Shown: piece after piece, positions 1 to 64,000 of the stretch | How the letters are laid out: every line of letters begins with the position of its first letter | Position numbering within the stretch: the first letter of the stretch is position 1 | Assembly (NCBI GenBank): GCA_951406725.2 | Contig: OX597831.1 | Coordinates: forward strand, 51,584,001-51,648,000 | Direction of reading: 5' to 3' | Source: Octopus vulgaris | Lineage: Eukaryota | Length of the DNA stretch: 64,000 nt | The notes under the pieces: generated by a model | Told to the model about the DNA's origin: nothing | Database searches by the model: none | Seen by the model: the letters and a program-made list of their open reading frames with translations, nothing else | Translations under genes and position numbers: made by a program

Positions 1-1258
1 ATATATCAGCAAATGCATACATTGAGCTCATATCTTTTCAAGATAATAAAGCAATAAGAATCATTGCAGTTTATATCCCAACAATCCTAAGGACTACACG
101 ATATTTGAAAATCGGAAAGAGGTTTTAAATGATGGGGGTGATGGTCAATATTCAAACAGTAAGATTTGCATATTGATGTTTTCTTATAGTTGGAAAAAGT
201 TTCTTCACACACCACAATGAAGAAACAATCCTTCAAGGCTTCACTTTACAGAAAGAACAATGGTAATTTAAGCAATACAAGTCAAGGCACTTGCAATTTG
301 AGTGAAAATTATAGACACTATTAACTGCAACACTAAACTTAACTAAAAACATGAAAACAAATTGTTACTTAAATTTCTACAGACCCCCATCCCTTTTTTT
401 CTTTTGTAGAACAAAATGAGTATCTACAAGTTCAGCTATAAGCAGTAAGGAAATTTGTAAGCTATAACAAGAATATCCCTAAAGCTTTAAAAAAAATCTA
501 TGATTAAATTTTAAAATGAGGTAGTTCAAATGTTTCCTGCCAGGACTTAAATATTTGATGCTGACACCTATTTGACCTATTCAAGATAAACTTTGAAGTG
601 GAACCAAATTATACAAAAATTAGTAAACCATCTACAATATTAAGACTACGCTCAGAAGATTAGTAAAGTATAACCAAATAATATATAAAGGAAAAAAAAT
701 GACATATGGAAATAAACGGAAACATGCCATTTAGAATTTATTTCAAACTCCATACAATGTTTACACTAGGAGGACAAATTAGTTTCATTTACTATATACA
801 TAGAATTTTGGAATCAAATATTTCAATGAATTAGTATGAAATGTGTTACAGAAGAGCCTCCTCATTATAGATGATTTATTACCTTGTGGTTCCCTACATT
901 TTCTAAAATGAAGGTTTAAAAAAAAAAAAAAAATATTAGTAAACAAATCACTGCCAACATGTCAGTTGAAAATGTCATTCATTAGATGCACAATCAAACA
1001 CTGCAATCAGCTTGAGTTTCATCGGATGCTTCAAAGATATTGCTTTTCAATCAAAAGTATCTCACATCCAAATGCTTGATAAAGTAAAGAATATGGCTAT
1101 GACAAGTCTGAAAAATACCTTGTGAGCAAGCAGGGAAATAAGGTAAAATCCTACAGATTAATAGCAACATAGCGGTAAGAACATAGAAAAATAATAGGTT
1201 ATACATATGTTCAGCACCAAACTCAGCAGTTGCATTTGTATGCAGGAGAATATCTTAA

Positions 1259-1469
1259 CCCTTTTGTGACCATATTCCTAGTATATCTTACACTATATAG
1301 GTTTCAATTCATTTTGAAAATCAAATTTGTGGAGGGATTTAGTAAAATAATTTTTTCATTAAAGTTGCATTTTAGAAGACAATTTACTAATTAATTTTTA
1401 AATATAAATACAAACAGGTTTAGTAGCAGAGACCCATAGGTGGTCCCAGGCAGGTTGGTATCAAAAGGG
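1259..1469. mobile_element. piggyBac-like MITE
   Basis: TTAA-CCCTTTTG...CAAAAGGG-TTAA; same family at 9034-9242. Confidence 0.7.
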
Positions 1470-2098
1470 TTAAAAGATAGCGATAATATTAAGAGGGGAG
1501 AATAAAAAGTTTGATCTAATTTTATTCCATAATTATTACATCTATTAAATAGAAAGACATTTGTATGAAGAGCCATGTTATATGTCTGGATATTATTCAA
1601 AAGCCAGTCATAATCAAACAACAAAAAAGTATACAGACAAAACCAATAGATAATCAAAAAGAAAGTCAGTATTGTTTGGTTGTCTTGGTCTGCACGATAT
1701 TATATGTATCTAGCAATAAAGAAGTAGATTAGACCATAATTGCAAAGTTACTCCATTTTACACTCTTCAGAATACCAAGAGCTTTATAGAATTCATGAAC
1801 AAGAAATTCTAGTTTAGGATTAAATTAATGGAGATCAAGGTAACATAAGTATGTTAGAGAGGGAAGAAAAATTCATGGAAGTTTTGTAGATGATATATGG
1901 AATCTTCTATATATGGTTAGAACCAAAAAATAATAAATAAAAGGAAGCATGAATAAAATAAGCAGAAAGATCTATCAAGCTGAAAGAGCGACAATGAATG
2001 AACATTATCAATTGAAAAAGGAGGAGGGTGTAGAATAAAAATCTAATGTTTTTTTTTTTTTGCTTTTCTTTTCTTTTTTTTTTTAAAGGTGGAAACTA

Positions 2099-2424
2099 TC
2101 AATGGGAGGCACACTGAACTCGGGATTGACCCATGTGATCATCATCATCATCATCATAAGCTTCAGTGCGTTGAGACCTATAACGTTGTTCTTTTGGATT
2201 AAATTCTGACAGAACACATGCTTCTGCACTAACTGGAATGTTCACAGGTCTACGTTCAGGCAGCAGTTTTTCAAGTTCTACCAATTTGTCTGAGGGAATA
2301 AAATTTGATGGTGGGAATTTGACAGTAAATTTTATGATCAAAACTCCTTTTTCAAATGGGTCACGATATATAGGCATACCCTCACCAACAACACACTTGA
2401 TATCTCCATGCTTGACAACCTCAC
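2099..2424 (-). CDS. DNAJA1: DnaJ class A, last coding exon with CaaX prenylation motif
   Basis: GEVVKHGDIKCVVGEGMPIYR...VQCASH*; five exons total 1209 nt = 402 aa + stop. Confidence 0.95.
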
Positions 2425-3071
2425 CTGAAAATAAAGTATTTCTATTTAAAACATGTAATTTAAATTTTTATTGTAATCAAACAAATTAGAAAAAAAAAAA
2501 AAAAACTCACAAGAAATAGCATTTAAGCCTTAATAATTTTGAAGTATATTTCTACAACTGAATTTTTAAGATAGCAAACAAGTATGAAATAGAGACTAAA
2601 ATCAGTGTGACCACAAAGGAAAGTTATGTGTATCCCTCAAGGAATGTAACAATTGTTGCAGCAAGGCTTGAACTCCAAGCTATGAAATTCTAATTCAGTA
2701 ACTTGGAGCTTTAATCTAATAAATCTTTCATTTATTCTCTAATGCAAGGATTTGTACTTTATTGCATCAATGTTGGGTTAGCATAATTGATATAGCAGTT
2801 AAATCATATTGCCTGGGAAATTTATTCCAAAATATTAAAACTAAAATAGCAGTATATTAAAAAGCCTCGCCCAAACAATGCTTTGAGAAGCTACTATGTA
2901 CAATGCAAATACACAGCAGCATCTCAAAAGTCATTGCAGTGAATGAAGTAGATTTATTTTAAAAGCCCTTCAGAGTTAAATCAGGGAGGAGTCAACCAAT
3001 TATGGAGGCTAATTTGAATAAATGTTGATGTACAGAATGCTGGTTAAATATAAATGAAAACATAAACTTAC

Positions 3072-3302
3072 CGGGTAAACTAGTTGCAACTAAAATACGA
3101 TCATCTAAAGTGGGAATAGTTTTCTGAAACCCACATAAGGCTTCTGTAAGGGTCAGTGAAATTGGCATTTCAAGATCAGCTCCACTACGACGGAAAAGTT
3201 CATCCTCTTGTTCATCCAAAACTATGATAACATCTCCTGCTTCCATTTTTGGAAATTGATCACCATCACCAGCAAATCGAAATGTCTGACCATCTTTCAT
3301 AC
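3072..3302 (-). CDS. DNAJA1: DnaJ class A, coding exon 4 (C-terminal substrate-binding domain)
   Basis: GMKDGQTFRFAGDGDQ...LTEALCGF; AAG acceptor, GTAAGT donor; 231 nt. Confidence 0.95.
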
Positions 3303-3764
3303 CTTTAAAATACAAATTTTAAAAATATTGAAACCAACTTCTAAAAGCTTAATCTATAACAAAAAAAAAAAAAAAAAAAGCATCCACAAGACTGAAATTA
3401 TTTTTTTTATATATATATATATATATATAATAAAGAGGTTGCAAAACCAGTTATAAACATTTGATTGCTTAACAGGCCAAAATACTTTCAGGAAAAGCTT
3501 TGTATAAGGGACAAAGTAAAAGTAAACTGCAACTATGATGCCAAAATAGAACAGTTGATTTGACGAAAAAAAAAACAACTGATTTCAAACATTCCAAATA
3601 CAATTTTAATAAAGTTATCTTCTCAAATTCTTCATTATTTTCATAATCGAAACAAGTGGAAACTAATACTTCTACTAACTCTTGATACAAGCCTGCCAGT
3701 AGATGCCTGAAAAATATTTTGGTTAAAGTTATCAAACTACCCATAACCTGCCTGAAATTATCTC

Positions 3765-6270
3765 CATTTAACGTTCGTTTTCCCATGCTGGCATGGGTTG
3801 GATGGTTTGACAGGAGCTGACCAACTTATGGTTCCATGTCTTTTGGCATAGTATCTACAGCTGGAAGCCCTTCCTAACGCTGACCACTTTACAGAGTGTA
3901 CTGGGTGCTTTTATGCAGCACCGGCACCTACGAGCCTGCGAGATTAAGGATGCTCAATTGGAGAGGGTTGCAGGGGATGAGTCTGTATGCAAGGACAACC
4001 ATACTTTTACTTAGCTTGATGTGTCTTTTCAAGCACAGCAAACCGCCAGGAGTCCTGGGTCCCTGTCATCCTTTTTGTGAGTTTCAGCATCTGTAAATCC
4101 TTTCTCACCACTTCATCTCACGCCTTCCTGGGTCTACCCCTTCCACACGTTCCCTCTACAGTTAGAGGTTGGCACATCTTGATGCAACTATCTTCATCCC
4201 TATGCTTATGTCCATATCAGTGCAGTCTTCTCTCTCATACACATCTGATGCTACGTATACCTAGTTTTTCTCTCAAATTAGTACACTGTCATATATGCAC
4301 ACAGACTTTGTTTCTTTTAAGTCTTTGCATATCCTCAGTAGTCACAGCCCATATAGCACAGTTGTTCATACACAGGCATTGTACAATCAGCCTTTCAAAC
4401 TGAGGGAGAGGCACTTTGTTACTAACAAGGTAGTAGCTCCCTGAATTTTGTCCAGCCTATTCTTATTCTAGTAGCTATACTTTCGGAACAACCACCCCAA
4501 CTACTAACTTGGTCACCTAAGTAATGAAAATTGTCTATTATTTCTAAGGAAACCCCTTGACATATGAGGGAGTCTATTTCTTGTACATTCCTGGTGTTTA
4601 ATGTACCGGCTCATCTGCCATATGTAAACATTGATATTGCTGCACCTCATGTGTCCATAGCTTGCACTGGCTACACCTTATGTAGAAATGGTGTCAGGAG
4701 AAACTCCATATCGAGCAGGGCCATCTCCCTCAAGGGATCTGCAATTTGTTTTCCTACTTATCAATGCTGTGGGCTTTGTTAAATTAACTCTAAAGCCCTT
4801 TGATTCCATACTTGAAATTTCTTCTCTAGTTCTGGTGGTGATTTAGCAATAAGAACAAGGTCATCAGCATAGAGAAGCTCCCAAGGGCAGCCAGACTTAA
4901 ATTCCTGTTATAGCTTGGAGGACCATGATAAATAAGAGGGGTTCAAACCCAGGTGGACTCCTTTTACATTAAACTCCCTGCTATACTCATTGGCAACTAA
5001 CAGCATCCCTATACATGGCTTGTACAGCTCTCACTAACCACTCACCTATCCCTAGCTTCTGCATTGACCACCAGATAAGGGAGTGGGGACCCTGTCAAAG
5101 GCTTTCTCCAAAAGCCAGGAATAGAGGTTGATTTTTAGCCAAGTATTTTTTCCTGCGATTGCCTCACCAGGAAGATAGCATAAGTGGTGCCTCTTCTTGG
5201 CACAAATTCAAAATGCATCTCATCTAAGCTAATTCTCTTCCTAACTAATTGAGCTATGGCCCTTTCTGCAACTCATCACCTGGTCCAGTAATTTGATACC
5301 TCTGTAATTATTTGTCTAGAGCATCACCTTTGTCTTTGAAGCAGTTGACTAATGCTGCTACACCAATCATTGGGTATGATTCCCTTGTTGACAATCTGAT
5401 TAACTAAATGGCTGACCAGGTCATATCCCACTCTGCCTGAGATTTTAAGCATCCCAGCAGTGATTCCTGATGGGCTGGAGACTTTCCCTATCTTTATATC
5501 CTTAATTGCTTGCTTTATCTACTAAGCTACTGTCAATCCGAATAGCTGGCCCCTCTGTTAGGTCAACATTTGGCAGGCTCTCATTCTCTGTATTTAGCAG
5601 CCTTCCATAGTGGCACTTCTAAACCACCTCCTCTGCAGAGTCACTAACTGCAAGTGAGCCATCATCCATGAGAACATGTATTTCTTACCACATCATGATT
5701 TTCTCTGACACACTGACTCGCAATCCGAAACCCTTCAAGCCTCTGGTCCTCACAATGCAGAACATTGACAAACTTCCTCCTTTCTGCTTCTCCCCTGGCT
5801 AAATATAACTGTCTTCTAATCTTTCTCCTAGCTACCAGATATAGTTCTGTTACCACCACTCTTCCAGGCCTGTTTCTTTGCTCTAATGGCCTTGTCTATA
5901 GCACTGTTCCATCACCACATCACTCTAGGTCTGGTTGGGACTTTGCACTAGCTGCAGATTTGGTCTGTGACACTCAGCAAGCTGTCCCTCAGGAATTCCC
6001 AGTTGCCCTGTTACAAGTCTGTAGGTCAATTAGGGTGCCCCTAAATCTCTGACTATACAAAGGATCCTTAAGCTACCAAATCCTTTTCTAGATAGGTTTG
6101 CATGTTGGTATCCTTCTAGCCTGAAGCCTAAAGTCACTAATGACTAGTCTATACATTTTTGGGTGGGGGTGGGGGGAGGGACATTCTTCACAAGGGGAGG
6201 TCTTTGTATTTATGAGCAACCATGTATCTTGCTGTCTGGTGAGAATGTAATCAATCTGGCTAATCCAATA
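3765..6270 (-). mobile_element. Degenerate RTE-clade LINE in a DNAJA intron
   Basis: Minus-strand translation gives CPWELLYADDLVL (~4860-4890), RIGWTKFRELL (~4435-4465) and endonuclease-like QIDYIL (~6245-6260); frameshifted; 3' tail shared with many short copies. Confidence 0.85.
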
Positions 6271-7646
6271 ATTTGCACAATTCTTCTATCATAAAATTTT
6301 GTTGTATACTCATTGAACATTTGGTTAATAACTCATTTTCTATGCTGATGTTTAAATAAATTTAATTTTATATTTAGTTGTATTTACCTGTAATTAGATT
6401 GGCTTTGAGACAAAAATTATGAAATAGATTTGGTTAAGAACCTTTTTTAAACTGTAATCCACAAAACAATGTTGATAAAAAAAGAAAAAAAAAAGAGTTC
6501 TATGAAATCAGTCTAAATTCACGATCATTTTAGAATTTGGAACATATAACAAGTGTATTTTGGTTAGCAATTTAGTAACAAAGAGGGTTAATACACCTAA
6601 GTCTATCAAATGGACAACCAGAAATGAGAAACAATCACAATACAATCTCTTTGGATTACTGAAATTACTTTATGAGGATCAGAATGTTAATTTAATATAT
6701 CACTACACCAATGAGAATGGGGGGTAAATTATAGCACACCTTCCAACAGTCGTGGCATAAATTGTGTTCCCCAAATTTTTTTACCCATCCTCTCACCTTA
6801 TATCGCTACAATCTTATCAGCTTGATTTGAAGGAACTTTAAAAAGTAACAGCAAATATGAACAAAACAGGAATAGCAAGATGTAGTTTAAATACGGTTTC
6901 AGTACGCAACAATAAAAACTGAAAGCAATAAATTGAAAGAGAATAGACTGGAAACTTCCCAAATACTCCAAGCACCCCCCCCTCAACCCACCTTGGTCTT
7001 TCTCATTACTCAAAAACCAAGTGACTTTTCTTTGTCATTCCAGCAAGGGGAGACTAACTGCTAGACAATATCAAAAAGGAAAAATGAGGAACTGAAGGTT
7101 CATATACCTGGATGAAGTTCAAGCATTTTTTGAATATAAATATAATTAACTATTAATTTTTAAAAATTGCCTGTAATTTTAACTTGGGTGACAAACTGAC
7201 TAATGATATCAGTGAATTACTGTAAGGTCTGAGTTAATATAATTTTATCTTCAAACATTGATGTATTTCGTGTAACTTTACTAATACATGTACACATTTT
7301 ATATAAATAAGTTTACAAGTTCAATTAACAATCCAATAATGTGCACAATTTTTCTGAAGTCCTAGCCTCATTTATTTACCCTAGCTGAATATTGGCCAAT
7401 TAATTTCATGTGATATTTATAGAAAATTTTGACTTTTAAAACTTAATTGAAAGAGGTATTCCGGTTAGAAATATGATGAAAAGAATTGTATTCACAGGAA
7501 ATTTCTGAAACTTGTCATGAACACAGATTTATTCCGATCCCCAAAAAGGAATGTTTTAACCAAAACAACCACATCAATTTTGCATTGTAATCATAAAGAA
7601 TAAATAAATAAAAAATGAGCAGCAGAATCTCAAGCAACCAGCTTAC

Positions 7647-7874
7647 CTTTATCAATATGAACTTCTAATATCTTTTTAGATTGATAAGTCTTTTTCCCCA
7701 TGCAGGTTTTGCAGCGAAGTTTAGGATTGATTGTTTCCTTTTTGCCACCACATTCAGAACACACGGTTTGCATTTGTTGTACCATACCCGGACCAAGCCG
7801 GGTGATAGATACTTGGACACCTGTGCCATTACATTCTTGACATGTCATTACTGCACCTTCTTTGCCACCTCGCC
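7647..7874 (-). CDS. DNAJA1: DnaJ class A, coding exon 3 (zinc-finger region)
   Basis: [34 protein letters not shown]; TAG acceptor, GTAAGC donor; 228 nt, phase 1 to 1. Confidence 0.95.
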
Positions 7875-9033
7875 CTAGAAAAGAACCATTTTGCAATGTA
7901 ATACCACAAAAAGAAAAAAAAAAGCATGTAGATAGTTTGTCTAGTGGCATGGGAAACAATCTAAGAAATGGATTTTTTTTTTAGTGAAAGGAAAAAAAGA
8001 TTTTGATCAGACAATGAGCATTTCACTTTAAAGAAATACGAACCTCAAAACAATGCATGCAGTATTTTACAGGACAATGTCTATGAACAGAACAATTCCT
8101 AGAAGAAAATTGAGAGAAAGAAACGGCATCAATAAAGCCAGTTTCATAGTAACCAGGTATCAATAATACCAGAAGGAATGACGCACTTTGAAGTACTGGT
8201 GTTACATAAACAGAAATTGAAAGAAAAATTTAAGGGTGGTTAACCAAGTGGAATTTAAAATTTGTTTGGCAGAGTGTTTCTTTTTAAAAACCCATTTTTG
8301 AAATAGTTCATGTAATTTTGGCACCACCTCATTTTAGCTTAACATGCTTGAAGTGTGATGTAGCATTTATTGGGATTTATGTTTGTAGAACTAATTACAA
8401 GTTAAATACATATACGAAGCATACTTCCTTCCAAGAGTGTATGTACTGAAGCACTTGAAATTTTTTAATACACACAGGTTTTAATACTTACATCCATCCT
8501 ACCTATTGAGTAAGCATTTGTAATTTAGATAATCCAGACTAATTTATTTTTAAGAATACAAGGCTTCTCAACCATACACTGTTTAGTCATGAGTGACCAG
8601 CTCTATGATAAAACAACATTCCATCTACAAAATGATGCTCGTCTTTTTGCAAATCGGAGATTATAATATTCAACACACAACTTTTAAAAAGACTGTAGTG
8701 TTGGGGGGTTTTTTTTCGCGTGGTTATTTCTAGCTAAGAGACTATATAGAAGCTTCACAAGTTGGCTAGATGTAATTTCAAATGGTTTAATATGAAATCT
8801 AGACACAATGGAAATCCAAACCAGAATTTAAATGCACTTCATATCGTTATTCTACTGAAATGAAAGGAAGTGGAGATGAAAATCTTGTGAAAGTTTCATC
8901 TATTCTGATTAAGTCATGAAATACATAAGACTTCAAATTATTTCTTTGCTAATAATGGTTAAAAATATTTAGCAATTCAAAGAAATTTAATTGACACAGA
9001 TATAATCATTTTACAATAAATTTGAATTATTAA

Positions 9034-9242
9034 CCCCTTTTGTAACCATATTTATGTTGAAATATACTACCCCTGTCTCAACTTTGAAAATGAAGAATTT
9101 ATTAACTTTGTTATTATTAAGCTGGTATCTGGAATGCAAATCAACATGAAATTTTGATGGAGGTTTTTAATTTAGGCCATTTTAAAACTGAATTTGCATC
9201 ATAGAACCAGGGGTAGTTTCAAGCAGGATGGTATCAAAAGGG
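9034..9242. mobile_element. piggyBac-like MITE
   Basis: TTAA-CCCCTTT...AAAAGGG-TTAA; internal similarity to 1259-1469. Confidence 0.7.
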
Positions 9243-9938
9243 TTAAGGAAGATAAGTGTTTTTAGCAATTTTAATTTTCAACAATGGCCATTTTCAATTT
9301 ACAGTCTCCACTGCCACTACCCTTATCACTAACCTAGGCATGTTTAATGATGAACATCACATCTGTACTTGATCTTACCACATTCACTGCCTTTCCTTCA
9401 AGTTGCTTGTTATTGACATCTGCTACCCTTTCTTACCAGCAAAAAATGTACTTTCCATCACTGCCTCTCTCCCATTATATTATTTCTCTTTTCACTCTAA
9501 TTTATCTTATTACCTACCCTCTGAGTTCTGCTTTGAAGGATATGAGACAGCATTGAATAATGAGAGCTAGCCTGGCTGGTACAAGGCAACCACATTAGTG
9601 TTAATGCCATAAAATATATAAAGTTGTATCTAAGCATAGAAACCATTCCAAAAATGGAATGGTAGGAAAAAGACAGCTCTCCAATCTGTCTATGATGGCA
9701 GTAGCTCACGAAGCATGACACAAAATACAGATGTAAAATGATGTTAAAATATTTCACCTTTTTCAAATAGGAGAGAAACATTTTAGTTTTATTATATAAA
9801 GTAAATATTTAAATGGAGTCAAAAGCCAGTGTCAGTTAGCAATAGTTTTAGTAATATTTTACTGTCAAACATGATAAACAGGAGTAAAATTAAAAAAGTA
9901 AATTTAAAGGATAAGACAAATGAAAAAATATAACTTAC

Positions 9939-10230
9939 CATCACATTTATCACATATTATATCTCTAGTGATAGATAACTTTCTTGTTGCTCCATTGTAT
10001 AACTCTTTCAAAGTAACTTTTAGCTGATGTACAATGTCTTTAACTTTAGATGGCGTACTACGTCTACCATGTCCTCCAAAAAACATATCAAAAATGTCCA
10101 TAGCAGAATGGAACTCAAATCCACTACCCCCTGCCCCACCCCCTTTAATTGCTTCTTCTCCACCTTGATCATAGATTTCTCTTTTCTTGGGTTCACTTAG
10201 TACTTCATAGGCTTGACTGATTAATTTGAA
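9939..10230 (-). CDS. DNAJA1: DnaJ class A, coding exon 2 (J-domain end, G/F region, first CxxC)
   Basis: [12 protein letters not shown]...DIFDMFFGG...ICDKCD; CAG acceptor, GTAAGT donor; 292 nt, phase 0 to 1. Confidence 0.95.
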
Positions 10231-11159
10231 CTGAAAAAGAAATATTTCCAAAGTGTAACTTCAAAACTTGAAATTAATTCTGAGAATATTTTTAAAATCT
10301 CATAAGATATGCTATAAAAATAGCTTCCTCAAGTTTTAATTAGGTGATATTACTGGTTTTAAAAATATCAAGATAATCCAATGCTCTCCTCCATACCCAA
10401 CTGAAAGGAAACCTCACTCATCTGGCCAAATCTCTGAATTAGATTTCAGAACTGTCTAACCTTGATTTCTCTATACAGGAGTTGAAACAGTGAAAAATAT
10501 ATACATAACGACAAATTCAATAAGCATAAAGAAGTACAAAATTACAATTATTAAATCTGTGCAGTTTTCATGAACTAAGATTAAATATCAAAACTTTTAT
10601 ACATCTTTAAACAATTTATTCAAAAGATGACAAACTTTTGAATGAAAAATAAGTGCTAGAAAATTTTTTAATAGAAATTATCTACATGGGGCAATTATTT
10701 TAAAAGAAATATTGCAAATGCTAAATTTGAAATATTTTAACCAATGCAAGTTTTTTTTTTATTCTCAGAAGCAAGACTTAACTCCAAACTTAGGGATTTG
10801 AATATGATCTTTTAAGTGTATAAAAGTTTGGTAAGATATAAGTCACTTTGTGCTGATATATTGATATATAATAAAGAAAAAAAACTACAGCAGCAACATG
10901 CAATAATTGAATGGTTGAAAGCATAGACATGAGTCCAACATAAACTGATTGTTATTTGCTGTACCAGCTGCCAGTACAAGAGAATTAAAATTTGAAAATA
11001 AAACGTTTACTCATCAACTTTTACATTGAGTACCTTTGAATATTATTATTGGGTTACTTTCAAAACAATATTTTAATCAACCAACGTAAATTGGATTTTC
11101 AAGAATTAGAGACAATGAATTTCAATCTTAGAAAAACAAAATGCAAGAATTCTACTTAC

Positions 11160-11291
11160 TCTTTCTCCTTCATTTGGATTTTTATCAGGATGGTATTTAA
11201 GTGCCAATTTTCGATAAGCTCTCTTAATCTCATCTGCAGTAGCAGTTGGTGAAATGCCAAGTGTGTCATAGTAACCCGTTTCTTTCACCAT
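11160..11291 (-). CDS. DNAJA1: DnaJ class A co-chaperone, coding exon 1 (J-domain N-half)
   Basis: [12 protein letters not shown]...[14 protein letters not shown] with HPD motif; 132 nt; GTAAGT donor after 11160; CAG acceptor 15 nt upstream of ATG (exon starts 11306). Paralog assignment (A1 vs A4/A2) uncertain. Confidence 0.95.
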
Positions 11292-11439
11292 TTTGAATGT
11301 TTATATCTGTAAAATGAAAATGTTAAAAGCCATTTGTTAGAAATTTTTGAGTTATGAACATTTTGCAAAGAGAAACTGGAATGAAGGCACGCAGGTTTTC
11401 AAAGTTGAAGTTAAACAGGAGAGCAAGTGTTAACTAGAA

Positions 11440-11499
11440 CAATGGTTCCCAACCATTTTATTTAAATGAGTTTTTCCACGGACCCCTTTTTATGCCTAT

Positions 11500-11547
<48 letters not shown>

Positions 11548-11631
11548 GATATTTTGAATTTAGTTCACGAACCTCCAGTACTACCCTAGCGGGCCACCAG
11601 GGGTCTGCGGATACCAGGTTGGGAACCACTG
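11440..11631. mobile_element. hAT (Charlie-like) MITE
   Basis: TIRs CAATGGTTCCCAACC / GGTTGGGAACCACTG; near-perfect 8-bp TSD AACTAGAA/GACTAGAA. Confidence 0.75.
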
Positions 11632-13425
11632 GACTAGAATATTCTTTCGGTATTGGTTCGTTATAGTAGATCTAAATAACTAACAATAACAAGACTACGT
11701 CTTTGTTGACATTACGAGTATACAAAACATTTAATATTTATAGTATGCTATCAATAAAGTAACGAAACTAAAGACACCAGGGGGGTGTAATATAGCATCA
11801 GAAACTTTGATCTGAAAATTAAACTGCAACACCTATACTGAACGACAAACCGGTTGTTCCTACTTTAGTAGGACCCACCAAATAATCGGCGATTACAATC
11901 ATATTTAAGGTGAACAAAATATAGATATTAACTTTACCGAAGGGCGATTAACAAGTGAGGATACAACGCATTTAACTTTGCCCTAGTTGTAATGAGGATA
12001 TGAAAATTGTCGAGTCGCTGATAGCGGATTTATTCAGAGCTATCAGATCCGTTTGTCATTTGTTTTCAGTTATTGTTTTTTGGAAACATCGTTACTTTCG
12101 ATGAGAAACACTTTTCAAAGGGTCCCGGAAACGGGAAAGCGCCAAATAAAACCAAGGCCACAAGAAAAGAAAAAAACAAAACCTACGTTTACCTATGAAT
12201 GTGTCAACGTTGGTGTAGTCAATGCAGATTTTAAATAAAAACCGTGAAACGTAACGAAAACAAAATTACCATGGATTTATGTAAAAAAAGTTTCAATTTT
12301 GCAAACCTAATAATTTTTTTGACAGTTTGTTCTATTCGTGAATTAGTAGCAAATTCAAATGTTAATTTCGGTATAAACTGAAAGCACACATGATGTGTCA
12401 AAATTTCCCCCCTCTTTAAAACGAAAATTTACACCCAATTTAGCCACATGTAAAAGTGTTACATCATATTGAAACGAAGGGAGGTTACAATGATCAGAAA
12501 GAAGGCCATGACAACTCGGATTTATTCAGCTAATAACATTTTCATTAAACCGTACTAAAAAAAACGGAAACACCAACGACAATTTAGAAGAATTTGAAGA
12601 AAAAGGCGTTCTACTATTAATTTAGAAGATAGCTTTTAAAAATACCGATAAAGGAGGGAAAAAAATTCCTCTCGTCCTGTAATCTGGAAATCCATTATTT
12701 AACAAACCGTCTTTATCAATAGGAAACAAACACTAGATAAATTTTAGTAAACTACTTCTAAGAAAAGTTTACGAAGGGAAAATATAAAAAGACGAGCGAC
12801 CATTGTTTCCGTATGCCCCTTTTTTTAATTGACAGATTCATAATGGAGACATAAGTCTCGTTAAAATGTTATTCAAACGGGAATTATATAAAATCAAATA
12901 AAGTAGATTAAATTTATATGTGTGTATATATATAAAAAAAAAATCGGTCAATCTTGCGGGGGGGAAACGAACGCAATCATTACGAAAATGTAAAAAAATA
13001 CACAAAAGATGTACCTCAGAAATCAGGACTATTCTTCCGTATACTTGTTTCGTTAACATATAAAAACGAAACTACAATTTTAAAGTGACGAATGGAATTA
13101 TTGCCGGACAGATTTCCGACTGTGGTATTTTAAAAACAATGTACCACACACGATAATGTATATACATATGAAACCATTTAACCCGAGATTTTATAGATCT
13201 GACGGAAAATTAAGTATAAAAGGTTTACCAGGCGGCTTATATAATAGTGTAGGAGTTAAGGTCTTTTCAAACAAGATTGTTTTTAAAACGCCACTGTGTA
13301 TGTAGTTTTTGTTTTGTCACCGAGAGTGGAGATTATACCCACAGATAAACACCCAAAGGGATCAATAACATCGGAGATTTCTATTCTTTCCGATTTTTTT
13401 ACTTCCAAATAATAACAGATTCACT

Positions 13426-13440
13426 GGAATGTTCTAGAAA
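13426..13440. promoter_or_regulatory. Heat-shock element (HSF site) of the DNAJA promoter
   Basis: gGAAtgTTCtaGAAa = three perfect alternating nGAAn units, in a CpG-richer region about 200 nt upstream of a candidate 5'UTR-exon donor (GTAAAC at ~13228, minus strand). Confidence 0.75.
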
Positions 13441-13612
13441 TGGCTGAAATGTTCTCCTGAGCTAACACCACCAAGGGAGGAAATAGAACAGAGAACTAAA
13501 TAATCTAAGGTGGAACTAGTTTATATACATATATATATTATATTTTAATGAAGACACACAAATAAGAAATCTAGCTCTTTCAGCATGTCTCGGAGGGGGG
13601 TGGGAAATAGCA

Positions 13613-13653
<41 letters not shown>

Positions 13654-14248
13654 TACTCATCGTTTGACATTTATGTGTATTTATGTATATATATATACAT
13701 ATATAAAATAGAGACTATTTTAATTAAGCAACGAGACAACCGGCGTAGCTGACATTTTGAACACAAAACAGTTTTTTATTTGAAAATATGTATACATTTT
13801 TATGGATTAAGATTCACGAAATGGCTTTTATTTATGTATATACAACAAATCAGCGAGGTTAATTTCAGCAGGGATCAAAATCGACATGAATTAACCGGAA
13901 CACATGTATACCGGAAAATCATACATCCATGTATGTATAATCATCCTGAAATATATATATATATGTTAAGCACACATTCACACACAAGATATTTATTACA
14001 CATGGTGTTCATTCTAATCAAGAGTTATCTACGAGCTAGGTAGAAATAGTAGATAATTCTCCCTCAGATCGTACCCTTTGATCATGTGCTTACTGATACA
14101 ATAACGGGATAGTCGCGGTTGGAACCTCTATCAAGGCTCTGACCTGGAATGATAGGCATCAATATACACACACACACGTTGTTTTAGATGCATAAAACTA
14201 TGTGTTGAGTACTTTTTCTCAATTTCTAAATCAAAACGTATGTTTGTT

Positions 14249-14284
<36 letters not shown>

Positions 14285-14795
14285 ATATATATATTATATA
14301 TATGTATACACACAAAGAAAGAGAAAGCACGTGTGAAAAATATAGCAAAAAAGGCTTGAGGGGTGGAAGAATTAGTTTCCTTAGAATCTAAAAGTTAATA
14401 GATTGTTAAAAAGGTGAACTTATTAACCACAATGGAAGTCAGGGAACACAAAAATTTGTTCATAGAGAATGATTTAAAAATATATATCGTCTCTCATTCC
14501 CCCACAAAGTGACATTTTTACAAATGTAATGGTCTTTTCGATAATTTTTTTGTTCATAATCTCTCTCTAAGTCTTTTGTCTTCTTCTTTATATTTCTATT
14601 TCTATTTCTTTACCTCCATTCCGCACTCAAGTCATATGGTTTGGTTTGGCTAAATCTTTAACATAAGGCGGATTCGACATATTTTGATTTTAGCGACATT
14701 TTTTAGAGAGAGAAGAAAGGGGCTTCATTCTACTCATACGGTGTGTGTGTATAGACAGACAGACAAGAGACATTTGCCTTTACAACGATGTACAT

Positions 14796-14992
14796 ACAGC
14801 CTTATGGCTTATGTGAACTTGATATATATATATATGTAAAGAGAGAGAGAGAGAGAAAAGAGATTCGGTTTTATGTCGGTATATAAACAGCCTTATGGCT
14901 TATGTGAACTTGATATATATATATATATGTATGTAAAGAGAGAGAGAGAAAAGAGACTCGGTTTTATGTCGGTATATAAACAGCCTTATGGT
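14796..14992. repeat. About 90-bp tandem duplication containing (TA)n/(GA)n
   Basis: ACAGCCTTATGGCTTATGTGAACTTG... unit occurs twice plus a partial third copy. Confidence 0.85.
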
Positions 14993-15982
14993 TTTATACA
15001 TACATACATACAATATATGAGTGAGCATTGTTTAGGCTGAAGCATCTTTTGCAAAATCAACTCGGTAGATTTAATTAAAGTACATATATATACATATGAA
15101 TCGTAATCACGAAAAGGAAGAAAAAAATTAACCTATTTTAATAGAAATAAGACAAAAATAACAAATCAGGAACGGTTGGTTACTTTCATTTCTAACCCTT
15201 AGTTTAATATTTCACTCCCCGATGGAAAAAAACCAAATCTGATGCATTAAATAAATTTTTTTGTGTATATGTGTGTATCTTTGGTGAAATATTAATTAAT
15301 AATTAAATATCAATTACCGTTTTTTGTTTCCTTATTCTTCTTGGTAACAAGTTCAACAAGTCGTTGTTTGGACGTGAAGGAAAAAAACGCAGCCACTAAG
15401 TATGATATAGTATAGTAGGTGCTTTACACCTCTATATATATATATGTGTATATATATATATAAATGCTGATAATAAGTCTTGTATGCTTTACGTTGCTCA
15501 CCGACTGCGAATTATCTTGAGAAGTACAGATGATTCTAGAAAAGGTTAGAAATGTGACGTAAGTGACCACGTGATTTGCCACGTTTGATGGCTGTAAAAA
15601 CTGGAACGGGATCGAACGAAATGCTTACTTTTCGCTTACATACGCGGAAAGAAAAAAAAATAAGCGAAATAAAAATTAAAATGTATACTTTTTTTAAAAA
15701 TCTTTTGTCTTTTTTTTGTTTGTTTCTGTCATTGGACTGCGGCCCCTGCTGGGGGAATCGCTTTGAAGGGAAGGGTTTTAGTTTGAACAAATCGACCCCC
15801 CATTGCTTACTAAGCACTACTGTCGGTCTTATGTTTTTTTTTTTTTGGTGAAATGGTAAGTTGCAGACATGTAAACAAACCCACACCGGTTGTCAAGTGG
15901 TGGTTGACAAACAACACAGACACACATACACGCACTCAGTGGATCATATATATCCGAAAAAGAAGCACATTCTAAAAGTTAG

Positions 15983-16017
<35 letters not shown>

Positions 16018-16047
16018 TCTCTATCTTTCAGAGAGGCACAAGCACAT

Positions 16048-16078
<31 letters not shown>

Positions 16079-16480
16079 CTAGCAGTATCGCCCGGCGTTG
16101 CTCGGGTTTGTAAGGGAAATAACTATATAAGCATTCTGGATTTTTAGAGATGTAAAGTATAATAGCCATCTCAATATGGCTAACCACAAAGGGGCGGGGT
16201 GTTACTGTAGCTTTTTACGTTCTGAGATTTAATAAATTTTTAGAGAGTTACTTCCCTTATATATGCCAAAAATGCATTAAAAATGGGAAAAATTGATGGT
16301 AAATTTTTTTTTAAATCGTAGACTCATCGTAGACGCGCACTAATACCCAGAAGGGCTCGATATGAATCATGACTATAAGATACCTGGTTTTGGTTAAACT
16401 GCACCGCAAAATGTGGGAGTAGTTAGGAATCTAAATCGTAGGAGACAGACAGCACACAACCTCACTTTTATATATAAAGA
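16079..16480 (-). mobile_element. Non-autonomous Helitron
   Basis: Minus strand starts TC, ends CTAG, with subterminal hairpin CCCGAGC aac GCCGGG; inserted between A and T in (TA)n; no TSD. Confidence 0.75.
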
Positions 16481-16679
16481 TATATATCACCATCATCATC
16501 ATCATCATTTTAACGTCCGCTGTCCATGCTGAAGGCTGATAAGCTAATAGGCTGCACCAAACTCCAGTCTGATTTGGCATAGCTTCTATGGCTGTATGCC
16601 CTTCTTAATGCCAACCACTCTGAGAGTGTAATAAGTGCTTTTACATGTCACTGGCATGAGTGCCAGTTGCATGGCACTC

Positions 16680-17382
16680 ATGAAAAAGTACCACACCTTA
16701 CTGGTTGAGGGAACCTGTGGAAGAGGTAGACAGAGGAAGACCTGGGATGAGGTGGTGAAGCATGACCTTCGAACATTAGGCCTCACCAAGGCAATGACTA
16801 GTGACCGAGACCTTTGGAAATATGCAGTGCGGGAGAAGACCCAGTAAGCCAAGTGAGACCATAACCTCGTGGCCTATGCCAGGGATGTAACCAGCCCAGT
16901 TATGTGTACCTTTCCTTCATTGGACACTAAACTCTGCTTGCAAAGACCTGTTGAGGCAAGTCAAAGTGAAATCAAATCAAAATCAATGACTGGCACCTGT
17001 GCCAGTGGAGCGCAAAGAGCACCATCCGAGCGTGATCGTTGCCAGAGCAGCTGACTGGCTTCCATGCTGGTGGCATGTGCAAAAACATTTGAGCGAGGTC
17101 GTTACCAGTGCCGCTGGACTGGCTCTTGTGCAGGTGGCACGTAGAAAACACCATTTAAACATGGCTGTTGCCAGTACCACCTGACTGGCCCTCGTCCCAG
17201 TGGCACATAAAAGCACCCACTACACTCTCGGAGTGATTGGCATTAAGAAGGGCATCCAGCTGTAGAAACTCTGCCAGATCAAGATTAGAGCTTGGTGCAG
17301 CCATCTGGTTCGTCAGTCCTCAGTCAAATTGTCCAACCCATGCTAGCATGGAAAGCGGATGTTAAACGATGATGATGATGAT
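16680..17382 (+). mobile_element. RTE LINE 3' end plus RTE-tailed short element ending in (GAT)n
   Basis: VEGTCGRGRQRKTWDEVVKHDL RTE C-terminus; tail CCCATGCTAGCATGGAAAGCGGATGTTAAACGATGATG, which also occurs at ~17900-18120, 20440-20655, 34652-34932 and 41140-41515. Confidence 0.8.
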
Positions 17383-19196
17383 ACTTGTAAACCCAGGGTC
17401 TCATAAAGTGAGGTATTACTATGTGTGTATGTGTGTGTGAGTGTGTGTCTACAAATCTAATGGATGCCCCGAAAGATATTTTAAGATCCACAAAAATCAG
17501 AACTTAACTGCAGCTCTTGGTGGTCCAAATCAGAACTTAACTGCAGCTCTTGGTGGTCCAAATCAGATATGCAATCTATGTGGGTGTTTTTTCAATACAA
17601 TGTATGGTTTAAAAAGCCAAATCAAACGCCATGATGGATCTAAGGTGTAAGTGCAAGAGGTGGTCAAACTCTGCATGAGGAGTAGACAACCACCATATAT
17701 ATGATCAGCTTCTTTCAGAGTCTATCTACATAAGATACTTGCCTTATGTGCTGGGCAGTGGGACTGAACCCAAGACCACATAGTTAGGAAGTAAACTTCT
17801 TAACCACACTGTCACACCAAAAATTTTTCATTTTTTTCTTTTTCTTCCAGAAAGTTAGTCTTATTTCCTTATGATTAAAATGTATAGGAAAAGGCCATTC
17901 ATCATCATCGTTTAACGTCCATTTTCCATGCTAGCATGGGTTGGACGATTTGACTGAGGACTGGTGAACCAGATGGCTGCACCAGGCTCCAATCTTGATC
18001 TGGCAGAGTTTCAACAGCTGGATGCCCTTTCTAATGCCAACCACTCCGAGAGTGTAGTGGGTGCTTCTACATGTCACCGGCATGAAGGCCAGTCAGGCGG
18101 TACTGGCAATGGCCACGCTCATTTTCTTCAAATTTCACTTTTGATATTTTTTTAAAATTTGAAATATTTTGAAATTTACCAAGGTAGAAATAGTAATATT
18201 TATATTACCAAAACCTTAAGCTCACTTTAGATCCCACTGTCTAAGCGTTTAAAGTTTTTGTTATCATATTTCTGTTGAGATACACTGCTTTTGTTTCAAT
18301 TAATTTTTAAAATAATGAAGAATTTAATAAAACAATTTTGTCATTTATTAGCTGGTAAACATAAATTAACATGAAATTTTAATGAAGGTCTTAATTTAGA
18401 TCACTCTAGAACAAAAAGTTTATATCATAGATCCGGTGGGGATTTTATGTTGATTGGTAAATGAAGCCTTCTGCATTCAAAATAGATGGCATCAAGAGGT
18501 TACAGTATCTGGCTGACACATTTTGCTATATCTGTAGCCAATTTATTTAGACAATAATGAAAACATGCTGTGTGGCAACATCTGCTAAAATGTATGAGTT
18601 ATAGAAAGCATATTTTAGTATGTCTATTGGGGATCAAGGCAAATTCTGGACACTTCATTTCACCTGTTAGTACAGAAAAAAAAAAAAAAATTCGAGACAG
18701 TGGTTCTCAACTATTTTTTGCCTTCGATTACGATTTTATTCTGGTGGACCTCATAGCCTCTCAATGTTTAAAAACTAGTTCTTTCAAATTTCCCATTTGG
18801 TGTTTCAAATATTAACTTGTGGAAGTTGAACTATGTAAAACATTAGAGAAAGAAACCCAGCTGGTTTTTTTTCCCAATAAATATATCTAAATTAAAATTT
18901 TTTCATGGATCTTTAATATACTACTGTGTGTACTCAATTTACTATTTTGCTTGTGTGAAACCCCCTCCCCAGTTAGAGTGTTGGGCTCACAATCATGAGG
19001 TAGTGAGTTCAATTCTCTGACCAGGCTGTGTGTTGTGTTCTTGAGCAAGACACTTTATTTCTCGTTGCTCCAGTTCACTCAGCTGTAGAAATGAGTTACA
19101 ATGTCACTGGTGCCAAGCAATATCTGGCCTTTGCTTTTCCCTCGGATAACATTTGTGATGTGGAGAGGAGAAGCTGGTATGCTAGGGCAACTGCTC

Positions 19197-19705
19197 ATCA
19201 TCATCATCATTGTTCGACCATGGTCAAGACAATGGAATTTACCATGCTACGCCAGACTTCACGGTCCATCATGGCATTACGGAGGTCCTGTTGCTCGAAG
19301 CCTGTATCCCTGGAGATTACATCAGGGTAGGAGAGTGTGCGCCATATGGTATTGCAAGTAGATGGCTTCCAGAGAAGAGTAGATATTGCCTTGTTTTCAG
19401 CTCTACAACAATGTCTAGCAAACTGGACTCTCCTACCTTTCACAAGAGATGACACAGGTGGTAGTTTCCCATTATATTTGCATTTTGGTTGGATGACGCT
19501 TCCACGAGAGATTTTGAGCTCTCATAAGGAGGCGAGTGTAGGTTCCATCCAACCGCCTCTCAAGCTTCTTTGATAACGTCCAGGTTTCTGAGCCATATAG
19601 TAGAATTGGTTCGACTGTGGCTTTGAATATTTCAAGTTTGAAGTCTCTACTTAGATTTGATGGCCAGATCTTATGCATGTCATTACAGGCTGACCAGGCC
19701 ATCTT
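19197..19705 (-). mobile_element. RTE/RTE-X LINE 3' fragment nested in a SINE
   Basis: IFKATVEPILLYGSETWTL, FARHCCR, AMMDREVWR; (ATG)n tail; flanks continue the SINE also seen at 38915-39270. Confidence 0.8.
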
Positions 19706-21499
19706 CCATAAATAACATTGCCCAGAATTGTGCTTCAGAGGGGAACTTCTAGGTGCTGGTGCCTTGAAGTGTTTGGTCAAACAAATCAACCCCAGTACTT
19801 ATTCTATCAATCTCATTTGCTGAACCACTAAATTATGGGGATGTAAAAACAAGCCAACACCAGTTGTCAAGCAGTGGTGTGGGACAAACACAAACACATA
19901 GATGCACACACACATGATAGGCCCCTTTTAGTTTGTCTACCAAATCCACTCACAAAGCTCTGGTTGGCCCAAAGCTATAGTAGAAGACACTTGCCCAAGA
20001 TGCTGTGCAGTGGAACTGAACCAATGACCATGTGGCTGAGAAGCAAACTTCTTACCACACAACCATGCCTGCAACTAAGGAAAAATTTTTTTTTTAAATT
20101 TCCACTGAAATATTTTACATGAGTTTTATTGTTATATTTTGGAATGGTCCTTTTTTTTGCCAAATAAACACACAAAATATATATTTGTTCTTTACTTCAG
20201 ATTTATTATTGTTCTTATTTAATATTCTTTTCTCAAAACCTTTTGTTACACCTCCTGTGACCTCTTCAGTGACTTTCCATCCCATGTGTCTCCTCTCCCT
20301 CTAGTTCTGTTTAGTCCATTCTGTTTTTCTATGGTGTGCATCCTTATCTGCACGTGTTTGCATGTGTGTGTGTATGTATGTGTGTGAGTATGTGTGCCTA
20401 TGTGTTTTGTATGTGTATATATGGGTTTGCTTACATAAAAAGCACCAGCCGATCGTGGCTGTTTGCCAGCCTACCCTGGCACCTGTGTCAGTGGCAAATA
20501 AAAAGCATGAACTACACTCACGGAGTGGTTGGCGTTAGGAAGGGCATCCAGCTGTAGAAACACTGCCAGATCAGACTAAAGCCTGGTGCAGCCTCATGGC
20601 TTTCCAGACCCCGGTCGAACCGTCCAACCCATGCTAGCATGGAAAACAAACGTTAAAAAAAAAATTTAACTGTTTGTATTGGTTCCCTTTATTTGCATGA
20701 ACCTCTTACATAACAGTCATGAGTAAAATGACATTTTTTTTTTTGCTTAATAACAATTCTGTTTTGCTCATTTGCAAGATAGCACAAAGAGGCAAAAATA
20801 ATCCATGAATTTTGCTATCGCAAAAAATTTGGCAGGATTCATTGACCACTGAAGCAATAATTATTTCTATGTAATGAACTCATCTAAATTTCAAGCAGGC
20901 AAGAATGCATTTTCTTTCATGTATCTGGATCGTTTATCAGCCATAGTCTCCCTGCCATGCCACACTGCTCTGAATTTCCAGTACCCACACTGCAAATAAG
21001 GATGAAGGAGAGGAGAAAGGGTAAAAAAGAGGTTGGCGAGAAAGAGCAGCAATTCAGAACAGATGGCAGCTGCAGAGGAGCAGCTAAAGAGGTAAAAATC
21101 GTCCTACTCCTACCAAAAAGATCTCTATGACTAGATCAGCAATGTTGCTCTCACAATGCTAAGTGTTAAGCTTTTGGCATCTAGGCTTAAGCAGTGGAAC
21201 AAGTGTACATGAAAGTGTGCAAGTCACAAATCAGAAGAAGTGTTACTTGGGTTTTTCAAGGCTGTTCACCTGTCAAGATGGATTCTGCTATTGTCAAAAT
21301 GTGATCAGTCTATTTGAAGCAATCAGAATTGTCCTGTAATCCCAATTAGAGGCACCTCTTCATTGACAGCTCATCCTAGAGCATCCAAGCTGTTACTGCT
21401 TCATCATGAGAAAAAAAAAGTTTTTGTCTATTCCCTTGGTTCACACACTGACCTTCAAAGAATAATACATACATACATACTCCCTTCCTCCTCCTCCTC

Positions 21500-22180
21500 A
21501 TCATCATCATTCTGCATTAGTTTTCCATGTGTCCTGTGGCCCTACTACAGGTCTTGTGTATCCATAGTTCGCATGGAATACACTTTAGAGAATTCCTATC
21601 TACTCCTTCTCTGTGCCATGAGCATGGCCATTTTCTTGATGGCAACAGGGTTTTGTTTTTTGTTTTTTCTTCTTCTTTAAAAGTTTTGAATTTGCTAGCT
21701 TTACTTTGAGACACCTACAGTCTAGTTATTGTTTCCATGTCTGAAATTTCTTCTCTAAAATCTTCCACAGACACAGCTATAATTATTAGTTCATCAGCAT
21801 GTAGGAGTTCCTATGGACAGCTACTCTTAAATTCCTCTAAGAGAAAATGAGAAATGAGCTTTGATGAATACTTACACACACACACAAAATTCTCCTCTAA
21901 CTATTTGCAAAAGTCTCACTTTGAAAGTGAGATCTCAGTATATGGATTGCACCAGCCATTTATCAGCATCTTGTTTTCTTAAAACCCACCAGACTACAGA
22001 GCTTTACAAGCTGTCAAAGGGCTTCTCCTAAACAATGAATGCTCAGTAGAGAAGCTTACTCTTAGCTAGAAACTTCTTGCAGATCTCATGAAGAAGAAGG
22101 AACCATTAGCATCCCTTTCTGGTACTTATCTGATCTGCATTTCATCTAAGCTGATTGTCTTCCTAATCTACAGTGTTAAA
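21500..22180 (-). mobile_element. Degenerate RTE LINE reverse-transcriptase fragment
   Basis: CPxELLHADEL at ~21790-21825, homologous to the 3765-6270 element. Confidence 0.65.
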
Positions 22181-24393
22181 CCTCTTTCACAACTTGGGCC
22201 ATCAATAATGTGTGTGTGTGCATGTGTGTATTTATCTATTCATATACCATATTTTAATGTGTATAAGGAACCCTTTTTTGTCAAAAATTAGGTTAAAAAT
22301 ATATGGGAGTTTCTTATACATGGATAGTATCATAATCCCTTACAAAACCTTTTTTCCAAATTTTAAGTCCCAAAAATTAGGGAGTTCTTTATACACATTA
22401 AAATACGGTATATCATCATCATCATCATCACCATTATCATCACCATCATCATCTAACATTCACTTTTCCATGCTAGCATGGGTCAGATGGAAGTTGTTGA
22501 GGTGGATTTTCTATGGCTGGATAACCTTCTTATCATCAACTCTCACCTGTTTCCAAGGGAATATTTCCCTAAGGCCAGATGTTTTCTACAGAATATTGGA
22601 AATAAAGAACACTGCTTGCATGGCAGTGACACTCACAGCTATCATGTGATGGCAAGGCAAAGAAGCTGTAACACACAAACATATATATAATGGGCTTCTT
22701 TCAGTTTCCTTGTATCAAACCCACTGACAAGACTTAGGTTGATTGGCGGTGATAATAGAAAACACTTATCCAAAGTGCCATGAAGTGGGACTGAACCTGA
22801 AACTATGCAGTTGGAAAGAGAATTTCTTACTTCACAACCTGTATATGTATATAGGCACAGACATGGTTGTGTAGCTAAGTAGTTCATTTTGCAACCATGT
22901 GGTTCAGTCCCACTGTGTGGCACTAGATTTAACTACTCTTTCTAGCAGATTGAGTGACCACATATAGGCTTCCCTATTAGTGTATCTGACTGAGTATGTG
23001 TGGCATATTTCTAATTATTTTTCTATGTTTTCGTATCACAAACATCATATGCATATGTGAACAGGTCAAACTCTTTCAAAACCTCTCTATGTACAGTTGA
23101 ACTCTCATACATTGGCAATTACAAGATATCAAGGTTGAAGTAGCAAACTCTTTGTAGATTTAAGAAAAGTTTGCTAACATTTGCTTTTGGATGTTCTTGA
23201 ATTCATTCACAGTTATAAGTATTTCACTTGACGGACTTTTGTCACCCAATGCCCTTGGGAAAAATAATGAAAATCATATCTTTCACCTTACCTCTAGAAG
23301 ACTTAGACTGAACTGCCCTTTGTTGGATGCTTCTGATGACTGATAGAGAATAGCTTATCAGAGCAGTGAGTACAACAACTGGATATTTTGTGTCTGATTT
23401 CATGAATTTTATCTGTATGTGAAATACATAAATAATCTATTCTCCTTCAAGTACTCCAGCCTTGTACCACAGGGTTTTTTTTCTTTTGTGTGTGTGTGGC
23501 ATAGAGTTTTAGGTTCACAACACATCCTTTTTTATTTGAAGATGCTATGGTATGATTTGAGGGGGATTTGGCTGCCAATTCTGGCATGTTGAGTGACCAA
23601 TTAGAGGGTTTCTTACTGGCTTGTATTTAAAGAGTAGAAACAGACAGTTGTTGGATAGTTGAGATAATCATAATCTTTATTCTGACATTAACATCATAAA
23701 TTGGTTTGAACGAGGAACTGTGAATGTGTCATAGTAGCTTACCGCTTCATTTAAGGTGCACACTAACTGGTTCTTTGGGTCTTTGAGAACACCACTAACT
23801 GGTTCTTTGGGTCTTTGAGAAGTGTCTACTCAATTGCAAGAATTTAGTGCACATCACTGGTCTGAGGAAACTTCCTTTCATTAGTCTTGGAAATCCTGTG
23901 AAAAAATGGTTGAATAAGCTTAAAATAGAATATAAAATGTGCATTACAGTTTAGAGAGAGTCAGTGATTGGAGATTAAGCATTTCCCCTTAAAAGCTTAG
24001 TCATCTGACCCCTACTTCATCTCATATACTCACCATAAGTTCACATACTATGCATTTCAACTTTTTGGTGCCCAAACTATTTGGCATTGCAAGTCATCTG
24101 ACTGGTCAGAGCTTCAGCCTTCCAGTTTTATAGGAACTATCTTTGGCAGTACTAATGCTTCAGCCTTGACTCATTAAGCTAGGCGGGTGGCTAAAACCTT
24201 CCTCTAATGCATATCCTTCCATACCCCATACACAAGCAAAATTCACAGCCTTAAGTCCCCCAAGTAGTTCACTCATAGCCGTGTTGTTGCAGTTCAATCA
24301 AAATACACAGCTTACCACATTGGAGAAAATCAGCCAATCATACAAAGTGGTCACTTCAAATCCTGCAAAACCATCATCCAAAGTGAGAGTGCC

Positions 24394-24433
<40 letters not shown>

Positions 24434-24841
24434 ATGCCCTCTCTCTCACTTCCCAGATTGCAGCTGATCCTTTTGGTCCCTTGCTTAAAAGACCTCTACC
24501 AACTTTGCAGCATCCAACTTATCTCTACTCTTCAGCCATAATGGTTCTAAAAGCAATATTCCAACAGAGAAAGCCTATACATTTACTGACCAATTTGCAT
24601 TTTACTCTACACTTCATGCATTAGGTAGGCCTCTTCTAAAACTATTCCTTTCAACTATGAAGCACACATATATTGTAAGTGTAAAAGCTCCTCTGGTTGT
24701 TTCAAACTAAGGAAGCGATTGATTCTGACAATGTCACTTCCATTATGTATGAACAACATGCTCTACAGTTATTCTTCATGCCGATCAAACTCTTCAATTT
24801 CTCTCTCTATCTCTCTATGGGAAATATATTCTGATGTTTAA

Positions 24842-25051
24842 CCCTTTAGCTTTCAGATTACTCTGTCAAATGTAAAGCCTGTTTAATCACATTGTTTTAA
24901 ATTAATTGTACAGTATCTTGTAACTCTGAGATTTTGATGATGTCCCTGTTTATTTTTAGAATGACTTTGTAGGGTAGGTGTGAGAGGTCAGAGCTGGCTG
25001 GTTTGAGCATAAAACAGGAAGACAATTTTGGCCGGTTTAAACACTAAAGGG
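24842..25051. mobile_element. piggyBac-like MITE, second subfamily
   Basis: TTAA-CCCTTTAG...CTAAAGGG-TTAA. Confidence 0.65.
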
Positions 25052-26323
25052 TTAAAAAAATGCTATAGTAAGTCTTATTTCCAAGGACAACCTGCACTAA
25101 CCCTATCAACTATTAACCTAAATACTTACTTTCAGCATCATAAATATGATGGAAATAATGAATAACAACACCCATATCAATATCATGAGTCTCTTTTCTT
25201 CCCAAATGATCATCAGTATTGCTTTCAAAAAGACCCAATGATGACCCACTCTCCTGTTTCACATACCAGTAAACTCTTTTCCTTGAGAAATTTAGGAAAA
25301 GCAGTGTTGTTACTCTTGACCATGTTCAGCATGCAAATCTTGTAGAAAAATTGCTTGCCTATGAGCTAGCTGTATTTGTCTCTCATCTTTTGGATTGTAC
25401 TAGCGTGGCATGTATTAATTGAGCACTCTCTGATCCCACACTCTCAGCTACAGTGTTCACAAGGGTTTGGTTGTGTTCCATAACACTCTTTCACCTATAT
25501 GTCAACAACCTACTTGGCACCATCGCTAATAATACTCACTCCTATATAGCTAATGCCCTTCACTTCTACAGCAAAGAATTGTCTATGTGCAGTATAAATA
25601 TCTCAAACAAAATTTGCATTGGGTCTCTTAACAGATGCCTTGAAAACATGCCCAAATGGAATCATACCAGTTTTGTTTTTATCATTATCAAAAAGTGACA
25701 ATCACTGCACATGCCAAGAAAATTTTGTTGGTCCCACCCTTTATGAGAGCATGTAACTAGAATCGTTAAAATTGTTTCAAATGTTAGGGCTCACCTTCTC
25801 TCCTGGTGAATATGCTTAACATAACGATGACTTTCTTCTCCAGGGTCAGAAAATAAATACTTCATTTTCCAGGAATTGCATATCCTCTATGTGAGTGCAG
25901 TACTCATGATTGAATACTGCACCCCTATTTGGGTTAGTGCTATTATTACCCAAGCAGATATTCAAGAATGGACCCACATAATAAAGACCACTTGAATGAT
26001 AAACATGAAGTTGCTCACCAATGCACACAAATCCCTAGCTCATAAATATGTCTGACTATGAGGAATTGAAACCTTGATTGGAACTAGTTGGGAGGTGGCA
26101 ACAGGAAGAGCATCTGATCGTAGAAAATCCCCAGCAAATTCTGTCTGGTCCATGCAAGCCCTGGTTAAAATGTTAAAATGATGATGATGATAGTATACAT
26201 ACACTGACTTCCCCCACTCTCATATATATATGTATGTATGCATGTATGTATACGGCTCGCTTGTTAATAGGTTCAGGATATTTAGATACTTAATACATTT
26301 GAGTTATAAATAAATATTATATA

Positions 26324-26440
26324 TACAGCCATATCACGTTGAAAGCACCGGTTCTAGTCCGGTCGCCGAAGTTCAGCAACGTTGAGCCTAGTTAGTACTT
26401 AGATGGGTGACCGCTTGGGAAACCTAGGTGCAGTAAGCAT
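26324..26440 (+). rRNA. Solitary 5S rRNA copy, probably a pseudogene
   Basis: TACAGCCATATCACGTTGAAAGCACCGGTTCT...GTTAGTACTTAGATGGGTGACCGCTTGGGAA..GGTGCAGTAAGC follows metazoan 5S along its length; first 3 nt of helix I missing; T-run terminator at ~26447. Confidence 0.85.
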
Positions 26441-26453
26441 CACACATTTTTTA

Positions 26454-26940
26454 TAGGCGCAGGAATGGCTGTGTGGTAAGTAGCATTATCATTCACCTCA
26501 TTAATGTCCTTGTCCAGCCTGCAAGTTACCTTACTCTATGTACTTCCTTTATGGCAAATTTGATAAAATAAAGTAGCCTGCTTACCAACCACATGGTTCC
26601 GGGTTCAGTCCTACTGCGTGGCACCTTGGGCAAGTGTCTTCTACTGTAGCCCCAGGCTGACCAAAGACTTGTGAGTGGATTTGGTAGACAGAAACTGAAA
26701 GAAGCCCGTCGTATCTATGTATATATATATATATGTGTGTGTTTGTATTTGTCCCCCCACCCCCATCATCGCTTGACAACCGATGTTGGTGTGTTTACGC
26801 CCCCTTAACTTAGCGGTTCGGCAAAAGAGACCGATAGAATAAGTACTAGGCTTACAAAGAATAAGTCCTGGGGTCGAGTTCCTCGACTAAAGTCGGTGCT
26901 CCAGCATGGCCGCAGTCATATGACTGAAACAAGTAAGAGA
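26454..26940 (+). mobile_element. tRNA-derived SINE family A
   Basis: A box TGGCTGTGTGG, B box GGTTCAGTCC, CORE-like GCACCTTGGGCAAGTG, internal microsatellite; more than 15 copies or fragments in the window. Confidence 0.85.
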
Positions 26941-28019
26941 GAAAAAATGTGTGTGTATGTGTGTGTTTAGTGGGGCGCGCGTTTGGATGTTCGCACACGC
27001 ACACATGCATACACTTTTTGTTTGCCTATATTTTTGAAATATAAATATCATAATCTTTTAAATCCATGTATTTTTATAACTTTATTACTTTTTATTTCAA
27101 TTTAAATGACTGCAAAATAGTGATTTACCACCTGGTTTTTCCAGTTAGCGTGAGATGAGTGTCAAGGTTTTTCGTTTCGGCATCTGTGGTACATATTTCA
27201 CATTTTACAACTCCTTTTTTTCTTTAGTTTCCGTGTTCTTTCTTTTTTTTTTTTTTTATTTAATCTATTGGATACACGACCTTCACTCTTTGTGAGAACT
27301 TCTTTGTCCGTAAATAATTGTTTCTGTGGTAGAAATTCGCGGATTTTAAGTGAATTGTCGGAAAGAATCCGAAAAAAGTGAAGATCCTCTTCGTATAAGC
27401 ATAAGTACAATGAATTATCTACTACCGGAAATTGAAATCCGGTTGTAAACGCCGTTTGCCGGGTGCTGACAAATTACTTCGCCAACAATTATATAATTTA
27501 AATTTAGACACTTTTTCTTTGGAATTATATGAAATGAATTGTGGTTTTAAGAAGATCGTACCTTACTTCAAGTGGATTTAGGGAATATATTAAGGGAAAC
27601 TGCTACAAATGAGACTTGAAAGCGGCTGAATTGAGTTATTGGCGACTTAGTTGTTTCTGAATATTTGGCGTTTGATTAAAAAAAGGAAATCTTTTCATAA
27701 TTTCCTTTGGTTTAACCCCCAAGGATAATTTTCGCAAGGGTGGTGGAGATGTATAGTTGATCGAATCGTAAATTATACGTCTATATGTCTTTTTTTTTTA
27801 TTTAGTTGGTTTTGGAATGATGAAAAATATAATTTATATCGATGAGGCTTGGGTAGGTTGAGATAAATGAATAAAATAACTCATTTTAATCCAGTGTTTC
27901 AGTTGAGTTTCTGAACTTTTTTGACTTAGAAATAATACATTTGAAATAAATAAATCCACCCTTATTATTCAAGCTGGGAATAACACTAATTAAAAAAAAA
28001 CAAAACATTACAATATTGT

Positions 28020-28058
<39 letters not shown>

Positions 28059-28477
28059 CATTTCATTCATTCTTGTATTGTATGCCAAAAGTTTTCAAGT
28101 CATGACCTGCATTAGCAACTAAAGTAAATTTTTTCAAGTCTGGAAACAAACTACCAACTGTATTTTTTAATTTTTTTTTTTATTGAACTTCAAAATGTTT
28201 TGTTAACTTATTGCTTATAATATACATATTTATTTACTTTCTTGTAGACTTTGCAGATTATCGCTTAAAAAATGGATTAACTATAATTTTTTTTTTCTTC
28301 GAAATCTTTCACTTTTTGTTAATGTGAAAATAACGTTTGGATGAATTCCAGTGCACTGAAAGTGAAAAACAAAAGCCTACGAGGCCGAAGAAATTTTAAA
28401 AAAATGTTTGAGTGGAATCAAAAATGACAAGCCCAGTATCAGTTCGGCCGCACACACACACAGATATACATTAGAGT

Positions 28478-28792
28478 GCGGTCATGCTGGGGCACCATTT
28501 GAGGAATTTTAGTCGAACTAATCGATCACGGTCTCTTTCGCTGAACGTAAACAACACTGGTCGTAATCGGTGGTGGGAGATAAACATAGATACACAGACA
28601 GTTAGTCAGACAGACACACGACGGGTTTCTTTCAGTTTCCGTCTACCAAATCCACGAGGCTTTGGACAGCTCGAGGCTGAAGTAGAAGACACTCACCCAA
28701 GGTGTCACGCAGTGTGACTGGACCCGGAACCATGTGGTAGCGAAGCAAACTTCTTAACAGCCACGCCTGCGCTTATATATATACATACATAC

Positions 28793-28839
<47 letters not shown>

Positions 28840-29082
28840 ATACTTTTTATCTTATATTAAACTGTTAATACTTTTTGATAGTTATATATATTTATTAAAA
28901 AGAAAATTCTTAAATAAATTAAAAAAAAAAAAAAAAAGTGGTAAGTAGCTTGTTTACCAACCACATGGTTCCGGGTTCAGTCCCACTGCGTGGCACCTTG
29001 GGCAAGTGTCTTCTACTATAGCCTCGGGCCGACCAAAGCCTTGTGAGTGGATTTGGTAGACGGAAACTGAAAGAAGCCCGTC

Positions 29083-29119
<37 letters not shown>

Positions 29120-29454
29120 TGTGTGTGTCTGTGTTTGTCCCCCTAGCATTGCTTGACAACCGATGCTGGTGTGTTTATGTCCCCGTTACTTAGCGGTTCG
29201 GCAAAAGAGGCCGATAGAATAAGTACTGGGCTTACAAAAGAATAAGTACCGGGGTCGAGTTGCTCGATTAAAGGTGGTGCTCCAGCATGGCCGCAGTCAA
29301 ATGACTGAAACAAGTAAAAGAGAAAGATATATAAATATAAAAATTTATAAAAATAAATTAATAATTTTTAACTTTAACTTTAAATATTTTTATTTCTATG
29401 TTTTGGTTTATGTTTTTCACTGTTTGATTTGCCTAATAGTGATTTTATCTCTAA

Positions 29455-29496
<42 letters not shown>

Positions 29497-29580
29497 TAGC
29501 AAAAACTGTCCGATGAACGGCAACGGGAAACTCGGAGTAACAGGTTTTGTTGAATTTTCTGCTGCTTTAAATAAAGTATA

Positions 29581-29627
<47 letters not shown>

Positions 29628-30545
29628 TCCTTTATTCTTTTACTTGTTTCAGTCATTTGACTGCGGCCATGCTGAAGCACCGCCCTTAGTCGAACTAATC
29701 GATCCCAATACTTATTTTCTTTTTTAAACCTTGTACTTATTCTTTCGTAATCTTTTGCCGTATCGCTAGGTCATGGAGACTTAAACACACCAGCACTAGT
29801 TGTCAAGCGGTGGTGTTGGGACACACATATACACTCACACGTATATAAATACATATATTTTCTTTTTTTTTTTACTTGTTTCAGTCATTTTGACTGCGGC
29901 CATGCTGGAGCACCGCCTTTAATCGAGCAACTCGACCCCGGGACTTATTCTTTGTAAGCCCAGTACTTATTCTATCGATCCCTTTTGCCGAACCGCTAAG
30001 TGACGGGGACATAAACACACCAATCAAGCAATGCTAGGGGGACAAACACAGACACACAAACATACACGCACATACACATATATACGACGGGCTTCTTTCA
30101 GTTTCCGTCTACAAAATCCACTCACAAGGCTTCGGTCGGCCCGAGGCTATAGTAGAAGACACTTGCCCAAGGTGCCACGCTGTGGGACTGAACCCGGAAC
30201 CATGTGGTTGGTAAACAAGCTACTTATCACACAACCACTCCTACGCCTATATATATTTCTTTACTATCCACTAGGGGCTAAACACAGAGGGGACAGGCAA
30301 AGGGATTAAGTCGATTACATCGACCCCAGTGCGTAACTGGTACTTAATTTATCGACCCCGAAAAGATGAAAGGCAAAGTCGACCTCGGCGGAATTTGAAC
30401 TCGGAACGTATTGAGGCGCAGGAGTGGCTGTGTAGTAACCACACGGTTCCGAGTTCAGTCCCAGTGTGGCACCTTGGGCATGTGTCTCCTATAGCCTCGG
30501 GCTGACCAAAAGCCTTGTAATTGAAGCTGAAAGAAGCGCGTCGTA
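28478..30545. mobile_element. Cluster of SINE family A and B copies in alternating orientation
   Basis: A(-) 28478-28775, A(+) 28938-29325, A(-) 29635-29830 and 29872-30250, B(-) 30255-30410, A(+) 30414-30545. Confidence 0.85.
29500..29549 (+). ncRNA. Minimal type I hammerhead motif (CCGAUGA core)
   Basis: CAAAAACTGT-CCGATGA-aCG gcaa CGg-GAAA-CTCGGAG-TA-ACAGGTTTTG; 9/10-bp stem I; inside (TA)n. Confidence 0.7.
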
Positions 30546-30561
30546 TATCTATCTATCTATA

Positions 30562-30620
<59 letters not shown>

Positions 30621-30735
30621 GTACGTGTGTGTGTGTGTGTTGGTTTTCCATGTTAACAAAGTTAGAGGGTTCGACTGAATCTGATTACTCGGAGGACCGC
30701 ATCATACTTCAGTGTCTGTTTTGAATGGTTACTGC

Positions 30736-31471
30736 GGATCTTTTCCTTTTGAACGGCACTTTTCAACACAATTTCTTGTTAACTAAACACTTTTAAACTT
30801 CGTATACTGGTAGAATGTGTCAAAATAAAACATTTTTTTCTCTTGGCTTTCTTGAGAAAATTGTAATTTGTAAGTTTAACGTAGTTTAATTTTTCGAATT
30901 TTAACCAATCCTATGCCCTCTATTTAGCTAAAATCATTTGCTGCGTCTAAAACCGAGACAACATCCTGTAACTAACCCTAACTCTAACCCTAACCCTAAC
31001 CCTAAATTTTAGCCTTTCGTTTTTTTTTTCTTAATTGTTAAATTAATTTAATTGTTACGCGTGTGTCTAAAATTATTCGTTTTGTTTTTGTTTTCGTTTT
31101 AGCCTTTCGTTTTTTTTTTCTTAATTGTTAAATTAAAATCATTTTCCATTGCTTTCGTTTTTTCTTTTCTTAATTGTTATCCTTAAATTAATTTAACAAT
31201 TAAGAAAAAAAAACGAAAGGCTAAAATTTAGGGTTAGTGACAGGATGTTGTCTGTTTTAGACGCAGCAAATGATTTTAGCCAAATAGAGGGTATAGGATT
31301 GGTTAAAATTCGAAAAATTAAACTACGTTAAACAAACAAATTACAATTTTCTCAACAAAACCAAGAGAAAAAAATGTTTTATTTTGACACATTCTACCAG
31401 TATACGAAGTTTAAAAGTGTTTATTTAACTAGAAATTGTGTTTAAAAGTGCCGTTCAAAAGGAAAAGATCC
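30736..31471. mobile_element. Foldback/MITE-like DNA element with long TIRs, 8-bp TSD and internal telomeric repeats
   Basis: GGATCTTTTCCTTTTGAACGGCAC... / ...GTGCCGTTCAAAAGGAAAAGATCC; arms over 230 bp; TSD GTTACTGC on both sides; (CCCTAA)n at ~30973-31005. Confidence 0.9.
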
Positions 31472-34400
31472 GTTACTGCAACTCGATGCATTTCCTAACA
31501 CCAGCCATTTTACAGAGTGTACTGGATGCTTTCTTTCATTTCACCAACACTATTGGGGTTGGCATGCAATTTGTAAGATTGAAGAACTCAAAGAGACCTC
31601 TATAACCGAAGGAGAATAGGGGAGAGAGTGAAAGAGTGATGAATTTCAGCAATGTAATGTAAGAGGGTGAAGTATGATGAAAGAAATGGATTTATATAAT
31701 GATATATATAATGAAATTATTGTATACAGTGCTCAGGTGCACCACAACTTGTCAGAAAGTGCATATAAAGTACATGCAGTAATGTAAAAATGTCTGGAAA
31801 GCGAACAATGTATGAGTTTATAGTTGTAAGAAGGTGGGAGTGGATAGAATAACAGAGTAAACGTTATTGGGGAGGGAGATGGGGAAATGGAAGGGATTGG
31901 TGTTGGTGATTAGTGAGAAAGAAAGGGAAGGAGTGCTACGGGTGATGAGGTTGTGTTGTATATGTGCAACCCAGGATTTTTCATCATTTTAAGTGCAAGT
32001 ATGGGTGGAAGGTATGAGGAGAAGGCAACATGAAAGAGAGAAAATGGATGAGAGTGATAAGTATTCAGAGAGAGGAAGAAGAATGTGGGGTATAAGGCTA
32101 GAAAGGGAGAGGTGGAAGGGTCGAGAGGTGAGGAAAAAGCTGTGGGTGAAAGAGGACAGTGAGAGAAAGATAGGCAACTAGGGAGTGGTTTCGGTAATAT
32201 GTTCTGAATACTGTTCAAAGTTGTTTATATGGGGTAACTTTACATTAAGGAGTGGAAAGCACAGTTTCCTGCAATTCAGACTAGTACCATGCTAGTACCA
32301 TGAGGCAAACAGAGAGTAAAGAATGGCAGTGAACAAGTATCACAACTGGGAAAATTTGAGATATGAATGATAGGGTGGAGACTGAAATGAATGAGAAGGT
32401 GGAGCTAGAAGAGAAAGTGAATACAGGAAATGTGTTGGGGATGGACGTCTATACAAAACCTTATGCATAGGCCCAGTAAAAGATGGGAAAAGTAGAGCGG
32501 CATTCTGATTAGTTAGTTATCTGTTGTAACCAGAAATATATTGGTCAACTTATATCTTTTTTTCTTTTATTTTTTACCTGTTTCACTCATTGGATTGCAG
32601 TCATGCTGGAGCACCACCTTGAAGGGTTTTAGTCAAACAAATCAACCCCAGGTTTTTTTTTAAAAGCCTGGCTCTTATTCTATCAGTCTTTTGCTGAAAA
32701 ACTAAGCTATGGGGTCATAATCACACTAGCACCAGTTGACAAGTGGTGGAGGGGAAACACACACGCACACACACATACTATGGGCTTCTTTCAGTTTCTT
32801 ATTTCTTTATTGCCCACAAGGGGCTAAACATAGAGGAGACAGACAATGGGACTAAGTCAATTACATTGACCCCAGTGTGTAACTGGTACTTAATTTATTG
32901 ACCCCGAAAGGATGAAAGGCAAAGTCAACCTCGGCGGAATTATAACTCAGAACGTAACAGCAGACGAAATACCTGTTTCTTTATTACCCACAAAGGGCTA
33001 AACATAGAGTGGACAAACAAGGACAGACAAACGGATTAAGTCGATTACATTGACTCCAGTGCATAACTGGTACTTAATTTATCTACCCTGAAAGGATGAA
33101 AAGCAAAGTCGACCTCAGCGGAATTTGAACCCAGAATGTAACCACAGACGAAATACTGCTAAGCATTTCGCCCTTCTTTCAGTTTCAGGGCTTCTTTCAG
33201 TTTCTGCCTACCAAATTTTATGTAACTCAACCAACCTTCGCACTGGTCAAAAAGGATAAACATCCTTCTGGTAAACATCCATTAATGCTATATCTCCTAA
33301 AGAAATAAATTTCCATGAAGATGATCTATCTGAAGCCCATGGAAACAACAAACTACACTGCAATCATCCCAGGAATATGGACTGTAATCTTAAGAGAATG
33401 TGATTAGTGGAAACAGATGTAGTGATGCATTAAATGTTTATAAATTCCATCCAAGGATTATTATTATTATTATTACAATGCACACATGTATATGTGTGTG
33501 TTTACATCCCTATAACTTAGTGGTTCAGCAAAAGAGAGTGATAGAATGGACACCAAACTTAAAAAATAAGTACTAGAGTCAATTTGTTTGACTAAAATTC
33601 TTCAAGGTGGTACCCCAGTTCCTGAAACAAGTAAAAGATAAAAGGTGGGTTTTGAGGGACTGCAAAAGAAAGAGATGATAACAACGAGTAAGGCAGGAGG
33701 ATGAATTGAATAGATTTGATGAAAATTAGAGATTGGGCACCCAAAGCTGAAAGTTATGGAAGTGAAAAGGAAAGGCTTTTAACCAGCAATGGTTGATGTG
33801 ATTAAATACTGCTTTTGTGTGCTTTTTCTGGTCTTGTGCCAATGTAAGTAATGATGTGTGTGTTCAAGTAGTTGTAATGCTCACACTGTCTTGCAAGCTC
33901 CATATAAAATATTAAATAACCACTAGTTATTGACCTTCAGGAGAAGATATTGATTTTGATTTTTTATAAGGAAAAAATGAACAACTATGTGATGTATGTA
34001 TGTATGTCATGCAATGAAAAGATAGTGACTTTTATGCTTTGTTTTTAGTTGATCTAACTGTTGTTAAACGATCAATTCAATTTACTTGGCATTTTCATGA
34101 TCAGAAATATCTACAGATGGGTAATAACCTTTATCAATTTCCCGATAAAACCAGTGATCTGAAGAGTTGTTTGAGACAAGACAATAAAATAAGTATTTGG
34201 TAGTGTGCTGGTTCAAATTGTTTTCTATTTTATATGTTTAGTGTTGAAAACACTTGTAGGTATGCAATCAGCCATTTTAATGTTGAAATCTGCATTGTAT
34301 CATGTATGGAAAGGTTACAAGTTACTCATGTTAAACTTTTTATTAAACATTGTTCATTCTATAAATGTAACAGTTTATGTTTTTGAAAACTTACTTGATT

Positions 34401-34999
34401 AATATGTAATACTTTTTTTCCATTAAAAATTAAGGTATATTAAAGGGCAATAAGAATAAACAGAAAATATCTATTATTTATGTAAGGATCTAGACTTGAG
34501 AATTCTTTTCAGAAATGTTAAAATTGTCTCCCTTGTATAATACACTAACACACTATTATACATACATACATGCATACACACACCCACATACACACACACA
34601 CACACACACATGTATATATGTATATGCATGGGTGTGTATATATATATATATGGCTGTTGCCAGCGCCGCCTTGACTGACTTCCATACCGGTGGCACGTAG
34701 AATACAAATCAACTGATCATGGCCGTTGCCAGCCTCGCCTGGCACCTGTGCCAGTGGCACATAAAAAGCACCCGCTACACTCACGGAGTGGTTGGCGTTA
34801 GGAAGGGCATCCAGCTGTAGAAACACTGCCAGATTAGACTGGAGCCTGGTGCAGCCTCCTGGCTTCCCAGACCCCGGTCGAACCGTCCAACCCATGCTAG
34901 CATGGAAGACGGATGTTAAACGATGATGATGATACATATACATATATGTGTGTGTTTGTGTGTATTCATTACTTTATCCCACTGGGTCTCTTTCTTCCA

Positions 35000-36170
35000 C
35001 AGGTTCTATCTACATTCAGCAATTGACATTTCTTTATACTGCTGTCCACATTCATACACATCACATGACCATTCCAGAGCAGTCTTCTTTCTTGCATCTT
35101 GCATCAGATATCTCTTACACTCAGTTTTTCTCTCAACATATTTGCACTTTGTTGTACTTGCACACTGACATTGTACATTCAGCAGAGCATTCAGGCTTCA
35201 TTTCTTTACAGTCTTTGCATAGTCTCTGCATTCACAACCCACATTTCACTCCTATGTAGCATTGCTGTTTGTACACTAGCATCATAGAATCTGCCTTTCA
35301 CTCAGAGAGAGGCCTTTTGATACCAACAGTGGTAATAGCTCTCTGAACTGTCTCCATCCTATTCTTATTCCAGCGACAATACTTTCATAACAACCTCTTC
35401 TGCTACTAATTAGATCACCTAGGTAACAAAAACTATCTACTACTTCTAAGGATTCTCCTGGGCATTTGAGAAAATCTGTTTCTTGTGTGTTGTTAATGCA
35501 TATTGCTTCTGCAATAAACACTAAGAACATATTTTCTCTGTTAAACTCTCTGTGATTCTAATGCATCCTTTGTGTGTCCATAGCTTGCACTGGGTGAGCA
35601 GGGTGGTATATCTGAAGGAAGTAAAGGTCACTTTGTTTTCTTACTAGAACTTTGGTTTTTGCTAAGTTAAATTTAAGGACTTTTGATTCCTTTTTTTTTT
35701 TTTAGCCACACCTGGTATTTCTTTTTAATTCCTACCTATAAGAACAAGGTCATCAGCATAGAAGCATTCTCATGTACAACTAATCTTAAACTCTTCTGTC
35801 TTGGCCTGGGGATCTATGATGAATTGGAGGGTACTGAGAACTCCTACTTGCACCCTAAACTCAGTGCTGCACTCATTGCTAAATCTCACCTTACTGATGG
35901 CATCTTTGTACATGGCTTGAATGGTTCTCACCAGCCATTTGTCTGCTCCAAGTTTCCACAGTGACTACCAGATCTACTTTGTTGACAGTTTTCTCTAGGT
36001 TGACAAATGCCAAGTGCAGTTATTCATTTTTGGTTAAATACTTCTCCTGCAGTTGCCTTGCCAAAAAGAGAGCATCAGTAGTAATTCAGCCTGACACAAA
36101 ACCAAATTACATCTCATCTGGGCCAGAATCTCATGGAGGAGATGACAAAGAATCACAGTAATTAGTGGTT
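35000..36170 (-). mobile_element. Rearranged RTE LINE fragments
   Basis: LEVVDSFCYLGDLI..IGWRQFRELLPLL; YADDL at ~35750. Confidence 0.7.
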
Positions 36171-37257
36171 TGCTGTGCTTAAGAAGACATTCATCTCAGC
36201 AAAAATTCAGGTCCTAAAAGCCTGTCCTTTATGTCTGTGTCCCTGCATGTAATCTGTCTCTGTCAAGCCTTCTCTGCAACTTCACTTCTGAGTGTCAATT
36301 ACCCCATCACTCTTCTAACTAAAACCCTATTTATTCGGTTGCTGAAATTTTTTGAGAGTAGAATTGTGCATATTTCACCTGCCTTCTGTGCTACAGGTTA
36401 TCTCTCTCTTTGGAACCACGTTTTTTGTCCCCCATTCTGTTTTCTTAATATCATCTCTTCCCACTTCATTTTCCACTGAGCAACCCTTTTCCTTGAACAC
36501 TCCCTCATATCTATTATTGTTTCCCCCACCACCTTTGTTTATCACCAACTATATCAATCTCTACGTACTTCTGACCTCTGTCTCTGTCACAGAGCATCCC
36601 TCTCTCACCTCCAAGCCCACACACTTCACATCATCTCCCTACTTTTCAACTTTATACAGTCTTATTAAACAGCTGATTTGCATTACACAACTTTATATAT
36701 TGGTTTCAAATTTTGGCACGAGGCCAGCAATATTCGATGCAGGATTATGTTGTTTATATCAACCCAGTGCTCAAATGGTACTTATTTTGTCAACTCTGAA
36801 AGGATGAAGGGCAAAGTCGACCTTGGTGAAATTCAAACTCAGAACGTAAAGATAGATGAAATACAACTTAGAATTTTGCCCAGTGTGCCAATGAATCTAC
36901 CAGCTTGCCATCTTTATCTAAGAAATCATTATTAAGAAGCCATATCTGATGAAAAATTTATTGTTTTAAAAGATGGGAATAGAATTAAGGAATTATGATT
37001 TTTACTTGTAAAAAACCAATATATTTAAATGGTATGGAATTTACAAATACAGATGTTTATATGTTATAACATTTATCTATATACCTTGATATGCTTTCAA
37101 CTGTTAGGAAGTAAAAGTTTGACCATTTTGATATCTATCTGTCCAAGACTATCCTTCGTTCCTTGAATCAAACTTAGCTTTTTAAAGTGATCAAAATGAA
37201 AACCTATCGAAATACCTTGTTAATTTATTTGCTAAATCCCTGTTTAATTCCTTTCTT

Positions 37258-37712
37258 CCCTGGGCATGGACACATTGAAACTCTGACGTCTGGCAGCTGA
37301 CTTGGCAGACACCCATAAAATTATCAACCATCTTACAAACAATAACTCTGAGCACCTTTTCAAACTCCACCCGTCTAACACCCGTGGACATATTTACAAA
37401 GTCAGAAAACAGCACAGCTCCCATGACTTTAGGAAACATTTTTTCACGCTGAGAGTTGCTGAAGCATGGAACAAACTGCCGGCATCAGTTGTTAGTTGTC
37501 GGAGCACTGCATCCTTCAAAACTTCCATGCTTTCTGAGATTTGCCAACACTACACCTGATTTTCTCCCCTCCATACACACACAAGCATGTATCTGACTCA
37601 TACATTGTTCGCTTTCCAGACATTTGTACATTACTGCATATACTTGATACGCACTTTCTGACAAGTTGTGGTGCACCTGAGCACTGTATACAATAATTTC
37701 ATTATTATTATT
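37258..37712 (+). mobile_element. CR1/L2-type LINE 3' end
   Basis: NTRGHIYK..RKHFFTLRVAEAWNKLPASVV C-terminal motif and (ATT)n tail; tail copy on minus at ~31705-31815. Confidence 0.8.
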
Positions 37713-38371
37713 ATAATAATGACAGAGTTAATTTTACTAAATTTTAAAATTATTTTAAAAATTAATTGAAACAAAGACAGTGTTTTTTGACAGAAATATG
37801 GTAACAAAAGGTTTAATCTGTTAATCAGTTAGGCAACCTGAAACAAGCAGAGTAATACATTTTTCACAAAAGTATAAAATAGGACATACCACAAAGTTTG
37901 TACTCACAAGCATGTCATTAGTATTTCAGCACCATAATGCTTCAATAGTTAAATAAAGGTATAGACAAAAGTATATACAAAATCAAGCATTTTCTAACTA
38001 TTGAAGATATAGATATAAATGTTTAATTACTATATATAGAACCCATAAATAAATATAATACGTATGTATATATATGTGCCTGTATATATATAATGTTATA
38101 TATCATATATGTACATATACACATACATGCACATACACTCACATACACACACACATGATAAATATATTATGTATATATAATATATATATAATATTTTATA
38201 TATATATATGAGTGTGCAATATTTACATGTATATGTATATATGCATGCATGTTTGTATGTTGTTGTATATAGTGCGTATTTTGGCAACTTTTTATTATCC
38301 AATAAAGAAATAGGTGGTTTAGCCTTGTAGTTGTGATTCCGTTTGGTTATTGAATAATATTCATACAGAAA

Positions 38372-38658
38372 TCAAATTGCCGGACACTGTTTGCAAGGAG
38401 AGGTGTTGATGTGTTTCATCATACCGAGGAAATCATTACAGCTTCTGAAACTATACACATTATCTGTAGAACTATCAGATGCAATATCAGTTATTTTAAT
38501 CTTTTTGTTGGTAATCTGATCCCTCTTGATAATTGTTATTACAGACACATGTGCAACAGAGCGCAGTTTCCATGCCTCTCTGTAGTATGAAGAACGACAT
38601 GTTGATCGGCCATCTGTTATTAGAAGCACATCATATTTAATGCGTGTTTTGGATCCAT
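38372..38658 (-). CDS. Secreted VWA-like protein, last coding exon
   Basis: DGSKTRIKYDVLLITDGRS...CKQCPAI*; LLITDG is the hallmark VWA beta4 motif; total 1029 nt = 342 aa; AATAAA on minus at 38291-38296. Confidence 0.8.
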
Positions 38659-38914
38659 CTGCAAAGAAATAATGAAAATATTAAAAATCAAAAAAAATTA
38701 TAAAAATGTAAATAAAAAGATAATAACACAGACACAGGAATGGCAGTGTGATTTAGAATCTCTCTTTACAACCATATGTTTTTGGATTCAGTCCCACAAA
38801 TGCCTTGTATTATAGCTTGACCAATGTCTTGTGAGTGAATTTGGTAGTTAGAAACTGTATAGTTTATATATATATATATCATAGTTTATACACACACACA
38901 CACATATATATATA

Positions 38915-39270
38915 TAGGGTAAAAGGATAAAGACCCCCTTTGGTCATGAATGTCCATGGGATTGCACCTAGAAATTTCCCCTCTAAAGCACAAGTCTGGG
39001 TACGGTTGTTTTGTTTATGGAAGACCAGCAGTTGGCCATGTATACCAGCCTCTCCTATCCATGCCACTAATATTGTTCAAGGAAAAGGCAAAGGCAGATG
39101 CAGCTTAGCACCAGTGACATCGAAACTCATTTCCACAGCTGCTTGAACTGGAGCAATGTGAAATAAAGTGTCTTGCTCAAGAACACAACATACAACCTGG
39201 TCTAGGAATTCAACTCACTACCTCATGATTGTGAGCCCAATTCTCTGACCACTAAGTCATGCACCTTCAC
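38915..39270 (-). mobile_element. tRNA-derived SINE family C
   Basis: tRNA head followed by GTGTTCTTGAGCAAGACACTTTATTTC core; other copies at 18970-19760 and 61090-61255. Confidence 0.75.
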
Positions 39271-39460
39271 TTATATACATATATATATATATTCGCCATG
39301 ACAGATTGCTAGCCACTCTATTTTCTATTTTCTGTTTTCTTTCCCTGTTTATTTCTGTGTTCCTTTCTGTCAAAGAGTGTAAGCTCAAAGCATAAAAGAC
39401 TTTCTCACTTCCCGAGCATCAAACTAATACATCTGTTTGCAGTTTTCTTTTGTAAGTTCT

Positions 39461-39529
<69 letters not shown>

Positions 39530-39533
<4 letters not shown>

Positions 39534-39930
39534 ATGAGGGAATATTATTCTAAACTTACAGGGAAAAATTCAATTTAGAAATACTAAATCAAATTTCACA
39601 AAATATAATATATATATATAAATTAGAAAAAAACCACCTTTTACCAATTCAATAATGAAAAATTAAATTATACCATTTAGAAAAATTACATATTATAGAA
39701 AGATTAAATATAAGATAAAACATATAACAATGATTAAGTAATGTGCAAAAAAGTAAATAAAATATATATGTTTTATTTACTTTTTTGCACATTACTTAAT
39801 CATTGTTATATGTTTTATCTTATATTTAATCTTTCTATAATATATAATTTTTCTAAATGTTATAATTTAATTTTTCATTATTGAATTGGTAAAAGGTGGG
39901 TTTTTTTCTAATTTATATATATATATATAT
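39530..39930. repeat. AT-rich (TA)n-embedded element with a ~150-bp-arm near-perfect palindrome
   Basis: Arms ~39612-39762 and 39771-39922; same family inverted at 59665-59880 and related at 53640-53705. Confidence 0.85.
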
Positions 39931-39984
39931 ATATATTGGTCAGTAGTTCAAATATCTGAAAAAGAAGCACACCTCTGGCCATTT

Positions 39985-40044
39985 GAGTCTGACGAGTTGC
40001 CTATACAGTTAAGTGCTTTATAGGTGTGAAACCAATGGTCACTC
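39985..40044 (+). ncRNA. Type I hammerhead ribozyme, canonical core
   Basis: GAGT-CTGACGA-(GCCTATA..TATAGGT stem II)-GAAA-CC aat GG-TC-ACTC; GUC cleavage triplet at 40038-40040. Confidence 0.8.
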
Positions 40045-40405
40045 TCTGACTAGCCATAACAATCAACCTTCTAAATATATGTATATATACAAGTGTGTGT
40101 GTGTATGTGTGTATTTATGACCTCAAGCCACCGCTTGAAAACTGATGTTGGTTTGTTTACATATTTGTAACTTAGCAGTTTGGTGAAAGAGACCAATAGA
40201 ATAAGTACCAGACTTTAAAAAAAGTATTGGAGTTGAACTGTTTGTCAGAAAAAATTGTTTAAAAAAACCCTCCAAAAACTTCAAGGCAACATAACCTCAG
40301 TCCAGTGACTGAACACACAAAAGATAAAGATACCTTGAAATGGTTGCAATAGTTTTTAGAAAATATTGGCAAACTTCTTATGAAGCCACGTAAGTAAGAA
40401 CTGAC

Positions 40406-40682
40406 CTGTGTACTTATCAATGTGAGTATATGCTTTCTTCAACAGAGAAGTTACACAACTGACTCCATCATGTCCATTCAGCTTATGGATGGCTTCTTTA
40501 AGTTGTTCAATGCTTTTTGTTTCTGAGTGATATTGCTTCACATTGTCATTGTTCGTGATCAGCGTTAAAGAATGGACATCAACAGTATGGTCAATTGTAC
40601 GGGTGCTGCTTTTTGGCAGACACATATTGTCGACCATTAAATTAAGACTCTCTTTAATGTGAGATATTTCATCTGGAGACAT
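40406..40682 (-). CDS. Secreted VWA-like protein, coding exon 3
   Basis: MSPDEISHIKESLNLMVD...LKEAIHKL...SLLKKAY; CAG acceptor, GTCAGT donor; 277 nt, phase 0 to 1. Confidence 0.8.
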
Positions 40683-41009
40683 CTGCAAGATCATTAAATG
40701 TATAAATCAAAATTTAAAAAATAATAAATCTTTTTATCATATTTAATGTAAATACATTAGTCAAAGGCAAGTTACAGTTTGTATTCATCCAGAGATAATA
40801 TCTCTTATGAATGTACTCTATTTGAAAACACAGTATATGTGGTTTCAGGCATGGCTATGTAGTAATAAGTTTGTTTCCCAACCACATGATCCTGGGTTCA
40901 GTCCCACTGTGTGAAACCTGGGAAGGTGTCTACTACTGTAGCTACTATGGCAGTAGGCTGACCAAAGTCTCATAAGAGGATTTGTAAGATGGAAATTGAA
41001 AGAAGCCCA

Positions 41010-41129
<120 letters not shown>

Positions 41130-42040
41130 AATCATCTTTCAAGCATTGGGCCTCATGAAGGCAATGTGGCTGATGCCAGTGTCACGTAACTAGCATCTGC
41201 GCCGGTGGTACGTAAAAAGCACCTTTTGAGCACTGGGCCTCACAGAGGCGATGGCAAATGATTGAGACAATATACTGTGCTTGAGAAGAAGAGTCATCAA
41301 GCCAAGTGAAATTATAGTTGTGGCAGATACTGGTGTCAGCAACTGACATCCATGTCAGTGGTATGTAAAAGCATCCATCCACTCTCAGAGTGGTTGGCAT
41401 TAGGAAGGGCATCCAACTGTAGAAGCCATGCCAAATCAGACTGGAGTCTGGTGCAGTCCTTCAGCAACAGTCCAGCCCATGCCAGCATGGACAAAGGATG
41501 CTAAATGATGATGATCATGATATCTATATATAGATATATATGTGTGTGTGTGTGTATCTTTATGTTTGTGTATGTCTTTATGTTGGACACACACATACAC
41601 ACACACACACACACACACATACATGATGGGTTTCTTTCAGTTTCTGTTAACCAAAGACTTTGGTTGGCCCAGGGTTACATGCCGAAGGTGCCATGCAGTG
41701 GGACTGAACCTGGAACTATGTGGTTGGTTGGGAATCAAACTTCTTACCACACTGCCATGCCTGTGTCTGTATGTCTGTTCATTAATTTGCATGATTGACA
41801 GCTGAAAGAAACAGATTTTAAGATGATAGTGTAGTTTGTGAGTATTGTTATTATGTCAAGGTATCCACTGATGTTTGAACACATAGCTGCAAGATAGTGC
41901 CTCATTTTACCCCCATATATGTACTACTATTTCAATGTTAATTTATTTACATTGCTGTGTGCATCTGTATGTGTGTTCGTGTTTGTATGTGGATGTGCAA
42001 ATATGCATGTGTAGTGTGTGTGTGTGTGCATGTATGTATG

Positions 42041-42088
<48 letters not shown>

Positions 42089-42783
42089 CATATATACATA
42101 TATACATATACCTACGTACATAAAAATATGTGTGTGTGTGTGTATGACAGAGTGAGAGAGCGAGAGAGAGAAAGAGAGAAACAGGGAAAGAGTGTGAGAG
42201 AGAGAGAGAGAGCGAGAGAGAGAGAAAGAGTGAGAGAGAGAGAGAGAGAGAGGAGATTTTAAATGGTTTCTAGTCTTTAGGACTTTGTGACTTGATAAAA
42301 ATAATGTTGATACTCTAGTTAGTTACAAAGGCATCCCTATAAAAAGACGATCTGATAACACAGATGTGGGTTGCCTTACATTTGTTCTATTTAAAGCTCT
42401 ACCCTTTCCCTCATCATTTAGAACTACATTTCTGCGATCCTTATTTTCTCCTCTATGTTCATAGGATTCGTATGGTTAGTTTTTAAACTGTCATTATTAA
42501 GGCATTGGTATGGCTCTGAGGTTATGAAGCTCAAAATGTAACTATGTGGTTTTGGATTTGGCTGTGATACCTTGAGCGAGTGTCTACTACTATAGCCCTA
42601 GGCCAACAAATGCCATGTGAGTGAATTTGGTAGACCAAAACTATATGGAAGCCCACCAGGCTTCCATATAGTGTGCGTGTGTGTGTGTGTGTGTGTGTAA
42701 TGTCCAACCCATGCCAGCATGGAAAACAGACGTTAAATGATGATGTTGATGATGATGGTAAATGTATATTTATATAATAAACG

Positions 42784-42814
<31 letters not shown>

Positions 42815-42953
42815 TATGGAGATGTACTTGGATAGCAAGTGACCTGATCTGAGATCGTGTGCTGGGATGAAAACAATTGCAGTGTGGCAGATGTTTATAA
42901 GCCATTTAAGAAACACACAAAAACCGTTAGATTCACTTCAACATTTAAATTTA

Positions 42954-43007
42954 TTTTGTCAAAATATTTTCGTCGCTTTTGAGACCATGACCTGTTCACT
43001 GACAAAA
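42954..43007 (-). ncRNA. Minimal hammerhead motif, G3-C8 variant
   Basis: minus: TTTTGTCA-GTGAACA-gGTC..GAC-GAAA-ATAT-TT-TGACAAAA; perfect 8-bp stem I. Confidence 0.6.
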
Positions 43008-43072
43008 CTGTGTGCTGCATCTCTAACGGTTTTTGTGTGTTTCTTAAATGGCTTATAAACACCTTCCACGCC

Positions 43073-43154
<82 letters not shown>

Positions 43155-43456
43155 ATGTATATGTGTATGTATACACATACATGTGCATAAACACACACAC
43201 ACTCTCATATAACACATACACAGATGTCTTTGTTCTTGAACACCACCACCACCACCACTTGACAACCGGTGTTGGTTTGTCAGTGTTCCCATAACTCAGC
43301 AGTTCATCAAGAGACCAAAGAAATGAATATCAGACTTTAAAAAAAAAATGTAGTATTGGGGTTGATTTGTTTGACTAACCTCCTCAGGGCAGTGCCCCAG
43401 AATGGCTGCAGGCCAATTTTTGAAGCAAGTTCAAAATTAAAAGAAAACTTTCTTAC

Positions 43457-43587
43457 CTGTGAAGAAAGGTCAAGAAGAAGCAATTTATTCCTTTTGCCTT
43501 CTTGATTATTATTACCAAAACTGGCAAAGTTCTTCAGGAATCGGTCTTCAAATCGGCAAGACATTTCTTTGAATGCTTTTGCAAAAT
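43457..43587 (-). CDS. Secreted VWA-like protein, coding exon 2
   Basis: DFAKAFKEMSCRF...KLLLLDLSSQ (VWA beta1 plus DxSxS-like motif); TAG acceptor, GTAAGA donor; 131 nt, phase 1 to 0. Confidence 0.8.
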
Positions 43588-43888
43588 CTATCATAAAAAA
43601 TAAAGATATGAAATTTCACAAGAAGTATAGATTTTACTGTGAAAATATTAAGTATGGTAATCCTTTACTACTTTAATAAAATTTTTTACACTAAATATAA
43701 AAATAAATTATAAACACAGGGACAGGCATGGTCATGTGGTTAAGAAGCTAGCTTTGCAACCAAGTGGTTTCAGGTTCCATCCTACCATGCAGCATCTTGG
43801 GCAAGTGTCTCTGCTATAGTCACAGACTGATGAATGCCTTTTGTTTGAATTTGGTTGATGGAAGTGTAGAAGCCAGTGGTGTGTGTGT

Positions 43889-44118
43889 ATACAGGGTGTG
43901 GTGAATATATTGTTGTCTAAATTACGCAAAAAGGAAAATAACACTGATATCTCATTTTAACAGATATATTTTCCAAAATTACAGGAAAATATCTTGAAAT
44001 ACTAAAAGGAAAATTTATTCAACAAAATGACCATTGGCTTCAACCACAGCCTCCAGACAACTTCAGAATCTCCTGCAACTCTTCAGGACAGTCTCCTTGT
44101 TTAAGTTGGTGAATCCTA
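43889..44118 (-). mobile_element. Tc1-like transposon 3' fragment
   Basis: TA-CAGGGTG terminus; minus translation SCRRF*SCLEAVVEANGHF resembles a Tc1 transposase C-terminus. Confidence 0.6.
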
Positions 44119-44979
44119 CCACAATCCTTATCTTCAGCTCATCTTATCCACTGCTTGTGGACATAGTGTAGTGAACAAGAGCATTTGGTTAATGCAGAGC
44201 AATCACCTAAAGATTCTGAGTTCAATCTCAAGCAAGGGACTAAAGTGAATCACAAAATACCTGAAGAAGGCTGGTGTGTACAACAACTGAAAGATAGTGA
44301 ACACAAAAATCATGATGATGACACCAGTCTGACTATGTAAACAGGGTACATAATATAAAATTCCTCATCTCAGAAATATAGAATTGTATGTGCAATTACT
44401 ATGTCTTAGTCCATCGATTTATGTTTATTTGGTCAAGTTCTGAGATCGAATTAAGTGACAAGGATGTATTGGCGACATTGTTAGAGTTTTAAATGATAAA
44501 ATGCCTGTGATATTTCATAATGGCCCTTTATGTTCTGAGTTTAATTCCTGCCAAGGTCAATTTCGACTTTTTACCATTCCTTGGTCCATGAAATAAAGTT
44601 TCTGGTAAGTACTCAGTTTAGTTTATGAGGAGAAGTGAAGGGAGATGTCAGGACCGGAAGCAAAGGAGGAAGAGTGACATCAGGACTGGAAGTAACATCA
44701 GGTCAAGAAGCAGGGTATTTGAACATCCTCTTTCTTCATTAGGACATCGAAGGGAACAAACAGCTGGAAGAGATCTTGATGGGAGAGTAGTTTCTGGCTA
44801 GAGGTTGGGTTGCGTACATGTGTAGGTATGACCAGTGAGTCCTGCTGATCCTTGTGAAGTGAAGACGGGTACTAACTCCTGGTTTTATTTCAAGGTAAGA
44901 ACAATCTTATATCTGCTTTTCCTTCTACAGTTTAATACTTTAAGATATTCTATATGTCAATGGAATTTTGATAGAATGA

Positions 44980-45189
44980 GAAGAAGGCAGCAAGGAGGAA
45001 GAAGAGGAGGAGGAGAAGTAGGATGATAGTAATTGTAATAATAAGACAGAGGAGAAGAAGGTGAGAAGAAGAAGAAGAAGAAGAAAAAGAAGAAGAAGAA
45101 GAAGAAGAAGAAGACGAAGAAGAAGGTGAGAAGAAGAAGAAGACGAAGAAGAAGAAGAAGAAGAAGAAGAAGAAGAAGAAGAAGAAGAA

Positions 45190-45236
<47 letters not shown>

Positions 45237-45342
45237 CGAAAAAGAAGGTGAGAAGAAGAAGACGAAGAGGAAGGTGAGAAGAAGAAGAAGGTGAGAAGAA
45301 GAAGAAGAAGAAGAAGAAGAAGAAGAAGAAGAAGAAGAAGGA
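44980..45342 (+). repeat. Long imperfect (GAA)n microsatellite
   Basis: About 300 nt of GAA with recurring GGTGAGAA interruptions; intronic. Confidence 0.95.
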
Positions 45343-46329
45343 AACAACAACAATGATGACAATTATACCCATTCCCCTAATTTGAAGTGTCAGATATAAA
45401 ACTAGATTGATAAAAAGTGTAACTCTTTTGCCCAAACTGACCCATTTCTGGTATCATAGAAAAATGATATCAGAAAGGTAAAAATAAAAGAAAAGTCATC
45501 ATTTTAAGTAAGATAGAAAGAATGATGTAGAATGACGATGATGTATACAGGACTGTATTATTTGGACAATATGTTTTCTTCTTTTTTTTAAGACAATAAA
45601 TTGTGATTTGAGGGTGATTTGGTTGTTATTTCTAGCTGATTGACCACATAGAAGTTCCCTTGTTGGCTTTAGGATTAAATTTGTTGGTGGGAAATGGAAT
45701 GAATGTCACTGAACTTGTTTGACCTCTGCCCATTCCTGCTGAAGTTGAAAGGGTTAATACTCTATTGCAGTACATACTTCTGCTAATGAAAGGTAAATTA
45801 ATTCTAATTAACACATCTGTGATCATCATCATCATCATCATCTTCATTTAACATCCACTTTTCTATGCTTGTATGGGTCAGACAGAATTTGTCGAGACAG
45901 ATTTTCGACAACTGGTTGCCATTCCAGTTGTCAGGTGTCATCACCTGTTTTCAGGTAAGGCAATATTTTCCCATGGCCAAACACGTTTTTCGCAGAAGAC
46001 TGGAAACGAACAACATTGGTTGCATGATGGCAATGTTTGTTTATGACCACTATGTCAAGACAAGGGTATGCACAAACATACACATATGCACACACACACA
46101 CATGCACACACACACACATGCACACACACACACATGCACACACGTACACACAGACATGCACACACAAACAAACACACACACATGTATACACATACTCACA
46201 TGCATACACACACTCATATACACACACAAACACATGCATACATATGCACATGCATACACACACTCACATGGATACTTGCACACAAATACACTCATATGCT
46301 TACACACATGCACACACACATGAACACAT

Positions 46330-46552
46330 GAAGGCGATGAGCTGGCAGAAACGTTAGCACGCCGGGCGAAATGCTTAGCGGTATTTCATCTGCTGTTATG
46401 TTCTGAGTTCAAATTCCGCTAAGGTCGACCTTGCCTTTCATCCTTTCAGGGTCGATAAATTTAGTACCAGTTATGCACTGGATGTAATCGACTTAATCCA
46501 TTTGTCTGTCCTTGTATGTCCCCTCTATGTTTAGCTCCTTGTGGGCAATAAA
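46330..46552 (+). mobile_element. tRNA-derived SINE family B
   Basis: GAGCTGGCAGAAACGTTAGCAC..GAGTTCAAATTCC..GCCTTTCATCCTTTC core; copies at 32805-33175 (tandem), 36710-36910, 60600-60821 and 61633-61853. Confidence 0.85.
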
Positions 46553-46716
46553 AAAATAACACACACATGAACACACACACATGCATATATACACTCACCG
46601 GCACACACACACATGCATACACACGCACATGGATACCCACATTCATTCGCACACACATTCATTTAATCACAACTGTACCTTAGATATAAATAAATAAAAT
46701 AATTAATGATCTAAAT

Positions 46717-46971
46717 CAGTGCTTCTCAACGATTTTTTACCTTTTGACCCCTTTAATTCCCATTTTACTCAGATGGATCCTCTTAGCCATTCAATGTTTT
46801 AAAAAATCCTATTATATTTTTATAACTAAATATTATTTGGATATGTATAAAAAAATTGCCAAAATAATTTGTGTATTATAGAAATATAAGCAATTTATAG
46901 CACATAAATTTTAACACCAAAATCTTATATGGAACCCCAAGTGCCATATGGAACCTGGTTGAGAACCACTG
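46717..46971. mobile_element. hAT MITE
   Basis: CAGTGCTTCTCAAC / GTTGAGAACCACTG TIRs; TSD ATCTAAAT/ATATAAAT; partial copy from 18699. Confidence 0.7.
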
Positions 46972-47049
46972 ATATAAATAAATGTCAGCTGATTGATTGA
47001 TAGATTGATTAATTGATTGATAGATTGATTGATTGATTTTTCTGTTTAC

Positions 47050-47383
47050 CTTCAAAAAAGTTATGTCCATGATATTGAGGCTCATAAGACTTGTGTTGAG
47101 CTGCATGTTCAGGCTGCTTCCATAATCTAAAATAGCCCCACTCACCATTTAAAGAGAAATCTCCAAAGAATGAACCCTGTCGTGGATAACTGGGATATTG
47201 CCGGAAAGATTTCTGACGTGCAACCATTGGAGAGTAAGAGTTATTTCTGCCACCATAATTCCACAAACCATTGTCATTCCAGCCATCATATTGGGGGTCT
47301 TGATTGCCATAGCCGAAATAATCTTCACCAACAGATAGCGTGTGTGAGATGAGTGCTATTGTAATAATTCCTAGAGTCCACAT
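47050..47383 (-). CDS. Secreted VWA-like protein, coding exon 1 (signal peptide + G/Y/W/N-rich region)
   Basis: MWTLGIITIALISHTLSVG hydrophobic leader; TTCCAG acceptor at 47398, GTAAAC donor; 334 nt, ends phase 1. Confidence 0.8.
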
Positions 47384-47767
47384 TATGTTAGAATTATCTG
47401 GAACAAAAAGAATATATATATATTCAGTAAATTGTATTACATACATATGAGAGGGATGACCACTATGTGGACAACCCTTATGCTAGAAGTAGATCCGCAT
47501 ATCTTACCACTAAGAAATGTTCTCAAGAAAATTTAGCAAACACCAGAACGTAAGCGAGCAAGACAAAAGAAAAGTAACAAAAATATAGATTAATCTATGG
47601 TAAGACCATAGCGGATCTACTTCTAGCATGAGGGTTGTCCACATAATGGTCATCTCTCTCATATGTACGTAATACAATTTACTGAACCTTCAGATTTGAA
47701 TATGCTAGACCACTGGTTTTAAATTGATGTTAATCTAATTAATATCCAGTTTTTCACCCTCATTTAA

Positions 47768-47802
<35 letters not shown>

Positions 47803-47828
47803 AAAGTTAAATGCGATACAATAAAATT

Positions 47829-47883
<55 letters not shown>

Positions 47884-48059
47884 TTATACATATATATATA
47901 TATATGTATGTATGTATAATACACACACACACACACAATAAAATAGTAAAAGTAAATGTAGATTGAATGTGTTGTTTACTTCCACAAAATACAGATCAAC
48001 AAGGAACTGAGAGACCAGTTGGAATTTGATGTATTGGCAAGTGTGGGAGAGTTATGTGG

Positions 48060-48945
48060 TTGCATGAATGAACTATACATGTTATGGATGCACAAAAGGA
48101 AAGCTCCTGTCAGACCATCCAACTTAGCTAGTAATTATAGACCAATCATGTGCTTACCATTGGTGTGGAAGCTGTTAACAGGAATGCTCTCAGAAAGCAT
48201 TTATGAGCACCTTGACAGCCAGAATTTGCTGCCAGAAGAACAAAAAGGCAGTAGGAAGAAGGCACGATCTTTCATACATAGACAAAATAGTCCTAAAAGA
48301 AGTGAAATCTAGAATGAAAAATTTAGCAATAGCATGGATAGATTATAAGAAGGCCTAAGATATGGTTCTACACCCATGAATAAGTGGATGATTGAATATA
48401 TTCAGTATTGCAGACAACATAAGAGAGTTAATTAGCTATTGCCTGAAGAAATGGTAAGTAGATCTCTACTCAGGTGACACAAGTCATAAAAAAGAGACAG
48501 GTAATCAGCAATGAAAGCATTCAATTACCAGATGGCTATACATTAAAATCACTGAAAGAAGGAGAAAGTTATAAGTATCTTTAGAGGTATTAAAATCTGA
48601 CAGAGTACTAACTATAGAAATGAAAGCAAAAATTGAGAAGGTGTATATTAGATGGGTGAGGGAGTTAATTAAATCAAAGCTAGATGGCCTGAATCTAGTG
48701 AAAACTGTAAATACTTGGGCAGCATCGTTACTTAGATATTCAGCAGCTTTTGTAGAGTGGACTGAATTTGAATTAGCAAATCTAGACGGTAGAATTAGGA
48801 AGGAATTCAATAAGAATAGAGGACTTCATCCAAGAACAGGAATAGCAAGACTATATTTACCTAGAGAGGAAGATGATGGAGGTTTAACATCAGTAGCAGA
48901 CTGTGAAGTTACCCAGAGAAGATATAGCCTTCTGTGCTGGTAATA
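48060..48945 (+). mobile_element. Degenerate R4/Dong/NeSL-like non-LTR RT fragment
   Basis: NYRPIMCLPLVWKLLTG, LLPEEQKG, AWIDYKKA, RLYLPREE..GGL motifs with stops and an internal deletion. Confidence 0.7.
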
Positions 48946-49415
48946 GTGAAGGAAGTTTAGTAAGAGTTGTAAGAATAACAGTTGCTGATAGGAAAACTGA
49001 AAAGCCAAATGAAGTTAAAAACCAGGGGGTTGATAAAATAAGTACCAGTTGAACTCTGGTATTGATGTAATCGACTTACCCACTTCCCTGAAATTGCTGG
49101 CCTTGTGCCAAAATTTGACATCAGTATAGTATCTTGTTCTATTTTCCAAATTTCTAGTAATATAACCTAAACTATTTCTTTGCCATGTTTTTCATTTGTA
49201 TTAGTTAATAAAATTGTAAATGAATTAAAATGGTATCAAACTACCTTTATACTATATATATATAATTAAGAACTAGAATCACAATGATTTATTTTCTAAA
49301 TTCCATATAATTTCTAAAGAAATCTTTAGAAATATAAAATAAAAATTTAAAATGCAAAGCAAATGAGAAAATGGTCTCTTCAAGAAAGAATAAAATTGTT
49401 AAGATTTCAACTTAC

Positions 49416-49462
49416 TTGTATCAGTCTTCTGGTGTTTTGTGGTGATGGAGAGCTAATTTATA
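49416..49462 (-). promoter_or_regulatory. Candidate TATA box and short non-coding first exon of the VWA-like gene
   Basis: TATAAA at 49462-49457 followed about 40 nt later by a GTAAGT donor after 49416; coding exon 1 has an acceptor upstream of its ATG, so a 5' exon is required. Confidence 0.5.
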
Positions 49463-49834
49463 AATGTGACAGTGAAACACAGTTAAACAGTATATAATTC
49501 AAAAGTTGTTCTGCTGAGTGCTTGCAGAAGCCAACATACAACACCCAGTGTGTCAACAAATTTCACAGAATGAATGTGGAACAAAGATTGCTAATGTGAT
49601 CAGGTGTCCTGTATGCCTTGACTCACCTGTGGTTTTGTTAAATCTGCCTCAGGTGGTTCGGTAAAGATTTATTTATTTATTATGTTTACTTATTTATTTT
49701 TTATTTTATCTCTTTATTTTTAATTTAGTAAAAAAAAAAAAAAAAGGTCAGAGTGCTTTTCTTTTCTTCTTTAAACAGTAGAAGTTAACTATGGAAGACA
49801 GATAAAATAATAATTTGAGCTTTCAAAGTATTTA

Positions 49835-49870
<36 letters not shown>

Positions 49871-50755
49871 ATGCATGCGTGCGTGTATGTACTGATGTTC
49901 TTCCTACCACTCAGTTGTGGGGTAGGAGCAGAATACATAATTAGTCACATAGACCAATAGGCGCAGATGTGACAGTGTGGTAAGAAGCTTGCTTCCCCAA
50001 CCATATGGTTCCAGGTTCAGTCCCACAGTAGCACCTTAGGTAGAAGCCTTCTGCTATAATCTTGGGCCTTTGTGAGTAGATTTGGTTAACAGAAACTGAA
50101 AGAAGCCCATTGTGTATGTATGTGTGTGTGTGTGTGTGCACGCGTGCGTGTGTGTGTGTTTCTTTGAGTTTGTCCCCCATCACTACTTGTCAACAACTGT
50201 TGTTGTGTTTAAGTCCCTATAACTTAGAGGTTCAGCAAAAGGGAGCGATAGAATAAGTACCAGGCTTAAAAAGAAAAATGTACTGGGGTTGATTCATTCA
50301 ACTAAAACTTCTTCAAAGTAGTGCCTCAGCATGGCCGCAGTCTAATGACTGAACCAAGGTAAGAGATACAAGATAAAAAGACTAAGACAAAGTTAAATGC
50401 TTTGTACAGCAACATACCTCAAGGGCTTGATGTCCAGCCCTTAACTTCAACTGCATTTCATAGCTATTTTACCCTTTTATGTAATTCATATAAATAACTA
50501 AATTTTTAATACTTGCCATTTCATTTTAGTCTCTTCTAACCAAGTCCATGCTTCATCTTCAGCATTTATCAAGTGTTCAATTGCCTATGTTAATATAGGC
50601 ACAGGCATGGCTGTGTGGTAAGCAGTTTCTTTCTCAATCACATGGTCTCTGATTCTGATTCAATCCCACTGCATAGCATCTTGGGTAAGAACCTTCTACT
50701 ACAGCCCCAGGCCAACAAAATCCTTGGTGGGTGGAAACTGAGAGAAGACTGTATG

Positions 50756-50786
<31 letters not shown>

Positions 50787-51005
50787 GGTGGCTGCCCCCT
50801 TGTTATCGAGTATGGCCATTGCACGAAGCTTAATCAATGTTAATCATGATACATCCTTAAGACATTTATTGGATGGCCATTGACTCTCAAGAGTTCCTCC
50901 GCCCTTTGACAGGTTTTGTCTTTCATCCTGCAGGGTGTCCAATAAACACTCTCCTCACCAAGCAAGCTTGGTGGGGTTGTCGGTTTAGTCACCGACGACC
51001 AGACC

Positions 51006-51074
<69 letters not shown>

Positions 51075-51567
51075 AGCATACATCATAAATTGGTTCCAGG
51101 AAACATGACTTAAGTCGAATTAACATGTCTCTAGGTTAGGCTAGGCTGAATTTACTTGTCTCTAGACTAAACCGATAATAACCATTCCTAGATCTGTACT
51201 TTATTTAGGAATGCATTTTCAGTCACACATGGTTAATAAAAACCTATTTTAAGTGCTTACAAACAAATAATTTTAATTTTTTAATACAGTGCAGTAAAAA
51301 AAAGAAAAAAAGTAATCTAAATTAATGAATACAATCTGGTGGTGTTTACAACTTTTAGGAACACTAATAGTGTATTGGCACAAAGGGTTGTGAATTTTGC
51401 CTATATTGAAGTTTGATAAGCTTATTGAACTTCAATTTGGGAAAAATTTACAATCTTCTATGTCAATAAACTACTATTGTTCCTGAAAGTTACTTTTTAT
51501 ATCTTCTATGGACTGCTTGAAGCTTATTAACTTTCTACACCTGGCCTGGATCCTTGGATCTTACATT

Positions 51568-51614
<47 letters not shown>

Positions 51615-52375
51615 GTGTGTGTGTGTTACTTGCTCCTTGACTTCATGTGATAGTTATAGCATTTTCTGATTAAAGGGAACGTTGCCTTGCTTGGACACAG
51701 GTGAGGGTTGGTGACAGGAAGGACATTTAACCATTGAAAATCTGTCTCAGCAACTTTCGTCCGACCCATGCAAACTTGGGAATAGTGGATGACGATGACA
51801 GTGATGATGACACTGACGAATAATGATGTTGCTGACAATGCTGATGATGACGATGATGGCAACGATGACAATGGCAATGGCGGTGGTGGCGATGACGACA
51901 CCGACGATTATGATGATAATGATGATGGTGATAATGATGATATATCTTGTGTGAACAGTTGGATGAGTGTTGCTGGTGAGTTTAGAGCTTTTGCAGAGTG
52001 CCATAATCCAGTCTACTTCCTGTATATTGGAGTGGTTGCTACTGTACGAAGCAGTATTGCAGGTTACCATTTACAGATCAAATCTAGGAGTTATGATTAA
52101 ATATATGTGTAACATAATGCAATAAAGTATTTCCTGGATGAACTGATGTGGTTCAGCACATGAAACATCAACTGCAGAGGATGCAAATAACTGTAATGGG
52201 GAAACATTCATAGGGAAAAAATAAGCTATTCTGCATCCTGCATTTTTCATAGTTCCTCATATACATTACATACATACACACATGAAACCTTGGGTAACTG
52301 CACATAAAATTTTGTTGTAATAATTACTGCTCTGTTTGTTAGTGTGTGCTTCTTTCTGATATATGTTTTTTTTAT

Positions 52376-52429
<54 letters not shown>

Positions 52430-52433
<4 letters not shown>

Positions 52434-53706
52434 TAAATTAGAGTAACATAATTTATATTAGATAATTTTCCCATTCATAATTTTGTTTATAGTATTTATA
52501 GTATTTTTTAATACTATATTACTAAGTAAGGAATATTCCTATAAGTATGTGGCTGAGTATCTGTGGCTACTGGATGTTGTTTCTCCTCTGTGTTAGTGTA
52601 TTGCAGTGTGCATACGTTTATGTATGAGTGATTGTATGTGTGTGTGTGCGAGTATGCATAATTAATGTGTAGAAATATAGGGTTGCATTTAAAACATATC
52701 CGTGTCTATATGTATTTGTGTATGTATAGATATATATGTGTGTGTGTGTTTGTTTACGTATTTATATATGTTTATTACATACATATAGTATATAGTATTT
52801 AATACTATTTTAATAAGAATGAAATATTTCTATAAGTATGTGGTTGAGTATCTGCGGCTACTGGATGTTATTTCTCCTCTGTGTTAGTGTATTGCTGAGA
52901 GTATATGTTTATGAATGAGTGATTGTATGTGTGTGTGTGTGAGTATGCATAAGTAATGTGTAGAAGTATAGGGCTGCATTATAAATATATCTGTGTCTAT
53001 ATGTATATGTGTATGTATAGATATATATATGTATGTGTGGGTTTGTGTACGTATTTAGATATGTTTATATACATACATGTATATATGTGCATGAGCATGT
53101 GTATATATATTTTTTGTTTTTTGAAATTAGCTATTTCATCTTTAAATATGAGAAATTAAATATATTAGGTTTTCATTATATACAATTGTTTATAGAGTTT
53201 ATTTTAGATCTTGATTATAATATTTATATATATTTTCATTGATAATTTATATATATTAGTCATTTCAAATATCTATATAAGTAGATATAGACTAAAATGG
53301 ATATTAGAATATGGATTTCTACCTTATAAATTAAAGTTAATATTTAACATTATAGTCGATTTCGATATAATCATATTTAATAATACAGTTTATTATAAGT
53401 AAATTTTTATTTAGATTATATAGATTATTTATATCTTAAAAATATTGATTATATTTTAGGTTTTGAAACCACCTGAAGAATGTCTCAAAGATGTGCTGAC
53501 ACGAAACGGTCGTAGTGGTTATTTATAATTGTTAAATTTTAATTTATATAAATTATTATATGTATTGGCTTAAGTCTTTCTTTGTTTGATTTGCATAATA
53601 GTGGTTTTGTCTCTAATTTAATATAATATAATATTTTACTATAAAATTGGATTCAATCCTAAATCTGATTTTTCCCTGTAAATTTGGATTTATTCCCTAA
53701 TATATT

Positions 53707-53710
<4 letters not shown>
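52430..53710 (+). mobile_element. Putative Penelope-like element terminal (pseudo-LTR) region
   Basis: Bounded by (TA)n; ~300-bp internal direct duplication (~52495-52790 and 52790-53060); contains a hammerhead at 53467 and a terminus related to 39530 and 59800. Penelope origin is inferred; no RT seen. Confidence 0.55.
53467..53520 (+). ncRNA. Minimal type I hammerhead ribozyme, canonical core
   Basis: AACCAC-CTGAAGA-aTGTC..GACAc-GAAA-CGGTCG-TA-GTGGTT; perfect 6-bp stem I; GUA triplet. Confidence 0.75.
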
Positions 53711-53756
<46 letters not shown>

Positions 53757-53835
53757 ATGGAAAGGAACACACGAGTTGATATATATGAAAAAAAAAGTCA
53801 AGATAGAAAATGCTAAAATAATTTTATAAAATACA

Positions 53836-53877
53836 TTTCAGTACCGGTTTCAGTCATTGAGACTTTTTCAACTGTAA
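53836..53877 (-). ncRNA. Minimal hammerhead motif, U3-A8 variant
   Basis: minus: TTACAG-TTGAAAA-AGTC tcaat GACT-GAAA-CCGG-TA-CTGAAA. Confidence 0.65.
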
Positions 53878-53995
53878 CAATTAAATAATTAAATTTAGAA
53901 AAATTAAAAGAAAAGTTTTTTTAAAAGAATATTTGTATAGTGTTCAAATACAAGTGGCATTTTCCTTGGTCTGCCTGTCTCTGTCTCTCTTATAT

Positions 53996-54057
<62 letters not shown>

Positions 54058-54062
<5 letters not shown>

Positions 54063-54274
54063 GGGTGGCCCAAAATTAGGTTTACAGTTATTCAACTATC
54101 TCTTTCGCATTCATACATTAACAGTTTAGATCTTAATTATAACAAAAATATGAAACCATTATTCTATTCTAACTTAGTTGATTGTAAGATAGAAATTTAA
54201 ATGTAATAAAATGTTTTAAAAGAAATTTAAAGTGCCTACATGATAAGTGTAAACCTAGTTTTGAGCCATCCAGT
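54058..54274. mobile_element. Tc1/mariner MITE
   Basis: GGGTGGCCCAAAATTAGGTTTACA / TGTAAACCTAGTTTTGAGCCATCC imperfect TIRs with TA flanks. Confidence 0.65.
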
Positions 54275-54279
54275 ATATA

Positions 54280-55285
54280 TATAAGGATTGGCTGAAAAGT
54301 TCATAGGTTGACTGAAATATAAGGTTTATTTTTCAACATAGTCCCCTTTGCAGTCCCCACACTTCTTCCATTGGTGTTGCAGTGCTTGGATTCCATTGGG
54401 GAAGGAGCTTTCATCCTAAAGTCATCAACAGCAGATAATATGACATCATCACTGCAATACTGTTTCCCAGCCAAGTGTTTTTTCATGTTGAGGAACATGA
54501 TAGTTAGATGAGGCCAAATCAGGAGAGTAAGGAGGGTGATTAACCAGTTGAAAGCCACAGTCACACACAGCAGCCATTGAAACCAAGGACTTGTGTGCTG
54601 GTGCATTGTCCTGATGAAACAAGCCCCATTTTGTCAGTTTTCCTGGCTGCTTGTTTGGTCTCGATAGCCTTTCATAATTGCTTCAGCATGTTGGCTTAGT
54701 GCTCTTCATTGATAGTGTGGTAGTCTATAAGCATAATGCCTTTCGCATCTCCCAAAACTGAGCCCATCACTTTCCCTGCAGATGAAATGACCTGGGCCTT
54801 CTTTGGAGCAGGTGAGAAGAGGTGTTTCTACTGCATGGATTGTGTCTTTGTCTCTGGCTCAAAGTGATGAACCTAACCACTCATCGTGGGTTAGGAAATA
54901 TCCAAGAAAACCAGCTGGATCTGCTTCAAACAATGTCAGATTTACCTGTGATGTGATCAGCCTGGTGTGCTTTTGATTAGGTGTCAGATGTGGCACCCAC
55001 CAAGAAGAAACCTTTGTCGTGCCGAATTCATTGTGCAAAATATTCTCAACTCAGAAAATTGGCTATTTGATTTATAGTCAATCACCTAACATCTATCACC
55101 ATGTGGTGAACATGATCAATGTTTTCCTTGATGGTGACAGCTGCAGGGTGTCCAAACTTTGGGTCATATTCAAGGCTCTCCCTTTCCCTCCTAAATTCAG
55201 CTGTCCACTTTTAAAAGAATAGTTGAAATTAATGTATGCAAGATTCCACAGCTTAAGCATCACTCTTTCATTGTCAGCCTACAAA
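54280..55285 (-). mobile_element. Mariner transposon relic
   Basis: ~30-bp imperfect TIRs with TA; WVPHL (~54990), FHQDNAPAH (~54600) and HPPYSPDLAS (~54515) motifs; frameshifted. Confidence 0.9.
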
Positions 55286-57051
55286 CTTTTCAGCCCACCC
55301 TTGTAAATACTAGGCTCAAAAATAAGTACTTGGGTTGACTTGTTCAACTAAAACCCCTCAAAGTGGTGCACCAGCATGGCCACAATCCAATAACTGAAAC
55401 GAGTAAGAAATAAAAGATGAAAGACATAAAAATTGTAGTGCTGAAATTCTGGTTTGTAGATAAGATTTCATTTTAAAATCCTTATAACTACAATTTCCTA
55501 TCAATAAAACTTATGCTGTTGATGCTTTAAGTAAAAGCCATAACATTACAACTTTCTATTTCTGTTTCCTAATCTCCATAAAGCTATTCAAGCTTCTTGA
55601 TATTTTTCATATATAATTAAACTATACAGCCATATCACGACTTAGTAAATAAAATAAATAAACTATACAAGAATACCTCGTCTTATATCAGTAACTGATT
55701 CCAGAATATGTGACTTAACTCGAAAAATGATGTAATTTGAAAAGTACATTAAAAATACATTGAAATTTATTAAAAAAAGACTATTTTATTTGATTATTCT
55801 CTTCCAGATTTTTTTTTATATTATATGCCTTTAAATTTGTTTGCTGAGACTAATATAAAGTCAGATAAATCAATTGAAGTTGAGTTTTATTTTCTCCTGG
55901 AAAAGACAGAAGTTGAAATGACATAATTCAAGGTATACTTGCATTTCTCTTATTCATAGTGCTCAAAATGGTTATATTTATAAGTTTGTCCAAGGAAGAT
56001 TGTAAGTAAACAAAATGACCCAACTGGGCAAGTCAGTTGCAAATAACACCAACAAATCTGCATAAAGAACCTAAATTTGCTGGCTCTGGAACTGAAAAAA
56101 GATAGAAATAATTTTTTTCGGCAGCTATGATGAACCATAGATAAAAATTGTCAAACTGAAGCTTGATAATATTTTAAAAGTCTTCTTAGCTACATGTTTG
56201 CTCAATTAGATCAAGAAACCCAAGTGTCATTTTTACATTGACATTAGTAAGGAACCAGCTTGGAATAACTGGTCTTCTGTTGACAATGCTCTCAATTATA
56301 AGTAGTTTCAAATACACCTTACAAGCTCAGATATGTTCAAGTGTGTACATAGTCAATATATGATGTGTTGAAGAAATGAAGTTAAGAGTTTATTTTTGTG
56401 GGGGAAGCAAGAGAAGATGTTGTGTTTGTATATTTTAGTTTTTTTTTTTCTAAATTATAAATACATGTCTGTTGCAGCTGGTTGAGATGATATGGTGCCA
56501 TTATTTTCTGGCCAAATGGTGAACTGTCCTTATCCTGTGACCAGCACTGTGATCTTTTCATAGCAGAGATATTTTTTTTACTCTTAATAGTTGGGTATAG
56601 TTCTTTGGAAAGGAAAATTTAGAGAAGGTCGAATAATTGAGGTTAGTGTAATTAATTTGTAGATTGAAGACAGAGTATGTTTTTACACACATCTGCTTAT
56701 ATACAGAGACACCAATATGTACATACATAAAGCACACAAATACAAATACACTGACCACAAGCTTATCAGTTCAAATCTTGTCGCAACTGTCATTTATATT
56801 TTTGGTTTGCCTAACTCAAATTCTTTCTAATTCTCTGTTATGGCACTGGATAATGGAAATTCATCCAGCAGTAAGAGAAAAGCCAAGTCTTAACATCATC
56901 ATCATTGTTTTATTATTCTCATCATTGTTGTCATCATCATCATTGGTGTCGGCCTTGTCAGCATTTTGTCATCATCGTCATTGTTGTTGTCATTATTATC
57001 ATTATCAGCTTCGTTGTTGTCATCATGATCATCATTGCTGTCATCATCACT

Positions 57052-57270
57052 GGGATTTTTACCTTTTGACCAACAGATTAAAAAAATTATTTTATGTAAC
57101 TAAACACTTTCAAACTTTGGACACTGGTAGAATGTGTCATATAAAAGATATTTTACTCTTAGCATTTTTGAGAAAAACTTATATTTATGAAGTTATCTCA
57201 CGTCAAAGTTCTCGTATTTCAGTAATTTCAACCAATCAATGATGTGCATTCAGCTGAATAAAATTACTGC
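57052..57270 (+). mobile_element. Diverged single arm of the 30736-31471 foldback family
   Basis: AACTAAACACTTT..AAACTT..ACTGGTAGAATGTGTCA..AACCAATC blocks colinear with the TIR. Confidence 0.65.
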
Positions 57271-59644
57271 CGTTGTTTGTCAACAACAACTATTGGTGGT
57301 GTATATTTAATTTGTCACTGTTATTTATGACATCGTTCATGCGTTTGTAGGAGAAGGCTACCCAATGTGAAACCTACAGCTTGTTGGTAAATGAAGCTGT
57401 CTTAGCTCACTGAGCCACTGTAATTAGATCTCCAAGGCTAAAGAGTGGGATTGGATTTTGAAAACTGACTCACACTTTAAAACTACCATCCACAAGTAGG
57501 AAGAAATGCTTTGCAGCATCAACGGTCAGTTTCCATGGTGACTTGAGGGTATGCCTCTCTTCATCATGGTCTTTGTATACAAAGAAACTGTCACCATCAT
57601 CACTTAGTCATACTAATCTTGAATTAATAGAGTCTTGTATTAAAAACTTCATAACAAAGACTAGTCTTCTTATTCAGAGCCAGAAAATACTCAAGCTCCC
57701 AAAATTACTAATCATCTTCAAAGCTCAAGTGAGACTCACAATGTAATATTGATTTCAAATTTTGGCACAAGGCCAGCTAGTTTGGGGGAGGGGTTAAGTT
57801 GATTACATCAACCCCAGTGCTCAACTGGCACTTATTTTAATGACCTTGAAAGGGATGAAAGGCAAAATTGACCTCAGCAGAATTGGAACTTAGAACATAA
57901 ATATGGACTAAAGGGATGGTGCTTCTACTGCACATATAGACATCTTTGACTACACATAAAAAAAAACTGTACAAGGTGATTGGCTTGAAGTCACACACCA
58001 AAATCAAACTTGTAGACTTCAATATCTGACCCACAAATGTAATGTTTCTATGTTTTTTTATTGCTTTGAGGATCAGAGGTCTCTACAGAAGCCTCTGATT
58101 AGGTTTGGCTGTTGGATACTAGCAATTTGGTATGGCTGACTGGATATTGAATCTGTCTTGACCACAGAAACGTTTAGCACTGGAGTCAAACACACAGTCA
58201 CAAAAACACACACAGAGAGGCACATACACACACATGCAGAGATATGCACATACAGCCAGAGAGAGAGAGAGGATGGAGAGAGAGAGAGGGGGTGGAATGA
58301 GAGAACATGATTAATTCAAAATGTGAAAGAATAAGAATTGTATTTGACAGAATAATCTGAATGCTAAAGGGTTAAAATAAGTGAAACAATGAAATGTCAA
58401 GTAAGTCAGTTGAATCAGTGACACCAAATAGATGTTACCAAAATGGCTGTGTCAAAATACTTCATACTTTGTGTTGTTCCCTCCTCAAGCCCTGCAATAA
58501 CTACTTCACCCAATTGTTTTTTTACTTCAGAATGTCACTCCTCTGGAAATTAATCTCTGCCTATGTTTTTCCTGCAGCTTTTCAAGAGAAACATCAGCTA
58601 TAAAGGCCATGGTCACAACTCCTTCATCCTGAATCAAACCTTTAAAAGAAACAGTTCTTCTCTTGTACCAAGAACTGTCCTTATACTAAATACACTCTAA
58701 ATACCTCTTTTGTAATAAATATGCATCTCTAGTGCTAAGTATCTTTTGTAATAAATATGCATCTCTAGTGCTAAGTATCTTTTGTACTAAATCCTGATGT
58801 GTGATATTCAAAACAAACTTCATACCCATGTACAAAACTTTGCTCTTATCAATGTTGATGAAATGCTATATGTTGATCACATTTATAGCTGATTCACATC
58901 CGTCCTCAACTTTTCTTATGAACACATGAATAACTGCTTTATATTAATTTAAACTACTATTTTATATGGTACAAAAGTTGTTTATATTATTTTAAAGTGT
59001 TGTGTAATAGTCTTTCCCATCAATTTAAAAAATTTTTTTTTACTGTATTTTGTATAATTATGTCATGACATGGACTGAATAGGTCTACACTACAAGTAGA
59101 AAGTGTAAAATAAAGATCATCATTGTTGTTGCCACCATTGTTTTAATGTCCATTTTTCCATGGTTTTCTATGGCTTGATACTGTTCCTGTCATGAAGCCT
59201 CATTTGTTTCTGAGTAAGGTACTATTTCCACTTTTCGTGAAAAATGGGAAACGAACGACACTGCTTCAATGATGGTGACATTCACTTACAACTATCACAT
59301 GATGTCAAAAACAAGGACACACACACACAAAACAACCTTCTTTTAATTTCCATCTACCAAATTCACTCACAAGGCCTTAGTTGACCCAAGGCTGTGGTAG
59401 AAGACACTTTGCTGAAAGTGCCACACAGTGGGACTGAACCTGAAACCATATATCTAGGAAGCAAACTTCTTAGCCATACAGCCATGCTTGTATCTATATA
59501 TAATTATGTATCATAGCAATCTCAACACAACCCCCATTATTTTACACTCTTCTCTTGTACTAACTACTTTTCCTTTTCCTGTAAGTAACTTTTGTCAGAA
59601 ATATTGTTTGTGGTTCTTTTCTCTATTAAAAATTTACCCCTTAC

Positions 59645-59681
<37 letters not shown>

Positions 59682-59767
59682 ACCGTTTATCAATTCAAAA
59701 TGAACAATCAAATTACACCTAGAAAATTAATTGTTCATTTTGAATTGATAAAAGGTGTTTCTTTCTA

Positions 59768-59807
<40 letters not shown>

Positions 59808-60130
59808 TTGTGAAATTTGATTTAGTATTTCTAAATTGAATTTTTCCCTGTAAGTTAGGAATAATATTCCCTCAAATAATTATTATTATATATATATATA
59901 CCCATTACTATTGTGTGTGTGTGTATATATATATATATATCTTTGATTTGCTCTTTTATATTATTAGTCACACTATTATTCTCTATCTTTTTCATTACTC
60001 AATCTATTAACTAAAAGACATTTATAATTTATTTTCTTTTGGGCATCACTCTGGCTTAGCTGCAGTAAATAATGCCTCCATTATTCATGTTATTATGTAT
60101 AAATACCTTCCAGCATTCTCAATCAGTTAA

Positions 60131-60350
60131 CCCTTTCGTTACCAACCCAGCTGAAACCGGCCCTGTCTCTGAGTACAAATGTCTTGTTTTCAAAAGTTCT
60201 GAATTAAAATCTTCCACCAAACCTTAGTCACAATTTATGTTCTTAACACTAGCTTAATAATAACTAAGTTATTTTACTAAATTCTTTGTTATATTTGAAA
60301 TAATTGAAAGAAACACAGAGCATCTCAAAATAAATACAGTAATGAAAGGG
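60131..60350. mobile_element. piggyBac-like MITE
   Basis: TTAA-CCCTTTCGTTAC...GTAATGAAAGGG-TTAA. Confidence 0.7.
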
Positions 60351-61032
60351 TTAAGTGAAGGTCTAATGCTTCCTGTATTCACTCTGCTTAGCAAATATCC
60401 CTAATGATCTCAGAGCCCTCTTGCTTTAACCCTAAATTATTTCACTGTTGGACTCCATCTTATCCTGCTCTGCTGAAGGTAGACAAAACCTTGAGTTGAC
60501 TTAAGTTGGGGTAATCCCTTCTTGTTTTTATTTAACAGGCGCAGGCATGGCTGTGTGGTAAGAAGCTTGCTTCCCAACCACATGGTATTGATAGAAATAT
60601 TTGTTTCTTTACTACCCACAAGGGGCTAAACACAGAGGGGACAAACAAACGGATTAAGTCAATTATATCGACTCCAGTGCATAACAGGTACTTAATTTAT
60701 CGGCCCCGAAAGAATGAAGGGGAAAGTCGACCTCGGCGGAATTTGAACTCAGAAAGTAACGGCAGACGAAATACAGCTACGCATTTCGCCCGGCGTGCTG
60801 TTTCTGCCAGCTCACCGCCCTTTTTAATATTAATATTTCTAAGTCTCTCTAAAGGAGACTACGGCAGCGGTACTGGATATTAACAGTTATCGCCAAGCTA
60901 ATATAGGACGAATGCTGCCGTTGATTAGCTCCAAGAGGCCATTGCCTCTAGCTAGCTATGTGACACACGAACCTGTGTTCATTATAACCTTTGAACAGGA
61001 GAGGTCAGCCACTTACCCTTCCTGGTCAGGAT

Positions 61033-61075
61033 TCTGTAGACTAGTTTCAGGGTATTTGCCCTTTATCAATGCAGA
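61033..61075 (-). ncRNA. Minimal hammerhead motif, U3-A8 variant
   Basis: minus: TCTGCA-TTGATAA-AGGG caaata CCCT-GAAA-CTAG-TC-TACAGA. Confidence 0.7.
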
Positions 61076-61865
61076 GCAGCCAAACCCAGAGAAAGGCATA
61101 GGCTGATAAAGTTTGGCACCAGTGACATTGCAACTCATTTCTATAGTTGAGTGAACTGGCATAATGTGAAATAAAGTGTCTTGCTCAAGAACACTACAGC
61201 CCAGTCCAGGAATTGACCTCATAATAGTGAGCCTGACAATCTAACCAGAGCCATATAAAACCACTTCCTCCTCTACAATCACAGGAAGTTCCTTTAACTT
61301 GCAAGTTACTTGGTAGCTTCACCAATACTGGTGCTATGAAAAATAGCACCTTGTACACTCTATAAAGTGGCTGACATTAGGAAGGGCATCCAGCTACAGA
61401 AATGATGCCAAGGCAGTCACTGGAGCTTGATGCTCCTCTCTAGATAATAGGATCAGTCTTGTCAAACTGTCCAATCCATGCAAGCGTGGAAAACAGATGT
61501 TAAATGATGACACATACATGATGGGCTTCCATGAAATCTCTAAATTTCATTCAATTAACAAGGTGTGAGTTGACCTGAGGCTATAGTTAGAAGACACTTG
61601 CTCAAGGTTCCACAGTGAGACTGCACCTGAAACCTATTTCTTTACTACCTACAAGGGGCTAAACACAGAGGAGACAAATGGATTAAGTCGATTATATCGA
61701 CCCCAGTGCGTAACTACTACTTAATTTATCGACCCCGAAAGGATGAAAGGCAAAGTCGACCTCGGCGGAATTTGAACTCAGAATGTAACAGCAGACGAAA
61801 TACTGTTAAGCATTTTGCCCGGCGTGCTAACGTTTCTGCCAGCTCGTCGCCTTTTAAAAATGTCC

Positions 61866-61893
61866 TGGAGATGCCAGGGATTGAACCCGGGGC
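61866..61893 (-). pseudogene. 3' half of a tRNA-Ala-like gene
   Basis: GCCCCGGGTTCAATCCCTGGCATCTCCA resembles the T-arm and acceptor strand of metazoan tRNA-Ala, followed by a short trailer and TTTTT; 5' half replaced by SINE-head sequence. Confidence 0.6.
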
Positions 61894-64000
61894 ATAGTTG
61901 TGAAGCAAACTTCTTAACCATGCAGCTATATATTATAACAGAATAGTAGTAGACACTTGCTGGAGGTGCCACACGGTGGGACTGAACCCAGAACCATGTT
62001 GGAAAATAAGCTTCTTACCACAGCCACACCTGCACCTATCACTTGGTTTTCTTTTTTTCTTTTTGAACTATTAGAAGTTATCAAAGAGCTCAGTATTTTT
62101 GATTTCAGAGGAATGGGTAACTGGAGTAATGGCATTGAGGTGTTTTCCAAGAGTATGTGTAAAGCAAGAGAAACAGCAACAATCAGATGCTTTGAGTATA
62201 TGTTTAGAAACAAACAGGTTCTTCTGTCAGGCTATAAAATATTTAATTAGAGAGCTTTTTGCATGTTTACACAAACTAATCAAATAGAATTCTTGTTTTA
62301 TTGATGATGCACACATAGAAATACCAATTGAATAGAATTCTTGTTTTATTGTCAGACAAACAGAAAAAAGTACAAAAAAAAAAAAGAAGGAAGGAGAAAT
62401 TGAAGAAACTTTTAAAGCTTCATCTTTATTAATGCATCCAATGTCTCTCAATATTACCAGATAAAAAATAGATACAGAAATGAGCCACAACACAAACTTA
62501 GAGAAAAAATATATATTTATTAACGGCAAGAGATTTTTAATGCCATGATGTGAAAAATGTCCATTTACAGATGACTTAAAGAAAGAGAATTGTATGTAAG
62601 TGTATGTGTGTTTAAGGTTCCTCTCACTCACCAAAAGTGGTGTCAAAATATAAACAGAAATGAAGGAGACAGTCCTTTATGTTAAATATAAACAACAAAG
62701 AACACACCTTGAATATCAATTCTCTAATTTAATGTAGATGGAAGATTTAACTTGGTTGCTAAATAATAAATTCATCAACTTATATGAAGTGCTGCTCGAG
62801 TTAATTTAGCTGGTTTAAAGCAAAATCTGCAAATCTTTATGGTTGAGTCACAAATCCTTGTTCAGATCTGTAGGCATTGCATAAATCTTCAGAGTTATAT
62901 AGGAAAATGCTATCCATACACAGTACAGAATTAAAGCAGACTGATTCATCAAATATCCAAACTGCAGAAGACCTTAGACGATCACATATTCAGAAGATTT
63001 TGTTGGAAAATGTATTTGAAGCTACAAAGGATAATGTATACTATGTTCATTAAGCAAAGTAAATTGAAGAGTTTATCCAATTAACTAATTGCTCAATGAA
63101 TACAATGAAAAAAAAAAATAAAAAAAGAATGGTTTTCAAAACTAACTATTTGTATAGGTAATTACATTTCTTTAAAATGGTGATTTACCCAAATGAGCAA
63201 CATCAACCTTTCACTAATGACCTCATTTGTTTAGCGAATATTTTAAGTTAGGGAGATCTTTTTCAATCTCGGAAAATTTCCTTGAAAATAACAAGATCTA
63301 ATCCCAAATCAGATATAACTATGGTTGAATGGTTAAGATCTATTTGAGATCTTATGTCACTAATGCCTGTTTTGAGATGCAAATATTGAATATCTATTTT
63401 GATAATAATAATAAATAGTACACATTCCAAAACAGTCAAGTCTATAAAAAACGAAAAATATAAATAAAAAACTTACAAAATGCTTATAATTATATACTAC
63501 TTCCCATAAATCAGATTTCTTTCATTTAAAGATAAATAGTGAGTGTAAAATAAATCATTATAGTTTATAACTATAAACCAAAAATTAAGGGGTTACAATG
63601 ACCATTTGCCAAATACTAGTTAACTTTTAAAATGGAAGTGAAATCTCAAAGTTTTAAATAGAGATAAAAATCATTAAAATGAGAAATTTAAAACTTGGGG
63701 AGAGAAATCTTTCAGACACATGCATGTCATTTCAGTTTAATTTGCTTATATAAGCTTAATTAAATCAAAGATGATTATTTAATTTATTTGAAGCATTAGG
63801 AACCCTAAAAATAACACTGACATTGCTAATAGAAACTAATTCCTTCTTAGACTATAGTTCTATGAGGGCCTTGCTTTGCACCAAATCTAGTGAGAAAAGG
63901 AGGAAAAATAAAGTATGTTTTCAAAGTAATGGACGATATGTGTGACTTTAAACATGGTGTAGTAATGAAGACGTTCCTCCAATATTTAAGTCAGATTTTT

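Follow-up and report, generated by a model that had tools for sequence, protein, structure and literature searches.

The 64-kb stretch of Octopus vulgaris DNA analyzed here (the window) carries on its minus strand the 3′ part of a gene for a VWA-domain protein, and one intron of this gene (38659-40405, GT...AG) contains, on the plus strand, a hammerhead ribozyme motif lying within a multicopy repeat. The intron separates a VWA-like exon (40406-40682) from the coding part of the following exon (38372-38658). On the minus strand, 40682-40406 and 38658-38372 join in frame, with a single, terminal stop codon. Run X8 (whose RNA label was guessed) supplied a contig of 1,846 nt that aligned to 40406-40685 only, the alignment ending at the splice donor of the exon; the 862 letters left over would reach 37797, 15 nt downstream of an ATTAAA. 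The exon join, the end of the alignment at the donor, and this remaining length make it very likely that 38659-40405 is the last intron of the gene, 40406-40682 its penultimate exon and 38372-38658 the coding part of its last one. The VWA identity of the penultimate exon was indicated by a weak match to Pfam VWA_2 (E=0.049) and by an Atlas feature match of 0.91 to VWA clusters, and a simple scan of 40700-48000 found no upstream exon with a MIDAS motif (DxSxS). A preliminary description of this DNA had located the motif antisense in the last intron of the VWA gene; the placement was supported, its last-intron part by the argument just given. Since the hammerhead is on the strand opposite to the host gene, the host pre-mRNA carries only the complement of the hammerhead.

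Decayed repeats fill the rest of the intron. At 40100-40250 there is a fragment of a SINE-like repeat of very high copy, with a summed depth of up to approximately 36,000x single copy (run X2); the window contains at least nine more copies of it. Other features were also observed: a minus-strand ORF (47009-47482) that begins like a signal peptide, contains a stretch rich in Gly/Tyr/Asn/Trp, and had no Pfam match, possibly representing the VWA gene's first exon; the exons of a DnaJ (DNAJA-type) chaperone gene (2099-10260, minus strand), recognized by eye among the ORFs; and a lone 5S rRNA copy (26321-26439, plus strand; 87.9 bits) amid repeats, either a pseudogene or a 5S-derived repeat.

The plus strand at 39985-40044 reads as a full type I hammerhead core. 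All type I core bases are present (C3 U4 G5 A6 N7 G8 A9, G12 A13 A14, A15.1-U16.1, and H17; 39989-40040), in the segments CUGACGA (C3-A9; 39989-39995), GAAA (G12-A15.1; 40028-40031), and GUC (U16.1-C17), with the predicted cut after C17 at 40040. Three helices can form around this core. Helix I, which is open, pairs GAGU (39985-39988) with ACUC (40041-40044) in 4 bp. Helix III (40031-40039) has 3 bp (ACC/GGU) and an AAU loop, and forms a 9-nt near-palindrome with a central A. Helix II (39996-40027) has 2+7+3 bp: two wobbles at its base (G10.1.U11.1, the closing pair, where G-C is absent in this copy, and a U.G), a bulged U, 7 bp, a 1x1 mismatch, 3 bp, and a 5-nt loop. The seven central pairs had probabilities of 0.87-1.0 in free folding. 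The core, the 4-bp stem I and the 3-bp stem III with its 3-nt loop were thus as first described, and the assignment to type I was supported, whereas the stem II of about 7 bp with a large loop has to be replaced by the fold given above. The proposed extension of stem I (TGGC at 39976-39979 with GCCA at 40053-40056, spanning a 5x8 internal loop) was found in the minimum-energy fold, but it is optional and arose in 37% of 20,000 shuffles of the flanks (p=0.37). An ORF starting within the motif was discarded, as the frame opened by the ATG in helix III runs for four codons before closing.

In a structure-aware scan that required at least 4 bp in helix I, at least 2 bp at the base of helix II, and at least 3 bp in helix III, thresholds chosen after the motif had been seen, 39985-40044 was the single site in the window. 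Under the same thresholds, a hammerhead match was obtained in 2 of 200 block-wise dinucleotide-shuffled windows. Searching with a loose sequence pattern did not discriminate (16 matches versus 10.8 expected), and Rfam gave no hammerhead match at E≤1 across the window, nor at E≤10 on 141 bases. Metagenome matches to the letters of the core and helix III were rejected as chance, since all 28 were without a helix I of at least 4 bp, the best having 3. The motif is, as had been proposed, the best preserved in the window, given that the other one (53467-53520) is without G10.1. This second hammerhead, on the plus strand and unrelated to the first, is also of type I; it has a 6-bp helix I, a CUGAAGA segment, a palindromic helix III (ACG-GU-CGU), and a GUA site.

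The preliminary description had regarded the ribozyme as monomer-competent, with possible loop-loop contacts. Canonical monomer type I hammerheads are described as having a 6-bp helix I, a 4-bp helix II, and contacts between loops 1 and 2 (PMC4209133). The octopus motif combines a 4-bp helix I with a loop 2 that is separated from the core by 12 bp, and its TGGC/GCCA extension does not exceed chance. Helix III was computed at +0.4 kcal/mol as a hairpin versus -8.2 kcal/mol as a homoduplex, and a double-hammerhead fold beat two monomer folds by 9.0 kcal/mol. In free folding of 39972-40074, the pair probabilities of helices I and III were at most 0.03, and the active fold was 12.8 kcal/mol above the minimum, which is a relative figure, nearest-neighbour energies penalizing any hammerhead junction. 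The double hammerhead of this copy was 16 kcal/mol above the free dimer minimum and 1.7 kcal/mol above it with C at 11.1, a substitution by which the active fold gains 5.2 kcal/mol. The fold energies, the distance of loop 2, and the chance-level extension leave monomer competence unsupported. Because of the helix III homoduplex, the energy gained in the dimer fold, the distance of loop 2, and the absence of a partner in the window, the parent motif would be of dimer type and the copy at 39972-40074 inactive or nearly so. Luense et al. reportedly described in 2017 hammerheads with a short stem III that cleave as dimers.

The preliminary description overlooked that the motif is a member of a large dispersed repeat family. 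Contigs of 4 of 24 runs (X2, X8, X9, and X13) were aligned to 39930-40720 at 80% likeness, and in X2, X9, and X13 paralogous contigs aligned from 39970-39972 to 40074, the right end being uncertain (40075-40120 masked). The plus-strand module so delimited (39972-40074), which contains the hammerhead, is a multicopy repeat resembling the 5′-truncated end of a pLTR. Its summed depth over 39984-40064, relative to the single-copy level, was 206-397x in X2 and 250-695x in X9; summed contig depth is not true copy number, and X13 had no exon cover and therefore no single-copy baseline. The module thus belongs to a family of roughly hundreds of copies at a likeness of at least 80%. Over four bins, the depth in X2 was 85x, 206x, 397x, and 314x single-copy, climbing towards the 3′ part of the module as 5′ truncation would give. 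Regarding copy number and tandem arrangement, which had been singled out for checking, the module proved to be multicopy, but no head-to-tail repeat was found at the locus or in the window, where the best other match to it was 17/26.

On its left side the module is joined to an inverted piece of 34 bp (39938-39971, minus strand), which is a separate multicopy sequence. Beyond it lies a (TA)n tract (39914-39936) that is the likely target site, and a short, degenerate (TA)n tract (40075-40090) follows the module on the right. Both flanks of the insert are therefore TA repeats, and no target-site duplication is readable. The earlier placement between (TA)n tracts holds fully for the left side, the right tract being short and degenerate. 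The motif was also said to lie directly after a large palindrome (39627-39906); it begins 70 bp past it, the TA run and the unrelated 34-bp piece intervening. A contig of X8 covered 39942-40175 with 0 differences, and therefore the insert junctions are not an assembly error.

Fifteen of the 37 joints of the family were available for inspection. Among them, other contigs linked the 34-bp piece to the module at 39987, 39989, 40035, and 40037, while five contigs linked it to 40060 in the opposite orientation. Head-to-head joints of 39973-39979 with 40010, 40014, or 40029 accounted for four rows, of one contig each, and one of the 15 (one contig) led back inside the module; inversions and joints to the 34-bp piece predominated. 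A relic of this piece (15947-15984, minus strand), 19/20 identical to 39952-39971, is located between TA runs elsewhere in the window. Owing to the joint at 40060 and to a 5-nt overlap with the relic, 39938-39971 may be taken as the putative 3′ tail of the element, in the order module and then tail. On the minus strand this piece shows a polypyrimidine tract and CAG resembling a 3′ splice site, and the relic adds an upstream CTAAC motif similar to a branch point, a possible retained element intron. A polypyrimidine tract and CAG in the tail would fit the introns that Penelope-like elements (PLEs) retain.

The large palindrome itself was considered as part of the hammerhead element and discarded, since it matches a different family (53601-53720 and 59724-59897). 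Its arms (39627-39766 and 39767-39906, four mismatches) form a stump, arranged head to head, of another family that is AT-rich and has a further relative at 29357-29474. The left arm continues into a one-sided extension (39520-39600), a layout like that of the hammerhead stump at the same TA tract. The second hammerhead of the window (53467-53520) is situated directly upstream of sequence related to this palindrome family.

Variation within the hammerhead family was expressed as a percentage of family depth for 40 of 53 variants, in a table that holds no linkage between sites. The most changed sites included two essential ones: G8 (39994) was A in 27, 23, and 27% of family depth in X2, X9, and X13, and G12 (40028) was A in 21, 19, and 19%, respectively, while the other stem transitions among these 40 variants amounted to 2-11%. 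These results indicated that the repeat family is decaying. By comparison, in an alignment of 198 sequences of the conserved cricket satellite hammerhead, 2 changes at G8 and 1 at G12 are reported (PMC2837043). All core bases are intact in the copy at 39972-40074. The changes at G12 and at 40015 fit CpG decay; at G8, changed to A in about a quarter of the depth, the mirror CpG change (C7 to T; 39993-39994) was absent from the variants listed. The excess of G8A could reflect a G8A subfamily, an effect of filtering, or selection for dead ribozymes. Position 11.1 (40027) was C in 46-52% of family depth and is U in the present copy, as in about half of the family, and position 40009 was C in 80-85%, a majority from which this copy differs. 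C at both positions restores Watson-Crick pairs where the copy has wobbles, including the canonical G10.1-C11.1, a closing pair that is strongly though not invariably conserved in type I hammerheads. Since two Lottia motifs share G10.1.U11.1 (PMC4209133, supplement file 2) and half of the family has U, U11.1 need not be decay and may mark a subfamily. In X8, the family contig of greatest depth (132.7), with 13 differences, seems to have G at 11.1, which would break the pair.

Metazoan PLE hammerheads are described as combining a helix I of 4-5 bp with an elongated helix II and a helix III that is palindromic, and as cleaving poorly alone and somewhat as dimers, with thousands of such motifs in each genome (PMC4209133). 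Like the hammerheads with a small palindromic helix III in PLE pLTRs, exemplified by Penelope of D. virilis, the octopus motif is of type I, its helix I having 4 bp, its helix II being long and bulged, and its helix III being a palindrome suitable for dimer formation, and it occurs in mostly single, dispersed, and highly varied copies; it differs from those described in that helix II reaches up to 12 bp and helix III has 3 bp with a 3-nt loop (PMC4209133). With regard to the minimal PLE hammerhead, it shows the 4-5-bp helix I, a helix II longer than the canonical one (7-8 bp or more), and the palindromic 15.2-16.2 and loop 3. The extra base between A9 and G10.1 (CUGANGAH) is absent, G10.1 following directly after A9, and the motif was accordingly classed as working like the strict minimal consensus and not as a member of it.

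The insertion layout also pointed to PLEs. Endonuclease-positive PLEs show 5′-truncated copies, an adjacent inverted copy, and a tail of 30-40 bp that is often one-sided (PMC8557442, PMC3846280). The octopus insertions resemble them in the inverted piece of about 34 bp on one side only (its role as tail being the putative part), the variable 5′ truncation, the head-to-head joints, and the TA-rich target. A bias towards (TA)n targets is reported for Hydra, Naiad, and Neptune PLEs (PMC8557442). In the anole PLE, which also inserts at AT-rich targets, the tail corresponds to the sequence flanked by two internal start sites of the reverse transcriptase (RT) in AC-rich RNA, and the hammerhead needs protein and is dispensable for insertion (PMC11167929). 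The module shares an AC-rich 3′ end with PLE insertions (PMC11167929), 15 of its last 20 nt being A or C (75% A+C). It differs from these PLEs in the absence of a readable target-site duplication; full-length PLEs encode RT plus GIY-YIG in an ORF, and no such ORF was found within the 137-bp insert, and assignment to a clade (Hydra, Neptune, or Penelope/Poseidon) needs protein.

Based on the depth gradient, the head-to-head joints, and the constant left piece joined to varied truncation points, on TA flanks matching the (TA)n bias of Hydra, Naiad, and Neptune PLEs, on the agreement of all three helices (helix I with 4 bp, helix II long, helix III palindromic) with metazoan PLE hammerheads, and on the favoured dimer fold and the frequent changes at G8 and G12, we consider it highly probable that 39938-40074 is a solitary antisense stump of a Penelope-like element with a dimer-type hammerhead, a passenger without a role for the host. 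The 137-bp stump would derive from a PLE or from a non-autonomous derivative of one. The RT/endonuclease of the element would have nicked the (TA)n tract, and copying would have been limited to the final 100 nt or so of the pLTR, where the hammerhead lies, together with an inverted fragment of the 3′ tail. The parent element would have carried a type I hammerhead of the kind with a small palindromic helix III, two copies of which, in a tandem transcript, would swap strands to form a 9-nt intermolecular helix III and be cut after GUC, perhaps with the assistance of the element protein. The solitary copy would have no partner and a weakened helix II base, and the host pre-mRNA would contain its inactive complement.

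Closest to this reading would be a dispersed monomer of a non-LTR retrozyme, whose tandem units of 170-400 nt elsewhere would be transcribed, self-cleave, and circularize, the present copy being truncated offspring. Since retrozymes are described as derived from PLE pLTRs (10.64898/2026.07.22.740005), the two overlap. Molluscs do have retrozymes, and those of mussel, which are without the usual loop contacts, still cleave at about 0.1 per min (PMC7229834); solo monomers are common, about 43% of the Xenopus copies overlapping introns (10.64898/2026.07.22.740005). The octopus repeat resembles the retrozymes of mussel, coral, and amphibians in its type I hammerhead, its short non-coding sequence, and its intronic solo copy (PMC7229834, 10.64898/2026.07.22.740005), and contigs of the family occur in run X8. 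It differs from them in the absence of a tandem unit at the locus or in the window and in the decaying family core: no second copy lies in the 64 kb, one joint of the 15 of 37 re-enters the module (longer units being beyond the reach of the 791-bp stretch used for alignment), the contig of greatest depth in X8 is damaged, and a fifth to a quarter of the depth has lost G8 or G12. We regard a retrozyme monomer as rather unlikely. A bolder proposal, to which we give slightly less credit, is that intact tandem members of the family give rise by self-cleavage to circular RNAs in abundance, using a dimer-type hammerhead whose helix II is unusually long and which lies just upstream of the 3′ splice site (in the tail) of a retained element intron, and that host selection favours core-dead copies (G8A, G12A) elsewhere. 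If true, this would amount to a retrozyme/PLE circle of an octopus-like genome, absent from the literature searched.

Conserved intronic hammerheads of amniotes are sense, single-copy, and canonical. The octopus motif shares their intronic position and differs in being antisense, multicopy, and divergent. That it was exapted as a monomer-active ribozyme, cutting a transcript antisense to the VWA gene or tuning this gene in another way, is very unlikely. The core is intact, the 3-bp helix III exceeds the 1-2 bp described as typical of metazoan type I motifs (PMC4209133), and the contig over 39942-40175 shows 0 differences, but that contig carries no strand information and has a depth of 2.3 versus 20.3 for the exon, as expected of pre-mRNA or DNA. 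Moreover, fold energies and geometry oppose a monomer, the surrounding intron is full of decayed repeats, and at 40009 and 40027 this copy has exchanged Watson-Crick pairs for wobbles with respect to the majority and half of the family, respectively. A chance look-alike of a hammerhead in another repeat (a SINE or a MITE) is hardly credible, despite the lack of an Rfam match and a variant table without linkage, in which no compensatory double change is demonstrable; against it stand the low match rate in shuffled windows, the commonest variants at 40027 and 40009, which restore Watson-Crick pairs, and the second hammerhead within another TA-inserted inverted-repeat family of the same window.

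As a PLE stump, the motif is one worn copy of a many-copy element end that probably does nothing for the host gene. Thirty-one recently active Penelope-like families are reported in O. vulgaris, in a paper whose main text does not mention ribozymes (PMC13282606), and no hammerhead family of a cephalopod was described in the literature searched, although Repbase or supplements may hold one. One further copy matters little, given the thousands of known metazoan motifs. The hundreds of short, tailed, TA-targeted stumps, in turn, constitute junction data on the ends and inversion of PLE insertions, and the natural variants C11.1/U11.1 and G8/A8 provide material for tests of dimer-dependent cleavage.
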